This document shows, one piece after another, positions 1 through 64,000 of a DNA stretch of 64,000 bases. Numbering within the stretch: the first letter of the stretch is position 1; each line of letters opens with the position of its first letter. Origin of the DNA: a virus (Duplodnaviria > Caudoviricetes); IMG/VR virus record IMGVR_UViG_2974622993_000001, positions 4,390-68,389 of that record. The stretch is one strand, 5' to 3'. Position numbers and translations under genes: made by a program. The notes beneath the pieces are model-generated. The model ran no database searches and was not told the DNA's origin. It saw only the letters and a program-made list of their open reading frames with translations.

Positions 1-196
1 TTCTTTAGCCACTCCTTTTGATAACCCCTGGTCCTGAATTTCCTTACCTTGCTGCAATGTTTGCAACTCCGGTATCCATCGCGAGTGATTTCGTTTATGT
101 ATTCCCATCGGTCACGCGGCCACCAATCTCCCCATTCGTGAATTCCCAAGCGGCACTGGGCTTTTGGTGAAAGCCTACGAATGAATGGTGGACAAA

Positions 197-517
197 TCAT
201 TGCGGGTTCCTGGGGACGTTGTATCCGTCAATGGCTTCCACTTCGTCCATGTACTTGTCCATCTTCCGACCCATATCCTCTTGTGTGCCATCGTATTCGA
301 TGATAACAATACTGCCAACAAGTTCTTTCGAATGGATATCGTCTTGAAGATACCCGGCCGCGAAATCGTCTTTCCTCATCACCCAGAGAATGTTAAGGGT
401 TCCATTAGCAATTTCTTCGGTGCTTTTAATGCCCTCTTCTAGGGTGCTGTCCACGTAATCTTGTACCGGCTTGTCTGTTCCGTAAACTGTTGGTAGACAG
501 TGACTTACGACGATCAT
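197..517 (-). CDS. hypothetical protein
   Basis: Acidic ORF; ATG at 517 overlaps the stop of the upstream gene (TAATG coupling). Confidence 0.6.
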   Translation of the reverse strand: MIVVSHCLPTVYGTDKPVQDYVDSTLEEGIKSTEEIANGTLNILWVMRKDDFAAGYLQDDIHSKELVGSIVIIEYDGTQEDMGRKMDKYMDEVEAIDGYNVPRNPQ

Positions 518-744
518 TACCTTCTCCCTTCCGAGCAATCCATTTTATGGCGAATATGGCCGGTCCATCTTTCGGCAACCATGCATTCGTTGCAGCACTT
601 TCGCATTGGGCCAACGTATGAGACCAATTCAATCCAGGTCATGTCGCCCATATCGGTATCGGATTCTTCTGCGTGCCAAAGACATTCGTCATTGTTTCTA
701 TCGCCAAACCATATGCGGTCATGGCGGTCTCGGTATGTGTCCAC
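517..744 (-). CDS. hypothetical protein
   Basis: ORF 517..771; likely GTG start at 744 after AAGGGAG. Confidence 0.5.
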   Translation of the reverse strand: MDTYRDRHDRIWFGDRNNDECLWHAEESDTDMGDMTWIELVSYVGPMRKCCNECMVAERWTGHIRHKMDCSEGRR

Positions 745-832
745 TAGGCTCCCTTTCCGTGTGCCCCCCATGCTATCATCGTGTGAGCCGTTGGGCTACA
801 CTGAGATTCACTGACAAGTGAAAGGAATTTAC

Positions 833-1066
833 ATGGCCAAGGACAAGGTTAAAAAGCTAAAGAAAAAGGTGCTCATCCAGGAGATGAGGATCGGCCAGAT
901 GGGTAGGGAGCTTGACGAATTGCGTTCGCGCATAGCCAAGTTGGAGCACAAGCAGAATCCGTGGAATCCGTACACCATCCACTTTGACGCCAACACTGAC
1001 TTTGCTTCCCTTGCAACAGATTTGGGCAAACGGGCAGCAAAGCAAATGATGAGAAGTGCCCGGTGA
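833..1066 (+). CDS. hypothetical coiled-coil protein
   Basis: AAAGGAA SD before ATG 833; GTGA overlap with next gene. Confidence 0.6.
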   Translation: MAKDKVKKLKKKVLIQEMRIGQMGRELDELRSRIAKLEHKQNPWNPYTIHFDANTDFASLATDLGKRAAKQMMRSAR

Positions 1067-1305
1067 CAGAGGCGGAAATCCTTGCGGCACTGTGTGATCC
1101 ACCTGATGGAACCTATTGGATCACTTCAATTAACGTTGCGCGTGAGACGCTAGATGCTGCTCTAACGTCCGAAAGTGGTTCTCTGCCTTGTGGGTACCTG
1201 AGTGTCCCGCAATCGTCAGAGAATCCAACTCAGCGCCTTTATGAGGCATCTGAGCGTTGCGTGGCCACGTACAATGCGTGGATGAATGGAAGTATCGGAC
1301 CGTGA
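1063..1305 (+). CDS. hypothetical protein
   Basis: 4-bp overlaps with both neighbours. Confidence 0.6.
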   Translation: MTEAEILAALCDPPDGTYWITSINVARETLDAALTSESGSLPCGYLSVPQSSENPTQRLYEASERCVATYNAWMNGSIGP

Positions 1306-1541
1306 CTTGGTTTGGCGAAATGTTTCATAGCACAGAAACCCAATTAACAGACTGGTCAGACCAGAGCACTGCAATTAGGTACTACGGCAACATGTTTGGA
1401 TACACGAAAGTCTTTCACGTTCAAACCGTGCAATGGTGGGAAGACCAGGCAGACAGGATAGCTCAGCGTCTTGGTTTGCCTGTAAAAGAAAAGGAAGAAT
1501 TCCCAGAGTGGGATAACGAGGGAGGAAAGAATGGGTTTTAA
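1302..1541 (+). CDS. hypothetical protein
   Basis: GTG at 1302 overlaps the upstream TGA. Confidence 0.55.
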   Translation: MTWFGEMFHSTETQLTDWSDQSTAIRYYGNMFGYTKVFHVQTVQWWEDQADRIAQRLGLPVKEKEEFPEWDNEGGKNGF

Positions 1542-1998
1542 GAATTGGTGGAATAAGAATGTCGTTGGGACACAGGACGTTACAGTCGACGGTCCCATTG
1601 TGGTTGGTGATGACTCATTTGCTTGTGGTGATCCCGAATGCTGGTGTGAGCCACCAGAAGATGACGCACAGGATCGCCTAGAACGGAATCCCCATGCAGT
1701 AGAAGCGATTCGGGAAGGCGATAAGGATTTGGAGAATGGCGATGTGGTCAAGCTCCACCATGATGCAGATGCTGAAACTTGGTCTCTTGCAGATGATTAC
1801 GCACTGAATCCGCCAACCCGCGATGAGCTTGCCGGTCCGATTGACCTGTACCCTAACCAGATTGGCGGCGCGGTCGTAACAGTAAACGGCAGAACGGTTT
1901 TCAACTCTGAGAAGCGAAAGCGCAAGGCAGACGTAACTATTCAGTTCGATCCCGACAAGGGGCTTGTGACACTTGATATCACCGAACTGACAGACTGA
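1531..1998 (+). CDS. hypothetical protein
   Basis: 155-aa ORF with GGAGGAAAG SD, followed by a terminator. Confidence 0.7.
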   Translation: MGFKNWWNKNVVGTQDVTVDGPIVVGDDSFACGDPECWCEPPEDDAQDRLERNPHAVEAIREGDKDLENGDVVKLHHDADAETWSLADDYALNPPTRDELAGPIDLYPNQIGGAVVTVNGRTVFNSEKRKRKADVTIQFDPDKGLVTLDITELTD

Positions 1999-2008
1999 CA
2001 CTCAAAAG

Positions 2009-2044
2009 CTAAACCCCCCAACCACTTTCGGAAGGGGGGTTTAG
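2009..2044. terminator. bidirectional intrinsic terminator
   Basis: CTAAACCCCCC/GGGGGGTTTAG 11-bp stem between convergent genes. Confidence 0.7.
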
Positions 2045-2056
2045 TCTTGGGCCGGG

Positions 2057-2881
2057 TCAGTATCCCCAACGGGAGTACTTGTGGTAGTCCTCTAGAGCGG
2101 ACTTGATTTCCTTACGGATTTCGTGAACGGAATAACCTTTCTTTATCGCCCTTGTGATATCAATTGACGACAGTCCGGTATCCTTGGCTAGGGCTATTAC
2201 CTCCTTCTCACTGATTCCGTATTCCTCTTCGAATGCGCTTTTCTTTGGCTTCTCGATTGCTGGTTTCGGCTCTCCTGGAACACATTTGCCCTTGCCATGC
2301 TTACCCCGATGAGCATAGGGGCAATAGGTTTCACCGCACGAATGGCATTCGGAGAAATGGGATTCGGACACATGGCCACTAGTACAATCGTTGCACTCTA
2401 ACGGATATGCCTTCAAGTCCTGGAAAGAACGGTAACCCTCAATCTCGCTACGCCTGTCCGCAGGAATCTTTTCCTTGATTGACTTGTCAAGCGCCTCAAC
2501 CATTTCCATGTACATGTCCTTGGATGGGCCATCCTCCATGGCATAGCCATCCTTGAAAAGCAATTGCATTTGCTCCGCTTGGTCTTTTGCTTCTGCCTCA
2601 ATGGCTTCCACTGAACCTAGGGATGGCGCAAGGAAATTCGTGACCATGTCACTCGTAATCATCTTGCCGACGCCCCAAATCACAGAGCCAACAAGGAACA
2701 ATGGGAAGAACACTGTAATCGCAAGTGCCCAAGCAAGAACCGATCCCGGCTTGGTTTTCGGAAGCTTGCCAGTTTCCTTGTATTCCTTTAGGTCACTCTT
2801 TTTTGCGTCCCAACGTGCGAACCAAAGGGAGAACAGAAATGCTCCACCCTCTGCGAGCAGAAGCCAAGTCCACCAATCCAT
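2057..2881 (-). CDS. membrane protein with C-terminal Cys/His-rich region
   Basis: Two N-terminal hydrophobic segments; CNDC/CHSC/CPYAH motifs. Confidence 0.7.
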   Translation of the reverse strand: MDWWTWLLLAEGGAFLFSLWFARWDAKKSDLKEYKETGKLPKTKPGSVLAWALAITVFFPLFLVGSVIWGVGKMITSDMVTNFLAPSLGSVEAIEAEAKDQAEQMQLLFKDGYAMEDGPSKDMYMEMVEALDKSIKEKIPADRRSEIEGYRSFQDLKAYPLECNDCTSGHVSESHFSECHSCGETYCPYAHRGKHGKGKCVPGEPKPAIEKPKKSAFEEEYGISEKEVIALAKDTGLSSIDITRAIKKGYSVHEIRKEIKSALEDYHKYSRWGY

Positions 2882-2882
2882 T

Positions 2883-3029
2883 TCACTTTCCCGCTTTCTT
2901 CTCCGCCTGATTCTTCATGGCCTGCACCGAGTATGCCGTTAGGCGATTGCCTCCAAAGTCATATCCGAGATAGATAGCCAAAAGGAATGCTAGATACAGG
3001 GTGAGTGCCACCCAATCAATTGGGTCCAT
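2883..3029 (-). CDS. small membrane protein
   Basis: MDPIDWVALTLYLAFLLAIYLGY transmembrane segment. Confidence 0.5.
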   Translation of the reverse strand: MDPIDWVALTLYLAFLLAIYLGYDFGGNRLTAYSVQAMKNQAEKKAGK

Positions 3030-3285
3030 TGTGTTGCTCCGTTGTTGTTTGTTGCGGTTGTTCTGAACCGTATGTGCCGGAATAGAATCCGACACAGGTA
3101 AGGCACCCGACGATGAGGACTAGGGCTACGGCATAGCCCAATAGCAAAGGCTTGCCCAATTCTTCCCATTCGTCCATGTCGATGACCATTAGGGTGAAGA
3201 TCATTGCGGCCAAGAGAAGAATTACACCCAAAACCCCTAGGCTCCATCCGCCTACCAATAGCGGTAGTTCCCAGCTGAAAGTCAT
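3016..3285 (-). CDS. membrane protein
   Basis: Two transmembrane segments; coupled to neighbours. Confidence 0.6.
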   Translation of the reverse strand: MTFSWELPLLVGGWSLGVLGVILLLAAMIFTLMVIDMDEWEELGKPLLLGYAVALVLIVGCLTCVGFYSGTYGSEQPQQTTTEQHNGPN

Positions 3286-3551
3286 TCCAGGATACCGTCT
3301 TTCGCAAGCGAATGGTAAATCTCATCGGCTAGTTCCATGATCATTGGATCAATGACGCCGTTCTCCCAATTCCGCGTGTGATGCTCTAATCCCTTTTCGA
3401 CAATTCGAAGAGATGCGCTAATGGGGCACCATTCGGGATTCTCGCAATTGTCTTTGTGATTCACCACATCATGCCCATCAATCTCGAATCGAGAGAGATT
3501 GGACTGAGCCATGTGGATAATCGTTCGTGCGCCTTGCTCTGCTGTAATCAT
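3282..3551 (-). CDS. hypothetical protein
   Basis: AAGGGAG SD before MITAEQ. Confidence 0.55.
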   Translation of the reverse strand: MITAEQGARTIIHMAQSNLSRFEIDGHDVVNHKDNCENPEWCPISASLRIVEKGLEHHTRNWENGVIDPMIMELADEIYHSLAKDGILE

Positions 3552-3618
3552 TTGTCTCCCTTGTGAAAGTGGGGCAGGACCTAGACTACCAGCCCTGCCC
3601 CACAATCCAATTCAGTTG

Positions 3619-3981
3619 TTAGTCAGCGTGATTCGCCCCGACGTACCCGTTGCTTATAAGGGGTTGCCCCACAAGCCCTTTGGCGTGGTCCTCCGTGGGC
3701 CACCAATCGTCGGCAACAGCCTCAACGACCTTGTCCCGGTTCACTTCTCGTAGAAGTGCAACCTCACCCTTTAGCTCGTGAATGCGAGTAGACATACGTC
3801 CACGTTCCTTGTTGGCATGTTTCAGAGACCAACGAAGGTGACGAACTGTATGCGACTCACGTTCCGCGCGTGCGTCTTCCAGAACGTCTAGGACCGCTTG
3901 TGCTAGCTCCACTTCATTGAGACCATCGTTCAGTCCCTCAGAGAGGACACCAGCAATGAGGTACTTACTTACATCTTTCAT
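3619..3981 (-). CDS. hypothetical coiled-coil protein
   Basis: ATGA overlap with the lsr2 stop. Confidence 0.55.
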   Translation of the reverse strand: MKDVSKYLIAGVLSEGLNDGLNEVELAQAVLDVLEDARAERESHTVRHLRWSLKHANKERGRMSTRIHELKGEVALLREVNRDKVVEAVADDWWPTEDHAKGLVGQPLISNGYVGANHAD

Positions 3982-4319
3982 TTCTGCGTTGCCTTTCGCC
4001 ATTGTTCGAGAACTGCATTGCTGACCACGCCACGAGAAGAAACGGGAATCCCGTTCTCCCTGGCCCACTTTCGTGCCTGAGTGTTCTCAGCCGTGGTTGC
4101 GCGCGGGTTGAATTGTTTCTTTGTTCGGCTGGTCGATGACCCTGCTTTGAGCCACGGTTCCATTGTTTCCTTTAGAAGCCGATAACTCTCCTCCGACAAA
4201 TCAAGTGCCCGCTTCCTTCCCCCGAAGGCAACAGTCACCTGTTTCAGTTCCTCTTCCGGGACAACAGCATTCGTGAAATCATCCACGTACTGTGTCTGAG
4301 TGATTAGTTTCTTTGCCAT
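3978..4319 (-). CDS. lsr2: Lsr2-like nucleoid/DNA-bridging protein
   Basis: N-terminal MAKK..YVDD..LDLSEE dimerisation region; C-terminal ARKWARENGIPVSSRGVV DNA-binding motif. Confidence 0.9.
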   Translation of the reverse strand: MAKKLITQTQYVDDFTNAVVPEEELKQVTVAFGGRKRALDLSEESYRLLKETMEPWLKAGSSTSRTKKQFNPRATTAENTQARKWARENGIPVSSRGVVSNAVLEQWRKATQK

Positions 4320-4332
4320 TCCTTTTCCTTAT

Positions 4333-4956
4333 TCAGTAGCCGTGGGCACCATTGAGGTACCCGTTAAGGCCATTAAATGCTGCACCTGGATCACGATGCA
4401 GCGGCCTTGGTGACCAGCATACGCCATCATTCCGGTGGCAAACTTCATTGACCGGAATGCGCCCCCAACGGTGAGGACCCCAGAACGTGTAGAACGGAAG
4501 ATTAGGCAGGCCAACGGTTTCGATGCCACCGAACCCTGCATTACCTGGATTACGGGGATTCCCGTAGAACCATGCAGCAGAATTGTAATTCATTCTTCCG
4601 TCTGTCTGCCACCAATCCAAAACGGTACTAGCAGCACTGGCACCCAATGAAATTGCGTACACTTCGATCCTCGTGCCCGGACAGCGCGCTCTCATGGCGT
4701 GCCCCTCACGATTCAACTTGTCTCGCGCCACAATTCGCGAATGATCACCCTGGAACACATCTGCTGGATAGGTGATGTTCATTCGGTTTGCGCGATTCCC
4801 TGGAACTCCTGTACTCCCTGAATCTCCGTTTCCCCCAACGGCATAACGCTGTACGACGGGACATGGTGCGGCACTTGCTGTTCCGACACCGACAATCATC
4901 AAGCCCGACGCTACGATCATAGCGAGCGCGATGAGATAGGTTGTCACTCTTTGCAT
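4333..4956 (-). CDS. secreted cutinase/PE-PPE-like serine esterase
   Basis: Signal peptide ending ASA|AP; CPGTRI..AISLG nucleophile elbow; YGNP; CHRNDGVC; C-terminal AH. Confidence 0.75.
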   Translation of the reverse strand: MQRVTTYLIALAMIVASGLMIVGVGTASAAPCPVVQRYAVGGNGDSGSTGVPGNRANRMNITYPADVFQGDHSRIVARDKLNREGHAMRARCPGTRIEVYAISLGASAASTVLDWWQTDGRMNYNSAAWFYGNPRNPGNAGFGGIETVGLPNLPFYTFWGPHRWGRIPVNEVCHRNDGVCWSPRPLHRDPGAAFNGLNGYLNGAHGY

Positions 4957-4994
4957 TTGAACCTTCTTAGAACATTGTGATTGGGACGCTCTCC

Positions 4995-5324
4995 TTAATT
5001 ACCATCTGCTCTCTTGGTTTCCTCCTTCGCTAATGCGCGATACTGATCGATGACCTCTTGCGCTGCCCGGCCTTTCGTGTCATTCCATGCGGGTACAGAA
5101 TGAAAGTCTGGGTCTATACCTTTGGTGACCTTTAGGTAAACCCTAGGATAGTGATTGAGGTATTTGTCGCCATACATTTCGCCAGCGGCAACTTCCAAAG
5201 CGCCTAGCGCGCAATGGTTTCCAGCCTCATTGTGTGCCTCGTGTTGACACCAGCCATCCCTTTCCAGAATGTCTGCCGCCTTATCGAATAGCTCAGCATC
5301 ATTCGGCATAGGTTGTTTAGTCAT
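4995..5324 (-). CDS. DUF6197-like phage protein
   Basis: AAD.LE..GWCQ...C.LGA...WND...R..QEV pattern; paralog at 48900. Confidence 0.65.
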   Translation of the reverse strand: MTKQPMPNDAELFDKAADILERDGWCQHEAHNEAGNHCALGALEVAAGEMYGDKYLNHYPRVYLKVTKGIDPDFHSVPAWNDTKGRAAQEVIDQYRALAKEETKRADGN

Positions 5325-5670
5325 TCCAATCCTCCATTAGGTATTCTTCAATCAATTCTTGAACTGCATCCTTGTCCGGTTCTTCGGAAGAGATAACCAC
5401 AATGGCCGCAACGTATTTCACGTCCGACAGGTCTGCCTCAATGCCGAACCCTACGAGGCCATCCACCGGGAAGTCGCGCCAAATGAATTCATATTCTCCG
5501 TCGTCATCCTCTGGAAGGTCTTCTGCCGGAACACTATCGATCAATTGCACGATAGCGTCCTTGGCCTCTTCGCGGGTCTCAAAATCCCCGTAGACAACAT
5601 CTACGTCTACACGGAACATGTCCCCCTTGTGAATCTCCCCCTGAATGTCTTCCTCATGAGGGGTAATCAT
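5317..5670 (-). CDS. acidic hypothetical protein
   Basis: Likely start MITPHEED; overlaps neighbours. Confidence 0.6.
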   Translation of the reverse strand: MITPHEEDIQGEIHKGDMFRVDVDVVYGDFETREEAKDAIVQLIDSVPAEDLPEDDDGEYEFIWRDFPVDGLVGFGIEADLSDVKYVAAIVVISSEEPDKDAVQELIEEYLMEDWND

Positions 5671-5866
5671 TGTCGCACGGTATTCCACTTTGTCCGCCTT
5701 TCTCTGCGTATTTGATTTGCTTTTCAACGTGTGTCGCGAAAAGCCATTCAGTGTCCACCCACGTATCGCCTGAATACGTTGCACTGCAACGACATTGGAT
5801 AAAGGTCTTTCCATCCTCGTTGGTGTATCTACGCCTTTCCATATGGCGGATGATTGCCTGAATCAC
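5654..5866 (-). CDS. hypothetical protein (CxC..H motif)
   Basis: 70-aa ORF with ATGA coupling. Confidence 0.55.
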   Translation of the reverse strand: MIQAIIRHMERRRYTNEDGKTFIQCRCSATYSGDTWVDTEWLFATHVEKQIKYAEKGGQSGIPCDNDYPS

Positions 5867-6090
5867 GCCTTCTGATCCCGAATCTCGGTAAGCTCAGCGA
5901 CCAAATCGTTTAACGCCTTGGGGGACAAGTCAATCCAAGACGTACCCTGTTGCAATCGGGTATGCAATGCGCGCCTTTTATTGGGCGAAATGACAATCGG
6001 CAATACATCGTCGTCAATAATTACTTTGCCTTCGTTAGCCACAATTGTAATTCCTTTCCACCTTTTTGGGTTTGGTGTCTCTGCCTGCAC
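5863..6090 (-). CDS. hypothetical protein
   Basis: ORF 5863..6171; start uncertain. Confidence 0.45.
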   Translation of the reverse strand: MQAETPNPKRWKGITIVANEGKVIIDDDVLPIVISPNKRRALHTRLQQGTSWIDLSPKALNDLVAELTEIRDQKA

Positions 6091-6126
6091 CTTACTCGCC
6101 CACACCACTAGCTGCAAGGGGTCGAA

Positions 6127-6375
6127 ATGACTGACGAACCAACCTCTTTGGAGGAGGCACTTAACAATCAAAATAGGGTTACGCTCCTACGTGCTTTGCG
6201 CGCTGAGCTGATCCGGAAGCTAGCCCTAAGTGGCCCACGGGACATTGCTTCTATTTCTCGCGAACTCCGAGAGATTGAAGGTGAGCTATCCCGATTCGAC
6301 AATGTAACCCAGGAAGAAACCCCCCTAGATGAATTCACTAAACGACTTAACGAAAAGAGGGGTACAGGAACCTAG
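6127..6375 (+). CDS. terS: terminase small subunit
   Basis: Short helical protein (RDIASISRELREI..LDEFTKR) overlapping terL, typical of actinophages. Confidence 0.7.
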   Translation: MTDEPTSLEEALNNQNRVTLLRALRAELIRKLALSGPRDIASISRELREIEGELSRFDNVTQEETPLDEFTKRLNEKRGTGT

Positions 6376-7792
6376 AATCCGAATCATGCCCGATGAGTAC
6401 GTAGTTGACTCATACGGAGATGAAGCTGCTTTCCTAGTAAGCAAATACGGACTAACCCCTGACCCTTGGCAAAAGATTGTCCTAGATGACTGGCTTGCCT
6501 ACCGGGCAGATATGAAGTGGGCTGCATCCCGTTGTGGCCTAAGTGTTCCCAGACAGAACGGTAAGAATGGTTTGCTCGAAATGAGAGAGCTATTCGGACT
6601 CGTAGGTCTAGGCGAAAAGATTCTTCACACTTCACATCTGGTCGCGACGAACCGCAAAGCCTTTGTGCGCCTTGCCTCTTTCTTCGAGAACGAACGAAAG
6701 TATCCGGAACTTGCCGCGTTGCTTGATCCACAGAAAGGCATTCGACGCACTAACGGACAGGAAGCCATCTTTCTAACGAACGGGGCATCGATTGAATTCG
6801 TTGCCCGATCCCGTTCTAGCGCACGAGGATTCACGATTGACCTCGTGGTTATGGATGAGGCACAGGAAATGGATGATGACCATCTAGAAGCACTGCTGCC
6901 TACCACCGCTGCTGCACCCCTACAGAATCGCCAATTGATTTGGACTGGAACGCCTCCCGATCCGGAATTACTGGAAAAGGAAATCGATGTGTTCCTGCGT
7001 CAGCGTGATGCATCTCTGAATATGAATGAAAGGCGTTGCTGGCACGAATGGCATTTTCCCGATGACATGGACTACGGGGAACTCGAAACCTGGTGCTACG
7101 CAAACCCTGCCGCTGGCATTCGCCTTGGTCTAGAGGAGATTGCAGAAGACTACGACACCATGAGTGAAGAGGGTTTCGCTCGTGAACGTGGTGGCATTTG
7201 GGGTGACCCCGCTAATCAGCGGATCATTCCAATTGACGTGTGGCGCAACTGCTTTGAACTTAGACGTGACGATGGTGGCGAAATGTCCATCGCTGTTGAT
7301 ATGTCTCAGGACCGCCAATGGACTTCTCTCGTAAGCGTTTCCACTGCTGAGGGTATCCCCACGATGGACTTGGTCGATTATCGTTCTGGCCCACCGGAAT
7401 GGGTTTGCCCCCGAATCCTAGAGGCGTGCAGACGATTTGACGTTCGATGTGTTGTTATCGATGGTGCGTCTACGGCAGCGGCACTCATTGAACCGTTGCG
7501 TTCCAGTGGAATTGAGGTAACGGTCACCAGCGCTCAGCACATGAAACGTGCGGCTGGAATGTTCCTTGATGGCCTGTACAGCAAGAAACTATTACACATT
7601 AATCAGCCTAGTCTAACTACCGCAACGGAATACGTACGTAAGCGAAAGCTTGATGACGGTTTCGCTTGGAGACGCAAAGATAATCAGTCGGACATTAGCC
7701 CGGTTGTTGCTGCGACACTTGCCTATTGGGGTTTGCTGTCGCCAGATGTTAAGCGTCCCATTAAGCGTAGGGGACAGGCTACTTTCGTTTAA
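6329..7792 (+). CDS. terL: terminase large subunit
   Basis: VPRQNGKN Walker A, VVMDEAQ Walker B, IAVDMS nuclease motif. Confidence 0.95.
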   Translation: MNSLNDLTKRGVQEPRIRIMPDEYVVDSYGDEAAFLVSKYGLTPDPWQKIVLDDWLAYRADMKWAASRCGLSVPRQNGKNGLLEMRELFGLVGLGEKILHTSHLVATNRKAFVRLASFFENERKYPELAALLDPQKGIRRTNGQEAIFLTNGASIEFVARSRSSARGFTIDLVVMDEAQEMDDDHLEALLPTTAAAPLQNRQLIWTGTPPDPELLEKEIDVFLRQRDASLNMNERRCWHEWHFPDDMDYGELETWCYANPAAGIRLGLEEIAEDYDTMSEEGFARERGGIWGDPANQRIIPIDVWRNCFELRRDDGGEMSIAVDMSQDRQWTSLVSVSTAEGIPTMDLVDYRSGPPEWVCPRILEACRRFDVRCVVIDGASTAAALIEPLRSSGIEVTVTSAQHMKRAAGMFLDGLYSKKLLHINQPSLTTATEYVRKRKLDDGFAWRRKDNQSDISPVVAATLAYWGLLSPDVKRPIKRRGQATFV

Positions 7793-7800
7793 GGATAAAC

Positions 7801-9207
7801 ATGGATGATAATACGGTCTCTGACCTGTGGCAGGCATACATGGATGACCTCGAACGCTTCGATAAAATCTATGACTATGTTCATGAATTGCGTGGTCTCC
7901 CAAGCCTTCCCGAGAATGCTGACGCTGAGATTCGTTCTATTCGGGACATGTGCTTTAAGAATGTTCTCATCCTTGTCCGCGATACGTTCGTCTCTAGCCT
8001 TTCTGTAGTTGGTTACAGCACAGCAAGTTCCGATGAGCAGAGCGAAGGTTGGGACCTTTGGCAGCAGAACAGCATGGATAGCAGGCAGTCCGAAATCTGG
8101 ACTCCCGCAATCACTTACGGAGCATCGTATGTCACCATGTTTGTGGAAGACGACAAGGTTATTTATAACCCCCGTTCTCCCCGTCAAATGGTTGCCGGAT
8201 ACGAAGACCCTCAGGCTGACCTATTCCCTCGTGAAGCTCTGGAGATTTGGCACGAGCGTGTCGGTTCGAAATGGGTTCGGAGAGGGGCACTTTGGGATGC
8301 CGAGAATGTAACCCCCCTGTATATGGGTGAGGCTACTAGTCTTTCGGATTTCGGCAAGCTTGGATATCGGGCAGACTCTGACGGTGCCCCTGTGCCACAT
8401 GGCTTTTCGATTGAAGGTGGGTATGCTCCCATCGTTCGATTCGTAAACCGTAGGGACAGTGAGGATCACGTAATGGGGGAACTTGAACCTCTGTTGCGTC
8501 CACAGCGTGCAATCAACGAAGTGAATTTCGATCGTCTTATCGTAAGTCGTTGGGGCGCTTTCCCTCAGAAGGTCATCACGGGCTGGTCTGGCAGTACCGC
8601 AGAAGTGCGCGCTGCTAGTGCCCGTAGGGTCTGGACGTTCTCTGATCCGGAGGTTAGCGCTTCTACCCTAGACGCTGCTGACGTTGGCCAGTACAACGAA
8701 CTTCTAAATGAAATGCTAAGGCACGTAGCGAGAACGGCGCAGATTTCCCCCGCTGTTGTTGCTGATGCTATTCAGAACATTTCAGCAGACGCTCTTGCTG
8801 CTGCCGAACGTGACCAAACTCGTAAGGTCGCCGCTATGCAGGAATCTTTCGGTGAGGCAGTCGAATTGATGCTTCGGGAATCCAATCGCGCTCTGAGCCG
8901 GGAGGTTTCAGAAGACGCCGAGGTTGTTTGGCGGGACAACGAAACACGTACTCTCGCAGGCACTGTAGATGCCATCGTGAAAATGACTACCGCTGGTGTC
9001 CCTATTGAGGATTTGCTTTTCATGATGCCGGGTATGACCCAGCAGAAGATTCAGGTTATCTCCGCAAAGGTCAAGGCGCAGAAGGCACTTGAACGCCAGC
9101 AACAGATGGCGCAATTGAATGCTACTCGTATGCGTTCCCCGGAAGCGGAACAGGCAACCCAGCAAGGAATCACCAGAGAGAATCCCGCACAACGTAATAC
9201 GGAGTAA
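7801..9207 (+). CDS. portal protein (SPP1 Gp6-like)
   Basis: Follows terL; LRPQRAINEVNFDRLIVSRWGAFPQKVITG, SADALAAAE motifs. Confidence 0.9.
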   Translation: MDDNTVSDLWQAYMDDLERFDKIYDYVHELRGLPSLPENADAEIRSIRDMCFKNVLILVRDTFVSSLSVVGYSTASSDEQSEGWDLWQQNSMDSRQSEIWTPAITYGASYVTMFVEDDKVIYNPRSPRQMVAGYEDPQADLFPREALEIWHERVGSKWVRRGALWDAENVTPLYMGEATSLSDFGKLGYRADSDGAPVPHGFSIEGGYAPIVRFVNRRDSEDHVMGELEPLLRPQRAINEVNFDRLIVSRWGAFPQKVITGWSGSTAEVRAASARRVWTFSDPEVSASTLDAADVGQYNELLNEMLRHVARTAQISPAVVADAIQNISADALAAAERDQTRKVAAMQESFGEAVELMLRESNRALSREVSEDAEVVWRDNETRTLAGTVDAIVKMTTAGVPIEDLLFMMPGMTQQKIQVISAKVKAQKALERQQQMAQLNATRMRSPEAEQATQQGITRENPAQRNTE

Positions 9208-9209
9208 CG

Positions 9210-9929
9210 ATGGCGACTATCGATGATCTAACGATTGTTGTTGATCCTTCGCTACTACGAGGTACTGTACGGATTGCAGACCTGGAACCCCTTGACATGC
9301 TTAGGGATTCACTTCAAGAGACCCTGAATATGGGGGTCGATGGGGTGGAACCTATCGCACAGCACATCTTGGAAAACCCTTCCGCCAAAAGCGATTTGGT
9401 TGACTACTCGATGTCTTACATGCCTGATGCTAATGGAATGTCCGCCACCCTGACCGGCGATACTCTAGAGCAAATCTCAGACGTGCAAGCGGTCTTGGCT
9501 CCGCAACCGATTAACCCTGCCGCCCTTGAAGTTTCGGCTACTTGGGCGGCAACAGGGGCTGACTTGCAGGACATTTTAAATCGTTTTGCGGAGATAGCCA
9601 TTAGAAACATCTGGCTGTCTTCGGATAACACTGTGTTCCAGAGTTTCCCTGAGGGGCAACGCTTTCGACGTTATGCATCAGCTAACGCTTGCGGGTTCTG
9701 TCAACTCATGGCGCTTCGTGGTGCTGTCTACTACAGTCGCGAATCTGCCGGTGAGAGAAGCCAATACCACAACAATTGTCGATGCTTGGTTATCCCTGAT
9801 TCCGTTGGGGTGCCCGACTATTACAACAAATGGAAAGATAGGTACGAGCGTTCCAAAGAGGCGCTTGGGCCTAAGCCTTCAAATACAGATGTTATTAACT
9901 TCATGCGTCGTGACACGAGGGCAGAATGA
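9210..9929 (+). CDS. MuF-like minor head / capsid maturation protein
   Basis: ANACGFC..MALRG and YHNNCRC motifs; position after portal. Confidence 0.75.
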   Translation: MATIDDLTIVVDPSLLRGTVRIADLEPLDMLRDSLQETLNMGVDGVEPIAQHILENPSAKSDLVDYSMSYMPDANGMSATLTGDTLEQISDVQAVLAPQPINPAALEVSATWAATGADLQDILNRFAEIAIRNIWLSSDNTVFQSFPEGQRFRRYASANACGFCQLMALRGAVYYSRESAGERSQYHNNCRCLVIPDSVGVPDYYNKWKDRYERSKEALGPKPSNTDVINFMRRDTRAE

Positions 9930-10210
9930 ATGCGCTAAAGCCTTGGCACGGTTGGGCTTTCATCGCTGGTGCGGTCGTCTTATTTGAGACACTGTGTGCG
10001 AAAGAGCCTGTGCCGCAATACCTTACGCATGGATATTGGAGATTCAAAGAACAGCATCCACTGCTTGCATATTCAATTGTGGCTGTGACCGGACTTCACC
10101 TGCTTGGTCATATGCCACCCAAACTTGACCCATACCATCTAACAATCCTTGCTTGTACCGGCGCTGGAAAGTACTGGGCGACAAGGAAAACCAAGACTTC
10201 CGCAGTGTAG
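9926..10210 (+). CDS. small membrane protein (conserved in actinophages)
   Basis: W..I.G.V..FE...HP.L...HLLG..P..LDP pattern. Confidence 0.6.
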   Translation: MNALKPWHGWAFIAGAVVLFETLCAKEPVPQYLTHGYWRFKEQHPLLAYSIVAVTGLHLLGHMPPKLDPYHLTILACTGAGKYWATRKTKTSAV

Positions 10211-10265
10211 CGGAGAGCGCCAACACTCTGCGTTAAAAGAGTGGGATACCGACGGGTTTACGGAA

Positions 10266-10832
10266 ATGCCAGATAATGAAAACGAAAATGAGAATGGGTA
10301 CACTCCGCCCGCTTCTCAGGACGAGCTAGATCGGATCATTCAGGAGCGAGTTGCACGCGCAAAGGATTCTGCCTTGCGGGAATTCGCAGAGAAGTACCCC
10401 GACCTAGATAAGCTCGATGCTTATCGAGAGAATTCTAACAAGCTGAAAGAGCTTGAACAGAAGGGACTTTCGGCCGAACAGCTATGGGAGCAGGAAAAGA
10501 ACGACCTGCTAGCTAAGCTTTCGGAAAAGGACACGACTATTGCCAGTGTTCAGAAGGAACTTGAAGACGAACGCCTCGAAAAGATTCGTAGTGAAGTGGC
10601 ACTCACGAAGAATATCCCCGCTACGCAGCTACGCGGATTTTCTACAAAGGAGGAAATGGAAGCCGAAGCCGACCGACTAATTGAGTGGGCACAGGAACGC
10701 GCTTCTAACGCTGAGTCAAAGTCTAAGTCCCGCAGCAAGATTCGCAGCGGTGCTGGCGGTGGCACAGTGGACCGGGACAAGCTCACCCCCAAGGAACGCG
10801 CAGCACTAAAGCTACGCGGCGAGCTTGAATAA
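10266..10832 (+). CDS. capsid scaffolding protein
   Basis: SQDELDRIIQERVAR coiled coil immediately before the capsid gene. Confidence 0.85.
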   Translation: MPDNENENENGYTPPASQDELDRIIQERVARAKDSALREFAEKYPDLDKLDAYRENSNKLKELEQKGLSAEQLWEQEKNDLLAKLSEKDTTIASVQKELEDERLEKIRSEVALTKNIPATQLRGFSTKEEMEAEADRLIEWAQERASNAESKSKSRSKIRSGAGGGTVDRDKLTPKERAALKLRGELE

Positions 10833-10843
10833 TCAATTAATAA

Positions 10844-11839
<996 letters not shown>

Positions 11840-11853
11840 TCCTAAGGAGCACA

Positions 11854-12267
11854 ATGGCACTCGCAACTATCGATGACCTTGTGCTCGTGTTGGATAGGGA
11901 GCTAGAGGCAGGCGAAATCCAAAAGGCCACAGGCTATTTGGAAATTGCTTCCGCACTGGTCGAGGGGTACTGTCAGACAACTTTCACGTCTCCGGTACCC
12001 CGGCCAGTCGCCTTGGCTACGGCGATGATTGCCGCGCGTAGATTTGAATACCCTGCTGCCGCAACGAATTTGGGCGGTGAGGTTGAAAAGAGCCAGTACG
12101 TTATGGGTCCTTTCCAGGGTGGATTCACCTATGCCGGAAAGGGTTCCAAGTGGTACGTTGGTGCAGCTGAAAAAATCATGCTGGACCCTTATGCCGCACA
12201 GTCTTTCCAGTCTGTCGTACTTGGTTCCGAGCGTGGGTTTTACGAATGGGAAGAGGATGAATCCTGA
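11854..12267 (+). CDS. head-to-tail adaptor
   Basis: ALATIDDL..ASALVEGY; position after capsid. Confidence 0.8.
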   Translation: MALATIDDLVLVLDRELEAGEIQKATGYLEIASALVEGYCQTTFTSPVPRPVALATAMIAARRFEYPAAATNLGGEVEKSQYVMGPFQGGFTYAGKGSKWYVGAAEKIMLDPYAAQSFQSVVLGSERGFYEWEEDES

Positions 12268-12647
12268 TGTTAGGCATCCTCTCCCATCTCCCATGCAATT
12301 ATCCTATTCAAATCGCAAGGCGCACAAGCCAATCGATCAACGATGCAAATGAGACTGTCGTCTCACATGGAGCACCTGAGACTGTGAACATCTTCGGATG
12401 GGCACGTAGGCAAGGTCCCGACACGGTTGAATTCGATTCTGCCGGTGATCATTTCGAGAACCGACTTGAATTGTATGTTCCGTCTGATATCCCCATTTAC
12501 CCTGAGGACTTGGTTTCGCTGGATGGTGAAACCTGGTGTCTCGTAAAGTCTTTGGGGGCTGACTACGACCACGGGCCTTTCGCTCCCGTGGGTTGTCGTA
12601 TCTATTTGATTTCAGATGAAGTGGAGGCACCCCAATGGTCTTTGTAA
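12267..12647 (+). CDS. head-to-tail stopper
   Basis: Synteny; ELYVP...PEDLV.L.G motif. Confidence 0.7.
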   Translation: MLGILSHLPCNYPIQIARRTSQSINDANETVVSHGAPETVNIFGWARRQGPDTVEFDSAGDHFENRLELYVPSDIPIYPEDLVSLDGETWCLVKSLGADYDHGPFAPVGCRIYLISDEVEAPQWSL

Positions 12648-12841
12648 CTCTAGCCGATGGAAGCGTAACTGAATTCCCTTCTGCCACAGGGGTTATCTCT
12701 GAGGGCAACGGGAATCTTGCTGTGGTCCGTATGGTTTCAGGCAAGCCACTTCCGGTGGCGGGATTCTCCGCTGGTGTGTGGATTGGCTACGAGGTCAACG
12801 ACATTCAGACATTCCACCTAAAGGGGTTTGCCAATGGCTAA
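12635..12841 (+). CDS. hypothetical protein
   Basis: 68-aa ORF overlapping neighbours in the neck module. Confidence 0.6.
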   Translation: MVFVTLADGSVTEFPSATGVISEGNGNLAVVRMVSGKPLPVAGFSAGVWIGYEVNDIQTFHLKGFANG

Positions 12842-13118
12842 CGGCTTCAAGGTAAATCGGATCAAGTGGAACATCGCAGGCTTCCGTGAGTTGCGTTCTA
12901 ACGGCGCAGCACAGTCGATGATTGATGAACGGCTACAAGCGATTTGCGACTACGCAAATAGCCAGGTCAGTGATGGCGGGTTCGACTGGGAATCGCATAT
13001 GTCGGTGCCTAGTCCGCAAGGTCGCTGGCGCGGAACGGTTTTCCCAACTACGTCTAAGGCAAGGGCAGAGAACGCTAGGCACAACATTCTAATTCAAGCT
13101 GTACATGCAGGGGGCTAA
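12828..13118 (+). CDS. neck protein (HK97 gp10-like)
   Basis: IKWNIAGFRELRS..ENARHNIL; synteny. Confidence 0.65.
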   Translation: MPMANGFKVNRIKWNIAGFRELRSNGAAQSMIDERLQAICDYANSQVSDGGFDWESHMSVPSPQGRWRGTVFPTTSKARAENARHNILIQAVHAGG

Positions 13119-13499
13119 ATGTTTTCCGACAAAGTCCCAATCTCTGCGCTGGCCACAGTGATTCAAATCCTCAGTTCCGAATTGACTTGTCCCGTTGGGG
13201 CATCCAAGCAGAACGATTGGGGAAAAGTTTACATCACCGTGAAACGCCTTGGTAGCCACAGGTATACGCCTGTAACCAATAGCGCTAACGTTCTGGTGGA
13301 ATGCTATGCGGAGAATGAATTAGATTCGGAACGCCTAGCCGATTTGGCTGAGTCTGTTCTCCGAAGCTCCGTTCAAAAGAGACAAGGTAATTACTATTTG
13401 ACCTATTGGGATACGACTCAGGGACCTACTTCCCTTAGACATCCGGAAGGTCTGCACCGACACCAATTCATAGGAATCGCAACGGTTCCAGCTAGATAG
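13119..13499 (+). CDS. tail terminator protein
   Basis: Position before the major tail gene; V.VECYA, RHQF motifs. Confidence 0.75.
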   Translation: MFSDKVPISALATVIQILSSELTCPVGASKQNDWGKVYITVKRLGSHRYTPVTNSANVLVECYAENELDSERLADLAESVLRSSVQKRQGNYYLTYWDTTQGPTSLRHPEGLHRHQFIGIATVPAR

Positions 13500-13510
13500 G
13501 AAATTTAAAT

Positions 13511-14068
13511 ATGGCTAACACTGATAATGTGTATGTCGCTCAGCCCACGGCTACGGGCGGCACTTTTTATCGGGCAGTTAAGGGAACCCCCTTGCCCGAG
13601 GACGCAATTGAGGCCCTTGATGTAGCATTCAAGGACCTTGGTTACGTTGGCGATGATGGTTATACGTACACCATTACTCGCGATGCTACGGACATTAATG
13701 CTTTCGGTGGCGACATTGTTGCTAGCCCGCAGCAGTCCTACAAGGAAGAGATTAAGGTTACGCTCCTAGAGTCGAATAACCTTGAAGCTCTTAAGACTGC
13801 ATTCGGCGATGACGCTGTGTCTGTCGCCGGTGGCGTGGTTACCGTGGCACGTTCCAAGGCTATTCTCCCGCGTTCGTCCTTCGTGGTCGATACCGTGGGT
13901 CAGGATGGCGGCGAGCGTCGTATCGTTATTCCTAATGGTCAGGTTACGACCGTTGGCGATATCGTCTACGTCCATAGCGATGTGGTTAAGTATGAGCTAA
14001 CCATTGTTTGCTACCCCGACCTTAATGGTAAGCCTTCCTACGAGTATTCGGAAGAGCCTGCCTCCTAA
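13511..14068 (+). CDS. major tail protein
   Basis: FKDLGYVGDDG, AFGGDIV, KYELTIVCYPD motifs. Confidence 0.9.
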   Translation: MANTDNVYVAQPTATGGTFYRAVKGTPLPEDAIEALDVAFKDLGYVGDDGYTYTITRDATDINAFGGDIVASPQQSYKEEIKVTLLESNNLEALKTAFGDDAVSVAGGVVTVARSKAILPRSSFVVDTVGQDGGERRIVIPNGQVTTVGDIVYVHSDVVKYELTIVCYPDLNGKPSYEYSEEPAS

Positions 14069-14112
14069 GGCATTTCGCCCAACCGGCTTGGCGAACCGGA
14101 ATGAAAGTTGGT

Positions 14113-14156
14113 CCCCTGCCCCACTACTCCGGGGCAGGGGGTCTCTTTCTTTTTTC
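14113..14156 (+). terminator. intrinsic terminator after major tail gene
   Basis: CCCCTGCCCC/GGGGCAGGGG stem followed by a T-rich tract. Confidence 0.75.
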
Positions 14157-14186
14157 TAATCCTCCACTAGAAAAAGAGAAAATCCT

Positions 14187-14501
14187 ATGACCGATATCTT
14201 TACAGTTCCCGCTTCTCAGTCTACTAAGAAAGAGAATCAGTTCAAGTTTAAGCTTGGCGCAAAGACTTTCACCATTCCGAAGATGCAGTATCTTCCTGGT
14301 GATGCCATCGACTTTATCGATGAGAAAGCGAAAGAGGTTGCGCTAGAGTGGCTTTTGATGCGCCACCTTTTCATGTACCTAGTTCCTTTGGCGCAGGATC
14401 AGATTCGCGGTATGAGTCGTGATCAGATTGACGCACTAACAAAGGCGTGGGATGAAGCCAGCACAACCGATGTGGGGGAATCCTCAGCCTCAGAGGAATA
14501 A
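14187..14501 (+). CDS. tail assembly chaperone (short form)
   Basis: F.FKLG.KTFTIPKMQYLP; ends in a slippery site. Confidence 0.85.
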   Translation: MTDIFTVPASQSTKKENQFKFKLGAKTFTIPKMQYLPGDAIDFIDEKAKEVALEWLLMRHLFMYLVPLAQDQIRGMSRDQIDALTKAWDEASTTDVGESSASEE

Positions 14502-14983
14502 TCCATTCTTATCCTGAGGCTTTCGAATATGACCTATTGACTCATGGATATAGGCCATCCCTACAAGAACTAACCCTCCGCGAATTGTACGTTCTAGCAT
14601 CGGGTTTCGCTAAAGACGAATCCTGCCATTTGAATAGGGAGATTGATCCTGATTATCAATGGCACACGATCCCGGTGATGTTCGACTCTCTGATTCTCCA
14701 TGCCCTACAGTTGGCAAACCACCAGCGTGGCATGGTAGTTGACTCTCAGGGTCTCCTGGTCATCCCAGAATTGATCACCCAAGAGTCACTGGCCAGAATG
14801 CTGGCAGAGAATCCTGAGCCTAAAACAGATTCAGTTGTTGAGCAGGAGCACCCAGACCACGGTCGTAAGAGGTTGCCCGGCACTATCATTGAGTCTGCTG
14901 ATGACTTAGAGAAATTCAAGAATGAGATGGAAGAACGTAGGCGGCAAAAGCGAGAGGCACGTAAACAAAGAGAAACCCCCTAG
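14187..14983 (+). CDS. tail assembly chaperone, -1 frameshift form (GGGGGAA at 14474-14480)
   Basis: The -1 frame is open from the slip site (GGILSLRGIIHSYPEAFEYDLLTHGYR...) into ORF 14537..14983. Confidence 0.85.
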
Positions 14984-15000
14984 GTCGAAACCTAGGGGGT
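14975..15000. terminator. hairpin terminator between chaperone gene and antisense cassette
   Basis: ACCCCCTAGG-TCGAAA-CCTAGGGGGT perfect 10-bp stem. Confidence 0.6.
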
Positions 15001-15266
15001 CCTCATTCTGAAACGTATCGGGGATTCCTCCCTGAGAAGAGGGTGTCCAGTTCTCTTCTACTACAAGAGCATTCGTGGAAGAGGGACCGCTAATGAATCC
15101 CGGAAGGGGTTAGGGGATTCATCCCTACCTCCGAAACCCGTTACGTTCCAGGCTTATTCAGTTATGGTAATCCCCCTACCTCCGGGAAGTACGGCAGAGG
15201 TAGGGGGGACCCATTTTCACCAGGAGTCTTCACTCCTCTTTCAGGCTACCACCCCTGAAAGTTCTT

Positions 15267-16748
15267 CTAGCTCAACGGCTTCCGCAGGGTGCCGAACACA
15301 TCGTCACCATCTGCACTGGCACCATAGACAATCGTGGAAGGAATAGCCCCCTCGATTGCCCGACCAAATGCTTCCGTGAACTCGACTGGCTTCTCACCCT
15401 CACGAGCAAGCAACTGGTCTTCCAGCTGAGGTCGGAGTCCCCTTGCGGCAGCTACCAAGTCGGGCGTGTCCAGGACATACCCAGTCGTACCGCCAAGGCG
15501 CGCAATGGCATACGTCTTTGCGCGTTCCAGTGCCTCTCGAACGAATGCCGGGAGGAACTGCTCCATCGATGCATAGACCTCATCGAAATCGACTGTCTTG
15601 GCAAGCTTGTCAGCCGGAACGATTGCCTTGATGAGCTTTTCAACGCCACCACGATCCAGGTCTCGAATCGGAATGACAGCATCGATACGACCGGGGCGAA
15701 GCATTCCCTTGTGAATCCGCTCGTAATGGTTGGTGGTCATCACGAGACAAAGTTCTGCACCCTTGGAAGTCAGACCATCGAACGATTCGAGCAACTGCTG
15801 AACCTCATGGTCATCGGCCGAACTTGCCTGTCCGTCAACGTCTTCGAAGAAGACAACGGAAGGCTGGTACAACCGTGCAAAACTGAGAACGTCATTGATG
15901 TTCTCACCGGGCTTGGCAGAAATGAATGTCCAGTCATTCTCATTGGCTTTCTGCGCGGTAAGGAATCCAGCGGAAGTCTTACCTGTTCCGTAGGGTCCTT
16001 CCAGGAGAACCGAACGCTTGGTGCGAATTCCCTCTGCCTTCAACACATCTCGATGTTCCAGAACGGACCACAGGGTTCCATTCATGGTGGCCAGTGCCTC
16101 ATCGGAGAACACAACCTCATCGGGATTGAACTGCCGAAGGTCAAGGAACTCAGGCGTTCCCGACGTTCCGACGATGCTCTTGGCGCGGTAAATCGAATTG
16201 GTCTTCAATTCCTCTTCGACTGCCCGGAAGAATTCCTCAATCTTCGGGGAATGCTTTTTCCGAACACTCGCAACCAAATACAGGCAGGTTACGCCATCCT
16301 TTTTGGTGCCGGTGATTTCCAGCTTGGCATCGTCTCCGAGAGTCGGGAGAGCGATTGTGCCCCAAGGGAACTGCTCAACCACACCCACATCGGTGGCCAA
16401 GTCCACGGTCTGGGGCGGGGTGGTCCCAAAGAAACTGTGCTGTGCAATTCCGAACGTTGCGCCATAGACCCGCTTCACAACGCGATTGACTGCAACCACG
16501 CCATCCCAAATGGAATAGCGGAACAGGCGATTCACGTCTGTCATTGTTTCGGCTTCACGTTCCAGCCGGTCCAGAATCTCGCGTGCCCGCTTGTAGGTCA
16601 TTCCCTCAGGGACTGAGATGTACTGTCCCTCATGGAATTTCACCAGGTCGCCGGTGATGACAGCATCTTTCCCGCTGCCACCGATTGTCACTGTTGCACT
16701 ACCGCCCAGTTGGGCGGCAAGGTCGGCAAGTGCCGAATTCGAATCCAT
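15267..16748 (-). CDS. AAA+ ATPase
   Basis: GPYGTGKT Walker A, VVFFEDVD Walker B, MTTNH..MLRPGRID second region of homology. Confidence 0.9.
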   Translation of the reverse strand: MDSNSALADLAAQLGGSATVTIGGSGKDAVITGDLVKFHEGQYISVPEGMTYKRAREILDRLEREAETMTDVNRLFRYSIWDGVVAVNRVVKRVYGATFGIAQHSFFGTTPPQTVDLATDVGVVEQFPWGTIALPTLGDDAKLEITGTKKDGVTCLYLVASVRKKHSPKIEEFFRAVEEELKTNSIYRAKSIVGTSGTPEFLDLRQFNPDEVVFSDEALATMNGTLWSVLEHRDVLKAEGIRTKRSVLLEGPYGTGKTSAGFLTAQKANENDWTFISAKPGENINDVLSFARLYQPSVVFFEDVDGQASSADDHEVQQLLESFDGLTSKGAELCLVMTTNHYERIHKGMLRPGRIDAVIPIRDLDRGGVEKLIKAIVPADKLAKTVDFDEVYASMEQFLPAFVREALERAKTYAIARLGGTTGYVLDTPDLVAAARGLRPQLEDQLLAREGEKPVEFTEAFGRAIEGAIPSTIVYGASADGDDVFGTLRKPLS

Positions 16749-16805
16749 TTGTTACCCTTTCCTTTTCGACCGCTTGTCGGTCAAATCTGTGGTGTCACTT
16801 CGTTT

Positions 16806-17354
16806 CTACGCGGAAGTGTCTGTGCTGTCAAGCATTCTCTGTGGGGAAATTTCGGCTACCTGACCCACGAGTGTGCGCCAATATCCACTTACCCCCACTT
16901 CCCCGATGTGATCCTGCAACCTTTCCCCATCCAGTACATCACAAGGACTGCTGTTGGGGTTGTCTTCCCATGCGAGAGCTACGTTTTCACCGATTTTGAA
17001 AATGAATCGGTGATCCGCTCCGGTGGCGTAAAGCAATTGGAAATTGGGAACTTCACCCCACATATCCCAATAGGTTTTGCGGTAGACGTAATAATCAGAA
17101 CTACAATCCCAATCACACGAGTCCATGTAGATGTTTGTTCGGTACGGTTGCCAGAATTCCATCGCCTCTCCTGTTTGGAGACTTGGCAATTCGTCGTACA
17201 GATGTGGTGTCCATTTCAGGGTGTACGGATTGAACATGAAGAACAGGTCTACCGTGGGGATAAAGCAATACTTTTTCCCCTCGTTGTCATACCAGCAAAG
17301 AAAGAAATTCTCCCTTTGAATTTGGAGTTTCATTTCATCTTCGAAATTGGTCAT
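16806..17354 (-). CDS. aromatic-rich hypothetical protein (paralog B)
   Basis: Aligns by eye with 17351..17887. Confidence 0.75.
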   Translation of the reverse strand: MTNFEDEMKLQIQRENFFLCWYDNEGKKYCFIPTVDLFFMFNPYTLKWTPHLYDELPSLQTGEAMEFWQPYRTNIYMDSCDWDCSSDYYVYRKTYWDMWGEVPNFQLLYATGADHRFIFKIGENVALAWEDNPNSSPCDVLDGERLQDHIGEVGVSGYWRTLVGQVAEISPQRMLDSTDTSA

Positions 17355-17887
17355 ACCAAAACCTCATCCCATCCCATGCGAACCCAGTAGCTATTCCTAC
17401 GCACATGGTCAATGTGGTTGCGTAGCAACTCATCCTGGATTTCAATGAAGTTTCCAGCGAAATCGTCTGAGCCGGTTTGCCATCCAAGGGCTAGGTCGTT
17501 GTTGACTTTGAATATGAAATTGAATTCTCCACCATCGTTTGACCAGGCCAAGGTCATTGGTTCAAGCCTTCTCCAACTATCCGTTGAAGACCCGTAATCC
17601 TTTGTGGGTCCACTGATGTGGATTGTCTTCCCGTACGGGGTCCACTCAGGCAGGGTGTACTCACCTTCCACCAACATCGGAAGATTGTTGTAAGTGTGGA
17701 TGGTCCAACGCTGATCGGGCATCTGCTCTCTCGGGTTGTACATGAAGAACAGGTCGTCAGCCAGAATGAATTTATAGACGGGATGCTCTGGCCCCAAACG
17801 CCATTCGGCTACGTTCCGATCCTGTGCAACCAATTCCTTGCAGGCGATTGTGAAGTAGCTCTGCATCGGGTCATCGAATTCTGTCAT
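17351..17887 (-). CDS. aromatic-rich hypothetical protein (paralog A)
   Basis: GGAAGGGAAA SD; shares DLFFM.NP, WT.H.Y..LP.L..GE, FIFK, AL.W motifs with paralog B. Confidence 0.75.
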   Translation of the reverse strand: MTEFDDPMQSYFTIACKELVAQDRNVAEWRLGPEHPVYKFILADDLFFMYNPREQMPDQRWTIHTYNNLPMLVEGEYTLPEWTPYGKTIHISGPTKDYGSSTDSWRRLEPMTLAWSNDGGEFNFIFKVNNDLALGWQTGSDDFAGNFIEIQDELLRNHIDHVRRNSYWVRMGWDEVLV

Positions 17888-18003
17888 TGTTTCCCTTCCA
17901 TTTTTTCCAGCTTATTTAATAACTGGACTTCCCTTCGTCTGCTGCCACCGTACGTGGCGCACAGGGGGTCCGCAACCTTAAAACTTTAAAGGGGTTTACG
18001 CAC

Positions 18004-21000
18004 ATGGCCATTGAACTAGCACAGGCGTACGTCTCCCTACATATCGAGTCCAAGGACGTTCCCAAGGAAGTGGGACAAGCCTTGGGGGGCAACCAAACTC
18101 AGAGGGAGGCGACGAAGGCAGGCGAAAAATCTGGCGGCAAATTCGCTTCCGGTATGGGCAAAGTCCTACTAGGTGCAGGTGCCGCTGTTGGTGCTGCTGG
18201 TGGCGCTGCCATCGGTGGTGCTTTGGCATCAGGCTTTTCACGCCTCTCTAAGATTGAAGAGGCCAAATCCAAGCTAACAGGTTTGGGTAATACTTCCATG
18301 GCAACAAGTGAAGCCATGGATTCCGCATTGCAATCCGTCCAAGGAACAGCCTATGGATTGGATGATGCTGCAACGATTGCCGCGTCAGCTATGGCGGCAG
18401 GCGTCAAGCCCGGTAAGGAACTGACGAATTACCTTAAACTGACGGCAGATACAGCGTCCATCACTGGTGCGTCCCTGTCGGATACCGGCCGCGTGATGAA
18501 CAATGTCACGACGCTAAACAACGCTTACAACGATTCTTTGCAGGTTCTCGCTCAGCGCGGATTGCCTATCTACACTTGGCTTTCCGAGGAGCTAGGCGTT
18601 TCCACGGCGGCGGTGAAAGACCTTGCCAAGGAAGGAAAGATTTCAGCGGCTGTATTTCAGCGCGCTATTGCAAAGCATGTTTCAGGTGCTGCCCTAGACG
18701 CTGGTGATACGGTTCAGGGTTCGTTCGAAAATATGGTGACCGCTGTAACCCGTTTGGGCGCAGCGTTTTTGGAGCCTAGCTTTAAGCGTGGCCCCGGACT
18801 CATCGCGGGAATCACTACCCGAATCGATGCTCTCGCACCGACTGTTCGCAATTTGGGAATGGATGTCGATGACACTATTTTCAATAAGCTAATTCCTGGT
18901 CTCGAAAAGGGATATGCCGCTGCTAAGCCTTGGGCTGAAATGCAGTGGAAATCCGGAATTGGCTTGGCGCTCCAGGAAGCTGGCGATGCCATCCAGGAAT
19001 TAACCCCAGCCGTGAAGGACCTGTTTAAGGCAACAGGTTTGGGTGGTGGCGCTGCTGGCGTTTCCATGTTCGGGTTCATTACCGCTGGCGTACAAGCGTT
19101 TACGGCTGGACTAGAAGCCGTCACTCCTCTCATCAAGTCGGTTTCAGGATTCCTTGCTGAACATACGGGAATCGTGAAAGCCGCTGTCGGAGCGTATCTT
19201 ACATTCAAGTTTGCACAGATGGCCCTTGGTGGTCTGCGTGCAGGTTGGGCACAGACTGCTGCCGCTTCCGGTGGGGCACTTGCCCGTATGCGTGCAGGAA
19301 TGTCTACCGCTAACATTCAGGGTGGCGTTCTAACCCGTACTGTCTCAGGCATTTTCACCACGGCTGGTGCTGCTGCCGCGACTACTGCCCGTCCTATCTC
19401 CGCTATTAATACCCTCCTACGTGGAACCGGTACTAGCGCAGCGGTTTCCGGGCGTGAGCTTTCGAGAATCAGTACTAACCTACAGAATTGGGGTAGCTCT
19501 ACCACCCCGATCATTGCTGGTACGAATCGACAGATTTCTACGTTCGGGTCCAATACCCGTACTGCCGCAACGAATACCGGAACTCTGGGTCAGAGATTCG
19601 CTAACGCTGGACGCAACGCGCTTACTGCTGGCGGACAAATGGCTAAGGCTATCGGTAGCACTCTCGGTTTGACTGCCGCTATTGTTGGCGTGGGTATGCT
19701 GGCCCAAAGTTGGTCTGACGCAAGGGCTAACAGCCAGCGCTATGCCGCTTCTCTGAAAGATGTTGAGAAAGCACAGTCCACCGCGTTTAACGCTCTAATC
19801 GCTTCTCGCGGTGAAACAACCCCTGATGTGGTTGCAGCTACCGCGGAACAGGTTAAGGGCGTAGAGGATGCTCTGAATAGCGTTAAGGGTCCCGCTTGGC
19901 ATCAGCGTTTGGGTGATTTCTTCCAGCCTTCCGGTGAGGATTCATTCTCTATCGGAAACATTCCCGGCCTTGGCCCGGACATGCCTGAAAAGCTTTCCAA
20001 GCCTTCACGCATGCAAGAGAACCATGATGATTCTCAGCGTGCGCTAAAGGTGATGGATGCCCTAAAGATTACTACCGAAGAAATGGGCGTTGCCGTTTCC
20101 GGTACTTCTCTACAGTGGCAGACCATGCGCGACAGGCTAACTGCCGCAGGTGATGGTGGTAATTATCTTCTGTCGAAGATGGTTCCGCTACGTATCGAGC
20201 ATGAGGCTTCCGCTAAGGCTGCTCGTGAATTGGCTCCTGGCACAATGGAATTGGGCCGCGCCATCGACATTATGGGTGACTCTTCGGCTTCCGCTTCGAC
20301 GAAGCTAAAGGCTCTCAAAGAGGCGATGGACGCCGCTAATCCCCAGGGCGACAGGGCTTCTGGTATGGCTGCCTATGGCGAAGCAATTCGTCAGGTGCAG
20401 AATGAGATTGGCAATCTGTCTGGCGTGGTCATTCGCGCTGATGGTTCGTTGGATACCGTAAACGAAAGTGGCGCAAAGCTTTACGCTACTCTCCGCTCTC
20501 TCGCCGAGGGTGCCGGTCAGGCAGCGGTCAGCGGAAACATGGAAGACATGAAGCGCGTTGCTCAGGAAAATGAGCAAGTGTTCCGCCAATTGGCCGATGC
20601 CACAGGGCTTTCCATCGGGAAGATCAAGGAACTTTACGGAACCTTCGGTGGTAAGACTGTCGATATCACGATGAGTCTAGCCAATCAGCCTGAGATTATT
20701 AGTCAGCTTGGCTTTATTAAATCTCAGCTTGATGGTGTGAAAACCAATGTGCCGATTACCATTGGCGCAGACCAGGTTACGAAGGACACTGAAGCCTATC
20801 TAACCGGACTCGGAATTAAGGTTGACCGCCTAGCCGATCCATCTGGTAAGACGGTTAAGATTAATGCACAATCCGAAGGCGCAGAAGCTGCACTTGCCGG
20901 AGTGATGCAGAAAATCATCGAGTTTAATAACTCGAATCCCGAAGCCAATATGGACCTCAATACAGCTAGGTTCAATCTTAAAGCGGGAGAAGCCACTGAT

Positions 21001-23559
21001 GCTCTTACGCGCCTTAAGAATTCGGATGCAACGCCTCAGCCTGTTGATCTAATCATCGATAAGCTCTTGCAGGGCAAGCAGATTTCCGTACAGGAACTTG
21101 CTGTTCTGAGTGCCACTACCGCTAACCCCAAGGTTGCGCTAGAAGCTAAAGAGGTTATGGCTAAGATTCAGGCCATCAATGATGCCTTGGATCAGGCAGC
21201 TCGTGAGCGTCGTGCGCGAATTGTCATGGAGGAGTTGCGGACTGGCCAGATGACCAGCGAGCAATTCGGCCAGAACTTTGATCGGAATATCCGTTCTCGC
21301 GCCAATGAGAATGGTTCCATCACTATGGACCATTTCGCTAATGGTGGATTTAAGCACATCAACAAGCCGACCAAGGCAGACATCTACCAAGGTCGTGGTG
21401 CCGGAACGGTTTTCGCTGAGTCGAAGACTAAGGGCGAAGCCTATATTCCGCTCGCGCCTGAAAAGCGTGGTCGCAGTTCACAAATCCTAGGCACGGTTGC
21501 GAAAGCCTTTGGCTTCCAACTACTTAAGAACGGTCAGTCAAAGGTTAACCTCAACAAGGGTAACCCAAATCCCAAGGACTTCAAGGGAACCGTCGTTAAT
21601 GGTATGCGCGTGTATGCCGATGGCGGTATTTCAATTGATGACTTTGATGCTCTGGCTCGTGGTGAGATTCACGGTAATGTCCCACTACAGGGTGCCCCCT
21701 ATGTTTGGGGTGGCGTCCATTGGGGTGACTGTTCGGGCGCTATGTCTGCGTTCTCGAATCTTGCTGCGGGACTTCCGCCTTGGGGTTCGCGATGGGCTAC
21801 CGGCTCCGCTGAGGGTGAACTAAAGCGTCGTGGTTTCACGATGGGTCGAGGCTCCGATGGTGATCTACGGTTTGGTTGGCACAACAACGGAGTTGGTCAT
21901 ACGGCAGGAACGCTACCCTCTGGCGCTAACGTCGAGATGGGTGGCGCGAATAATGGTGGCGCATACAATGGTTCGGTTGGTGCTGACGATGGTCAGTTCA
22001 CGAATCATGCCTACATGTCAGGCTTCGGTGGGGGCTACGACTATTCGTCCCCCGAGGGAGAAGATAAGGGCGGCTATGTTATTCGTCCGGATGGTTCGTT
22101 CTATTACGATCCTAATCTGAACACGAGTGGCGGTAGCAATTCCACTATTGTCGGACCTTTCGACGGTGGCGGTAATACGGATTCCATTTCCGGCCTGTTC
22201 GGTTCGGCAGCGAGTGCTGCTGTGGCAGGGCAGGTTTCGGATATTCTAGGTGTCTTCGGTATTCCCGATCAGCCTAGTCAGCTAGCTGCATACAACGAAT
22301 ACATTGATGCCCGCAAGGGTTATCTTTCGGGAATGCTTGAAAAGCTGAACAAGGAAGAACGTGAAAAGAACGGTGGCACAGACGGTACCGGCTCTAAGCT
22401 AAAGGATGGTTCTGCGAGTCCTCTTGAACGTCAAGAACTTAAGGACAAAAAGGACCAGCTAAAGCGTTCATATGATGATGCTAAGTTTGAACGTAGCATG
22501 AAGTATGACGAAGCTAAGGACATGCTTGCCGATAAGTATCGACCCAAGGGTTCCGATAAGAATGCTTATCGTCGTGAGTTGGACGAACTCGAAGATCGTT
22601 ACAAGCGTGAGGAATTCGACAAGGAGCGCGAATATGACGATGCGGTCGACGCTCTCGAAAGAGGCTTGACCAACAAGTATCTTCGTAACGATCAGCCTGG
22701 TACGTCTGCCCCCGAATCCGAAACTGGCGCACAGCAATCCGGCCCACAAGAGCAGGTTATTAATTACAACCCTGCCGCTGGTGCTGGACAGTGGGCACCC
22801 TATGTGGCTCGTGTTCTCACGATGCTTGGTCTTGATCAAGCCTTGGGGGACAAGGTCATTGCTCAGATTGATATTGAATCTAAGGGTGATCCGCGTGCCG
22901 TCAATGAGGGTTATTCTGCTGGCGGTGGCCATCCTTCGGGTCTATTGCAGACTCTTCCGGATACGTTCAATGCGTTTAAGTCTGGGCAATTGTCTTCGGA
23001 TATCTTTGATCCTATGGCGAACATTTATGCGGGTTGTAACTACGCAAACAATGATCCCAAGTATAAGGATCGGGGCATTGCTGGAATCTGGCCTACGACA
23101 GCGGGTTACGCCAAGGGTGGACCCGTTAGCGGCAAGGGTACCGGAACCTCTGATGAGATTCCTTTGTGGGCATCGAATGGTGAATTCATTGTCGATGCTG
23201 CCACTACCAAGGCTGCTGGCGCTTTGCTGCCACACCTTAACGGTAATCCTAAGTTGGCTGCTGCTGTTAGCGACTTCGTAATGGGCACAGGCAATTTGGC
23301 TAAGCAGTATTCTCCGCAAATCGGCATTGCTGCTGGTGTCGCGGATGCTGTGAATTCCACGGCTGTGGGTGCTGCCCGCCAAATCCAAAGTACCGCAACA
23401 GGTTTCGCAAACCAGTTCCGGCACAACGCTCCTGCTAATTCGACAGTGGATAACCGAGTAATGATCGAATCCATTTCGGCTAAAGATGCAGACGATATCG
23501 CTAGAAAGATTGCTCGTAACCAACGTGTTCGGGCTATGACATATTCAGGGAGGCCATGA
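18004..23559 (+). CDS. tape measure protein with NlpC/P60-like and SLT-like peptidoglycan hydrolase domains
   Basis: MAIELAQAYVSL start; Ala/Gly-rich helices; PYVWGG..DCSG..GHTAG; QIDIESKGDP..GLLQ..FDPMANI. Confidence 0.95.
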   Translation: MAIELAQAYVSLHIESKDVPKEVGQALGGNQTQREATKAGEKSGGKFASGMGKVLLGAGAAVGAAGGAAIGGALASGFSRLSKIEEAKSKLTGLGNTSMATSEAMDSALQSVQGTAYGLDDAATIAASAMAAGVKPGKELTNYLKLTADTASITGASLSDTGRVMNNVTTLNNAYNDSLQVLAQRGLPIYTWLSEELGVSTAAVKDLAKEGKISAAVFQRAIAKHVSGAALDAGDTVQGSFENMVTAVTRLGAAFLEPSFKRGPGLIAGITTRIDALAPTVRNLGMDVDDTIFNKLIPGLEKGYAAAKPWAEMQWKSGIGLALQEAGDAIQELTPAVKDLFKATGLGGGAAGVSMFGFITAGVQAFTAGLEAVTPLIKSVSGFLAEHTGIVKAAVGAYLTFKFAQMALGGLRAGWAQTAAASGGALARMRAGMSTANIQGGVLTRTVSGIFTTAGAAAATTARPISAINTLLRGTGTSAAVSGRELSRISTNLQNWGSSTTPIIAGTNRQISTFGSNTRTAATNTGTLGQRFANAGRNALTAGGQMAKAIGSTLGLTAAIVGVGMLAQSWSDARANSQRYAASLKDVEKAQSTAFNALIASRGETTPDVVAATAEQVKGVEDALNSVKGPAWHQRLGDFFQPSGEDSFSIGNIPGLGPDMPEKLSKPSRMQENHDDSQRALKVMDALKITTEEMGVAVSGTSLQWQTMRDRLTAAGDGGNYLLSKMVPLRIEHEASAKAARELAPGTMELGRAIDIMGDSSASASTKLKALKEAMDAANPQGDRASGMAAYGEAIRQVQNEIGNLSGVVIRADGSLDTVNESGAKLYATLRSLAEGAGQAAVSGNMEDMKRVAQENEQVFRQLADATGLSIGKIKELYGTFGGKTVDITMSLANQPEIISQLGFIKSQLDGVKTNVPITIGADQVTKDTEAYLTGLGIKVDRLADPSGKTVKINAQSEGAEAALAGVMQKIIEFNNSNPEANMDLNTARFNLKAGEATDALTRLKNSDATPQPVDLIIDKLLQGKQISVQELAVLSATTANPKVALEAKEVMAKIQAINDALDQAARERRARIVMEELRTGQMTSEQFGQNFDRNIRSRANENGSITMDHFANGGFKHINKPTKADIYQGRGAGTVFAESKTKGEAYIPLAPEKRGRSSQILGTVAKAFGFQLLKNGQSKVNLNKGNPNPKDFKGTVVNGMRVYADGGISIDDFDALARGEIHGNVPLQGAPYVWGGVHWGDCSGAMSAFSNLAAGLPPWGSRWATGSAEGELKRRGFTMGRGSDGDLRFGWHNNGVGHTAGTLPSGANVEMGGANNGGAYNGSVGADDGQFTNHAYMSGFGGGYDYSSPEGEDKGGYVIRPDGSFYYDPNLNTSGGSNSTIVGPFDGGGNTDSISGLFGSAASAAVAGQVSDILGVFGIPDQPSQLAAYNEYIDARKGYLSGMLEKLNKEEREKNGGTDGTGSKLKDGSASPLERQELKDKKDQLKRSYDDAKFERSMKYDEAKDMLADKYRPKGSDKNAYRRELDELEDRYKREEFDKEREYDDAVDALERGLTNKYLRNDQPGTSAPESETGAQQSGPQEQVINYNPAAGAGQWAPYVARVLTMLGLDQALGDKVIAQIDIESKGDPRAVNEGYSAGGGHPSGLLQTLPDTFNAFKSGQLSSDIFDPMANIYAGCNYANNDPKYKDRGIAGIWPTTAGYAKGGPVSGKGTGTSDEIPLWASNGEFIVDAATTKAAGALLPHLNGNPKLAAAVSDFVMGTGNLAKQYSPQIGIAAGVADAVNSTAVGAARQIQSTATGFANQFRHNAPANSTVDNRVMIESISAKDADDIARKIARNQRVRAMTYSGRP

Positions 23560-24503
23560 TGTTTGAACCGTCTAACTCGATCATTGAGCTATTCGGTTGT
23601 GACGGTTCGTATTTCGTTATCCATGGACAGGGTGCTGGGGACCAGGGTGTCTACCTAGGTAAAGGGCAAGCCGAAGGCTTGTATGACGCCCCGGTCAAAA
23701 CCCAGTGGCGCAGTTCGGCTCACGAGATTGGTGGCAAGCATAAGAAAACTAGCTACCTAGTTCGTGAACTTGAATTGGGCTTCCACGTCCTAGGCACCGA
23801 TGTTGAAGCGGCACAGAACGAATCAGACCTACGTAAGGCTTTCGATTATTCGGAAGACCCGTGGGATGACGATGCTGTGCAAGCTAAGCTGACGTGGACC
23901 ATCGAGACGGCAGACAATAGTTCGTCGCGCTCCCTGGACGTATTGCTAAGCGACACACCAGAAATGAAGATGGAGGTTGACCCCCGCACACTAGATGAGA
24001 CTGGATACTTCAATCTAGTTTTGCCCCTGAGTGCGGGGCAACCGATGTGGTATGAACCAAGTGTCACAACGGTTTTCAGCTCCACAGCGACAAGCGCAAG
24101 CGGTACTATCACGGTCTCTAATCCGACCGATCGACCGATGGCCCACAAGTTCATTTGTACTAGGGCCACTTGGGTTTTGCCTGATCCTTCGTGGCGTGGC
24201 AGACGATACCTCCGTGCGCCTGGTGGTCCGTATCCTTCACGGACAGTTACACTTCCGGCTCTCACGAGTACCGATGGTGGCGCTGTCGTGGACTTGGACC
24301 CCATGCAATTGAATGTCCGAAGTGCCAATGGCACAAACCTTTTGGGTCGTATGCCCGTCGTGGGTTCGTACTTCATGCACGTCATTCCGCCTTACACTCC
24401 CCCGACTCAGCTACCTGTTTCCTATACGGGTGCCCCTGCGGGAGGCGCAATGGTTCAGTGTGTGCAACCCCGATTGTGGTCTCGCCCTTGGGGATTGGAA
24501 TAA
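23556..24503 (+). CDS. distal tail (Dit-like) minor tail protein
   Basis: Follows tape measure; IELFGCDGS..GLYDAPV..RPWGLE. Confidence 0.85.
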   Translation: MMFEPSNSIIELFGCDGSYFVIHGQGAGDQGVYLGKGQAEGLYDAPVKTQWRSSAHEIGGKHKKTSYLVRELELGFHVLGTDVEAAQNESDLRKAFDYSEDPWDDDAVQAKLTWTIETADNSSSRSLDVLLSDTPEMKMEVDPRTLDETGYFNLVLPLSAGQPMWYEPSVTTVFSSTATSASGTITVSNPTDRPMAHKFICTRATWVLPDPSWRGRRYLRAPGGPYPSRTVTLPALTSTDGGAVVDLDPMQLNVRSANGTNLLGRMPVVGSYFMHVIPPYTPPTQLPVSYTGAPAGGAMVQCVQPRLWSRPWGLE

Positions 24504-24504
24504 G

Positions 24505-26190
24505 ATGCCTAATAACGTTACATTTACTGATCCACTTCTCACGCAATGCGAACAAATCTGGAATGCTACTCGCGCTCAGATTAAAGAAGATGAACGTATC
24601 CGCAAAGAGCGTCCCGTAGTTAAGATTTGGGATGGCGAATACCATTTGCAATTCCTCTGCCAAGACGAATACAAATTCGAGGCTGAGGTTATTGACAACG
24701 AAACGGGCACCGCCCTTATCGACATTCCCTTCGAATCACCTACGGCACAATGGATTAACCAAGAGTACGAACGTGTCCAGAGGGACGAAGGCAAGAACGT
24801 TCACATGACCTACGAGTATTGCGGTATTCGTAATGGATATCGTCTAGATAACCGTGTCATGGAACGGGATGAAGATGGCATTGCTGTTCTGCACACTACT
24901 TGGCTTCATGATTACGAGGAGCTGAAATGGTATCAGCTCTGGTCTAATCCGTTTCTACTTGCGGCAGTACAGATTCCGCGTGTCTTCATCCTAATCGGTC
25001 CTGCCCGTTGGGTTTTGCTGACCGCTCTGTTCCTGAACATTCTTCGCGACCAACTACACCTCTGGTCTATTCCGGATGATCCGCTGGACGTCAGCGAATG
25101 GTTCGATCTATCGATGAATGATTGGCCGATTGTTGTTGAGCCGCTTAGCTTCCTGGATGACATGGAAGCTGGGACTCTTTGGACTTGGCTATCGTCTCGT
25201 TGGAAGACGTGGCACGATGTGGCCGCGCCTATTTTGGAAGACTGTGAGCTATCTGTTCGCTGTCGCCGGTGGCTAGAGGGTGACGATGACCCTTGGCCTG
25301 GCGCCAATCTCCGCTCTGGCGCATTGATTGTTTCAATTGTTGACCAGTCCGGTAACTACATCGGAACTTCCCACGGCGGAACGCTTTTCGATGGACTGTT
25401 CTACACCATCGGCGACTTCGCTGCCGACTTTATTGAGACCACCTATTCTCTTCTCGGTGGTATGCCATCACCAGATGACTACTACCAGCAAGGTTTCCGG
25501 GGTACCCACAAAACTAAACCGTGGGTGATCTACCGCGAGGGTGACCAAACAGGTATCGACACAAGCGAATTCATCGCCAAGGCTGAAAAGGGTATCCAGA
25601 TTAATACTGGTGGCCACAGTATGCCTGGTGTCAATGAGGCTATCTCCGCTGCCATCCAAGCAATTGGCGACGTGGTGGGAAATGCCTTGCAAATCGGGTC
25701 AATTGGCGGTTCGGTTGACGCACTTCTGAAACCGATTTACGAGGACACCATTCTGGCCTGGATGAGCGTAAAGCTTGTGGGACGCAGTTCAACTCAGGGT
25801 TGGGCTAGGTATTTCGAATACTTCCAGGATGGTGCCGACAAGGCTTACACGCTTTCGTCTTTGCTTGTCCTTCGCGCTGGAATCTGGGCTACCCGTGGAA
25901 CTTTCGGAGTTAAGCTCACTGTTCGTGATGGCGCTCCGTACATGGTTGGCGAACAGGGTCTAGGCGATTTCACTATTGGTGATCGTATCGGTGCGACCAT
26001 TGCCGGTGACCCTACAGGACGCATCTTCGTTGACCGTGTCACTAAGCTAAAGTTGGCTTGGGACAGGGACAATGCGCCTGAATGGGAAATCACCATTGGT
26101 GACGACAAGGAACTAGAGGACCCAGTTGTTAAGGCGTTCAAGAAGATTCAGGCTATTATGACTAGCCTGCACGATTTGGGCGTTTTCTAA
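24505..26190 (+). CDS. minor tail protein (baseplate hub, Gp37-like)
   Basis: VKIWDGEY, LWSNPF, GDFTIGDRIG motifs of mycobacteriophage minor tail proteins. Confidence 0.85.
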   Translation: MPNNVTFTDPLLTQCEQIWNATRAQIKEDERIRKERPVVKIWDGEYHLQFLCQDEYKFEAEVIDNETGTALIDIPFESPTAQWINQEYERVQRDEGKNVHMTYEYCGIRNGYRLDNRVMERDEDGIAVLHTTWLHDYEELKWYQLWSNPFLLAAVQIPRVFILIGPARWVLLTALFLNILRDQLHLWSIPDDPLDVSEWFDLSMNDWPIVVEPLSFLDDMEAGTLWTWLSSRWKTWHDVAAPILEDCELSVRCRRWLEGDDDPWPGANLRSGALIVSIVDQSGNYIGTSHGGTLFDGLFYTIGDFAADFIETTYSLLGGMPSPDDYYQQGFRGTHKTKPWVIYREGDQTGIDTSEFIAKAEKGIQINTGGHSMPGVNEAISAAIQAIGDVVGNALQIGSIGGSVDALLKPIYEDTILAWMSVKLVGRSSTQGWARYFEYFQDGADKAYTLSSLLVLRAGIWATRGTFGVKLTVRDGAPYMVGEQGLGDFTIGDRIGATIAGDPTGRIFVDRVTKLKLAWDRDNAPEWEITIGDDKELEDPVVKAFKKIQAIMTSLHDLGVF

Positions 26191-26223
26191 TTCAAACTCC
26201 TACACCTCCAAGGAGATTCATTC

Positions 26224-26622
26224 ATGTCACTTCGCGAAGAGGAAATGCCCTCTATCAAGAATTGTGATCCGACCGACCCTGAGGAAGCTTTCCTTCCCTA
26301 TTACATGGGAATGCCGAATCAGCGTGGCGCTGGTATGCCTTTCCCAAAGTCGTACTTGCGCTTGCTTTCTCGCCAAATGTGGGAAGCAGGGTGCCGACCT
26401 CCGGGACCTTGCCCCCATTGTGGTGAAGACATTTCGGAAGTTCAATTGCGATATCAGAAACCACCGATGCTTGACCGGGAACATTGGGCAACCAATCCTG
26501 GCATGTGGGTTCCGATTGATACGCCCGAGCCAGAATTTACTCCCGTTGATGAAATCGTTGATGCCATGCCGCCTTTGGTGCGTGAGGCTGTTGACGCTTC
26601 GCTTGATAGATATCGAAAGTAG
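26224..26622 (+). CDS. DUF2744-like minor tail protein
   Basis: CDP.DPEEAFL...S..MWE.G.R...PG.WVP pattern. Confidence 0.75.
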   Translation: MSLREEEMPSIKNCDPTDPEEAFLPYYMGMPNQRGAGMPFPKSYLRLLSRQMWEAGCRPPGPCPHCGEDISEVQLRYQKPPMLDREHWATNPGMWVPIDTPEPEFTPVDEIVDAMPPLVREAVDASLDRYRK

Positions 26623-26631
26623 GTGTGAGAC

Positions 26632-27684
26632 ATGGCAGGTGTAATTGAACCTGATGACACTCCACCCGCTGGATCATATGAAGCAAGTGTGGAAAATCTT
26701 TCTACTTGGTCTGCCCGTTCAGAGAATCAATGGAAAGATATCACTCGTGGTAATGCACGTAGTGGATATGACAATGCTGCTGCCGGTAGGAATTCCCTGT
26801 TCGGTCAATTGTCTTCTGTCGCAGCGGGTTTGGCCGACGTTGTTTCCGATCTTGGTACGGTTGTCTCAGGCATTTTCGATAACTGGTTTGGCGGTGGCTC
26901 TACTGGTGATCCGCTGGAAGTGGGTTATACCATTCAGGCTATTCGCGATGCTGTCATCGAGGGTGCCACTGTTGTAACCGTAACATCAAATGGCACAAGG
27001 GTAATCCCATCCACTATTACCGAATGCCATGCCATTGTTATTGGCGGTGGGGAGAATGGACAAGACGGTTCTAACTCTCTCACAGGCAGTGCGACTAGAA
27101 CAAACGGTGGTCGAGGTGGTTCATTTAAGAGTGTTCCGCTAGATGTGAATACCGTTAAGGGGCAGACTCTTACGATTACCGTTGGCGTTAATGGTTCAGC
27201 GACTACCGTAAAACTTGGTGCTACCACCTTGGCTTCGGCTCAGTCTGGTGAAGTGGGCGGTATTGCTGTTGGCGTTTACGGTTATACGGGAACAACTTCC
27301 ATTCCTGGTGATGGTGGTAAAGGTGGCTATGGCGCAGCATCAGGTCAGGATGGCGTTAATGGGCTTGACGGTACGGCTTCTGCTGTGGCCGCGAAAGGCA
27401 TTGGCGGAACAGTAAGTTCAAGTTCTGGCCCCCGAAATGGTACTGCCGGTGGAAATGCAGACCCTGCCGCTAGCGTCAAATCTGGCGCTGCTGGCGGTGG
27501 CGGTGGCGCTGGCGGGCATACGGCTTCCCTTGCGGGAGATGCGGGTTCGGGTGGACCGGGTGGATACCCGGGAGGCGGTGGCGGTGGCGGCGGTTGCGGC
27601 GCTAATGGTGGTCTAGCAGGCTCAGGCGATAACGGACCAGGAGGAACAGGGGGACCAGGAATCGCATGGCTAGTGTACAAATAA
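26632..27684 (+). CDS. glycine-rich minor tail protein
   Basis: GGGGGAGG/GGYPGGGGGGG C-terminal domain. Confidence 0.8.
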   Translation: MAGVIEPDDTPPAGSYEASVENLSTWSARSENQWKDITRGNARSGYDNAAAGRNSLFGQLSSVAAGLADVVSDLGTVVSGIFDNWFGGGSTGDPLEVGYTIQAIRDAVIEGATVVTVTSNGTRVIPSTITECHAIVIGGGENGQDGSNSLTGSATRTNGGRGGSFKSVPLDVNTVKGQTLTITVGVNGSATTVKLGATTLASAQSGEVGGIAVGVYGYTGTTSIPGDGGKGGYGAASGQDGVNGLDGTASAVAAKGIGGTVSSSSGPRNGTAGGNADPAASVKSGAAGGGGGAGGHTASLAGDAGSGGPGGYPGGGGGGGGCGANGGLAGSGDNGPGGTGGPGIAWLVYK

Positions 27685-28022
27685 TTCAAGAGAACCTACC
27701 CAGCTACTTCCCAATCTCCAACCTGTACAAGGTAATTGGGGAAAACACGTATTTCATTGTCACAGTTAAGAATCCAATTGATTTGCTGGACATGTTCATC
27801 AATGTTGGTGGAACAACCAAGATTAGACACGTTGACCCTGGCGTGGAAGTGTTCTTAGCCAATGAGCTAGGCAGGGTTGTTGACGCTGACGGTAACCTCG
27901 AAAACGGTTTAACCGCAATAGCTTCCACCGATCCTAATACTTTTGCCTTGGGGCACTTCCCGGCTACAATCACCACCCATAAGGAAGCTCTCAATTATTT
28001 AGGATATGAAATAGATGGCTGA
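27666..28022 (+). CDS. hypothetical tail-module protein
   Basis: EVFLANE.G..VDADG...NGLT..THKEAL..LGY pattern. Confidence 0.65.
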   Translation: MASVQIIQENLPSYFPISNLYKVIGENTYFIVTVKNPIDLLDMFINVGGTTKIRHVDPGVEVFLANELGRVVDADGNLENGLTAIASTDPNTFALGHFPATITTHKEALNYLGYEIDG

Positions 28023-28325
28023 TGTTTTTGGCTATACGCCACAGAAAGCCACCCTTATTTTGTCGCCTGGTGCCGATTTCATCCACACAATTACCCCGAC
28101 CTCTGGGACTTTCCCCGCTGGCATGACAGCTGCAATTAAGTTGTACGCCAGAGGTTCTGACACTGTGCTTGCCACTTGGGCCGGAACGGTTACTTCGGGA
28201 CAGATTACGTGGACAATCCAATCCAATACTGCGACAACGGGAGTCGACGCGACACCGACCCTGGTGGCACTACACTCGATCAAGATTTCTTGTGGTACTA
28301 CGGTACCGTTCAATGGAGGAAATAA
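28015..28325 (+). pseudogene. LtfC-like tail protein gene with apparent frameshift/deletion near 28250
   Basis: N-terminus in one frame; a family-like C-terminus DFLWYYGTVQWRK* in the -1 frame stops 3 nt before the next ATG. Confidence 0.55.
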
Positions 28326-28328
28326 TAA

Positions 28329-28760
28329 ATGGCTGTTACTGCAAAGGTTTTCGGGCCTTTCCTAAACTCTATGGCCGATAAGCTTGTTGACCTTAACTCT
28401 GACACAATCAAGGTCATGCTTACGACCAGCGCTCCCGACCAGGATGCTTGGCAGTTTAAGTCAAGTGTCACAGGCGAAGTCACCGGCACTGGCTATACCG
28501 CTGGCGGCGCAACCGTTGCGTCCCCGACATTCTCGTATAACACTTCCACGAATGTGTGGATGTTCGATGGTGCTGACGTAACTTGGTCTAGCTCAACGAT
28601 TACCGCCAACTATGCGGTCTTCTATGATTCGACTCCGGCGACTGATGCCACTCGTCCCCTGATTTGTTATTGGGATTTCGGTGGGGCACAGTCTAGTTCG
28701 TCTGGTAACTTCACGCTTTCGTTCTCGGCTTCAGGTATCGTTACTGCCACTGTCGCATAA
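28329..28760 (+). CDS. minor tail protein
   Basis: DLNSDTIKVML..GTGYTAGG..DVTWSSSTITA..LICYWDFG. Confidence 0.8.
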   Translation: MAVTAKVFGPFLNSMADKLVDLNSDTIKVMLTTSAPDQDAWQFKSSVTGEVTGTGYTAGGATVASPTFSYNTSTNVWMFDGADVTWSSSTITANYAVFYDSTPATDATRPLICYWDFGGAQSSSSGNFTLSFSASGIVTATVA

Positions 28761-28772
28761 GGGGTTTCATAA

Positions 28773-30203
28773 ATGGCTACTCTACCCACCAGTGTTTCCG
28801 TAGCCGAACTTCCCTCTGCTGCAAGCACTTCGACAGCCCTACCCTCTTCCTTGTCTTCGGGGAAAATCCCTGTCACTGTACAGTCTGCCGCTATCGCTGG
28901 CGCGGCGGGAACCATTGCACTGCAAGCGGTTCCGGGAACCGTCTCGGCTCAACGGAATATCACTATTGATGGCGTCACTGCCACAATGAATGTGAATGCC
29001 ATTCCTGGTGGTGTCAATGTCGAGGAATTCCAATCCGCCAGTCCTGCAACGTTTTCTATTCAAGCGGAACCGGGCACTGTCACCACTACTAGTAGCGTGA
29101 CTTTGAATGGCCCTGCCGCTGCAATGGATTTCGTTGCTGGTGCTGGTATCGCTTTGGCGGTACAAAACCTAGCGCTGGCGGGCGTTAATGCGACGCTCTC
29201 TGTATTGGCTCCTGCCGGTATGGTTTCCACCGATGCTGTCATTAGTGGGCCGACTGCTGATATCTCGTTAGCAGGGCAACCAGGCACCATTACGACGGAC
29301 GCTATTATCTCCGGCCCTCCTGCAACGCTTGACATTTCAGGTCAGCCGGGAATTGTGGCATTCGATGTTATCGGTGCGCCTGGTGTGTTCAGTATTCAAG
29401 CTGAACCGGGTACTGTTTCTGGTAGCGCAAATGTAACTGGAGTGCCCGCAACGCTTTCCGTGGATGCTCCTGCCGGAACTGTTACGGCACAACGGAATAT
29501 CCAAGTGGATGGTCCTGTTGCAATAATCAATCCTGTTGCTAGTCCTGGTGATCACATTGTGACAGCACAGAAGAATGTGAGCCTTTCGGGCGTCGATTCA
29601 ACTGTCGTATTTAGTGCCCCCGCTGGTACGGTCACGGCTGAATTCAATTACAGCCCACCGACTTTCGACACGTCTACCGCTCTTGATGGTTCCAGCACAA
29701 CGAACTTCAACCTTACTGTTGGTGCTAACGCAACCATCATCGTGTTCACGACTGGTGAAAACTTCACTGCCGCAACATGTGACGGAGTTTCGATGACTCG
29801 GCTACAGCATCCCACAAATGCGTCCACGAATGTCTTTTACATTACGGGTCGCTCCGCTGGATCAAGGGCCATCTCTGCATCACGTAGTGGGTCTTCGGGT
29901 TCCATTGTTGCTGCTGTGTCGTACACGAATTCCGGTAGCGTAGTTGCTGTTTCAGACTTGACTACGTCCACCGGCTCCAGTGTCACGCCCTCTGTTACCC
30001 CTACGGGTTCAGGTGGAATTGTGTTGGGCTGCTTCGACTTTAGCGCTAGTAACACTAGCTCTACCTCGAACGGTAACATGCGTGTTCTATACCGTCGTAC
30101 TACCGCCAACAATACTGCTATTGCAGACCGTTCTAGTACGCCTATTAGTATTACCTCTCCGAACAATGCGAGTTGGAATGCTATTGGTCTTCGACTAACT
30201 TAA
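28773..30203 (+). CDS. tail fibre / receptor-binding protein
   Basis: Ala/Thr/Val-rich internal repeats; last gene of the tail module. Confidence 0.7.
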   Translation: MATLPTSVSVAELPSAASTSTALPSSLSSGKIPVTVQSAAIAGAAGTIALQAVPGTVSAQRNITIDGVTATMNVNAIPGGVNVEEFQSASPATFSIQAEPGTVTTTSSVTLNGPAAAMDFVAGAGIALAVQNLALAGVNATLSVLAPAGMVSTDAVISGPTADISLAGQPGTITTDAIISGPPATLDISGQPGIVAFDVIGAPGVFSIQAEPGTVSGSANVTGVPATLSVDAPAGTVTAQRNIQVDGPVAIINPVASPGDHIVTAQKNVSLSGVDSTVVFSAPAGTVTAEFNYSPPTFDTSTALDGSSTTNFNLTVGANATIIVFTTGENFTAATCDGVSMTRLQHPTNASTNVFYITGRSAGSRAISASRSGSSGSIVAAVSYTNSGSVVAVSDLTTSTGSSVTPSVTPTGSGGIVLGCFDFSASNTSSTSNGNMRVLYRRTTANNTAIADRSSTPISITSPNNASWNAIGLRLT

Positions 30204-30213
30204 GGAATAAATT

Positions 30214-31248
30214 ATGGCAGACCCAGTTTGGCTGCCAGATGTATTGCGCGCAGCGGGATTACGCTGTGACGTTTGGCCTGGCGCATTCGATAATGGGCAT
30301 GGCGATTTCGGTAACATCTGGGGAATCGTTGCCCACCATACAGGTTCGAATGGTGCGGGTCCCGGTGGTATTGCTCATCATCCCGATCTAGGACTAGCGT
30401 CCCAGCTTCACCTTTCCCGTACGGGCGTATTCACCCTTTGTGGTGTGGGTATCGCTTACCATGCGGGACAGGGTAGTTGGCCTGGTCTCCCAACGAATAA
30501 TGCTAATCAATACACCATTGGAATTGAGGCAGCTAATGACGGTACTTCCGGATGGCCTGCCGCACAATACGATGCGTATGTGCGTGGTTGCGCTGCAATC
30601 CTAAAGCGATTGGGGCACAACAGCTCTCGTGTCATTGGACACAAAGAGTGGGGGGCCATCCAAGGCAAGTGGGACCCGGGGGGCATTGACATGAAGCGTT
30701 TCCGGAATGATGTTGCCGCTGCAATGAATTCGAAGCCTGCTCCTGTTGTCAACCTGATTGACCAGGAGGCTTATGAGGCACGAGCGTGGATCGGCAAGCG
30801 AATTACCAAGGGCGAGAACAAGTGTCCTGATGGTAAGGGTCGTTGGGCTGAATTCGAAAACGCTCACATCTATTGGCATCCGAATACGGGCGCTCACGCT
30901 ATCCCTCACGCTGATCCAAATATCCCCGGCTCCGGTCTCTTTGAGACTTGGGGTAAGGATTACGGTTGGGAGACAGGCGTTCTCGGATACCCCGTTCGTG
31001 ACTTCGCTGTCCTCAAAGATGGTGCAGTCCAAGCATTCTCAGGTGGGGTCCTCTACCGAAAGAATGGATCGGCCAAGGGTTACTTCGTTAAGGGAGTAAT
31101 CGGAAAACGTTGGGCCGATGAGAAATACGAGGAAGGCCCTAGCGGCTACCCCGTTTCGAATGAATACGAGCATGACAAGATTGGTCGCATTCAGGACTTC
31201 GAACACAACTCGCTGCTATGGCATCCGTCTAATGCAGTGAAACTATGA
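30214..31248 (+). CDS. endolysin (lysin A): amidase-2 domain plus LGFP repeats
   Basis: AHHTG, HAG, IGIE, GHKEW, KWDPG Zn-amidase motifs; YWHPNTGAH/LGYPV/GYPVSNE repeats. Confidence 0.9.
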   Translation: MADPVWLPDVLRAAGLRCDVWPGAFDNGHGDFGNIWGIVAHHTGSNGAGPGGIAHHPDLGLASQLHLSRTGVFTLCGVGIAYHAGQGSWPGLPTNNANQYTIGIEAANDGTSGWPAAQYDAYVRGCAAILKRLGHNSSRVIGHKEWGAIQGKWDPGGIDMKRFRNDVAAAMNSKPAPVVNLIDQEAYEARAWIGKRITKGENKCPDGKGRWAEFENAHIYWHPNTGAHAIPHADPNIPGSGLFETWGKDYGWETGVLGYPVRDFAVLKDGAVQAFSGGVLYRKNGSAKGYFVKGVIGKRWADEKYEEGPSGYPVSNEYEHDKIGRIQDFEHNSLLWHPSNAVKL

Positions 31249-31261
31249 ATGGAGAATATTA

Positions 31262-31474
31262 ATGTTTAGTACCCTATGGCTTAAGGATACAATTGAACGT
31301 GTGCTGGCAACTTTTGCAGAGGCTGCAATTCCTGCGTTCATTGGAGCCGACCTGTTCAATATCAATTACGTTGCAGCCCTTGGTCTTTCTGGTTCTGCCG
31401 CTGCCGTGGCATTCCTAAAGGCTATTGTTGCAACTCGCGTGGGCGATGAGGCCAACGCTTCGCTTGTAAAGTAA
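31262..31474 (+). CDS. holin (r1t-like)
   Basis: WLKDTIERVLATFAEA, two hydrophobic segments, follows endolysin. Confidence 0.8.
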   Translation: MFSTLWLKDTIERVLATFAEAAIPAFIGADLFNINYVAALGLSGSAAAVAFLKAIVATRVGDEANASLVK

Positions 31475-31481
31475 TTAAGAA

Positions 31482-31997
31482 ATGACTATCTGGTGGCGCT
31501 TCATCGATCATATGCGTAATGCCGTGGCGCTACGCATTCGGCTAATCTGGCCGGAACTTGCTCTGCTGCAAGCGTTTCTATTTCTTGTGGCTATCACCAG
31601 AGGTCTTGATTACATTGCAAACAAACCGTCGAACACTAGCAACGCACTCAATGTGATTGAGTCCGCATTACCTTACTGGGCTTGGGGATTAATCTATTTA
31701 CTCCCCGGCCTGGTGGGTATTTGCGGAATGCTTCAAGACGTTCTGCCTGTTAGAACGTTCGCGCATGTAATACTCATGGCAGCGTATGGCGCATTTAGTG
31801 CTGGCGTTGTCCTTGCCCTAGTTGAGAATTCATCTGCTGGTGGCATTAGAAGTGCATTTGATTGGCTTGCTTTTGCTGCTATTCATTTGGCTTTTGCTAA
31901 TGCATCATTCGATGGTTGGAAGGAAGTGAGGCGCGACAAGTGGCTGAAAGGCCAATGGGGAGAGGTGAATTCGGCGCATGAATCAGATTCCGGATAA
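31482..31997 (+). CDS. multi-pass membrane protein (lysis cassette)
   Basis: About four transmembrane segments. Confidence 0.7.
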   Translation: MTIWWRFIDHMRNAVALRIRLIWPELALLQAFLFLVAITRGLDYIANKPSNTSNALNVIESALPYWAWGLIYLLPGLVGICGMLQDVLPVRTFAHVILMAAYGAFSAGVVLALVENSSAGGIRSAFDWLAFAAIHLAFANASFDGWKEVRRDKWLKGQWGEVNSAHESDSG

Positions 31998-32367
31998 CGC
32001 TCCCAGTTGGCTAGTGCTTGCGTTCTTCATTATCATTGTTGCATATCAAGCCGGAAAGTTCCTTTCCGAAACCTCAGATTTCTTCGTGAAAGTCTTTGGC
32101 CCTGTTGGTCGCTACTGGCGTAGGGCAGGCAAGCGAAGAGAAGAAGCTCGTGCGGCAGCGCGAGGAGAAGATAGAGCCGAATTCGAAGATATGGCTCATA
32201 GGATCAAGTATCTACAGAAGCGATTAGTGGAGGTTAATTCGATTCTGGAAGAGCAAGATAACTATATCTTGTACGATACTAAATGGCACCGAGACCTACG
32301 ATTGCAGGCGGCTGAGTCCGATTGTGATCTGCCCGAACATGTTTCGTGGAAGTCTTGGAACCGTTAA
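31978..32367 (+). CDS. membrane-anchored coiled-coil protein (lysis cassette)
   Basis: N-terminal transmembrane segment then coiled coil. Confidence 0.7.
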   Translation: MNQIPDNAPSWLVLAFFIIIVAYQAGKFLSETSDFFVKVFGPVGRYWRRAGKRREEARAAARGEDRAEFEDMAHRIKYLQKRLVEVNSILEEQDNYILYDTKWHRDLRLQAAESDCDLPEHVSWKSWNR

Positions 32368-32373
32368 GGCACA

Positions 32374-32418
32374 AAGAAACCCCCCACCTGGGATCGCTCC
32401 TAGGTGGGGGGTTTTTCT
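32374..32418. terminator. bidirectional intrinsic terminator
   Basis: AAACCCCCCACCT/AGGTGGGGGGTTT 13-bp stem with flanking A and T tracts between convergent operons. Confidence 0.8.
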
Positions 32419-32422
32419 TCGT

Positions 32423-32779
32423 TTACTGAGCCGAAACCTCTTCTGTCTCAGAGGAATTCATGGCTTCCGCATATGCCTCAGCGAGTGAGGATGGAATGCG
32501 ACCAGTGGCGCGAACCTCGTAGCCGTTCTCCGCTGCCCATGCCCGAACGTCTGCCGACGTGGCACCCCCGTAAAAGGCAGTGCCACCGGTCTCAGTTCGC
32601 TTGTCCGCCTTGTCAATCCAGTTCTTGTTAGTCTTCTTGAACTTGGCGACATTCTCAGCTGACGTGTGCAGTACGTACGTCTCATTGTCGACCCGGATCG
32701 AAATGGTCTGTGCCTCATCCTCATTGAGGATGTCTCCGGTGACGTTGTCGACGAACTGCTTCACAAATCGTGCGGTCAT
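32423..32779 (-). CDS. lsr2: Lsr2-like protein (second copy)
   Basis: FVDNVTG..QTISIRVDN.TY; DVRAWAAENGYEV..TGRIP motif. Confidence 0.85.
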   Translation of the reverse strand: MTARFVKQFVDNVTGDILNEDEAQTISIRVDNETYVLHTSAENVAKFKKTNKNWIDKADKRTETGGTAFYGGATSADVRAWAAENGYEVRATGRIPSSLAEAYAEAMNSSETEEVSAQ

Positions 32780-32862
32780 TTTCTTTCCCTTTCATCTGGA
32801 ATGGTTTCTGATTGAAACCACACGAGACACGTTGGCTTACAACATGTCTCATGCTACCCCAA

Positions 32863-33234
32863 TCAGAGGTCTGTGACGCAGATGTATTGCCTTGCGGCAG
32901 TACCGAATACCTGTGCCTGTCCTGTATCCATGCCGATGAGGATCAGGTACTGCTGTGCTTCACTCACGGTCTCGTGTTCCATGATGGCACAGTAGGTTTC
33001 AGCCCATTCGAGGTATACTGCGCGGTCATGGGGACTCACGACATCCTCGTCAACGACGATAGATGAAATGAATTTGTCCTCTTGCGATTTGATCGGATCA
33101 TCCTGGTCAAATACCCCAGCACTCCATAGCACTAGGGCAGTGACCGCGACGATGGCCAGTACAACCACGAGCACAACCTTAAATGTGTTGCTACTCTTGG
33201 GTTCTACGTCAAACGTTGCATACATTTGTTCCAT
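32863..33234 (-). CDS. membrane-anchored protein
   Basis: VVLVVVLAIVAVTALVLW transmembrane segment. Confidence 0.7.
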   Translation of the reverse strand: MEQMYATFDVEPKSSNTFKVVLVVVLAIVAVTALVLWSAGVFDQDDPIKSQEDKFISSIVVDEDVVSPHDRAVYLEWAETYCAIMEHETVSEAQQYLILIGMDTGQAQVFGTAARQYICVTDL

Positions 33235-33322
33235 TGTTCTTTCCTTCTCTCAGTGTCGGTTCCGACTGAACCGTGACAAGGCACAAACCGAATTGGCTTG
33301 TGCCCCATCATGATTGTCGGAA

Positions 33323-33742
33323 TCAGTAGCGGTACAGGTCATCCCGCAGGAGGTCCCGGTCCGCCCTGTCGATTGCCTTGTCCCACACGAGGTCTGGGTA
33401 CGCCCTCGCGTATTCGTATACGGGGCAACCCCCGTCATCGTATCGGGCGATCAAGCTCGACTTGTGTCCGCCCCTGTCGGCGTTGATCTGCACTCGCATG
33501 AGCCACCACCGTGCCTCTTCGGATTCCGGGTCCCACGATCTGCGTTCGATGATTCGATCCACCGACAGGCCATCCTCCTCGATGGTGTCTGGACCAAAAC
33601 CCATGTGCGACAGCGCATGTCCCACGATGCACATCGGCTGACCCTCGTGGTCGAAGTATCTGGCTTGCCGATTCCATTGTGCGGGTTGCTCTTTCGCAAC
33701 CTCACGGACGGCGGTAGCCAATTCGATTGGGTCGATTCTCAT
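33323..33742 (-). CDS. hypothetical protein
   Basis: GAGAGAGGAAA SD; P.CIVGHAL motif. Confidence 0.7.
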   Translation of the reverse strand: MRIDPIELATAVREVAKEQPAQWNRQARYFDHEGQPMCIVGHALSHMGFGPDTIEEDGLSVDRIIERRSWDPESEEARWWLMRVQINADRGGHKSSLIARYDDGGCPVYEYARAYPDLVWDKAIDRADRDLLRDDLYRY

Positions 33743-33822
33743 TTCATTTCCTCTCTCTGTTCGGCCTGAATGACCGTGGCAAACCAACAAGCCGAAACTT
33801 GTTGGCCACCATGACTATTCAG

Positions 33823-34017
33823 TTATGCAGCGGGGTCTGGCTCCTGACCGGCCCGCTTGGTCGCCAGAGTTTCCAGCGCGTCAGCGATGCCGTGATCACC
33901 TTCGTCCCTGTATTTCCTTGCGAGAGCGTAGGTTTCAGCCGGGGTACGTTCCCGGTTCTGCAACTCACGTTCTGCCGCTTGGGTATTGAGACGCTTAATG
34001 GTGTCCAATCCGTGCAT
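33823..34017 (-). CDS. hypothetical protein
   Basis: GAGAGAGGAAAG SD before MHGLDT. Confidence 0.65.
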   Translation of the reverse strand: MHGLDTIKRLNTQAAERELQNRERTPAETYALARKYRDEGDHGIADALETLATKRAGQEPDPAA

Positions 34018-34091
34018 TGTCTTTCCTCTCTCTGTTGGTCCTAGTTGACCAGACGAAACACGTTGGGTCTCAACGTGTTCCATCCTACCTA

Positions 34092-34364
34092 CTAGGAGTT
34101 GGCTGCGGTCAGTACCCCAATCACCTTACGACGCTTGTCTTTTGCGTCAGTGCTGAGGCGACCGATGATTGCACCCGAGACGCCTTCTCGCGCATTGGCT
34201 TCCGCCACCACATTGTTTTTTGTGTAGCGCACGAAGAGGCTGGAATCCACCGGGTCCTTCTTAGTGGGGCGGAACTGAAAGAGTTGTCCCCGTTCGGTTT
34301 CCGATGCCAGTGTCCATCCTGCCTGAACCATGTTGTCCGACAGTTCAATTCGCTTGTTGCTCAT
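34092..34364 (-). CDS. hypothetical protein
   Basis: MSNKRIEL; ATGA overlap with upstream gene. Confidence 0.65.
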   Translation of the reverse strand: MSNKRIELSDNMVQAGWTLASETERGQLFQFRPTKKDPVDSSLFVRYTKNNVVAEANAREGVSGAIIGRLSTDAKDKRRKVIGVLTAANS

Positions 34365-34546
34365 GCCGCTTCTCCTGTCAGGCGTGCGCGCTCCTTGGTT
34401 GCACCTTGTCCCCGTCCGAGACGCCCATCCAACTCGCGGATTTGTTCCACATTGGATCGGTTGTCCCGCTTGGCTTTCCGAAGCGCTGCCGACTCTTGCC
34501 GACGTGTGCGCTCGGGATGGGTGCAAACCCTCTTCTGCTTTGCCAT
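34361..34546 (-). CDS. basic hypothetical protein
   Basis: Strong SD before MAKQKR; ELDGRLG.G.GA.KER.RL motif. Confidence 0.65.
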   Translation of the reverse strand: MAKQKRVCTHPERTRRQESAALRKAKRDNRSNVEQIRELDGRLGRGQGATKERARLTGEAA

Positions 34547-34633
34547 TTTCTTTCCTCTCTCTAAGTTGTTGCCTACCAACAACTTTGGCAACCCAACAGG
34601 TAATCCTGTTGGGCACCAGAACTATTGGTAGTT

Positions 34634-35035
34634 CTATTCGTAACCGCGTGTTCCCTCTTCGTTGAACTGTCCAACCTTTTGCTCGATGGTGACCCAAAAG
34701 GATATCGGCCCATCGGGTTCCGGTAGGTAGTCTGATTCGAGTCCACGTTCTTCCAGCCACTCGCATTCGTTGGCACACTGTAGGTTGAATTCATTTGCTG
34801 CCTGCTGTGTGTATTCGTCTGCGAGTTTCCGCACCCTGTCGAGTGCCGCCTTGGCATCCTCTTCGGTCAGGAATTGTTGGTACGCAACGATTTCCGTGTC
34901 GCTGCCCCACCAGCCACCCTCTTCCGGCCCCCCGTAGTAGGGAACGTTCTGATAGAGACTGACGTACCAGTTCTGTACGGAAACGCTTTCGTTGCAGACC
35001 TTTTCGAATGCGGCCTGAATGTACTTGTCGCTCAT
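34634..35035 (-). CDS. hypothetical protein
   Basis: Strong SD; YYGGPEEGGWW motif. Confidence 0.7.
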   Translation of the reverse strand: MSDKYIQAAFEKVCNESVSVQNWYVSLYQNVPYYGGPEEGGWWGSDTEIVAYQQFLTEEDAKAALDRVRKLADEYTQQAANEFNLQCANECEWLEERGLESDYLPEPDGPISFWVTIEQKVGQFNEEGTRGYE

Positions 35036-35114
35036 TATCTTTCCTCTCTCGTGGTCTGAGTTGACCATACCCAATACCGTTCTGTCACAACGATATTGGA
35101 TACTACCTACTCAG

Positions 35115-35306
35115 TCACCAGCACTGCTTTCGGCGCTGTTCAGGGGTCATCTTCCGGTACGCCGCCGATCCCACCTGAGACAGAAAGCCCGGTGAAAGTG
35201 GGTTTGGCGCAAGGGATTTGGTGAGTCGCTTACCGTGGAAGATTCCACGAGCCACGAGGTCCGATGCCATCTTGGCATTCTTCGCCCGATTTTCTGCTGC
35301 TCCCAT
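35115..35306 (-). CDS. basic hypothetical protein
   Basis: AAGGA SD; flanked by hairpins. Confidence 0.6.
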   Translation of the reverse strand: MGAAENRAKNAKMASDLVARGIFHGKRLTKSLAPNPLSPGFLSQVGSAAYRKMTPEQRRKQCW

Positions 35307-35385
35307 GATGAAATCCTTTCTCTCTTAACGCTTCTGAGTGAAGCGCAGCGTGGGCACAAACCATTTAGCTTGTGCCCCACTGTGA

Positions 35386-35739
35386 TTACTCAGTGGCCCA
35401 TGGGTTGCTGTAAAGCAACTTCTGGAGTTCTGCTGTCATCTGTGCATCGATGGCGCGAGACAGCGCTTCGAAGACCTTGGAATCCTGCCCGTAGCGTTGC
35501 GCCACAAGCAGTTTCGCTTCGGGGTCGTCGATATCGACTGCCGCACAGTCGAACACGTTGTCGTAGCTCTCGTGCGACCAGGTCATGCCCTCACGATTTG
35601 TGACGACCTTGCCGGATCGGACCGAATCCATTGGGCGAGAAGCACTTACGAACGTTGCTTCGTCTCCCCGGAAGTCAACGAGGGTGTCCCCATGGTTGAC
35701 TACGGAACCGTCCGCTTCCCGAAAGGTGATGATATGCAT
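35386..35739 (-). CDS. hypothetical protein
   Basis: Strong SD; flanked by hairpins. Confidence 0.7.
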   Translation of the reverse strand: MHIITFREADGSVVNHGDTLVDFRGDEATFVSASRPMDSVRSGKVVTNREGMTWSHESYDNVFDCAAVDIDDPEAKLLVAQRYGQDSKVFEALSRAIDAQMTAELQKLLYSNPWATE

Positions 35740-35818
35740 TGTCTTTCCTCTCTCTTGTGTAGGTCTGAATGACCTTGACTACCAAGGGCTTTTGAATTCC
35801 CTTGATAATCAGCTACAT

Positions 35819-36130
35819 TCAGCGTGCCAATTCTTCCCGGCCTTCGGCTATGCAGGCTCGTGCGTAATCCTGAACCTCCTTGGGGAGCATGGAATTCCAC
35901 GGTTCCCCGCTGGCCTTGAAAATTCGAATACCTTCTTGGACAACGGAAATGGCTTCGCGAATCATATACTTACTGGGCTTGTTGCCGCCACGGTTATTGC
36001 GCTTGCTGACCAGCCAGCGAACGTTCATGGCGTTGTTCCAAATGCGTGACACCACAACACATTCCAGACTGTCCTGGTCCATGTTGCCGATGGCAGCACT
36101 GGCGTTGTTTTCCAGTTCGTAGATGTTCAT
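35819..36130 (-). CDS. hypothetical protein
   Basis: Strong SD before MNIYEL. Confidence 0.7.
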   Translation of the reverse strand: MNIYELENNASAAIGNMDQDSLECVVVSRIWNNAMNVRWLVSKRNNRGGNKPSKYMIREAISVVQEGIRIFKASGEPWNSMLPKEVQDYARACIAEGREELAR

Positions 36131-36211
36131 TGTCTTTCCTCTCTCTAAGTGATTGAGTCCCAACCACTTTGGCAACCCCTCATTTCTGAGGGGCACCAGA
36201 ACCGTTGGGGT

Positions 36212-36460
36212 TCAGGGTATTTCAATCTGCGTCCAGTCCACCGAGATGAACTGATGCTTGAGAAAACAGATACGTTCGATCAGCGAACACTGCCGCCGAA
36301 TCAAGTCGTACGTTTCCTTTGCTCGTGAATTCCTGTTTGCGACAACGCCTTTTACGCTATCGTCGTAGGACGCTCCGGAAGCGATTTTGATTGGGTAGGT
36401 TGGATGGTAGTTGAGCCACCCGCTACGCGCTTCACGGCATTCCTCACAGAGTGCAGACAT
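36212..36460 (-). CDS. hypothetical protein (CxxC, C..H)
   Basis: Strong SD before MSALCEEC. Confidence 0.65.
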   Translation of the reverse strand: MSALCEECREARSGWLNYHPTYPIKIASGASYDDSVKGVVANRNSRAKETYDLIRRQCSLIERICFLKHQFISVDWTQIEIP

Positions 36461-36539
36461 TTTCTTTCCTCTCTCTTTGGGTCTGAATGACCTTGGAAAC
36501 CAACAGATTAATTTGAAACCTGTTGGCAACCAGCTACAT

Positions 36540-36809
36540 TCAGAGGTAGACGTACATCATCTCCACCAAGGCGTGGCCTGTTTCATCCTTGCGTCCGGTG
36601 GCTTGCTCCAATCCTTCGATGAGACTTTGAATCATCCGAACCTGTTCGCGCAGATGGTCTTTCATCGCTGGTGTGTCCTGGTCCTCTGGGTCCAGAGCAC
36701 AAATGCATTCCGATGTACGTGCCAGCAGGAAGGAAGAAACCCTATCTGCTGTCTTGGCATCGACTGTGACGCTGACGTTCGGGGTGAATTCGTCCACATA
36801 CATTGTCAT
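36540..36809 (-). CDS. hypothetical protein
   Basis: Strong SD before MTMYVDEF. Confidence 0.65.
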   Translation of the reverse strand: MTMYVDEFTPNVSVTVDAKTADRVSSFLLARTSECICALDPEDQDTPAMKDHLREQVRMIQSLIEGLEQATGRKDETGHALVEMMYVYL

Positions 36810-36884
36810 TGTTCTTTCCTCTCTCAATTGGTTCTGTGTTGAACCGTGGAAAGCCAAGGGACACAAGCCCCTTGGCCACCATGA

Positions 36885-37277
36885 CTACACAGATAGTCGA
36901 ATTTCTTTCTCCTGCTGGATATCCCAGATGGCAAGTTCGCCACGGGATTTCGCAGTTGTCATCGCTTCCGTGTACGAACGGATCACCTGCACCACATCGA
37001 AGTGCATTTGTCCGTCGTGTTCGTTCACCCAGGTACCGAAATACCTGTCGTCCCTTGCCAATTCATCGGCGTTGTCCTGGACGAAGTCGAAAGCGTCTTT
37101 CAGGATTTGGCCCCCGTCGAGGGTAACCCTGTGTGCCGGAATGACTTTGGTGTCTATGGCGAGTGCCACGATGAAACCTCCGTCTTCCCTCGTGTGCTTG
37201 CCGCTCTCGATGTGGTATGTGCTACCGCCTTCGCGGACACCATCGACAACTGCCATGATCACGTTGCTTGCAGACAT
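36885..37277 (-). CDS. hypothetical protein
   Basis: GGAGAGAAGGA SD; first gene of the leftward hairpin block. Confidence 0.7.
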   Translation of the reverse strand: MSASNVIMAVVDGVREGGSTYHIESGKHTREDGGFIVALAIDTKVIPAHRVTLDGGQILKDAFDFVQDNADELARDDRYFGTWVNEHDGQMHFDVVQVIRSYTEAMTTAKSRGELAIWDIQQEKEIRLSV

Positions 37278-37882
37278 TTGAAATTCCTTCTCTCCCTTTA
37301 GGTTCCGCCTTGAAACCACAAAGACCCCCGTACGTGACGGGGACCAATGAAGCCAAAAGGCTTGTGAGAGTGAGAGATTGAAAGGAAAGTGGGCACACTA
37401 CACATCAGCTTTACCTGTCCGGTCTCCCCCGTTGTGGTCGTGGGTTCAAATTTCCAGACGTTTCCTGACGCTTGACCATATGAGCGTAAGGGTATGTGCC
37501 CCAACAAGATTCCCGACTCTGTGGGCTTGTTGGCGCTGAAAGTGCTTGTGCCTCTTCAATTTTCAATGTTCGCGCTGCCGTCTGCGGAGGTTCCCAGCTC
37601 TGCGGGCTACACACATACGACAACCAGGAACCATTATGCCCTTTGACCTGCGGGTTTGGAAACCGGTATATCCTCCTGTGATGGGACTGTTATGGGATCG
37701 TTATGATTTGAGCTCGGTAGAAACCTGCTATGACCAGGCAAAACGCCCTAGGATCGATTCTGAGCGTGGCAACCCTAGTCCCGGCCTACTGGTGCCGGGG
37801 AACCCTAGAAGCTCAGCCTACGAGGCAGCTAGGGGGCAGCAATGGGCATTTGCGTAGGTGCAGGTAGGGCCAGTTTGGGCAT

Positions 37883-37916
37883 GAAAATACCCCGCTAGGG
37901 TATCCCAACGGGGTAT
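37883..37916 (-). terminator. intrinsic terminator
   Basis: ATACCCCG/CGGGGTAT stem with U-tract on the minus strand after gene 37924. Confidence 0.6.
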
Positions 37917-37923
37917 CTCCTGG

Positions 37924-38265
37924 TCAGCCCGGTAGGTAGGCGCTTGACTCTAGCAATCGCTTGCGCTTGCGCGCTTCGAACGAAAAGGGTTGTACCGCTT
38001 CGCCATTGTCGAACCTACCCACGAATTCAATTGCCGCCCTTGACAAGTCGTAGTAGGCATAGCTCACGTAGTTGCCGTCTGCACGTACTAGACGCTTACG
38101 CCCGACAGTAGCCCTACCCATGCCGACCGATGCCAAGGCAACGTTGCGCTTGCGACCAATGGCCAAGGCGATGGGGCAATGCTCATTCACTCTGTACTCA
38201 TGCTGCTGTTGCTCCCGCATGGCGTTTGCCTCATCGATATCCTCTTGCGTCACTTCAACTTTCAT
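37924..38265 (-). CDS. hypothetical protein
   Basis: MKVEVTQEDID..HCPIALAI. Confidence 0.65.
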   Translation of the reverse strand: MKVEVTQEDIDEANAMREQQQHEYRVNEHCPIALAIGRKRNVALASVGMGRATVGRKRLVRADGNYVSYAYYDLSRAAIEFVGRFDNGEAVQPFSFEARKRKRLLESSAYLPG

Positions 38266-38304
38266 CGACTCTCTTCCCCTTTTCCATTGCATGAGTAACG
38301 AAAG

Positions 38305-39375
38305 TCATGATGCTAGAACCTGATTCAGCAATTCCATTGCCTCCATGTCCAGCTTGTCCATCTTCCCGGTGAGAATCTGATTCATGTTTCGCTCTGCCCG
38401 AATGGTTCCCTCGTAGACAGGGGACTCATGCTGTTGGTAAGTATTGACCGCTTGCAGGACACCCAGAGCCGTTCCGGCCCAAGGGGATACACGTTCGTCA
38501 GAGGTCCACAGCTTGATGATGCTGTTGCGCTTCACATCTGCACGAGCGAGAGACCGACCGTGATCTGTGTCCGGTTCGGGGACATACAGATTCAACCAAT
38601 CGGAGAACTGCTTCTTACTCACGTCTGTCTTGGCTAGCGAATGCAGGTCTTCGGTCCAGGAGTTGGAGATGAATTCCAATCCCAGTTCAGCCCTTGCTGT
38701 TTCGAGGTCGGCAACGGAGTACTTGGAATGCTTGCGACGATAGGAACGATTGCCATTGTTCTCTGCTCGCGCCTGTCCGAATGTGTTGTCGCACACGGTA
38801 GATGTAACTGTCTCTTTGTAATTCGTAGAGAGTGTTCCATCCAATGATGTGTATGCCAAAAGGTTTGGCATGAATTCGAATCCGGTCAGATCATCCTTAA
38901 AGGTTTCGTCCATTGAAACCTCAACCCATGCTTGCCCACCATTTCGAAGTAGGCCAGCAGAAGAGATGACGATATGGTCACCGAGTAGCTGAGCCACGAA
39001 TTCCAATAGCCATTCTTTGTATGGGTGCTCCTGATACGTATCTTTGAATACGCCTAGGGTTTCCCGCGTATCCGATCGGACGATGGCGATACGCCCCGGA
39101 ATCGGAACGGTGACAACAGGTTCGCCTAAATGGTTTATCCCATTGGCTTCTTCGAATCCCTCTGCGTCATCCAGCTCGACCTCTGCAACAATGCTTGCGC
39201 GCAATGGTTCCCAATTGAATAGACGCCTTTCAACCTCTTCCATTGGAATGCCCATTGGGTAATGGTTGGATTCATCACCCTGGTCTGCTTTGCGCCAATG
39301 CCAAGCCTTTCCTCTCTTCTCTTCCAATCCGATGAGAACGTTCCGGTTCAACCATAGGCTGGACTCTTGTGACAT
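38305..39375 (-). CDS. DUF932-family (phage/plasmid-like) protein
   Basis: GKAWH, SAGLLRNGGQAW, LLAYTSLDGT, VCDNT, GTALGVLQAV motifs. Confidence 0.85.
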   Translation of the reverse strand: MSQESSLWLNRNVLIGLEEKRGKAWHWRKADQGDESNHYPMGIPMEEVERRLFNWEPLRASIVAEVELDDAEGFEEANGINHLGEPVVTVPIPGRIAIVRSDTRETLGVFKDTYQEHPYKEWLLEFVAQLLGDHIVISSAGLLRNGGQAWVEVSMDETFKDDLTGFEFMPNLLAYTSLDGTLSTNYKETVTSTVCDNTFGQARAENNGNRSYRRKHSKYSVADLETARAELGLEFISNSWTEDLHSLAKTDVSKKQFSDWLNLYVPEPDTDHGRSLARADVKRNSIIKLWTSDERVSPWAGTALGVLQAVNTYQQHESPVYEGTIRAERNMNQILTGKMDKLDMEAMELLNQVLAS

Positions 39376-39429
39376 TGCATTTCCTCTCATTGCAATTGTG
39401 GCCCTTGGTATTTCGGGCACACTCCCTGT

Positions 39430-39487
39430 GTACAGGAACTTAAACGAAGTGTCAAAGTTGACCCGGGTTTTAGTACAGGCGTACGAT
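39430..39487. promoter_or_regulatory. divergent sigma70/SigA-type promoter pair
   Basis: Plus strand: TTGACC(39458)-N18-TACGAT. Minus strand: TTGACA(39455)-N17-TACACA (weaker -10). Confidence 0.55.
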
Positions 39488-39518
39488 TAATGAACCTGCC
39501 AAAGAAAGGGTAAAAACC

Positions 39519-39968
39519 ATGTCTGACCTGAACATTTGGGCCATTCAGCCACACCCCGTAGGGGGTTACGCTGCCACGAAAGCTGAGACCGTCGAAGGCT
39601 CGCCACCCCCCGCTGGCATTGATGACCCGCAATTCGAAACAATAAGTCAGGCAACAGCTTACGTAGAGGCTTTGGGTGATCGATACATCGTAGTTGATAC
39701 CTACAAGGAAGATGCTCAGGAAGCACTGATTGCAAATAGTGCATTGCTTAACGACATTCAAGGCAAGATGAGCGACCATCAATTGATTGAGGTAATGCAA
39801 AAGGCGCAAGACCTTTCAACCATTGCCACCGCTGGAGTCATCCTATCCAATATGGAAGACGAAGAGGCGAAAGCTCTTGGCGCTAAGGTTGGTTCATTCG
39901 CAAACGACTATGCGGATAAGCTGCAAGAGGAAGTCCATAGCGTTGCTCGCGCACTAGGATTGGAGTAA
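39519..39968 (+). CDS. hypothetical protein
   Basis: AAAGGG SD; first gene of the rightward operon. Confidence 0.7.
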   Translation: MSDLNIWAIQPHPVGGYAATKAETVEGSPPPAGIDDPQFETISQATAYVEALGDRYIVVDTYKEDAQEALIANSALLNDIQGKMSDHQLIEVMQKAQDLSTIATAGVILSNMEDEEAKALGAKVGSFANDYADKLQEEVHSVARALGLE

Positions 39969-39971
39969 GCC

Positions 39972-40898
39972 ATAACCGATTACGAGATTAAACGTAACTA
40001 CCGTGGGCAACCGTGGATTGGGTTACCAGACTACCCCCCACTGACATTCGAGTACAAAGAGAATGCCGAAAAGCATTGGTACATAAGTAAAGACGAACAT
40101 GCGCGAGTCTACGGCAGGCCATCCGGAATGTTAGACCCTCTGAGTGATAAAGAGGGGCTGTACATTTGGAAGATGGTCCACGTAGGTATTGGCGTGGCCA
40201 AGGATGACGGTATCCGTAGCGATTTCATTTCCATGGTGAATGAGGGTTACCCTGACCCCTGGAATTCCGGCAAGCATAAGATTAAATACCGTCTCATCAA
40301 GGCGGCTGAGGCGGCAATGGCCGCAAGCGGAACCAACAAAAGTTCTTCTGCCGGAACAGAATTCCACGGCATCGGTGAGCGAATCAATCGTGGTCAGCCA
40401 GTCCATGTGCGAAAAGAGTTGCAGCCCTTGGTAGATCAATACTGTGTTGCCGTAAGGGATTTCGAGTTCATCTCTATTGAAGCTTTTGTGGTTAACGATG
40501 CGCTAGAGGTAGCCGGATCGGTGGATTACGTTGTGCGCCTACCAGATTGGTTCAGCATTCCCTTACCCTCTGGGGAAGACCTGCACCTAGGTGGGAAAGT
40601 GGTTGTGGCAGACCTAAAGACGGGGCAGTACAAACCATTTGAAGTAGGCGGTCAGCTTGCCGCGTACGGGTTTGCCCAAAAATATGACCAGGCAACGAAT
40701 CTCAGGTCACCTATTCACGAAGACCTCTGTACCGACTGGGGTTTGGTGATCCACTTCCCCATTCGGGATGAGAACCCAGAGGTTAGATTCTATCTCGTGG
40801 ATATCAACAAGGGTCTAGAGAATGCGGAGATTGCTAAGGCAGTTCTGTTCGCACGCAACAACATTGAGGACTATGAAGTAAAGGAGCCTGAGTGGTGA
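39972..40898 (+). CDS. PD-(D/E)XK exonuclease (RecB/Cas4-like), apparent ATA start
   Basis: GTEFH, VAGSVDYVV, VADLKTG, QLAAYG; frame open back to 39969. Confidence 0.8.
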   Translation: MTDYEIKRNYRGQPWIGLPDYPPLTFEYKENAEKHWYISKDEHARVYGRPSGMLDPLSDKEGLYIWKMVHVGIGVAKDDGIRSDFISMVNEGYPDPWNSGKHKIKYRLIKAAEAAMAASGTNKSSSAGTEFHGIGERINRGQPVHVRKELQPLVDQYCVAVRDFEFISIEAFVVNDALEVAGSVDYVVRLPDWFSIPLPSGEDLHLGGKVVVADLKTGQYKPFEVGGQLAAYGFAQKYDQATNLRSPIHEDLCTDWGLVIHFPIRDENPEVRFYLVDINKGLENAEIAKAVLFARNNIEDYEVKEPEW

Positions 40899-40899
40899 A

Positions 40900-41139
40900 A
40901 TGGGAGTAACTAAGAAAGAGGTTTGGGAATATCGTTGCGACCGTTGCAATCATACAAGCGATAAAGAGCTTTCTCGTAGCGGTTGTGCGAATATCACTGT
41001 TACGTATACGGTTGTTGGAATGGATCATGACGTTGGGGGATGGACCGAAAAGGGACTATTCCTATGCGGATATTGTTCTCAGATGCTTAACAGTTTCATG
41101 CACGGTGGAGAACTGAAAGGCGAAGAATTAAATGGATAG
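40900..41139 (+). CDS. Zn-binding hypothetical protein
   Basis: CDRC...LCGYC motifs. Confidence 0.65.
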   Translation: MGVTKKEVWEYRCDRCNHTSDKELSRSGCANITVTYTVVGMDHDVGGWTEKGLFLCGYCSQMLNSFMHGGELKGEELNG

Positions 41140-41404
41140 CCTGACTTACAAAGGGCGACATGATGATTGGGACCCGAACTGGGTAGTCGGGCCAGATTCC
41201 TATGGCGCGTTCTACATTCCAGTGTCAGCGATGTATGACGAATACGAAGACAAAACCGTTGTGTCATTTAAGCCTTGGACACCAGACCACGAATTCGACC
41301 CGCGCCCGATGCTTCCCGTATCTGACATGGACGCTTTCGAATACCTACAAAAGATGGGGGAAAGGATGGCCCGATGGATGGCACAGCAGTCGCAGAGCGA
41401 GTAG
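41132..41404 (+). CDS. hypothetical protein
   Basis: Coupled ORF. Confidence 0.65.
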   Translation: MDSLTYKGRHDDWDPNWVVGPDSYGAFYIPVSAMYDEYEDKTVVSFKPWTPDHEFDPRPMLPVSDMDAFEYLQKMGERMARWMAQQSQSE

Positions 41405-41643
41405 AACTATCAGAGGAAATTCTAGAGGAACGTTTACCCTGTAGGGTGCGTGAGGGTTTCGTGGCTTGCCCCGATGAGGCTACTTGGATTATCACCAAGA
41501 CCTGTTGTGGCGCAACTACTTTCATGTGTGAGAATCATTTCCATGCGGTGATGCATGATCAGATTGCCCAAATGGGTTGCACCAGGTGTGAATTCATTTC
41601 ACGTCCAGCATCATCGCAAGTCGATACATTCAGGAGAGTTTGA
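41374..41643 (+). CDS. Cys-rich hypothetical protein
   Basis: Multiple Cys/His residues. Confidence 0.6.
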   Translation: MDGTAVAERVELSEEILEERLPCRVREGFVACPDEATWIITKTCCGATTFMCENHFHAVMHDQIAQMGCTRCEFISRPASSQVDTFRRV

Positions 41644-41933
41644 TGCTGCCAAATATAAAGCTAGGCTTCTCAACTCAGGAGCGCCTAGAAAATACGGGGT
41701 GGCTTGCCGGTGGGTTGTTCATCCTAGCTAGCACAATCTATTTCACTTGGTTCCTCTTTGCCTTTTGGGGAGTGAACGGTCATGACATTCCTACCTATCT
41801 GGAAGTGCTCTCGGCAATCACGTTGATCCCCTTTGTGATTGGGGTTGTTTGCATTGTCGGTGGAATCTGTATTGGCATAGGCGAATTGGTAAGCGATTGG
41901 CACAGGAGTCTGCCTTACGATGACGAACACTGA
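41640..41933 (+). CDS. membrane protein
   Basis: Two transmembrane segments. Confidence 0.65.
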   Translation: MMLPNIKLGFSTQERLENTGWLAGGLFILASTIYFTWFLFAFWGVNGHDIPTYLEVLSAITLIPFVIGVVCIVGGICIGIGELVSDWHRSLPYDDEH

Positions 41934-42309
41934 CCCGCTAAGTGTCCCCGGAATTGCTGTGGGACAACAGGAATTAGAAGGCAAGCTACAGCTAATCCCT
42001 GAGGCTCTACGGAAATCGAGTGAAGACTATGCACGCAAGCTAGCGGACTATAAGAAATCGTATTCCCTTGCGCTAGCGGCAGTTCCGTACTTCAACAAAG
42101 AGGACCGTAGGTACACCAACGACGAACGAAAAGAGATGGCCTACCTAGAGGTTGAGGAGAAGTGGCTAGACGCTGAGCTAGCGAAAGTTGAAATGAATTA
42201 CTATAAGTCGGTGGAAGAAATCCTGTCATCGGTGCTGAACTCACACCAGAGTAGAATGAAGGCGGCGCTGAAAGTTGAAGAGGCACATGAAAGGTACGGA
42301 CAGGGATGA
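41920..42309 (+). CDS. coiled-coil hypothetical protein
   Basis: Coupled ORF. Confidence 0.65.
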   Translation: MTNTDPLSVPGIAVGQQELEGKLQLIPEALRKSSEDYARKLADYKKSYSLALAAVPYFNKEDRRYTNDERKEMAYLEVEEKWLDAELAKVEMNYYKSVEEILSSVLNSHQSRMKAALKVEEAHERYGQG

Positions 42310-42584
42310 CGTATTCAGAGAACTACGACGAACAGTCTGGCAATTGGGGATTCGCTGGAATCATGCCTGTTGCAGCAACATTCGGATTAGAGGAGGAACA
42401 GAAACAATTAATCCTTGTCCTGTCCGTTGCTCGTGGTCAGGTACTTGAATTGCTTGACTACACAGATGACAGTGAATTGAAAGTCGTTCTGCCAGTTGAG
42501 CCTGACGAGATTGACTCATGGCTAGGAGCATTGAATGCCTACAAGGATTGCCTTAATGACAAGGAGCCGGAAGCGCCGCAATGA
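42306..42584 (+). CDS. hypothetical protein
   Basis: ATGA coupling. Confidence 0.65.
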   Translation: MTYSENYDEQSGNWGFAGIMPVAATFGLEEEQKQLILVLSVARGQVLELLDYTDDSELKVVLPVEPDEIDSWLGALNAYKDCLNDKEPEAPQ

Positions 42585-42787
42585 TAATCAATGAGTTCCG
42601 TTGTGACAGATGCAAAATTGCAGGGTATAAGGAAAATAGCTTAGACGAAGCTCCGCATGGATGGTTTGTATTGGTACTTAATAGTACCGCAAAAAACCTG
42701 CTTAAACACAGGAATGTGAATGAGATTCATTTGTGTGGGGAATGCTCACCAGGATTCTTTTCCAGGTTGGAGGCTTATCTTAGTTGA
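42581..42787 (+). CDS. Zn-binding hypothetical protein
   Basis: CDRC...HLCGEC. Confidence 0.6.
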   Translation: MIINEFRCDRCKIAGYKENSLDEAPHGWFVLVLNSTAKNLLKHRNVNEIHLCGECSPGFFSRLEAYLS

Positions 42788-43113
42788 GTGAAATTCAGAA
42801 GCGAGACAAGTGGAGTGACCAGGACCTTTCCGAATGGGTAGAGCTTATCAAAAAGGATGAGCTTCCCTATGTGGAACAATTGAAAATCCTGTCATTCTGC
42901 AAAGACCTATACGAAACTTACTCAGACTTGTATCAGGAATACACCAGGCTTTATGGTCTGTATAACGATGCGAGACAACGGCTTCAAAAGTTGGCTGATC
43001 CTGTGGCTAGGATGATTTGGGTTATCCTTCACGACGATAAGATGACTGATGAAGAGAAAGAGAGAGCTATCATTTATTGGGCACAGCAAGTGGAGCTGGA
43101 TTTTCTGGGATGA
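42784..43113 (+). CDS. hypothetical protein
   Basis: Coupled ORF. Confidence 0.6.
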   Translation: MSEIQKRDKWSDQDLSEWVELIKKDELPYVEQLKILSFCKDLYETYSDLYQEYTRLYGLYNDARQRLQKLADPVARMIWVILHDDKMTDEEKERAIIYWAQQVELDFLG

Positions 43114-43367
43114 GCAGTTGGTGGGCAAGTGCCAAATGTAGAGGCATGGAACCCCATCTGTTCGATATCGAAAGCCTAACTCCTGGAAAGGAATTAGAGG
43201 AAGCTCGTGAGCTATGTCGTGGTTGTCATGTCAAGCGCGAATGTGCCGCTGACGCATTGATTCCCATCGATGTATCGAAAGCTCTTGGGTTGCTTGGAGA
43301 ATCGGACCAAGTCCCTCACTCTGGTGTGGTGAGGGCAGGGATTCCAATTGGATTGATTGAGGAATAG
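43110..43367 (+). CDS. whiB: WhiB-family regulator (divergent)
   Basis: W...AKCRG..P.LF..ARELCRGCHVKREC; GVVRAG replaces GIWGG. Confidence 0.75.
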   Translation: MSSWWASAKCRGMEPHLFDIESLTPGKELEEARELCRGCHVKRECAADALIPIDVSKALGLLGESDQVPHSGVVRAGIPIGLIEE

Positions 43368-43368
43368 A

Positions 43369-43971
43369 ATGGATACAACTGAACAGGAAATGCGGGTTTG
43401 TAAGTCTTGTGAAATCTCTAAGCCTATCAACGAGTTTCATAAGTCAGGCCGGTATGGTGATGGGACAGAACGTAGACGATGGTTTTGCAAGCAATGTAGC
43501 TTGAAAGAGAAAACGCCAGAAGCTACAGCTAGGGCAGAAGCGGAAAGACGACGGAAGATTTCTAACTCGAATAGGAATCGAACTAAAGTCGCACAAGAAA
43601 ACTTCATAGAGGATTATACATTTCTCAAGGAACAGGGCATGTCTCACGAAGACATCGCGAGAAGCCTTGACATGAAACCTGATTCGCTAAGAACTAAGTG
43701 TCAGCGTTTGGGTATTCCTGTGGCATTGAATCCGGATCAGAAGTTGATTAAACGTCAGTACGAATTGCTGGTGAAAAAGGGAAAAGTGTTCAGCTTCAAC
43801 AACATTGCGATGGTGGACCCTACCCCTACTAACCTCACGTTCTGGCGATTGATTACCAATGAAGGTCTCAAAGAGGGTGCCATTCGGGAATTGGGTACAG
43901 AGAAATCATTCTGGGATAAAGGGCATGGGGCTAACTTCCCTGTCTTTGTGAGGGCTGATGTTTCACTATGA
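43369..43971 (+). CDS. Zn-finger plus HTH DNA-binding protein
   Basis: CKSC..K...EF..CKQC; GMSHEDIARSLDMKPDSL. Confidence 0.65.
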   Translation: MDTTEQEMRVCKSCEISKPINEFHKSGRYGDGTERRRWFCKQCSLKEKTPEATARAEAERRRKISNSNRNRTKVAQENFIEDYTFLKEQGMSHEDIARSLDMKPDSLRTKCQRLGIPVALNPDQKLIKRQYELLVKKGKVFSFNNIAMVDPTPTNLTFWRLITNEGLKEGAIRELGTEKSFWDKGHGANFPVFVRADVSL

Positions 43972-44263
43972 AGAATGGGAGGATGATGCTTTGTGTAAAC
44001 AGGTTGGCACTGAGCCTTTCTTCCCGGAAAAGTTCGAAGGTAGTGGGAATATTGGTTACGCCTTTCGTGTTTGTGCCGCGTGCCCTGTAGTAGAGGAATG
44101 TCTACAGTTCGCTATTGATCACCAGGAGCTAGCCAAGTACGGTATTTGGGGAGGCACTACACCTAAGTGGAGACAGGAGTATCGAGAAGCCATGGGCATA
44201 AAGGGAATTGATTTTATGCCTAGTGAGCTAGGATGGGTTCGCGATGGTAGGGAGCTAGAATGA
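43958..44263 (+). CDS. whiB: WhiB-family regulator
   Basis: ALCKQVGTEPFFPE, CAACPVVEEC, YGIWGGTT. Confidence 0.92.
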   Translation: MFHYEEWEDDALCKQVGTEPFFPEKFEGSGNIGYAFRVCAACPVVEECLQFAIDHQELAKYGIWGGTTPKWRQEYREAMGIKGIDFMPSELGWVRDGRELE

Positions 44264-44658
44264 GCGAAACCGAATTGGGCTGGACTGATCCGACTAAACC
44301 TATATACTACAACGGAGCATTTTGGGCATTGCCACCACAACCCTTTTCACAAAGGTTCATCGTGGGAGAAAAGAAAGAGGAAGAAATGTTTGATGATAAT
44401 TCCACTATGGAAGCTTTCGATAGACTGCCGGAAGCCTTGCAGATTCGAGATCACGAAGACCTAACGGAATTGCCTGTCGGCGCAATGGTTATGGATATAG
44501 AACTTGACATCATGGTCAGGCAAGACGATGATGATTATCCTTTCAGACAGGTTGGTGGGGAATTTAACGACACAAATATTGACTATGACTCTCTCCTAGA
44601 TTGGTTGCCCTGCAAGCTAATTCACCATCCCGACTGGTGGCCGGGTTACGGTGAGTGA
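44260..44658 (+). CDS. acidic hypothetical protein
   Basis: Coupled ORF. Confidence 0.6.
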   Translation: MSETELGWTDPTKPIYYNGAFWALPPQPFSQRFIVGEKKEEEMFDDNSTMEAFDRLPEALQIRDHEDLTELPVGAMVMDIELDIMVRQDDDDYPFRQVGGEFNDTNIDYDSLLDWLPCKLIHHPDWWPGYGE

Positions 44659-44977
44659 ATCCGGTTGTCGCAAAACGGTTTCCAATAGGTCTGGTGGCCT
44701 GTGCGAGAAGTGTGGTAGACCAGGAACAGACATGCATCACCGCCGCAATAGGAGCCAAGGCGGGAAGTGGAACCCAGCCAATGTAATTCATCTTTGCCGG
44801 GACTGTCATGCCTATATGACAACCCATCCACTAAAGGGATACCAGGGCGGATGGATGATTAAGGGATTTCAATCCGAATATGATAGTCCTCTATTGCGTT
44901 GGGGGACTTGGGTTTTCATCGATGATGATGGGGAAGTAAAGGATGCGTTAGATGTATACGTTCAATGGCCTTACTGA
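44651..44977 (+). CDS. HNH endonuclease
   Basis: CEKC..DMHHRRNRSQGG..N..HLCRDCH. Confidence 0.85.
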   Translation: MSESGCRKTVSNRSGGLCEKCGRPGTDMHHRRNRSQGGKWNPANVIHLCRDCHAYMTTHPLKGYQGGWMIKGFQSEYDSPLLRWGTWVFIDDDGEVKDALDVYVQWPY

Positions 44978-45357
44978 TTACGAATGTGCCGAATGTGGTA
45001 GGGAGATAGGCGAATCTATTGATTGCGATACGTGCATGAAGTGGCTCATGGAATGGGAAAGTGTGACGTATTAGACAGCGTTTCATGTTTTGAGCGTGTC
45101 GGAAAGTGCCTGTACTGTCTTGTGTGACAATGAGTGCAGCGTGCAGAGCACACGTATACATTGCAACCTAAAAGGTTGCGAGACAGTGCAACTCAGCACT
45201 GTAATTTGGTTTTACTCCCGTTCGCTGGCTCACGTAAACGAGCGTAGCGAGCAAACAAAATAATCGATGGATATTGTGAAAACCTCCTGACGTAACCCTT
45301 AATGCAAGAGCGCAAACAGGTAACATTGCAGCGTAAAGTTTAAGGGGGTTACGCTAG

Positions 45358-45615
45358 GTGACCAACTCACTTGGGAGAGATTGGATGCCACTAGAATACG
45401 GTATCAGATATAAGAGAAAGCCTGATCCTCAACGAATTGACAAGTCCCACTTAGAGTTCGAAGAGGTGGTCATGCCGGTTGCCGCTCAGTCTATTGCAGA
45501 GCAGGCGGTGAAATCTGGTGTACCCGTTAATGGTTGGGACCACGAGGTAGTAGCCAGACGTGTCACCGAATGGCAATCACTAGAAGCAAAGGGAGACAAT
45601 GGAATACGAACCTAA
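45358..45615 (+). CDS. hypothetical protein
   Basis: AAGGGGG SD before GTG. Confidence 0.6.
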   Translation: MTNSLGRDWMPLEYGIRYKRKPDPQRIDKSHLEFEEVVMPVAAQSIAEQAVKSGVPVNGWDHEVVARRVTEWQSLEAKGDNGIRT

Positions 45616-45883
45616 ATTTGTATGGGGTCCAAAGGGTCCTGTTGATTTATGTGGTTGTCAATTCTGCGACAATGAATGGCAAATCATAATGAATGTGCTG
45701 GACCCTGACGGATGGCTAAGTCGCGCTTGCGGAATCGGGATGATCCTCTGCCCCGAATGTGGTTGTAAGCGTTGCCCTAAGGCCACCTACCATGGGCACG
45801 AATGCACTGGCAGTAACGAATCAGGCCAAAGCGGTTCTGTCTATGGTGATTTCATTTTACGCTCAGAGGATGAGGATGACTGA
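45599..45883 (+). CDS. Cys-rich hypothetical protein
   Basis: CGCQFC, CPECGCKRCPKATYH.H.C. Confidence 0.6.
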   Translation: MEYEPKFVWGPKGPVDLCGCQFCDNEWQIIMNVLDPDGWLSRACGIGMILCPECGCKRCPKATYHGHECTGSNESGQSGSVYGDFILRSEDEDD

Positions 45884-46313
45884 CCCCTACCTGGATATCG
45901 CCCGACAAGTATTAGGGCGTGTATGTGCAATTGACGGACGCTTTAAAGTAGTTCCAGGACAAGCGGACTCGTGGGCCGCAGTGTTTCGACAAGCGGGCAA
46001 CGTGTGGAAAGATGAAGCACTACAGGCAGTTAGCGAATACTACGCTACGGCAAGGTTTCCCATCATGCCGGTGGACGTAATCGAATACTGTAAAAAGCAA
46101 CCCGCCCATTCATCTTACGAACATGCTCTATCCGTTGTTGATGACGGCATTAAGAATCCCGCTAGCCGAAAGGTCGAAACCCTAAGCGGCATAGAGTATC
46201 CCGAGAAGAACGAGGAGAATTGGAGAGAGTACCCCGAAATCGTTCGCAAGTTTCTGCAAGAGAATAGAGAGAGATTGGCTAAAGCCATTGTGCAGGAAGG
46301 CGGTAGTGCTTGA
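45876..46313 (+). CDS. putative helicase loader / replication accessory protein
   Basis: SWA..F...EAL.AV..YY...IMP.DV pattern; directly upstream of primase-helicase. Confidence 0.5.
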   Translation: MTDPYLDIARQVLGRVCAIDGRFKVVPGQADSWAAVFRQAGNVWKDEALQAVSEYYATARFPIMPVDVIEYCKKQPAHSSYEHALSVVDDGIKNPASRKVETLSGIEYPEKNEENWREYPEIVRKFLQENRERLAKAIVQEGGSA

Positions 46314-47884
46314 CCGATTCCTTTAACAGGGTCATCGAAGCATTCCGCGCCAAGGGTTTGGAAGTTGAAATGGAAGTGGATGGTAGTGCCACTTGCCAAG
46401 GGCCAGGTCACAATTCAGGTGATCGATCCATCCACGTAACCAAAACCTATGGGCGTACACTGATTCACTCATTCGGCAAGAGTGATGTAATGGAAGTGCT
46501 TGAAAGTCTTGATCTTTCGTATGAAGACTTGATGGACTCTGACAAAATTGAATACAACTATCCTGATGGGAGAATGGTAACCCGCACTCCCGCAAAGGAT
46601 TTCTATCAGAGGAACGCTAATGGTAAATCCCTTTACCGTACCGAATTCTCTACTGACCCAATCTATTTGGTGGACGGGGAAGCTGACGTTCACATTCTTG
46701 AAGAACATGGAGAATCGGCTACCTGTGGTGCAGGAGGCGCGAACAACCTACACCTATTTGATCTTACGCCATTGTATGGGCGAAACGTTGTGGTCATTAA
46801 GGACAACGACGACGGAGCCGGTGAAGAACAAACCAAGAAAGCAATTGAACTCTTAGCGGGAAAAGCCAAGTCTCTCAAAGTGGTTACAGCCCTTGTCGGC
46901 AAAGATGCAAGTGATCATATTGCGGCAGGATATAGCGTGTCGGACTTACAGAATGAGAAGTCTTATGACACAATGATCTATGCGAAAACCGTTGTCCACC
47001 AGATTGAGAACAGTGAATCAATCGATGAAATCAAATCGAATCTGTATCGGACTGTGCGCCAAACGGATTCAACGGATTCCAATTTGGTTCGGTTCGATAA
47101 GGCTTACGATGAGTGGCTCGAATGGATGGCGGAAGACCCTGAGGGACAAGTCATTCCGACCCCATGGCTAGAGCTAGATGACCTACTGTCGGGCGGTATC
47201 TACAAAAAGGCATTGTATTTGTTGGCCGCACGTCCAGGTGTAGGTAAGACTGTGGGACTCAACAACTTTGCAATGACGGCAGCGGAGCGTGGATATAAGG
47301 GCGTTGTCTGGTCGGTGGAAATGCCGCGACACGAGGTAGTTTCGAGAATGCTTGCCGCAGGGGCCAGCGTGAACTATGGTGAGATTAGGCGCAGGTCAGT
47401 ACAGGAACAAGACATAATCACCGATTACGCCAAGCGTCAAAAGGATATCGGGCTTTGGATTTGTGATGATCCAAGGATCACGATCAATGAATTAGCTTCT
47501 GCCGCAACAAGAATGAAGCAGGAACATAACATCGATTTCATTGCTGTCGATTACCTGCAACTCATCAATCCAAATCGCAAGGGCACCAAGAGTAGGTCTC
47601 AGGAGGTTGGCGAAATCTCTTGGGAGCTAAAGACTTTGGCAAAGGAATTGGACATTGCCGTTGTCTGCGCAGTCCAGTTGAATCGCGGTAATGCACAGGA
47701 AGGAAGACCACCACGAGTCGATGACCTACGAGAATCCGGTCAGCTAGAACAGGATTGTGATGTGTGTATTCTGTTGCACCACACCGAAGATGGGACAATT
47801 GAGTTTAACGTAGGCAAAAACCGTAATGGCCCAACGGGTTCCATCGAACTAGCATGGCAACCCCAGTACGCACGTATCCGCTAA
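46310..47884 (+). CDS. dnaB: primase-helicase (TOPRIM plus DnaB-like)
   Basis: YLVDGEADV, IKDND TOPRIM; AARPGVGKT, SVEM, VDYLQL, VQLNR, LRESGQLEQDCD, KNRNGP. Confidence 0.92.
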   Translation: MTDSFNRVIEAFRAKGLEVEMEVDGSATCQGPGHNSGDRSIHVTKTYGRTLIHSFGKSDVMEVLESLDLSYEDLMDSDKIEYNYPDGRMVTRTPAKDFYQRNANGKSLYRTEFSTDPIYLVDGEADVHILEEHGESATCGAGGANNLHLFDLTPLYGRNVVVIKDNDDGAGEEQTKKAIELLAGKAKSLKVVTALVGKDASDHIAAGYSVSDLQNEKSYDTMIYAKTVVHQIENSESIDEIKSNLYRTVRQTDSTDSNLVRFDKAYDEWLEWMAEDPEGQVIPTPWLELDDLLSGGIYKKALYLLAARPGVGKTVGLNNFAMTAAERGYKGVVWSVEMPRHEVVSRMLAAGASVNYGEIRRRSVQEQDIITDYAKRQKDIGLWICDDPRITINELASAATRMKQEHNIDFIAVDYLQLINPNRKGTKSRSQEVGEISWELKTLAKELDIAVVCAVQLNRGNAQEGRPPRVDDLRESGQLEQDCDVCILLHHTEDGTIEFNVGKNRNGPTGSIELAWQPQYARIR

Positions 47885-47899
47885 GAAAGGTAATAAACT

Positions 47900-48298
47900 A
47901 TGGCAATGCCCCAGATTTCCGGTCGCGCTGCAATCATGCAGAAAGCTGGACTCACCGGAAAGTATGATGAAAAGGGAGTCTTTAAGGCAATGATCCCTGT
48001 TAAGTTCCAGAAATCCACCAAGCAGGATGACGGCACTTGGGTTAACGAAGACGAATTGTGGGTTACGTTCTACGCCAACGGGGAATTTGGTGAGCGTGTA
48101 GTAGATTCGTTCGGCCACATGGATTATGTGGAAGTATCCGGATTCTCTTTGCGGGCAACGGTTTTCACGCCCGACAATGGTAGTCCTCGTGTGTCGGCAA
48201 CTGCTGTGCTTGATCGAATTGCCAAGCTAGAGAGGGGTTCTGACGGAGACTACGAGGAGACCGTGGTTGTAGACAGGAACGATGATGGTGAATGGTGA
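47900..48298 (+). CDS. ssb: single-stranded DNA-binding protein
   Basis: OB-fold pattern (KQDDGTW..W..V); acidic C-terminus; follows helicase. Confidence 0.65.
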   Translation: MAMPQISGRAAIMQKAGLTGKYDEKGVFKAMIPVKFQKSTKQDDGTWVNEDELWVTFYANGEFGERVVDSFGHMDYVEVSGFSLRATVFTPDNGSPRVSATAVLDRIAKLERGSDGDYEETVVVDRNDDGEW

Positions 48299-48509
48299 GG
48301 AAGCGAAAGACCTTCTAGACCAATTGGATTCCCCAAAGTGTGAGGTGCTTTGGGGAGAGGGTGACGGGGTCTCATTATGTGACCAGGCTCCCGCCAATTG
48401 CTTTATCGAATTCAATAGCGGCAAGGGCAGAGTACAGAAATACGCCTGTGTTTCTTGCGGAATGAAAGTATCCGTTGGTGGATACATGATCAGAAGGCAA
48501 ATGCTATGA
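48282..48509 (+). CDS. Cys-containing hypothetical protein
   Basis: Coupled ORF. Confidence 0.55.
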   Translation: MMVNGEEAKDLLDQLDSPKCEVLWGEGDGVSLCDQAPANCFIEFNSGKGRVQKYACVSCGMKVSVGGYMIRRQML

Positions 48510-48727
48510 GTGGTGCTGTGTGTGCGGATTGTGCCCGTGAGGTTCCTAGTCCCCAAAGCGATATTGCTTATTGGGGTTACGAATACGAATTGCTGTGTGC
48601 CCCATGCTTTTACCGTAAGGTTCCGTGGCCACCCGATGCCAAGGAACGCGCGCTGGCCCGTCTGCGTCCAGGTGAAAGGCTGAAATACCCCACCATTCAA
48701 CGTGGATATGTGAGGACCACGCCATGA
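48506..48727 (+). CDS. Zn-binding hypothetical protein
   Basis: CADC...LCAPC. Confidence 0.55.
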   Translation: MSGAVCADCAREVPSPQSDIAYWGYEYELLCAPCFYRKVPWPPDAKERALARLRPGERLKYPTIQRGYVRTTP

Positions 48728-48903
48728 ATCCTTTTGTGGCACTGTTTCTTATCGTATTCGGCACGGTGGAATTTATTCTGCGCCTTGTGTTCCTCTTTGT
48801 TTTTAGTATTTGTACCCTATTCATCGGTCTAATTGTTATGTACGAACAGGGTACAGAGTTAGCCGATTTCCTTATCCCCTACCTTTGGAAGATGTTGAAA
48901 TGA
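48724..48903 (+). CDS. small membrane protein
   Basis: 59-aa hydrophobic ORF (MNPFVALFLIVFG...), below the ORF-track cutoff; ATGA overlaps on both sides. Confidence 0.6.
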   Translation: MNPFVALFLIVFGTVEFILRLVFLFVFSICTLFIGLIVMYEQGTELADFLIPYLWKMLK

Positions 48904-49214
48904 CTAACATTTACGAAGACGCTGCTGACCTGATTGAAAAGGGTTGGTGCCAATACTCTTTCGGGGATGATGATGGTGGATACTGCACGGTAGGTGCTGT
49001 CAATAAAACCATTTCCGACAGTGCTATTTCCTGCTCACCTGTCAGAGTAATTGAAATGGCTAAGGGTTTAAGGGAATTCGATCCATCTCTACGGGAGTAT
49101 GACCCCGGTGATGAATTTTCCTTCGTGACCAATTGGAACGATGACCCTACTCGTGACCGTCAAGAGGTTCTAGACTTTCTCCGATTCATGGGAAAGAAAG
49201 AGGCAGACAAGTAA
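48900..49214 (+). CDS. DUF6197-like phage protein (paralog)
   Basis: AADLIEKGWCQ..YCTVGAV..WNDDP.R..QEV. Confidence 0.65.
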   Translation: MTNIYEDAADLIEKGWCQYSFGDDDGGYCTVGAVNKTISDSAISCSPVRVIEMAKGLREFDPSLREYDPGDEFSFVTNWNDDPTRDRQEVLDFLRFMGKKEADK

Positions 49215-49627
49215 CAGCAAAAGTCAAGCGCTGCAAGGATTGTCTAGCTCACGCTGAACAAACAGGCGAACCTGCACCCAATAGACCAGCACCTAAGCCC
49301 GGTCCACGTTGCGTATCCCATTGGCGCGCAATAGAAAAGGAACGGAAAGAACGTGCATGGTCCGGGAAAATCCTTGCGACATATGGCATTACAGGTGAAC
49401 AGTATTACGCCATACTCGTGGCCCAAGGCGGCAAGTGTGCTATCTGCCAAAGAGCAATTGGCAAGCGGCGCAAGCTAGCTGTAGACCATGATCACGATAC
49501 AGGAGAGGTACGCGGAATCCTTTGTCAGCCTTGTAATTTCACTGTTCTAGGGAGGTACGATAAGGAAGCCTTACAGCGCGCTATTGACTATCTCGAAAAC
49601 CCACCTGCCAGAAAGGTATTGAAATGA
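49211..49627 (+). CDS. endonuclease VII-family nuclease, apparent GTA start
   Basis: KRCKDC, YGIT.EQY..I..AQGGKCAIC, LAVDHDH.TG.VRGILC..CN. Confidence 0.85.
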   Translation, partial: VTAKVKRCKDCLAHAEQTGEPAPNRPAPKPGPRCVSHWRAIEKERKERAWSGKILATYGITGEQYYAILVAQGGKCAICQRAIGKRRKLAVDHDHDTGEVRGILCQPCNFTVLGRYDKEALQRAIDYLENPPARKVLK

Positions 49628-49836
49628 AAACGTATTACGGAATCCTGAAAGATGGTGAACTGCTTAGGCGTTCGTATAATGCCAAGTCCACCATTCGATT
49701 CTATGACCGGCATTCGGACGCAAAGCGTCAGTGTCGAAAGTTAGAGGGCGATGGAATCCTAACTGTCCGAACCACTTTCGCACAGGGTAGTTACGAGACC
49801 GATTCCTATTACACTCCGATTGAGGAACTGTCATGA
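49624..49836 (+). CDS. hypothetical protein
   Basis: ATGA coupling. Confidence 0.6.
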   Translation: MKTYYGILKDGELLRRSYNAKSTIRFYDRHSDAKRQCRKLEGDGILTVRTTFAQGSYETDSYYTPIEELS

Positions 49837-50003
49837 CCAGATGTTCTGAGTGCGGGCAATCCTATGATTGTTCTATCGGAATTGCAGTAACCTCACACCA
49901 GGGTCCCAATTCTTGCCGATTGGTTTTCTGTAGTAGCAACTGCATTCGACTCTATTTGGAGCACAGCACATTTGAGGTGATGCCACTTGCGAGCAACCAT
50001 TAA
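49833..50003 (+). CDS. small Cys-rich protein
   Basis: MTRCSECG..FCSSNC; ATGA coupling; not in the ORF track. Confidence 0.5.
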   Translation: MTRCSECGQSYDCSIGIAVTSHQGPNSCRLVFCSSNCIRLYLEHSTFEVMPLASNH

Positions 50004-50184
50004 TGCCCCGGGATTCGATTTCGCTGACACACTACGAAAGCATTGGGCTAAGTTCGGAACAGGAACGTACCCTTTGGTTTTCCGTGATGACAACGGAAAC
50101 ACTTACGAGGCAACAGAAATCATAACTGAAAACAAGACAACCGTTGTCCAGCTACGGACAGTCCAGGAAGGCCATGAATCATGA
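49987..50184 (+). CDS. hypothetical protein
   Basis: GAGGTG SD before TTG. Confidence 0.55.
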   Translation: MRATINAPGFDFADTLRKHWAKFGTGTYPLVFRDDNGNTYEATEIITENKTTVVQLRTVQEGHES

Positions 50185-50662
50185 GATGGCAACCGAATTG
50201 CTTAAAATGGTTGCAGCACAACGAGTCCTATATGAACGTCCCAGCATTTACGACCTGATTGCCGCAACCCCCGAGATTGTTCTATTGTTAAGGCGCAGAG
50301 CAACAATCAAAACCAAGAGCAACGATGATGTTGTGTCGCACAGTGAGACAGGATCAGCGCCACCCATGAACTTGGGCCTCATCGCACAGGCTGACAGGGA
50401 GGCAGCATTACTAGCCCATTGGGCGAAAAGACTTGGCCTTCAAACAGATTCATTTTCGGCGTACAGGGTACAGGGAGAGATTAGAGGGGTAAACCTAGCA
50501 GGATCACCAAGGCTCTTGCTGACAGCGGTGGATTTCCTTATGGCACATGACTTTCCAGATGAGGCAATCGAAGGCCCACAAGGGATTTGGTCCCTACGTA
50601 AACAGACATTCAATATAGCGCCCGATGTGGGCGTACGATTCTTGACGAAAGGGAATAAATGA
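50174..50662 (+). CDS. hypothetical protein
   Basis: SAPP.NL motif; coupled. Confidence 0.65.
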   Translation: MNHEMATELLKMVAAQRVLYERPSIYDLIAATPEIVLLLRRRATIKTKSNDDVVSHSETGSAPPMNLGLIAQADREAALLAHWAKRLGLQTDSFSAYRVQGEIRGVNLAGSPRLLLTAVDFLMAHDFPDEAIEGPQGIWSLRKQTFNIAPDVGVRFLTKGNK

Positions 50663-51270
50663 CAGAGCTTTTGGTTGAGCTTGGCGAAGTGCAGAGAGAG
50701 CTACGGGTTCCGAAGAATCATCGAAACAATTTCGGTGGATACAACTATCGTAGCGCTGAGGATATTCTTCTAGCGGCTAAGCCCCTGTGCCTGGATCATG
50801 GTCTGTTGCTTACGGTTTCAGATGAGGTTGTTGAAAGAGCGGGCAAGGCTTACGTAAAGGCTTATGCTACAGTAACTTTGATTGACGGTGAGGATCAGAC
50901 TTTCACCTGTCAGGGATTCGCTCGTGAATCTCAGGAGAAAAAGGGTATGGACGATGCCCAAATGACTGGCAGCGCAAGCTCTTACGCACGCAAGTATGCG
51001 CTTAATGGTCTGTTTGCTCTCGATGATGTCAAGGACCCTGATTCAAACGAAGAGGGCAGGGTTATTGGTCGCGATGCTGCAAAGAAGCCCGATGAAAAGG
51101 CTGAGCTTCTAGCTAAGATTAAGGTAGAAGCCAAGGCGCAGAACATGACTCGCGAAGATGTTCACAGTATGCTCAGTGTGGATTCTCTGAATTCCCTTGG
51201 CATTGACGAACTTACAAGAGGCTTGGCGCAGATTCAGGCCACAAAGGTTAGCAATGCCGAAAACAACTGA
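50659..51270 (+). CDS. erf: ERF-family ssDNA-annealing recombinase
   Basis: PK...N.FGGYNYRSAEDIL, QMTGSASSYARKYALNGLF..DD. Confidence 0.92.
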   Translation: MTELLVELGEVQRELRVPKNHRNNFGGYNYRSAEDILLAAKPLCLDHGLLLTVSDEVVERAGKAYVKAYATVTLIDGEDQTFTCQGFARESQEKKGMDDAQMTGSASSYARKYALNGLFALDDVKDPDSNEEGRVIGRDAAKKPDEKAELLAKIKVEAKAQNMTREDVHSMLSVDSLNSLGIDELTRGLAQIQATKVSNAENN

Positions 51271-51472
51271 AAAGATTACTCGATTCATTTGTGATCGATG
51301 TTGCTATGACACTTACGAAACCCCTTTAAGCTCAGCCGATTTGAAGCTTGATGATTCTTCCATGACAGAGGATGGCGTTTGGCTTGGTGGGCTTAATGAA
51401 TACTGGTTGTGCGGAGCGTGTTTACAGGAATTCTATTCCTGGATGGAGGCATATGAGACAGAAGCCGAATGA
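51254..51472 (+). CDS. Zn-binding hypothetical protein
   Basis: CDRC...LCGAC. Confidence 0.6.
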   Translation: MPKTTEKITRFICDRCCYDTYETPLSSADLKLDDSSMTEDGVWLGGLNEYWLCGACLQEFYSWMEAYETEAE

Positions 51473-51479
51473 ACAGTGC

Positions 51480-51728
51480 GTGGATGACGAAGAATTAGAA
51501 TGGCTTGATTCCCTGCCGATTGGTACGGTAGTACGGAATGGGAGCAATAACCCTAATTACTTTGTGAAAATCCAAGAGGGTTGGTGGTCCCCTTGTTATT
51601 GGACTGGTAAGCCCTACAGTGATAGGGGGCCTGACGAATGGCTAGACAATCCGCTATGGTTGGGACCACACCCAACTGACCACCTGCACAAGGGTTTTGA
51701 GATTCATCGAGAGAAAGGAATAGAGTAA
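51480..51728 (+). CDS. hypothetical protein
   Basis: LDSLPIGTVV motif; start uncertain. Confidence 0.55.
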   Translation: MDDEELEWLDSLPIGTVVRNGSNNPNYFVKIQEGWWSPCYWTGKPYSDRGPDEWLDNPLWLGPHPTDHLHKGFEIHREKGIE

Positions 51729-52018
51729 TGGTTGAATTTCGTGGATGGACCGACATTGAGGAAATCCCCTCTGGTGTCCCATTCGAGGATAATGATGACG
51801 GTATTTATGTTTGGGATAGTGACCGGCAGCTTAGGGAAGTAACTAAGGTTCCGGTTCAGTGGGAATACAAACTAGGTAACCCGCTTTACCAGGATGTTGA
51901 TAAAGATTGTCCTGAACAGTTCTTTTATAATAAGAAGAATGCCGAGGATACTGACAGTTACAAGTATTCGGACCGTGATATCTATGGACCGTTCCGTCAG
52001 TCTGAGACTAGTCTCTAA
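51728..52018 (+). CDS. hypothetical protein
   Basis: TAATG coupling. Confidence 0.6.
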   Translation: MVEFRGWTDIEEIPSGVPFEDNDDGIYVWDSDRQLREVTKVPVQWEYKLGNPLYQDVDKDCPEQFFYNKKNAEDTDSYKYSDRDIYGPFRQSETSL

Positions 52019-52023
52019 ATGCC

Positions 52024-52392
52024 GTGTGGCTCAATGAAAGTGAGGCAATGCGTCTCACTGGAAGGAGTGCAAGAACCCTAAGACGTTGGCGCTCAAAGGG
52101 TTTCGTTAGTACCATCAGGGCAGATGGAATCTTTCTCTTTGATTCGGATTCGCTTCTAGCGCGCAAGGCGTATGCGGAAGAAAACAGAACAGGAAATCTT
52201 CCAATGAATGCGAAAGACAAAGCGCAGGAAGACATTACGGAAATTTATCTAAGGTTCCGTGAGGAGAATGGCAGAGCGCCTACGGTGGAAGAACTTTGGA
52301 ATGAGCTGCATCGTATTGACTATATCGATACAGAAAGGCTTGTGGAGCAAGGGAATTCGGGAACGGAGTCCATCTACGAGATTTTGGAGTAG
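52024..52392 (+). CDS. MerR/Xis-like HTH DNA-binding protein
   Basis: WLNESEAMRLTGRSARTLRRWRSKG. Confidence 0.75.
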   Translation: MWLNESEAMRLTGRSARTLRRWRSKGFVSTIRADGIFLFDSDSLLARKAYAEENRTGNLPMNAKDKAQEDITEIYLRFREENGRAPTVEELWNELHRIDYIDTERLVEQGNSGTESIYEILE

Positions 52393-52585
52393 CCCAAATG
52401 GCCAGTCGACATGTTACGCTTGTCATATAAGAGGAACCAAAGAATTCCCTTATAGCCAAGTGAATATGACAACCTTGGGTAGACACTTCAAAGACGAACA
52501 GTGCCAACGAGTTTCAAATTCCACATACTTGGTGCCACCATCTCGCGGTGGGGTAAAAAATAGCGAGCACAATTGAATATAGAAA

Positions 52586-52630
52586 CCCCCCTAAGTGATT
52601 CTCCCCGTCTTGCTTAGGGGGGCTTTCTTT
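52586..52630 (+). terminator. intrinsic terminator
   Basis: CCCCCCTAAG/CTTAGGGGGG stem then CTTTCTTT. Confidence 0.7.
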
Positions 52631-52656
52631 GCGTCTAGAAGAAAGAGCAATCGCAA

Positions 52657-52896
52657 TTGGTCGTATACACCCAACCTGAATGTAGCTTCTGTGAACCTCT
52701 AAAACAGGGACTACGAAAGGCGGGTGCCAATTTCGAAGTTGTTGACATTTCCGAAGATTCGGCCGCGTACGAAGACCTCGTGCGAAGAGGCGTTAGTACA
52801 ACCCCAGTCATCAAAACGGATGAGGGAGAATACATTACGCGCCGCCATGAGATGATGGACCTGACTAACAAGATTAAGAAGGCTAACCGGAAATGA
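52657..52896 (+). CDS. nrdH: NrdH-like glutaredoxin
   Basis: VYTQPECSFC, VVDIS, STTPVI. Confidence 0.88.
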   Translation: MVVYTQPECSFCEPLKQGLRKAGANFEVVDISEDSAAYEDLVRRGVSTTPVIKTDEGEYITRRHEMMDLTNKIKKANRK

Positions 52897-53093
52897 ATTG
52901 TGTTGTGGGACTGTGGATTCAGCATGAGCTAGATGATGAGGATAGGGCACGCCTGAGTTATGTTCTAGAAGAGGAGCATAGGAGTATGGCATCCCTGTAT
53001 CGAATCATCATGCCGCTGTACAACTTTCCGTTTAGTCTCACAGCATTTAAAGACCATGTAAAGGGTAGGTGTAGCTGTGGGGAAACTGGCTGA
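52893..53093 (+). CDS. hypothetical protein
   Basis: C.VG.W...H..G.CSC pattern. Confidence 0.6.
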   Translation: MNCVVGLWIQHELDDEDRARLSYVLEEEHRSMASLYRIIMPLYNFPFSLTAFKDHVKGRCSCGETG

Positions 53094-54168
53094 TGCATTG
53101 CGTAGCAATGGAACTCAAACTCATCCACGGCGCTACTCCCATCGTCTGCGAATTCCTAACTACCCCAAGGACGTTCGCGGATACCTAGAATTCTTCGGGC
53201 ACAATCCAGATGAAACAGTTCTGGATGGCCCCATGACCATTCGACATTCTGAGCTATCTAGTGGTGACGTGGTAACCACTGTGTCCTACAAGCTATTTGA
53301 TTCGCCCCAGCCAATCGATCTAGACGAAATGGCTAGCCTCCTGCGCAAGCCGTATGCCGATCCCGCACTTGGTGATTGGGCTTTCGTCTTCCAGGCTTCC
53401 GATTTGCAGATTGGTAAGATTGCTTCGGGTGGCAGCACTCCCAATATCCTTGAAAAGTATTGGGAGAGTGTGCAATTGGCGGTTGAGCGATTCTATGAGC
53501 TGCAAGAGCTTGGGTATTCCATTGGGACTATTCAGCTTTCGTTCCCCGGCGACTGTATGGAAGGCGTTGTCTCCCAAGGCGGTAAGAACATCTGGCTAAC
53601 CCAGCAAACCATCACGGAACAGAACCGGATATTCCGCAGGCTACTCATTGAAACAGTGAATTACTTTGCGGGACTTGCCAATACACTGTACCTCGATGTG
53701 GTCAACGGCAACCATGATGAATCGACACGCACGTACAACTCTTACCCTGGCGATGGTTGGGCTACAGAGTGTGCTCTTGCCGTCTCAGATGCCTTGTCGC
53801 TGGCTGGAATTGAGAATGTGTATGTGAGGGTACCTGACCAGTGGCAGAGCCATATGACGGTTCCTGTGGGTAACTCGAATGTAGTTGTCGCACACGGTCA
53901 TCAGTGGCCTATCGGCAAAGCAATGGAATGGTGGAAAGAACAGGTCTTTGGTAACAACGGTCCAGAGTCTGCATACGTATTGCAGAATGGGCATTGGCAC
54001 ACTCCCCTAATTAAATTTGAAGGAGCCAGAACGCAAATCCAATCGGCAACCTTTGATGGTGGGTCAGATTGGTATCGCGACAAACATGGAACGGCAGCTA
54101 ATCAGAGACGCGGCGCTCTCACCTATCTGCTGAAAGACAATGTGCCGCAACAGATTACACTTGTCTAG
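53077..54168 (+). CDS. calcineurin-like metallophosphoesterase (Mre11/SbcD-like)
   Basis: SDLQIGK, GDCMEG, GNHDE, HGH, GHWH motifs. Confidence 0.85.
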   Translation: MGKLADALRSNGTQTHPRRYSHRLRIPNYPKDVRGYLEFFGHNPDETVLDGPMTIRHSELSSGDVVTTVSYKLFDSPQPIDLDEMASLLRKPYADPALGDWAFVFQASDLQIGKIASGGSTPNILEKYWESVQLAVERFYELQELGYSIGTIQLSFPGDCMEGVVSQGGKNIWLTQQTITEQNRIFRRLLIETVNYFAGLANTLYLDVVNGNHDESTRTYNSYPGDGWATECALAVSDALSLAGIENVYVRVPDQWQSHMTVPVGNSNVVVAHGHQWPIGKAMEWWKEQVFGNNGPESAYVLQNGHWHTPLIKFEGARTQIQSATFDGGSDWYRDKHGTAANQRRGALTYLLKDNVPQQITLV

Positions 54169-54181
54169 GGAGATTCCAGCC

Positions 54182-54481
54182 ATGGTCACCAAAGAGGAAA
54201 TCATTGCAGCCCACAAGAGGCTTGAAGAGGCTGTGGACGAATTGGTTCGTCTAGCTTCTCAGGCTGGTGATGGGGATCGTATTCCTTCAACAGTAGCGGG
54301 TTACATTCTCGCGGTTGATAATCGGTTCATTGATGAACAAGGATATTGTGATGGTTATATCTCTTACTATGACCCTCTGGCTGGACAACCCGAACACATT
54401 TCGCGAATGATTCTTCACGATGCCCTAGAGGTTGCGGAAATGCGACAGGCTATGAGGGTATCCGGAGATGACGACGATTGA
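54182..54481 (+). CDS. hypothetical protein
   Basis: GGGAG SD; ORF. Confidence 0.6.
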   Translation: MVTKEEIIAAHKRLEEAVDELVRLASQAGDGDRIPSTVAGYILAVDNRFIDEQGYCDGYISYYDPLAGQPEHISRMILHDALEVAEMRQAMRVSGDDDD

Positions 54482-54550
54482 TTTATACCTTGCCATTATT
54501 GATGGTGTGTTCCCGAAAGTGGTACTCCTACAATACAATCCGATGATGCA

Positions 54551-55891
54551 ATGGGTGGTAGCTTATCTATGATTGATCTATCAATCCTCGTGTGCTCTAC
54601 CCATACACGCTGGGATAACTTCGCGCAGAAGATTCAGGAACAATTGTGGGGGCAGTATAATCTGCTGACCCCGGAAGACCAAGAGCGCGTAGAGATTCTA
54701 ATTCTTACCGACAACAAAAAGATGATGCTTGGTGAGAAGCGTAATGTCATGGTGGACATGGCACAAGGGAAATACGTTGTCTTCGTTGACGACGATGACC
54801 GTATCGCAGAGGATTATATCTCAGAGCTACTGAGTGCCACCGAAAGTGGTTGCGATGTAATCACTTTCATGGCTATGGTCTCCCTGAATGGTGGGGCGTA
54901 CAAGCCTTGCCATTACTCTAAAGACGTTGAGATGGATTACAACGTTCCGGATGCCTACTACCGTATTCCCAATCACATTTGCTGTGTGAAACGTGAACTA
55001 GCACAACAGGTTTCGTTTCCCAACAAGCTTTACGGTGAAGACTCAGCCTATTCGAAACTGCTTCTGCCACTACTGAATACAGAGTATCGACTAGACAGGT
55101 ACCTGTACTTCTATGACTACAATTCGAAAACCACTGAGACACAACAGCATATGAATGGTCGAATCCGTAAGCGCCAGAACGTAGCACCCATTGTAGATGT
55201 GATTATTCTAAGTAATGCTCAATCGTCAATGCTAAAGCGTATGACGCAAGAGGCGATCGATACATGCCTTGCGGGTGCCAATTCACTACCCGTGAATATC
55301 ATTGTGGTAGAACAGAATACAAGAATCGAATACAAGAACGCTACGACACACCACTGTCCAGAATCTTTCCACTACAATTACTTTGCCAATGAGGGTGCGC
55401 TGCTGGGTAATTCAGAATGGATTATGGTATCGAATAATGATGTTGTGTTCCATGATGGATGGCTCCACGAACTACTCGCGGCCAATCACCCTGTAGTCTC
55501 CCCCATATCGCCGAAAGATGTTCGGCAGCAAGACATTACAGAGAACGAATTGGGTACGCAGGTTGGCCGTCACCTATCCGGCTGGTGCTTTATGATCAGT
55601 CGCGAAATGTGGTGCGCTATAGGCGGATTCGATGAGCGAGTGTCGTTCTGGGGCAGCGACGATGTGGTCGTAGAGCAGGTGCTACGAGAGGGCGTTAAGC
55701 CCATGGTGGTCGCGAATTCCGTTGTGGACCACCTAGGTTCGCAGACACTGAAAAGGCAAAGCAGCAACAAACAAAATGAACTGACGTGGGAGCAGCTAGA
55801 TATCCTAATTGATATTCTAGGGTCTCACCGTTTGCAGAATCATCCCGAATATGTCCGCTGGAAAAAATCTCGTGTGACTGTTGACCAGTGA
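54551..55891 (+). CDS. two-domain GT-A (family 2-like) glycosyltransferase
   Basis: LSILVCS..FVDDDD..GEDSAY and VDVII..VSNNDV..GGFDE..WGSDD. Confidence 0.88.
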   Translation: MGGSLSMIDLSILVCSTHTRWDNFAQKIQEQLWGQYNLLTPEDQERVEILILTDNKKMMLGEKRNVMVDMAQGKYVVFVDDDDRIAEDYISELLSATESGCDVITFMAMVSLNGGAYKPCHYSKDVEMDYNVPDAYYRIPNHICCVKRELAQQVSFPNKLYGEDSAYSKLLLPLLNTEYRLDRYLYFYDYNSKTTETQQHMNGRIRKRQNVAPIVDVIILSNAQSSMLKRMTQEAIDTCLAGANSLPVNIIVVEQNTRIEYKNATTHHCPESFHYNYFANEGALLGNSEWIMVSNNDVVFHDGWLHELLAANHPVVSPISPKDVRQQDITENELGTQVGRHLSGWCFMISREMWCAIGGFDERVSFWGSDDVVVEQVLREGVKPMVVANSVVDHLGSQTLKRQSSNKQNELTWEQLDILIDILGSHRLQNHPEYVRWKKSRVTVDQ

Positions 55892-55908
55892 GCGTCAGCG
55901 TGTATAGT
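55881..55908 (+). promoter_or_regulatory. SigA-type promoter for the protein-RNA-tRNA unit
   Basis: TTGACC(55881)-N16-TATAGT(55903). Confidence 0.6.
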
Positions 55909-56005
55909 CCTAGGTGTGTTCTGGTGAAGCGGACACGGACAGGGAAACCCCCCTTGCGGGAAACTTGGGGGGCTTCTCTCTGAACTTGAAAAGGGAAGGT
56001 ACACA

Positions 56006-56737
56006 ATGACTCTGCTCAATCAGATTATCGCCATCGACAAGGGTGAACGTTCCAAGGCTCGGAGTGTGGAAACCAAGGCGTACCAGACATTTGGGAAGTC
56101 TGGTCTCCTGCAAGGCATTTCGCGCACTTACCAGCCTCTCAATGAGGATGACGTTGAGCTTCCACCCGAGTCCACTAAGGTTCAGGTTAAGGTCCCGAGT
56201 GTCATCGATGACGTAAAGTCTGCTCTTGCAAGGGCTTTCGATGTTGTGTTGACCAAGGAAGTCGCCAATGGTTCTGCCGTTGCCGATATTAAGGTTGGCG
56301 ATGAGGTTGTCGCAACCGAGGTTCCGGTCACCTACCTCCTGTTCCTGGAAAAGGAATTGGAGAACCTGTTCACGTTCGCGAAAGCCATTCCGCGCCTTGA
56401 TCCTTCGGAAGATTGGACATACGACGAGAACGTCGGTGCCTACGCTTCTCAGGTAGTGCAGACCACGAGGACCCGTAAGGTTCCCCGCCACTACGAATTG
56501 TCCCCTGCCACAAAGGAACACAAGGCGCAGGTGGAGATGTACTACGAGGACAAGGTTGTTGGGACCTGGTCTACCCGAAAGTTCTCTGGCGCAATGCCTT
56601 CCGATGAAGTGGACGCAATTGTCCATCGAATTGAGGACTTGCAGCGCGCTGTGAAACAGGCTCGGGAGAAGGCGAATTCAACTGCCGTGCAGGACAAGCA
56701 CATTGGTGCTGACATTCTGAATTACGTGTTTGGGTGA
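56006..56737 (+). CDS. conserved uncharacterised protein (recalled as DUF7873-like, unverified), putative RNA-binding partner
   Basis: LNQIIAIDKG, GISRTYQP, LPPESTKVQ, VPVTYLLFLEK, LDPSEDW, YEDKVVG.W..KFSGA, AREKAN motifs. Confidence 0.8.
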   Translation: MTLLNQIIAIDKGERSKARSVETKAYQTFGKSGLLQGISRTYQPLNEDDVELPPESTKVQVKVPSVIDDVKSALARAFDVVLTKEVANGSAVADIKVGDEVVATEVPVTYLLFLEKELENLFTFAKAIPRLDPSEDWTYDENVGAYASQVVQTTRTRKVPRHYELSPATKEHKAQVEMYYEDKVVGTWSTRKFSGAMPSDEVDAIVHRIEDLQRAVKQAREKANSTAVQDKHIGADILNYVFG

Positions 56738-56742
56738 GTGAA

Positions 56743-56847
56743 ATGACTCAGAAGCGTAAGCATCCCAAGCCTAAGAAAAAGATTCGGAATCCCGACCGTC
56801 CGAACGGAAAGGCTTGGAAACAGGGACTTCCGCCTGATCAGCGGTAG
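56743..56847 (+). CDS. small basic peptide MTQKRKHPKPKKKIRNPDRPNGKAWKQGLPPDQR
   Basis: 34 codons directly after the 243-aa gene; weak SD. Confidence 0.4.
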   Translation: MTQKRKHPKPKKKIRNPDRPNGKAWKQGLPPDQR

Positions 56848-56848
56848 C

Positions 56849-56934
56849 GCGCAGCAGACGTGTTGTGCGGCAACGGCTTGGACTTGAAAGTGCTGGCAAT
56901 AGACCAAAGGGGTTCGATTCCCCTTCGTTGCACG
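56849..56934 (+). ncRNA. degenerate selC/class II tRNA-like element (UGA anticodon loop)
   Basis: Good T-arm AGGGG-TTCGATT-CCCCT, partial acceptor stem, G discriminator, CTTGAAA loop; anticodon stem broken. Confidence 0.4.
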
Positions 56935-57422
56935 AGGATACATGCAGCGTATCCTAGAAAGTGAAACTCAGATTAAATAACAGAATATGAAAAGTGAATG
57001 GACTCAGTGTGTTTGGTTCGAGTCCCACCGTGGCCACCACAAGGCCATGTAGCCCAATTGGAAGAGGCACCCGTTCACGAGATGAGACTATTGCTGCCAA
57101 TCTCATCACCCCGAATCCGACAAGGCAAATCGACTGTCGCGCATACACTTTGAATAATGCAGGTTCGAATCCTGCCCCGGGAACGAAAGCCTTTGTGCTG
57201 TAAGGCTTCTCACCACACAATCCCGGGTGGCTTAATGGCAGAGCGATTCACTGAAAGACTAAATGCGAGACTTATAAACGTGTTGCCTTGGACAGCAAGA
57301 GGATTCAATGTTGCTTAGGGAGCACCAACACTTGAAACTTGGACGCGCTCCCCAAACCACTGAACATGGTTTGATCCAAACATGACACAGGACCCCGGTA
57401 GACGGTTACTCTACCGGGGTCC
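56935..57422 (+). ncRNA. large structured ncRNA with two circularly permuted tRNA-like modules
   Basis: Module 1 at 57011-57068 and module 2 at 57159-57244, each T-arm, acceptor 3' strand, linker, acceptor 5' strand, D-arm; 13-bp closing hairpin at 57390-57422. Confidence 0.7.
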
Positions 57423-57428
57423 GCTTAA

Positions 57429-57502
57429 TGGGGAATAGCTCAGTCTGGCAGAGCATTCGGCTGTTAACCGAAATGTCGTAGGTTCGAATCCTACTTCCTC
57501 AG
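57429..57502 (+). tRNA. tRNA-Asn(GTT)
   Basis: Full cloverleaf; TTCGG-CTGTTAA-CCGAA anticodon arm; GTAGG-TTCGAAT-CCTAC T-arm. Confidence 0.93.
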
Positions 57503-57544
57503 CATCATGATCACCGCTTTGCGAAAGCGGGCGGTGATTTTCCT

Positions 57545-57620
57545 GCCCCCGTGGCGGAATTGGCATACGCGCTAGACTTAGAATCTAGTATTACTGTGAG
57601 TTCGAATCTCACCGGGGGTA
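57545..57620 (+). tRNA. tRNA-Leu(TAG), short variable region
   Basis: GCCCCCG/CGGGGGT acceptor; CTAGA-CTTAGAA-TCTAG; GTGAG-TTCGAAT-CTCAC. Confidence 0.88.
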
Positions 57621-57623
57621 CCG

Positions 57624-57779
57624 ATTAAAACCTGCACGAAATGCCATGAGAGCAAAGAGCTTTCAGATTTCAGCCGAAAAGGGAATGGCCACGCTTCATG
57701 GTGCAAATGTGACGTTAGGTGCGCCAACTGCCATCGTCGCAAAACAGTAACTCAATTCGGTTGGTGGAAAGGGAATTAA
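57624..57779 (+). pseudogene. internally deleted HNH endonuclease relic
   Basis: IKTCTKCHESKELSDF..ASWCK fused directly to CDVRCANCHRRKT. Confidence 0.6.
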
Positions 57780-58063
57780 TGGAATACAGCGGGGCAACCA
57801 AAGCCTTTGTGGCACAACTAGATTCAGACCCTGTCGAGCATCCCAACCACTACACAGGGTTGCCGATTCCATGCGTCCACTGTGGCCATAACATCGAATG
57901 CATTGATGTAGCAAAGCATTTCAATTTTAGTCGCGGCTCTGCGCTCAAATACATTTGGCGGGCAGACCTAAAGAGCAATACGATTGAAGATCTGCGAAAA
58001 GCCAAGCAGTACTTGGAGTTTGAGATTGAGAAGCTGGAAAAGGAATTGAATGGAAAAGCCTGA
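57779..58063 (+). CDS. DUF3310-family protein
   Basis: DPVEHPNHY, IECID, GSALKYIWRA..K...EDLRKA..YL. Confidence 0.85.
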   Translation: MEYSGATKAFVAQLDSDPVEHPNHYTGLPIPCVHCGHNIECIDVAKHFNFSRGSALKYIWRADLKSNTIEDLRKAKQYLEFEIEKLEKELNGKA

Positions 58064-58355
58064 GGTTTACGATACTCCTGTTTACCGGGAGATGTACAAA
58101 GCCGGTAGAGTTGACAGCGTGGATAGCGCCATTATCGATTGCATTAACTATCTGAGTGATGACTACGATGACCTCTCGACTCTCGTATTCACGTTCACAC
58201 CAATGAATTTGATCGATGAAACCGATGGCCATATTGTTTGGGGTCACCTACAGGAGTGTGAGTATGATGATGCTGGAAAGCCAAAGGCACCAGCGGATTA
58301 CGTACTCATGGAAGTTAGGCTAGCCAAGACAGAGCCTAAGTTGAAGTCTATTTAA
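58050..58355 (+). CDS. hypothetical protein
   Basis: Coupled ORF followed by hairpin. Confidence 0.65.
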   Translation: MEKPEVYDTPVYREMYKAGRVDSVDSAIIDCINYLSDDYDDLSTLVFTFTPMNLIDETDGHIVWGHLQECEYDDAGKPKAPADYVLMEVRLAKTEPKLKSI

Positions 58356-58360
58356 ATAGC

Positions 58361-58404
58361 TTGTCGCACAAGGAATTTCCCTTTCCTTTCGCCTTGTGCG
58401 GCAA
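58361..58404. terminator. hairpin/terminator
   Basis: TTGTCGCACAAGG/CCTTGTGCGGCAA 13-bp stem (one G-U pair). Confidence 0.5.
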
Positions 58405-58649
58405 CGGGGGTTTGGTCGTCTCGCCGGTAAGGGTACGATAGAAGGATTTTTGGCCTAGGCAGTGCCAGTCATTCAGCGCGCACCTATCGCCACCAAACCC
58501 CTTCCAAACTTATTGGGACATAAGGAAACCCAAGGGGAGCATAAAGGAGAGAGGAAATGCTACAACCCTTGGGTCCTTATTCTCTCAGTGTGCCAAGGCA
58601 ATTTCAAACTGAGCGTCTTAGTTCGAAAAGCCTACCGAGAGAAGCTTAT

Positions 58650-58946
58650 TCAGTTCTTCATCACGCTATTTGCCATTAGTTCCATGAAAATGAGGTCAAT
58701 CTGTTTCTCACTTTCACCCTGGACAAGCATGATGCTTCCGACAACTGGGGTGCCATCGCAATTCCCACAATCACAATGGGCTTTTGTGTTGAGGATTCCG
58801 GCCGACTTAACAAGTCCTCCCGCAACAGGATTCCGGTCCTCATCCCACTTGTATTCGAGGCAGACGTTATCGGAAAGGCCACGCAATTCCCAATCGTGAT
58901 TGACTATGGAAATGGTCTCTTCGAATTCCTTGATTGCGTCATCCAT
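58650..58946 (-). CDS. hypothetical protein (lone antisense gene)
   Basis: GAGGGAAAG SD before MDDAIK; HCDCGNC motif. Confidence 0.55.
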   Translation of the reverse strand: MDDAIKEFEETISIVNHDWELRGLSDNVCLEYKWDEDRNPVAGGLVKSAGILNTKAHCDCGNCDGTPVVGSIMLVQGESEKQIDLIFMELMANSVMKN

Positions 58947-59081
58947 TGTCTTTCCCTCTTCGAACATTCCGGCAGAGGGCTGAGGCAGTGACGAGAGGAA
59001 AAATGAACCGTAAATCATTGTGGACACCCTTTCTTGTTTGTTGGTGTGCCACCAGGGTACACACGATAGGGCTGATGTGCA

Positions 59082-59405
59082 ATGTCTCTGTTTCGCTCGA
59101 AACCTCGTGCAGAATGGCTACTTTGGACCGTCTCAGAGCTACAGGAAAAGCATGGAACCCCTTGCAGCACTGAGGATTTGGAAGAGGCCACGGCTTGGGA
59201 TGAGCGACAATTGAAACCGTTTTTAACGGAGTTGCTTAATGAGGGACTGTTGGCTGGTTGTACCTGCGGAATTTGCTTGGGGGACTTTGCAATTACCGCT
59301 AGCGGTAGACGAAAGATGGAATGCTTTCCAGCGCTTAAAGACTCAAAACCAATAGGGCCAATCAAAAAGCCTGATACAAATGAAGATATGGACACACTCT
59401 TTTGA
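59082..59405 (+). CDS. winged-helix DNA-binding protein
   Basis: PCSTEDL..L..LLNEGLL...FAITASG pattern. Confidence 0.55.
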   Translation: MSLFRSKPRAEWLLWTVSELQEKHGTPCSTEDLEEATAWDERQLKPFLTELLNEGLLAGCTCGICLGDFAITASGRRKMECFPALKDSKPIGPIKKPDTNEDMDTLF

Positions 59406-59590
59406 AAACCATTAAGAGTCTAGCCAAAAACCAAGGGACAGTAGAGAGTCAAAAGGCTGAACTGATAGAGTCTCTTGAATTCAGCTACCCCAATATACAA
59501 CTCAGCGATGTGAGATTCATCGAAGTGGATGGCGAATGGTCAGTGTTCGCTGTCGATTACGAAGGTACACTATGGAATACGCAATTCTAG
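59402..59590 (+). CDS. hypothetical protein
   Basis: Coupled ORF. Confidence 0.55.
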   Translation: MKTIKSLAKNQGTVESQKAELIESLEFSYPNIQLSDVRFIEVDGEWSVFAVDYEGTLWNTQF

Positions 59591-59642
59591 TATTCTTCCA
59601 GTTTCTCAACTGGATACTAACACTCATCTAAGGATAAATGAA

Positions 59643-59717
59643 ATGGCTCCATTGAATATCGTTATCAGCATTCTAGTTATCATTCTGCTGGTAGCACTCA
59701 TCATGTTCCTACTCTGA
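59643..59717 (+). CDS. 24-aa membrane peptide
   Basis: MAPLNIVISILVIILLVALIMFLL. Confidence 0.45.
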   Translation: MAPLNIVISILVIILLVALIMFLL

Positions 59718-59739
59718 AAGTAACTGAAAGGGAAGAAGC

Positions 59740-59928
59740 TTGGATAAGGAAACACTACAAGAGGCCCGTACGTTGGTTCGTGAAATCCTGGAGGATTTTA
59801 GCCCCACCGAATTAGCTGTTGGCTCAGTGGCTTTGAACGCCGCCATGGTGGACTTGATTCCGGATGACGCTATGCTAGAAGCCATTTACGATCTAGCAGA
59901 GAATTACAATGAGGCCCTTAATGATTGA
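59740..59928 (+). CDS. hypothetical protein
   Basis: Acidic helical ORF, similar to the next gene. Confidence 0.55.
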   Translation: MDKETLQEARTLVREILEDFSPTELAVGSVALNAAMVDLIPDDAMLEAIYDLAENYNEALND

Positions 59929-60115
59929 GAATTATGATGAGGCGCTAGAAGACGCCAAGCGTATCGTGGCTGACTTCATGAAGGAAGACAAGTACGAAGT
60001 CTGTTTGCTAGCAATGTCTTTGACGATGGCTATGGCTGATGTGCTAGATGATGGCGAATTGATCGATAAGATTCTAGATCGGTCGGAAGAGTTTGAAGAA
60101 GACTTAAGAGATTGA
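59909..60115 (+). CDS. hypothetical protein
   Basis: Acidic helical ORF. Confidence 0.55.
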   Translation: MRPLMIENYDEALEDAKRIVADFMKEDKYEVCLLAMSLTMAMADVLDDGELIDKILDRSEEFEEDLRD

Positions 60116-60375
60116 TTGTGGCACAAGGCAAATGGACCAAGAGAATTGAATTCCTCACCGACGCCAAGCGCTCATTGTGGATTCACTTTTGGTTCATGGT
60201 CTTGTGGCTTATTCCGGGCACTGTGGTCACGGTGATTTGGCTGTCTGACATGGTAGCATGGGTCTCGTGGATGAGCCTGTACGCCTTGGTAGTTGGACAC
60301 TGGTCAGGAATGCAGGCAGCATTGGCGGATTTGAGAAGCCCTGACGCAGAAGAGGATTCGGATGACGATAGTTAA
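60112..60375 (+). CDS. membrane protein
   Basis: Two transmembrane segments; WVSWMSLYALV..H motif. Confidence 0.65.
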   Translation: MIVAQGKWTKRIEFLTDAKRSLWIHFWFMVLWLIPGTVVTVIWLSDMVAWVSWMSLYALVVGHWSGMQAALADLRSPDAEEDSDDDS

Positions 60376-60538
60376 GTGTGAGAACTGTTCTCGCCCAATG
60401 AGTTACGATGAGGGATTCACCTTGATGGATCAGGCCAATGTAACCTCTATCGAATTCTGTTCTCGAAAGTGCTTGGTACACTTCATCGCAACGAATGTAG
60501 CTGAGTGGTCTAAAGAGCTGAACGAAAGGCTAGCATGA
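60362..60538 (+). CDS. small Cys-containing protein
   Basis: KCENC..FCSRKC; not in the ORF track. Confidence 0.5.
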   Translation: MTIVKCENCSRPMSYDEGFTLMDQANVTSIEFCSRKCLVHFIATNVAEWSKELNERLA

Positions 60539-60819
60539 GCGAACTGAATGACATGCTTGGCATGAATGAATACCCTTGTGGCGCAACAAATCCTGATGAA
60601 TGTACTTGCTACTACGATTTGAAATGCCCCAAGTGTGAGCACCATCCAGATTCCCTCACTCACCAATTCGACTGTGTGAACTGTAATCACATCGGTGGAT
60701 ATGGTATCGGCTCAGGCCATGAGTGTAAATGCACGAGAGTTAAAGGGCACGAACTAGACTCGGCAAGACCTCATAGCTGTGGTTGTGGGGCACTATGGGG
60801 AGAACTAAAGGCGTATTGA
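60535..60819 (+). CDS. Cys/His-rich protein
   Basis: Many Cys/His residues; coupled. Confidence 0.6.
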   Translation: MSELNDMLGMNEYPCGATNPDECTCYYDLKCPKCEHHPDSLTHQFDCVNCNHIGGYGIGSGHECKCTRVKGHELDSARPHSCGCGALWGELKAY

Positions 60820-61088
60820 GTACCAACACATTCGAGATAATTGTTTTCCTACACGAAGATATGCCCATGTACGAGGTTGAGCCGTTCGCGTATGAGGAAA
60901 TGTCAAAAGCCTTGCAGGATAAGGGATTTGATGATTTCGAGAACTTCCGCCTAGACGAAGTGGATGATGCCTACGCTTATGGGAAACGGATTCCAAACAT
61001 GCTTTCCTACAGGTTTAGGGCAGAGGTAGAGAAGCCTCTGAAACAGGTTCGCGCACAACGGATTACAGAAGAGGATAGTGACTGGTGA
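60816..61088 (+). CDS. hypothetical protein
   Basis: TTGA coupling. Confidence 0.55.
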   Translation: MSTNTFEIIVFLHEDMPMYEVEPFAYEEMSKALQDKGFDDFENFRLDEVDDAYAYGKRIPNMLSYRFRAEVEKPLKQVRAQRITEEDSDW

Positions 61089-61791
61089 AATGCTTTGTAG
61101 CACAGCCATCGTGGCTCATCCATCGCGGAAGGAACGGGCAGAGAAGCTAGCAACGCTTCTCCCACAACCTAATACGATTGTCATGGACAGTGACAACCTG
61201 GGTCCCGGTGAAAACCATTGGCGTGCATGGGTTGCCGCCTACGATGAAGACGCAGAATGGATTCTCGTAGTAGAGGATGACGCTCTGCCCATCGATGGCT
61301 TCGAAGATGAACTAGCACAAGTACTTTCAAATTCCCCTAGTCCAGTGGTCTCCCTTTACCTTGGACAATCAAGGCCATTCTCTTGGCAGCATGGTATCGG
61401 TGAAACCATCAATATGCTTGAAATGCAAGGGGATTCAAGCGGATGGTTACTATGTCAGCAAATGTTACATGGTGTAGGTATCGCTATTCGAACTGACCTC
61501 GTAACGGACATGCTCACTTGGGCACCGATGTATCACACTCTAGAGGGAAGACCTAAGCCTTACGATGAGGCTATTGGAATGTGGTGCCGCGCAATGGGTT
61601 TGCCCATCGCCTATCCTTTCCCCTCTATTCTTGATCACGATGATACGGAAACCCTTGTCGCACATGTGGATAAGCGCAAGAGGGAAGTAGGAACCAGGGT
61701 TGCCTGGAAGACAGGAAAAGCCAACAGAGATAAGGAAACTCAACTATGGATAATGCCTACCTCCTCTCGGCTCCCGAGTGCAAGGCGCTGA
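61078..61791 (+). CDS. glycosyltransferase (GT-A fold)
   Basis: IVAHPSR..A..LA, HWRAW, LVVEDDA, VVSLYLG, HGVGIAI, PSILDH. Confidence 0.8.
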   Translation: MTGEMLCSTAIVAHPSRKERAEKLATLLPQPNTIVMDSDNLGPGENHWRAWVAAYDEDAEWILVVEDDALPIDGFEDELAQVLSNSPSPVVSLYLGQSRPFSWQHGIGETINMLEMQGDSSGWLLCQQMLHGVGIAIRTDLVTDMLTWAPMYHTLEGRPKPYDEAIGMWCRAMGLPIAYPFPSILDHDDTETLVAHVDKRKREVGTRVAWKTGKANRDKETQLWIMPTSSRLPSARR

Positions 61792-61902
61792 TTAATGTTC
61801 TAATGAATCATCTAGCAGCACAAGGGATTTCCTGTTCTATCTCATATACTACTCGTGGTTCTGTATTCGATTCCATTCCCCATCCGGCAGAGATTGATAA
61901 CG

Positions 61903-62100
61903 ATGGATGCTGATTGGGACGACGGTCCTCTTTGTGAATTCGATGATGACCATTTCGACTATCACAGTAAGTGTGAATGTGGCCACGCCGCAATAGATCA
62001 CGAGGGTTGCCCTTGTAAATGTATCATCCGGTATTGCTTTGAATGTGAATGTAGGCAGTATCGCGAAAGTGGAGAGACAAGGTTAAACCTCCATGAATGA
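61903..62100 (+). CDS. Cys/His-rich small protein
   Basis: CECGH..H..C.C..C.C. Confidence 0.5.
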   Translation: MDADWDDGPLCEFDDDHFDYHSKCECGHAAIDHEGCPCKCIIRYCFECECRQYRESGETRLNLHE

Positions 62101-62135
62101 AAGACTAAGGCGCAGACTAGAATTGCGCAGAAGCA

Positions 62136-62384
62136 ATGCCGCGCAACCACATACGCCCAAGCGAGACAAGGGAACACGAAAAGAAAGGAAACGCAAGGCT
62201 ATTGAGGATTCTCAGCAAACGTAAGCTTGGTCATGAAACTGCCGTACAGGTACACTTTCCCGATGGTAGTAAATCTGAAATTGTTTATGTCGCTTCATCT
62301 TTCGAGGATGCCGACGTTCTCCACGTCATCCAATACGATGATGGCTCTTTGAATTTCACGTACCACCCAGGGGAGAATGAATGA
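62136..62384 (+). CDS. hypothetical protein
   Basis: ORF. Confidence 0.5.
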   Translation: MPRNHIRPSETREHEKKGNARLLRILSKRKLGHETAVQVHFPDGSKSEIVYVASSFEDADVLHVIQYDDGSLNFTYHPGENE

Positions 62385-62656
62385 CCACCGAGAAGTACGA
62401 ATACATTCAATGTGGATGCTTTGCCTGTAAAGAACAGCGTAGAACCGATCATCCGAATGTTGTTGCCTCCCTTGACTTTGTCAAAAACGAAGTCCGAATT
62501 AACGGCAGAAACGTTATCCCAGAAGAAGCTTTCTTAGAATACGGTCCTACCGTAGAAATCAATGAGGGATTCATGACTCTCCGAATTGGTATCTTCTGCA
62601 ACGAGGTTGAGGTTATCGGTCAGGAAAAGGGCCTTAATTGGATAAAGAATTCCTGA
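62381..62656 (+). CDS. hypothetical protein
   Basis: GGGGAG SD; ATGA coupling. Confidence 0.6.
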   Translation: MTTEKYEYIQCGCFACKEQRRTDHPNVVASLDFVKNEVRINGRNVIPEEAFLEYGPTVEINEGFMTLRIGIFCNEVEVIGQEKGLNWIKNS

Positions 62657-62820
62657 AAGGCTGTAAGCCTATATTTAAGGGCTACGATAATGGCAGTGAT
62701 CCACAATGGGGTATCCTGCTCCACTATGAGAACGAAGACCAGTACCGATTCCTAGCCCTCGAATTCTGTTGTGGCACAAAGGGTTTCGTGGTAGGAGGTA
62801 TTCAATGGAGATTGCATTAG
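62638..62820 (+). CDS. hypothetical protein
   Basis: Overlapping ORF. Confidence 0.45.
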   Translation: MDKEFLKGCKPIFKGYDNGSDPQWGILLHYENEDQYRFLALEFCCGTKGFVVGGIQWRLH

Positions 62821-63017
62821 TAATCGGCCTATTCCTAATCCTCTACTTCTGTGCCAGAGTACAGCCTACCCACTACAAAGGTAACCGTCCTATAGGTAGG
62901 GGTACTCCAAATGCCAAGCCTCCCAAGGGTACTGGTGGGGTAGCTAGGGGTAGGGGTAGGAGTAGACGGGTAGGGGTAGGTAATAACCATGTCACGCACA
63001 AGGGAAGAAGCCTATAA
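62805..63017 (+). CDS. small membrane-anchored basic protein
   Basis: GGAGG SD; MEIALVIGLFLILYF. Confidence 0.5.
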   Translation: MEIALVIGLFLILYFCARVQPTHYKGNRPIGRGTPNAKPPKGTGGVARGRGRSRRVGVGNNHVTHKGRSL

Positions 63018-63246
63018 ACGTAAGCGGCGCAGGCTATTACGGGAGACCGACGGTATCTGCTGGCTATGCGGAATTGAAATTGATATGACGCTAGAATTCC
63101 CTGATCCTATGTCCTTCAGTGCAGACCATGTATACCCAGTGGGTGAGGGTCATCCTAATGCAGGTCCCCTTATGGCAGCACACCTAAGGTGCAACCAACG
63201 TAGGGGTAAGGGTACCAAGGATATACGGCACCAGAGGGATTGGTAG
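62989..63246 (+). CDS. HNH endonuclease (packaging-associated type)
   Basis: CWLCG..DP.S.SADHV.P..GH..AAHLRCN..RG. Confidence 0.85.
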   Translation: MSRTREEAYKRKRRRLLRETDGICWLCGIEIDMTLEFPDPMSFSADHVYPVGEGHPNAGPLMAAHLRCNQRRGKGTKDIRHQRDW

Positions 63247-64000
63247 TAGGGCTATGGTGGATAGGGGATATAGAGTACTGGTGGAATACAGTGATACACA
63301 TAGGCATCCATGTCTACAGCACCATGAGGATATGGTGGTACGTATGAGACTAGAGGATGGTACTACATGGTACTACTGTGTAGGCCACAGTATTAGTTGG
63401 TCTGATAAGTAATACAATGCTATTCCTATTCTATCTATTGCTATTCTTCATACTAACCATGTGCATTATCAATGAAGGATAAAAGAAAATAAAATAAAAG
63501 AATACTATATCAATGGACAGCTAAGGCTCAATACCTCAATGCCTCCAATGACCACACTCTAATGTGTGCTCGCACAACAAGATTCACGCCCATAGATAGA
63601 GTGCATACCAGCATAGGGATAGGGTAATAAACAATGGCATACACCAGACAATGGGATAGCACATGGACATGGTATAGGAACATAGAGATAATAGGTACTG
63701 GTGAAGAGGGAGAATATGAAATCAAATACCCAGACCGATACACAATCGAATACGAATACGAATAACGTTGCAGGACAAGCACACTCACAATGCGCGTGCG
63801 AAATAGCAAACAATGATTGTCCAGTCTGCTACTAACGGAATTCCTACCAGCACAAATGCAAAAGAATAGGTGGGAATACACATTCATTGCAGGGGCATGA
63901 ATTCACACACATATGTGCAGGAATTGAAAAGAAAAGGAAAAGAATAGAGAAAAGGGAGGGGGGAGGCCCCCTTTTGCCTTCTGGCCGCTACTCTGCCCAT
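63247..64000. other. long A-rich non-coding region, candidate genome end/cos region
   Basis: No credible ORF; follows the terminal HNH gene. Confidence 0.45.

Follow-up and report, generated by a model that had tools for sequence, protein, structure and literature searches.

Organization of the leftward gene block

What function do hairpins serve that recur between nearly all genes of a single leftward block, in a phage whose genes elsewhere overlap or lie only a few bases apart? The block lies in the 64,000-nucleotide stretch analyzed here (the window), which derives from a Ronaldovirus-group Gordonia phage with a complete genome of 68,389 bp. It comprises 13 genes on the minus strand (Table 1). 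Spacer folding placed a hairpin element at 11 of the 12 junctions and one further copy in the leader, in agreement with the original prediction for this locus, and spacers at the 11 hairpin-bearing junctions measured 74–88 nt. Gene calls also bore out the claim that a single junction, genes 8/9, lacks an element and relies on ATGA coupling instead.

Table 1. Features of the leftward block and its borders, listed in the direction of the coding strand.
Feature	Position	Strand	Length (nt)	Pairs (bp)	dG (kcal/mol)	Covariance-model score (bits)	Remark
Pyrimidine-rich leader tract	37362-37386	-					MFE fold pairs tract with gene 1 purine box across leader hairpin
Leader copy	37307-37361	-	55	20	-23.8	13	two-tier; pairs for closed fold; weak model match; followed by own 3' mini-hairpin and Shine-Dalgarno box
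Gene 1	37277-36885	-
Hairpin gene 1/gene 2	36833-36893	-	61	25	-32.6	85.5
Gene 2	36809-36540	-
Hairpin gene 2/gene 3	36482-36544	-	63	24	-29.1	62.3	example of the original prediction
Gene 3	36460-36212	-
Hairpin gene 3/gene 4	36154-36214	-	61	24	-31.3	53.4	clear three-hairpin alternative fold subtype
Gene 4	36130-35819	-
Hairpin gene 4/gene 5	35765-35822	-	58	22	-26.2		missing with gene 4 in Guey18
Gene 5	35739-35386	-
Hairpin gene 5/gene 6	35334-35393	-	60	25	-33.3	55.4
Gene 6	35306-35115	-
Hairpin gene 6/gene 7	35056-35114	-	59	23	-27.7		identical in Fryberger and Keelan despite different downstream gene
Gene 7	35035-34634	-
Hairpin gene 7/gene 8	34573-34631	-	59	26	-33.4	66.2	three-hairpin subtype
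Gene 8	34546-34361	-
Element-free junction, genes 8/9	34361-34364	-					ATGA stop/start overlap
Gene 9	34364-34092	-
Hairpin gene 9/gene 10	34039-34097	-	59	24	-32.4	58.2
Gene 10	34017-33823	-
Hairpin gene 10/gene 11	33766-33822	-	57	24	-23.4	71.4
Gene 11	33742-33323	-
Hairpin gene 11/gene 12	33260-33322	-	63	27	-36.8	72.8
Gene 12	33234-32863	-
Hairpin gene 12/gene 13	32807-32867	-	61	26	-35.3
Gene 13	32779-32423	-					Lsr2-like gene
Canonical bidirectional terminator	32375-32416	.		19			T-runs on both strands; ends leftward block and converging lysis genes

The modules share one order: stop codon, irregular hairpin spanning roughly two helical turns, short linker, purine-only Shine-Dalgarno box and ATG. 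The 11 junction hairpins span 57–63 nt, with 22–27 pairs and folding energies of -23 to -37 kcal/mol. Lengths over all copies are 55–63 nt, a correction of the 51–63 nt given earlier, and the example hairpin proposed at 36483-36543 was exact. Internal loops or bulges are present in 12/12 copies, with helices of 20–27 bp. Furthermore, the upstream stop codon starts between 5 nt before and 6 nt after the first hairpin base at all 11 junctions, and the ATG follows the hairpin at a distance of about 17–28 nt.

An RNA-level family confined to the block

A covariance model retrieved the 11 junction copies from the 64-kb window with E-values of 1e-9 to 3e-20, all other matches having E-values of at least 0.18, and detected no copies outside the block in the 68-kb genome. 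Extending the search to related phages, as had been suggested, revealed the same block-confined family in three relatives; the four complete genomes hold 11, 11, 10 and 10 copies. The earlier statement that stems differ while complementarity is kept was borne out by changes on both sides at 24 of the 26 pairs. Both-side-change cells numbered 164, compared with 62 ± 8 after shuffling (0/500 shuffles reached the observed value), and the covariation score was 0.441 compared with 0.10–0.19 for slid partners. The outer stems comprise at least 8 different sequences, and the inner stems carry compensatory changes relative to Keelan, with three both-side changes in the leader copy and four such pairs in the 15-bp inner stem of the gene 12/gene 13 hairpin.

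The sense RNA was more stable than the antisense in 12/12 copies (mean difference 6 kcal/mol, Wilcoxon p = 0.0005), and the sense strand contained 45 G-U pairs against 21 in the antisense, the lower stems being G-U-rich. Given this bias in every copy, the element is an RNA-level structure and not a symmetric DNA site. The elements are paralogous, and their base-pairing is under selection on the coding (RNA) strand.

These observations bear on the proposal that each spacer holds a DNA-level site, either a promoter with its operator or a binding site for a phage regulator. The layout resembles that of the start-associated sequences (SAS) and extended SAS (ESAS) of Cluster K mycobacteriophages, in which a 13–14-nt box covers the ribosome-binding site of some non-structural genes and an imperfect inverted repeat, some 50 bp long, lies just upstream (PMC3203893, PMC11373665); both are actinophage systems with an invariant box at the ribosome-binding site of a gene subset. 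Additionally, sequence conservation of the arms exceeds what pairing alone demands, and -10-like hexamers (TAGGAT, TAGTAT, TAGCAT) occur in some 5' arms. However, these hexamers are limited to one subtype, and no promoter-like match was found on the coding strand at any junction. The box sequence is unrelated to that of Cluster K, whose copies are scattered, whereas the Gordonia elements fill the hairpin junctions of one operon. The authors of the Cluster K study found no support for pairing of their repeats as RNA, and the repeats are currently interpreted as SigA promoters that include an operator (PMC11373665); the Gordonia elements covary as RNA, lack promoter hexamers (-35/-10) and show a sense-strand bias not expected of a symmetric DNA site. 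We consider a DNA-level role very improbable.

Terminators and promoters

No T-runs were found at the 11 junction hairpins, whose tails are mixed or purine-rich. A terminator scan flagged only the leader hairpin, which has a T-rich tail, and the true block-end terminator; with 0/11 junction hairpins flagged, intrinsic termination was rejected for them, consistent with the earlier remark that U-tracts are absent. Weak terminators or attenuators lacking a U-tract could still set an expression gradient along the block, and stable hairpins directly after stop codons would suit such a role. Against this, T-runs are missing, the phage has a canonical U-tract terminator at the expected end of transcription, the hairpin-to-ATG distance leaves no room for a promoter, and the leader copy and the second fold described below would be left unexplained. 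This alternative appears extremely unlikely. A promoter of the whole block was searched for and not located.

A second fold beside an open ribosome-binding site

All 36 distinct junction copies (36/36) can form a 3' mini-hairpin, built on about 17 different stems. Two alternative folds are thus possible for the element, because the mini-hairpin and the main hairpin exclude each other. Native linkers gave -7.7 kcal/mol compared with -3.9 kcal/mol when the linkers were swapped (p = 3e-12). The closed form comes to within 0.7–3.6 kcal/mol of the MFE, and the open form is the preferred one in some copies; in a longer context, the MFE of the gene 3/gene 4 hairpin is the three-hairpin form.

A purine run of the AGAGAGAGGAAAGA type lies 3–13 nt past the hairpin and, at 12 starts, is located 0–7 nt before the ATG or runs into it. 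The exact AGAGAGGAA core occurs eight times on the coding strand of the block, all within the block, and once on the opposite strand inside an apparent coding sequence. The unpaired probability of this Shine-Dalgarno box was 0.43–0.98 at the 11 hairpin junctions compared with 0.20 in the leader, whose pyrimidine-rich tract is identical in Guey18 and Keelan. A coupling hairpin that masks the Shine-Dalgarno box was rejected, because masking is confined to the leader and the box lies open at all 11 hairpin junctions.

The second fold raises the possibility of a two-state switch flipped by the ribosome without cleavage. A ribosome reaching the stop codon would melt the outer stem and the middle stem, freeing the 3' strand to form the mini-hairpin; with two compact hairpins in place, only a few nucleotides would separate the next ribosome site from the terminating ribosome, favoring re-initiation and even operon expression, or access to the next gene would be timed. 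The position of the stop codon at 11/11 junctions, the covariation of both mutually exclusive folds, the small energy difference between the forms, with the open form favored in some copies, and the G-U-rich lower stems all agree with such a switch. The overlap of stop codon and hairpin base, together with the near-equal fold energies, is accounted for by a ribosome-driven switch no less well than by the processing of the transcript considered below. Nevertheless, the box is already open, and a ribosome simulated at the upstream stop codon produced no systematic further opening. The only clearly coupled junction (ATGA) lacks an element, and the leader copy has the same design with no upstream reading frame ending nearby. 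Because the leader copy has no upstream gene, the element probably functions independently of upstream ribosome termination, and we regard the switch as unlikely.

Alternatively, the hairpins may remain uncut and act as passive insulators or stabilizers, blocking exonucleases and Rho loading on the 74–88-nt spacers, absorbing neighboring sequence and keeping the purine box single-stranded. Strong, conserved sense-strand hairpins would be expected, as would a ribosome site that is open at all hairpin junctions and a purine-only box that is unable to pair with itself. Passive insulation leaves unexplained both the conserved second fold and the long spacers in an otherwise tightly packed genome, and is quite unlikely.

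Gene gain, loss and replacement among relatives

Where relatives differ by the gain, loss or replacement of genes, the breaks fall at the common Shine-Dalgarno box, and the hairpin stays with the upstream gene in 5/5 informative comparisons, as expected of a 3' element. In Guey18, gene 4 and its downstream hairpin are precisely missing, the flanks being a 19-nt repeat of box plus ATG, and gene 2 retains only 66% DNA identity between spacers of 93% and 99%. In Fryberger and Keelan, genes 7 and 8 are replaced, starting just past the box. Relative to Keelan, spacers are 78–93% and genes 61–83% identical upstream of genes 8 and 10–12, whereas upstream of gene 13 spacer and gene show equal conservation. 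Fryberger lacks gene 8 and has a full element ahead of its gene 9 orthologue. The prediction that breakpoints would coincide with elements held for the gene 4 indel, the gene 7/8 replacement and the divergent gene 2 between conserved spacers. One breakpoint coincides exactly with the gene 9 start codon, a position that lacks an element in the window; breakpoints at gene boundaries therefore also arise without elements. The cassette-wise breakpoints fit homologous exchange at common linkers, as with the promoter-early stem-loops (PeSLs) of T4-type phages.

PeSLs are likewise short stem-loop motifs repeated between genes, clustered among small genes of unknown function, and indels or replacements between close relatives break at them, as they do here (PMC2839356, PMC4122927). 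They carry a strong sigma-70-type promoter, and their stem-loop acts as a transcription terminator (PMC2839356, PMC4122927), whereas the Gordonia phage elements have neither a promoter match nor a U-tract.

A resemblance to integron attC cassettes also exists: the unit of gain and loss is one reading frame followed by an imperfect hairpin, roughly 60 nt long, that carries unpaired bases, always in one orientation. Recombination at attC uses the bottom strand. In the present phage, the better-folding strand is the coding strand, and the crossover interval is the common ribosome-binding box. The attC core (RYYYAAC / GTTRRRY) is not shared by the outer strands at the hairpin base, only one subtype ending in a GTTGGG-like sequence. 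A search of the complete genome (68,389 bp) found neither an integron integrase nor any other tyrosine recombinase (PF00589), whereas each of the 14 control genomes gave a match. Hence an attC mechanism, offered earlier as an alternative, is not supported, although the cassette-wise breakpoints predicted with it did hold.

The elements could nevertheless be primarily recombination sites that define mobile cassettes, working either as PeSLs do (homologous exchange, mini-circles) or as attC sites do (site-specific, on a folded single strand). The precise absence of gene 4 with its hairpin, the gene 7/8 replacement, the divergent Guey18 gene 2 and the better conservation of spacers than genes relative to Keelan argue for this, as do the ERF-family annealing protein and Cas4-family exonuclease encoded by Guey18. 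The lack of a tyrosine recombinase and of a common core in the outer stems, the better folding of the coding strand and the gene 9 breakpoint argue against it; moreover, recombination alone does not require 26 covarying pairs or a second fold. We therefore doubt strongly that recombination is their primary role.

Intercistronic processing as the favored explanation

The elements resemble the RNase III sites of T7 early mRNA (R0.3, R0.5, R1, R1.1, R1.3), which are irregular hairpins spanning some two turns of helix and interrupted by internal loops. As in T7, one element precedes the first gene and the others lie between successive operon genes; the positions fit, assuming a single transcript. 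A single 3'-side cut, putative here, would likewise leave a protective 3' hairpin upstream. The leader copy sits where T7 has R0.3. In contrast to T7, every stop codon at the hairpin junctions overlaps the hairpin base, and the Gordonia phage module includes, as an alternative fold, a 3' mini-hairpin that covaries, together with an invariant purine box for ribosome binding; to our knowledge, neither feature is present in T7.

In E. coli RNase III substrates, two helical turns are the main reactivity feature, and internal loops restrict cutting to one strand, leaving protective 3' hairpins (PMC1540722). The corresponding geometry, about 20 bp or more with an internal loop or bulge (PMC1540722), was found in 12/12 copies. 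This resemblance is weak evidence, because the specificity of RNase III in actinobacteria is not defined. No phage-encoded RNase III was found. The enzyme is present in the actinobacterial control genome of Corynebacterium glutamicum, which belongs to the same order as the phage host.

We tentatively favor the explanation that the elements are intercistronic processing and stability sites like the T7 RNase III sites, doubling as recombination linkers like the T4 PeSLs; this may well be correct, though we stop short of calling it probable. The original reading is supported in part: the elements are real and paralogous, their pairing is selected on the RNA strand, they are not terminators, and their size and internal loops match RNase III substrates. 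Its processing code remains a proposal. Under the processing explanation, the 12 elements would be cis-acting sense-strand structures of one presumed leftward polycistronic mRNA, cut by an endonuclease that is most likely host RNase III. With a cut on the internal loop's 3' side, the upstream message would keep a protective 3' hairpin and may be stabilized; every gene would end in a hairpin, since the last ends at the canonical terminator. The 3' arm, the outer strand and the linker, once freed, could then refold as the conserved mini-hairpin, so that the downstream message would be released with a structured 5' end beside a ribosome site that is always open. The corresponding cut in the leader would part the pyrimidine tract from the masked gene 1 ribosome site. 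As a side effect or second function, boxes and related hairpins may provide homology linkers through which units of a gene and its downstream hairpin are gained, lost or replaced.

No published description of this element was found in the literature, and none of the runs recorded as RNA contained this phage. A more speculative, and unlikely, reading is that the element is a modular two-state punctuation mark of the operon, flipped either by the ribosome as it terminates or by one endonuclease cut. Each gene would thereby receive a standard 3' hairpin, a standard 5' mini-hairpin and a standard open ribosome site, and the same gene-plus-hairpin unit, bounded by the invariant box, would be shuffled between genomes by the annealing and exonuclease proteins of the phage. 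If this reading is true, one RNA module would serve in actinophages both as an expression standard and as the boundary of accessory-gene cassettes.

Hairpins at the junctions of the small-gene block

The source virus record of the window is complete (68,389 bp, of which the window covers 64 kb), and sequence matches to three Gordonia phages, members of the genus Ronaldovirus that were obtained on Gordonia terrae 3612, gave 96% identity with Fryberger, 90% with Guey18 and 74–78% with Keelan. The block under study comprises 13 small leftward genes, numbered in transcription order, and is flanked by the rightward lysis genes on one side and a short divergent region on the other. Gene 13, the last of the block, is Lsr2-like, and genes 1–12 either gave no Pfam match above the curated cut-off or matched only PHROGs with unknown function. 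A purine-only Shine-Dalgarno run (box) of the AGAGAGAGGAAAGA type followed by ATG precedes 12 of the 13 starts. Eleven of the junctions measure 74–88 nt, and the remaining one is an ATGA overlap. In the relatives, neighbouring genes on one strand outside the block are mostly overlapping or separated by a few bases.

In each of the eleven spacers, one extended hairpin of 57–63 nt can form (22–27 pairs, dG −23 to −37 kcal/mol), made up of an outer stem, a middle tier with partial pairing and a mismatch, bulge or small internal loop, and an inner stem of 8–15 bp. The original prediction had placed such an element at 11 gene junctions and upstream of the first gene, with ATGA at the single junction lacking it. 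Its coordinates and worked example were correct, the eleven spacers and the leader copy upstream of gene 1 each fold, and the one overlap was recovered. The upstream stop codon, proposed to lie often in or beside the outer stem, starts between 5 nt before and 6 nt after the first hairpin base at 11 of 11 junctions. As also predicted, the junction elements do not resemble intrinsic terminators: T-runs are absent from every junction hairpin, and the terminator scan flagged only the leader hairpin and the canonical terminator. A role as attenuator is considered extremely improbable.

Coordinates of the features described in the window and in other sequences
Feature	Location	Strand	Description
Leader hairpin	37361-37307	minus	55 nt, 20 bp
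Canonical bidirectional terminator	32375-32416	both	19-bp stem, closes the block
Conserved stretch upstream of the leader hairpin	37395-37500	minus	~110 nt
Gene 3	36212-36460	minus
Gene 7	34634-35035	minus
Wildcat spacers upstream of genes 161 and 159	L004:472-1154		10-bp hairpins
Junctions of IMG/VR contig 3300036652_001570	L030:40-606		two-tier hairpins

Covariation and strand bias

Sliding-window and local-fold energy scans of the whole window failed to discriminate the elements because this GC-rich genome folds everywhere, and a covariance model built from 29 distinct element copies was therefore used instead. In the window, it recovered the 11 junction copies at 45–86 bits; the next match was the leader copy, and nothing besides the junction copies had an E below 0.18. 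Across four complete genomes, 11, 11, 10 and 10 copies were found, all on the same strand and inside the block, so that the search of relatives proposed in the original prediction recovered the family there and nowhere else in these genomes. No Rfam family matched the region (best E 0.98, unrelated).

In the model-based alignment, changes on both sides were observed in 24 of 26 pairs. Cells with both-side changes numbered 164 against 62 ± 8 after shuffling (0 of 500 shuffles reached the observed value), and the covariation score was 0.441 compared with 0.22 for shuffled alignments and 0.10–0.19 with slid partners, in an alignment that is fitted to the model and hence somewhat favours the structure. 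Orthologous copies provide independent support for the pairing: relative to Keelan, the gene 12/13 hairpin carries four both-side changes in a 15-bp stem and the leader hairpin carries three. The sense RNA is more stable than its complement in 12 of 12 window copies (mean 6 kcal/mol, Wilcoxon p 0.0005), with 45 G-U pairs in the coding-strand RNA versus 21 in the complement, and the same bias was present in 34 of 38 distinct copies. Together with the second conserved fold described below, covariation and strand bias are clear evidence that the element is an RNA structure and not a symmetric DNA site, and a function at the RNA level is very probable. No sigma-70-type promoter match was detected on the coding strand at any junction, and a DNA promoter or operator is a very improbable reading.

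An alternative fold at the 3' side

A feature absent from the first reading, and new here, is a mini-hairpin that can form between the 3' arm (GGTYC type) and the linker (GRACC type) immediately preceding the box. This pairing is available in all 36 distinct junction copies and in the leader copy, and its loop is the 3' outer strand of the long hairpin. Its dG ranges from −4.7 to −10.4 kcal/mol with about 17 different stem sequences, and native arm-linker combinations are much more stable than swapped ones (−7.7 vs −3.9 kcal/mol, Mann-Whitney p 3e-12). The mini-hairpin cannot form together with the long hairpin's outer and middle stems. The closed form lies within 0.7–3.6 kcal/mol of the MFE, and in some copies the open form is the preferred one. 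Two other candidate features were rejected, namely a mirror-image 5' mini-hairpin, which was weak and inconsistent (−4.5 vs −3.7 kcal/mol), and a three-frame stop design in the 5' strand, where all three frames were closed in only 2 of 9 copies scored.

Ribosome sites and the leader

In the predicted folds, the box is unpaired with values of 0.43–0.98 at the 11 hairpin junctions, and blocking in simulation the bases under a ribosome at the upstream stop codon produced no systematic opening of the box. Since the box is already open, the behaviour is not that of classical translational coupling by unmasking, and Shine-Dalgarno masking was rejected for these junctions. A two-state switch flipped by the ribosome would explain the overlap of the stop codon with the hairpin base as well as the balance between the two folds, but it fits poorly with the open ribosome sites and with the leader copy, and is judged unlikely.

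The only masked box is that of gene 1 (0.20 unpaired), which pairs with a conserved pyrimidine tract located beyond the leader hairpin. The stretch upstream of this hairpin is almost identical in Keelan, while the flanking genes are only ~75% identical. No block promoter was identified in the region; the stretch contains a −10-like TAGTGT only, with no clear −35, and it may hold the block promoter or a regulator site.

Start codons and cassette-wise exchange in relatives

Several annotated starts in the three relatives lie upstream of the box and read through hairpins. When starts were moved to after the box, the same spacing and elements appeared at all junctions of the relatives except stop/start overlaps. 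The GenBank starts of Fryberger genes 68, 67 and 66 and Keelan genes 68 and 65 are 33–117 nt upstream of the box and ATG of their orthologues, too far upstream, so the annotated proteins read through hairpins; with these starts moved to after the box, the junctions concerned again measure 74–86 nt.

The gene content of the block differs among the relatives. Gene 7 is replaced by a different gene in Fryberger and Keelan, Fryberger also lacks gene 8, and a unique Keelan gene replaces genes 2–4. Guey18 lacks gene 4, and there the gene 5 orthologue is preceded by the spacer that in the window comes after gene 3; what is missing is therefore gene 4 together with the hairpin downstream of it, a unit delimited by a 19-nt repeat of box and ATG. 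Guey18 gene 2 has a DNA identity of only 66% between spacers of 93% and 99%. In each of the five informative cases, the upstream gene keeps its hairpin and it is the downstream gene that differs. Compared with Keelan, the spacers upstream of genes 8 and 10–12 are 84–93% conserved and the genes 61–83%; upstream of gene 13, spacer and gene are equally conserved. The expected coincidence of gain and loss breakpoints with elements held for genes 4, 7 and 2 and failed at the start of gene 9, a breakpoint at a junction without an element in the window, which indicates that elements are not required for breakpoints at gene boundaries.

The original prediction offered attC-like recombination sites as an alternative. 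The elements share the cassette shape of integron attC sites but lack their defining features, and the window's own complete genome encodes no tyrosine recombinase; this alternative is not supported. Nor does that genome encode an RNase III. More generally, recombination as the primary role is distinctly improbable. The genes of Guey18 include an ERF-family annealing protein, a Cas4-family exonuclease and an MRE11-type nuclease, from which exchange at short homologies is plausible.

A further close relative, a 69,012-bp contig in a public DNA run, is 97.6% identical across the whole block (32300-37500) with the same gene content, and two metagenomes (groundwater and soil) contained short pieces of genes 1, 5 and 13. 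The contigs compared came from three DNA runs and included no joint sequences of circles or deletions; among public runs, no RNA run was listed as containing the phage. The IMG/VR protein search with gene 1 revealed no wider relatives. Homologues of gene 7 (50% identical) occur only in Wildcat-type mycobacteriophages, and those of gene 3 (~43%) in some 290 mycobacteriophages of the PDRPv/Oline type. Judged by these matches, both are single accessory genes common to otherwise unrelated phages. Their homologues in Cluster B and Wildcat-type mycobacteriophages lie in tightly packed operons without the element. The two Wildcat spacer hairpins have nearly the same 14-nt loop (GGGAACTAGG[T/C]CAAAC type) and represent a different repeated intergenic element, in the operon holding the gene 7 homologue.

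Comparison with known systems

As the original prediction supposed for actinophages, no description of these elements in Gordonia phages or other actinophages was found in the searchable literature. PeSLs of T4-type phages show the same evolutionary behaviour; however, their promoter feature is missing here, where the hairpin is without a T-run. The SAS/ESAS of Cluster K, also in actinophages, have the same layout, but they show no RNA covariation and are currently interpreted as promoters. Being a TATAAT promoter motif, the 50-bp motif of Cluster DJ is a different element and was rejected as a counterpart.

Scanning for box plus ATG returned 51 DNA stretches, nearly all single chance matches on the box alone. 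At two consecutive junctions, an unrelated uncultivated phage contig (3300036652_001570, GC 0.55) carries two-tier hairpins resembling those of the block, with dG of about −42 to −45 kcal/mol and with a GAGAGAGAGG-type box and ATG after each. From this sequence likeness, the design may exist outside Ronaldovirus.

Proposed role and significance

Among the RNA-level readings, processing and stabilisation sites of the T7 kind rank first, as a tentative proposal by analogy with the RNase III sites of T7, to which the junction elements, known here from sequence, would be functionally alike. In helix length and internal loops, the elements agree with what has been published on RNase III substrates in bacteria, including single-strand cuts that leave protective 3' hairpins (PMC1540722). 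This ranking also reflects that a copy precedes the first gene, that each hairpin goes with its gene as a 3' appendage, and that the last gene has a terminator hairpin instead. Every step from a single transcript onward is inferred; the mini-hairpin would give the cut products a reason to separate, the downstream RNA then starting with a structure, and the leader cut would unmask gene 1, both of which favour the processing reading. A passive insulator is improbable.

The results establish, within a single operon of a small phage genus, a real and well-supported RNA element family that can adopt either of two folds. Small accessory genes abound in actinophage genomes, and how these genes are expressed and exchanged is poorly understood; the repeated intergenic motifs of these genomes (stoperators, SAS/ESAS, the 50-bp motif of Cluster DJ) have until now been interpreted as DNA sites. 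In contrast, the family described here combines clear evidence of RNA structure with a constant placement with respect to the stop and start codons and with boundaries that coincide with gene swaps. Its immediate practical use is in flagging GenBank starts of relatives that were called too far upstream, and the insulating hairpin with its standard ribosome site might serve as compact parts for building operons in mycobacteria and their relatives. If cleavage proves true, this would be, within the literature searched, the first case of mRNA punctuation in the manner of T7 to be described for a phage of Actinobacteria, and a tractable model, because laboratories routinely work with the host Gordonia terrae 3612.
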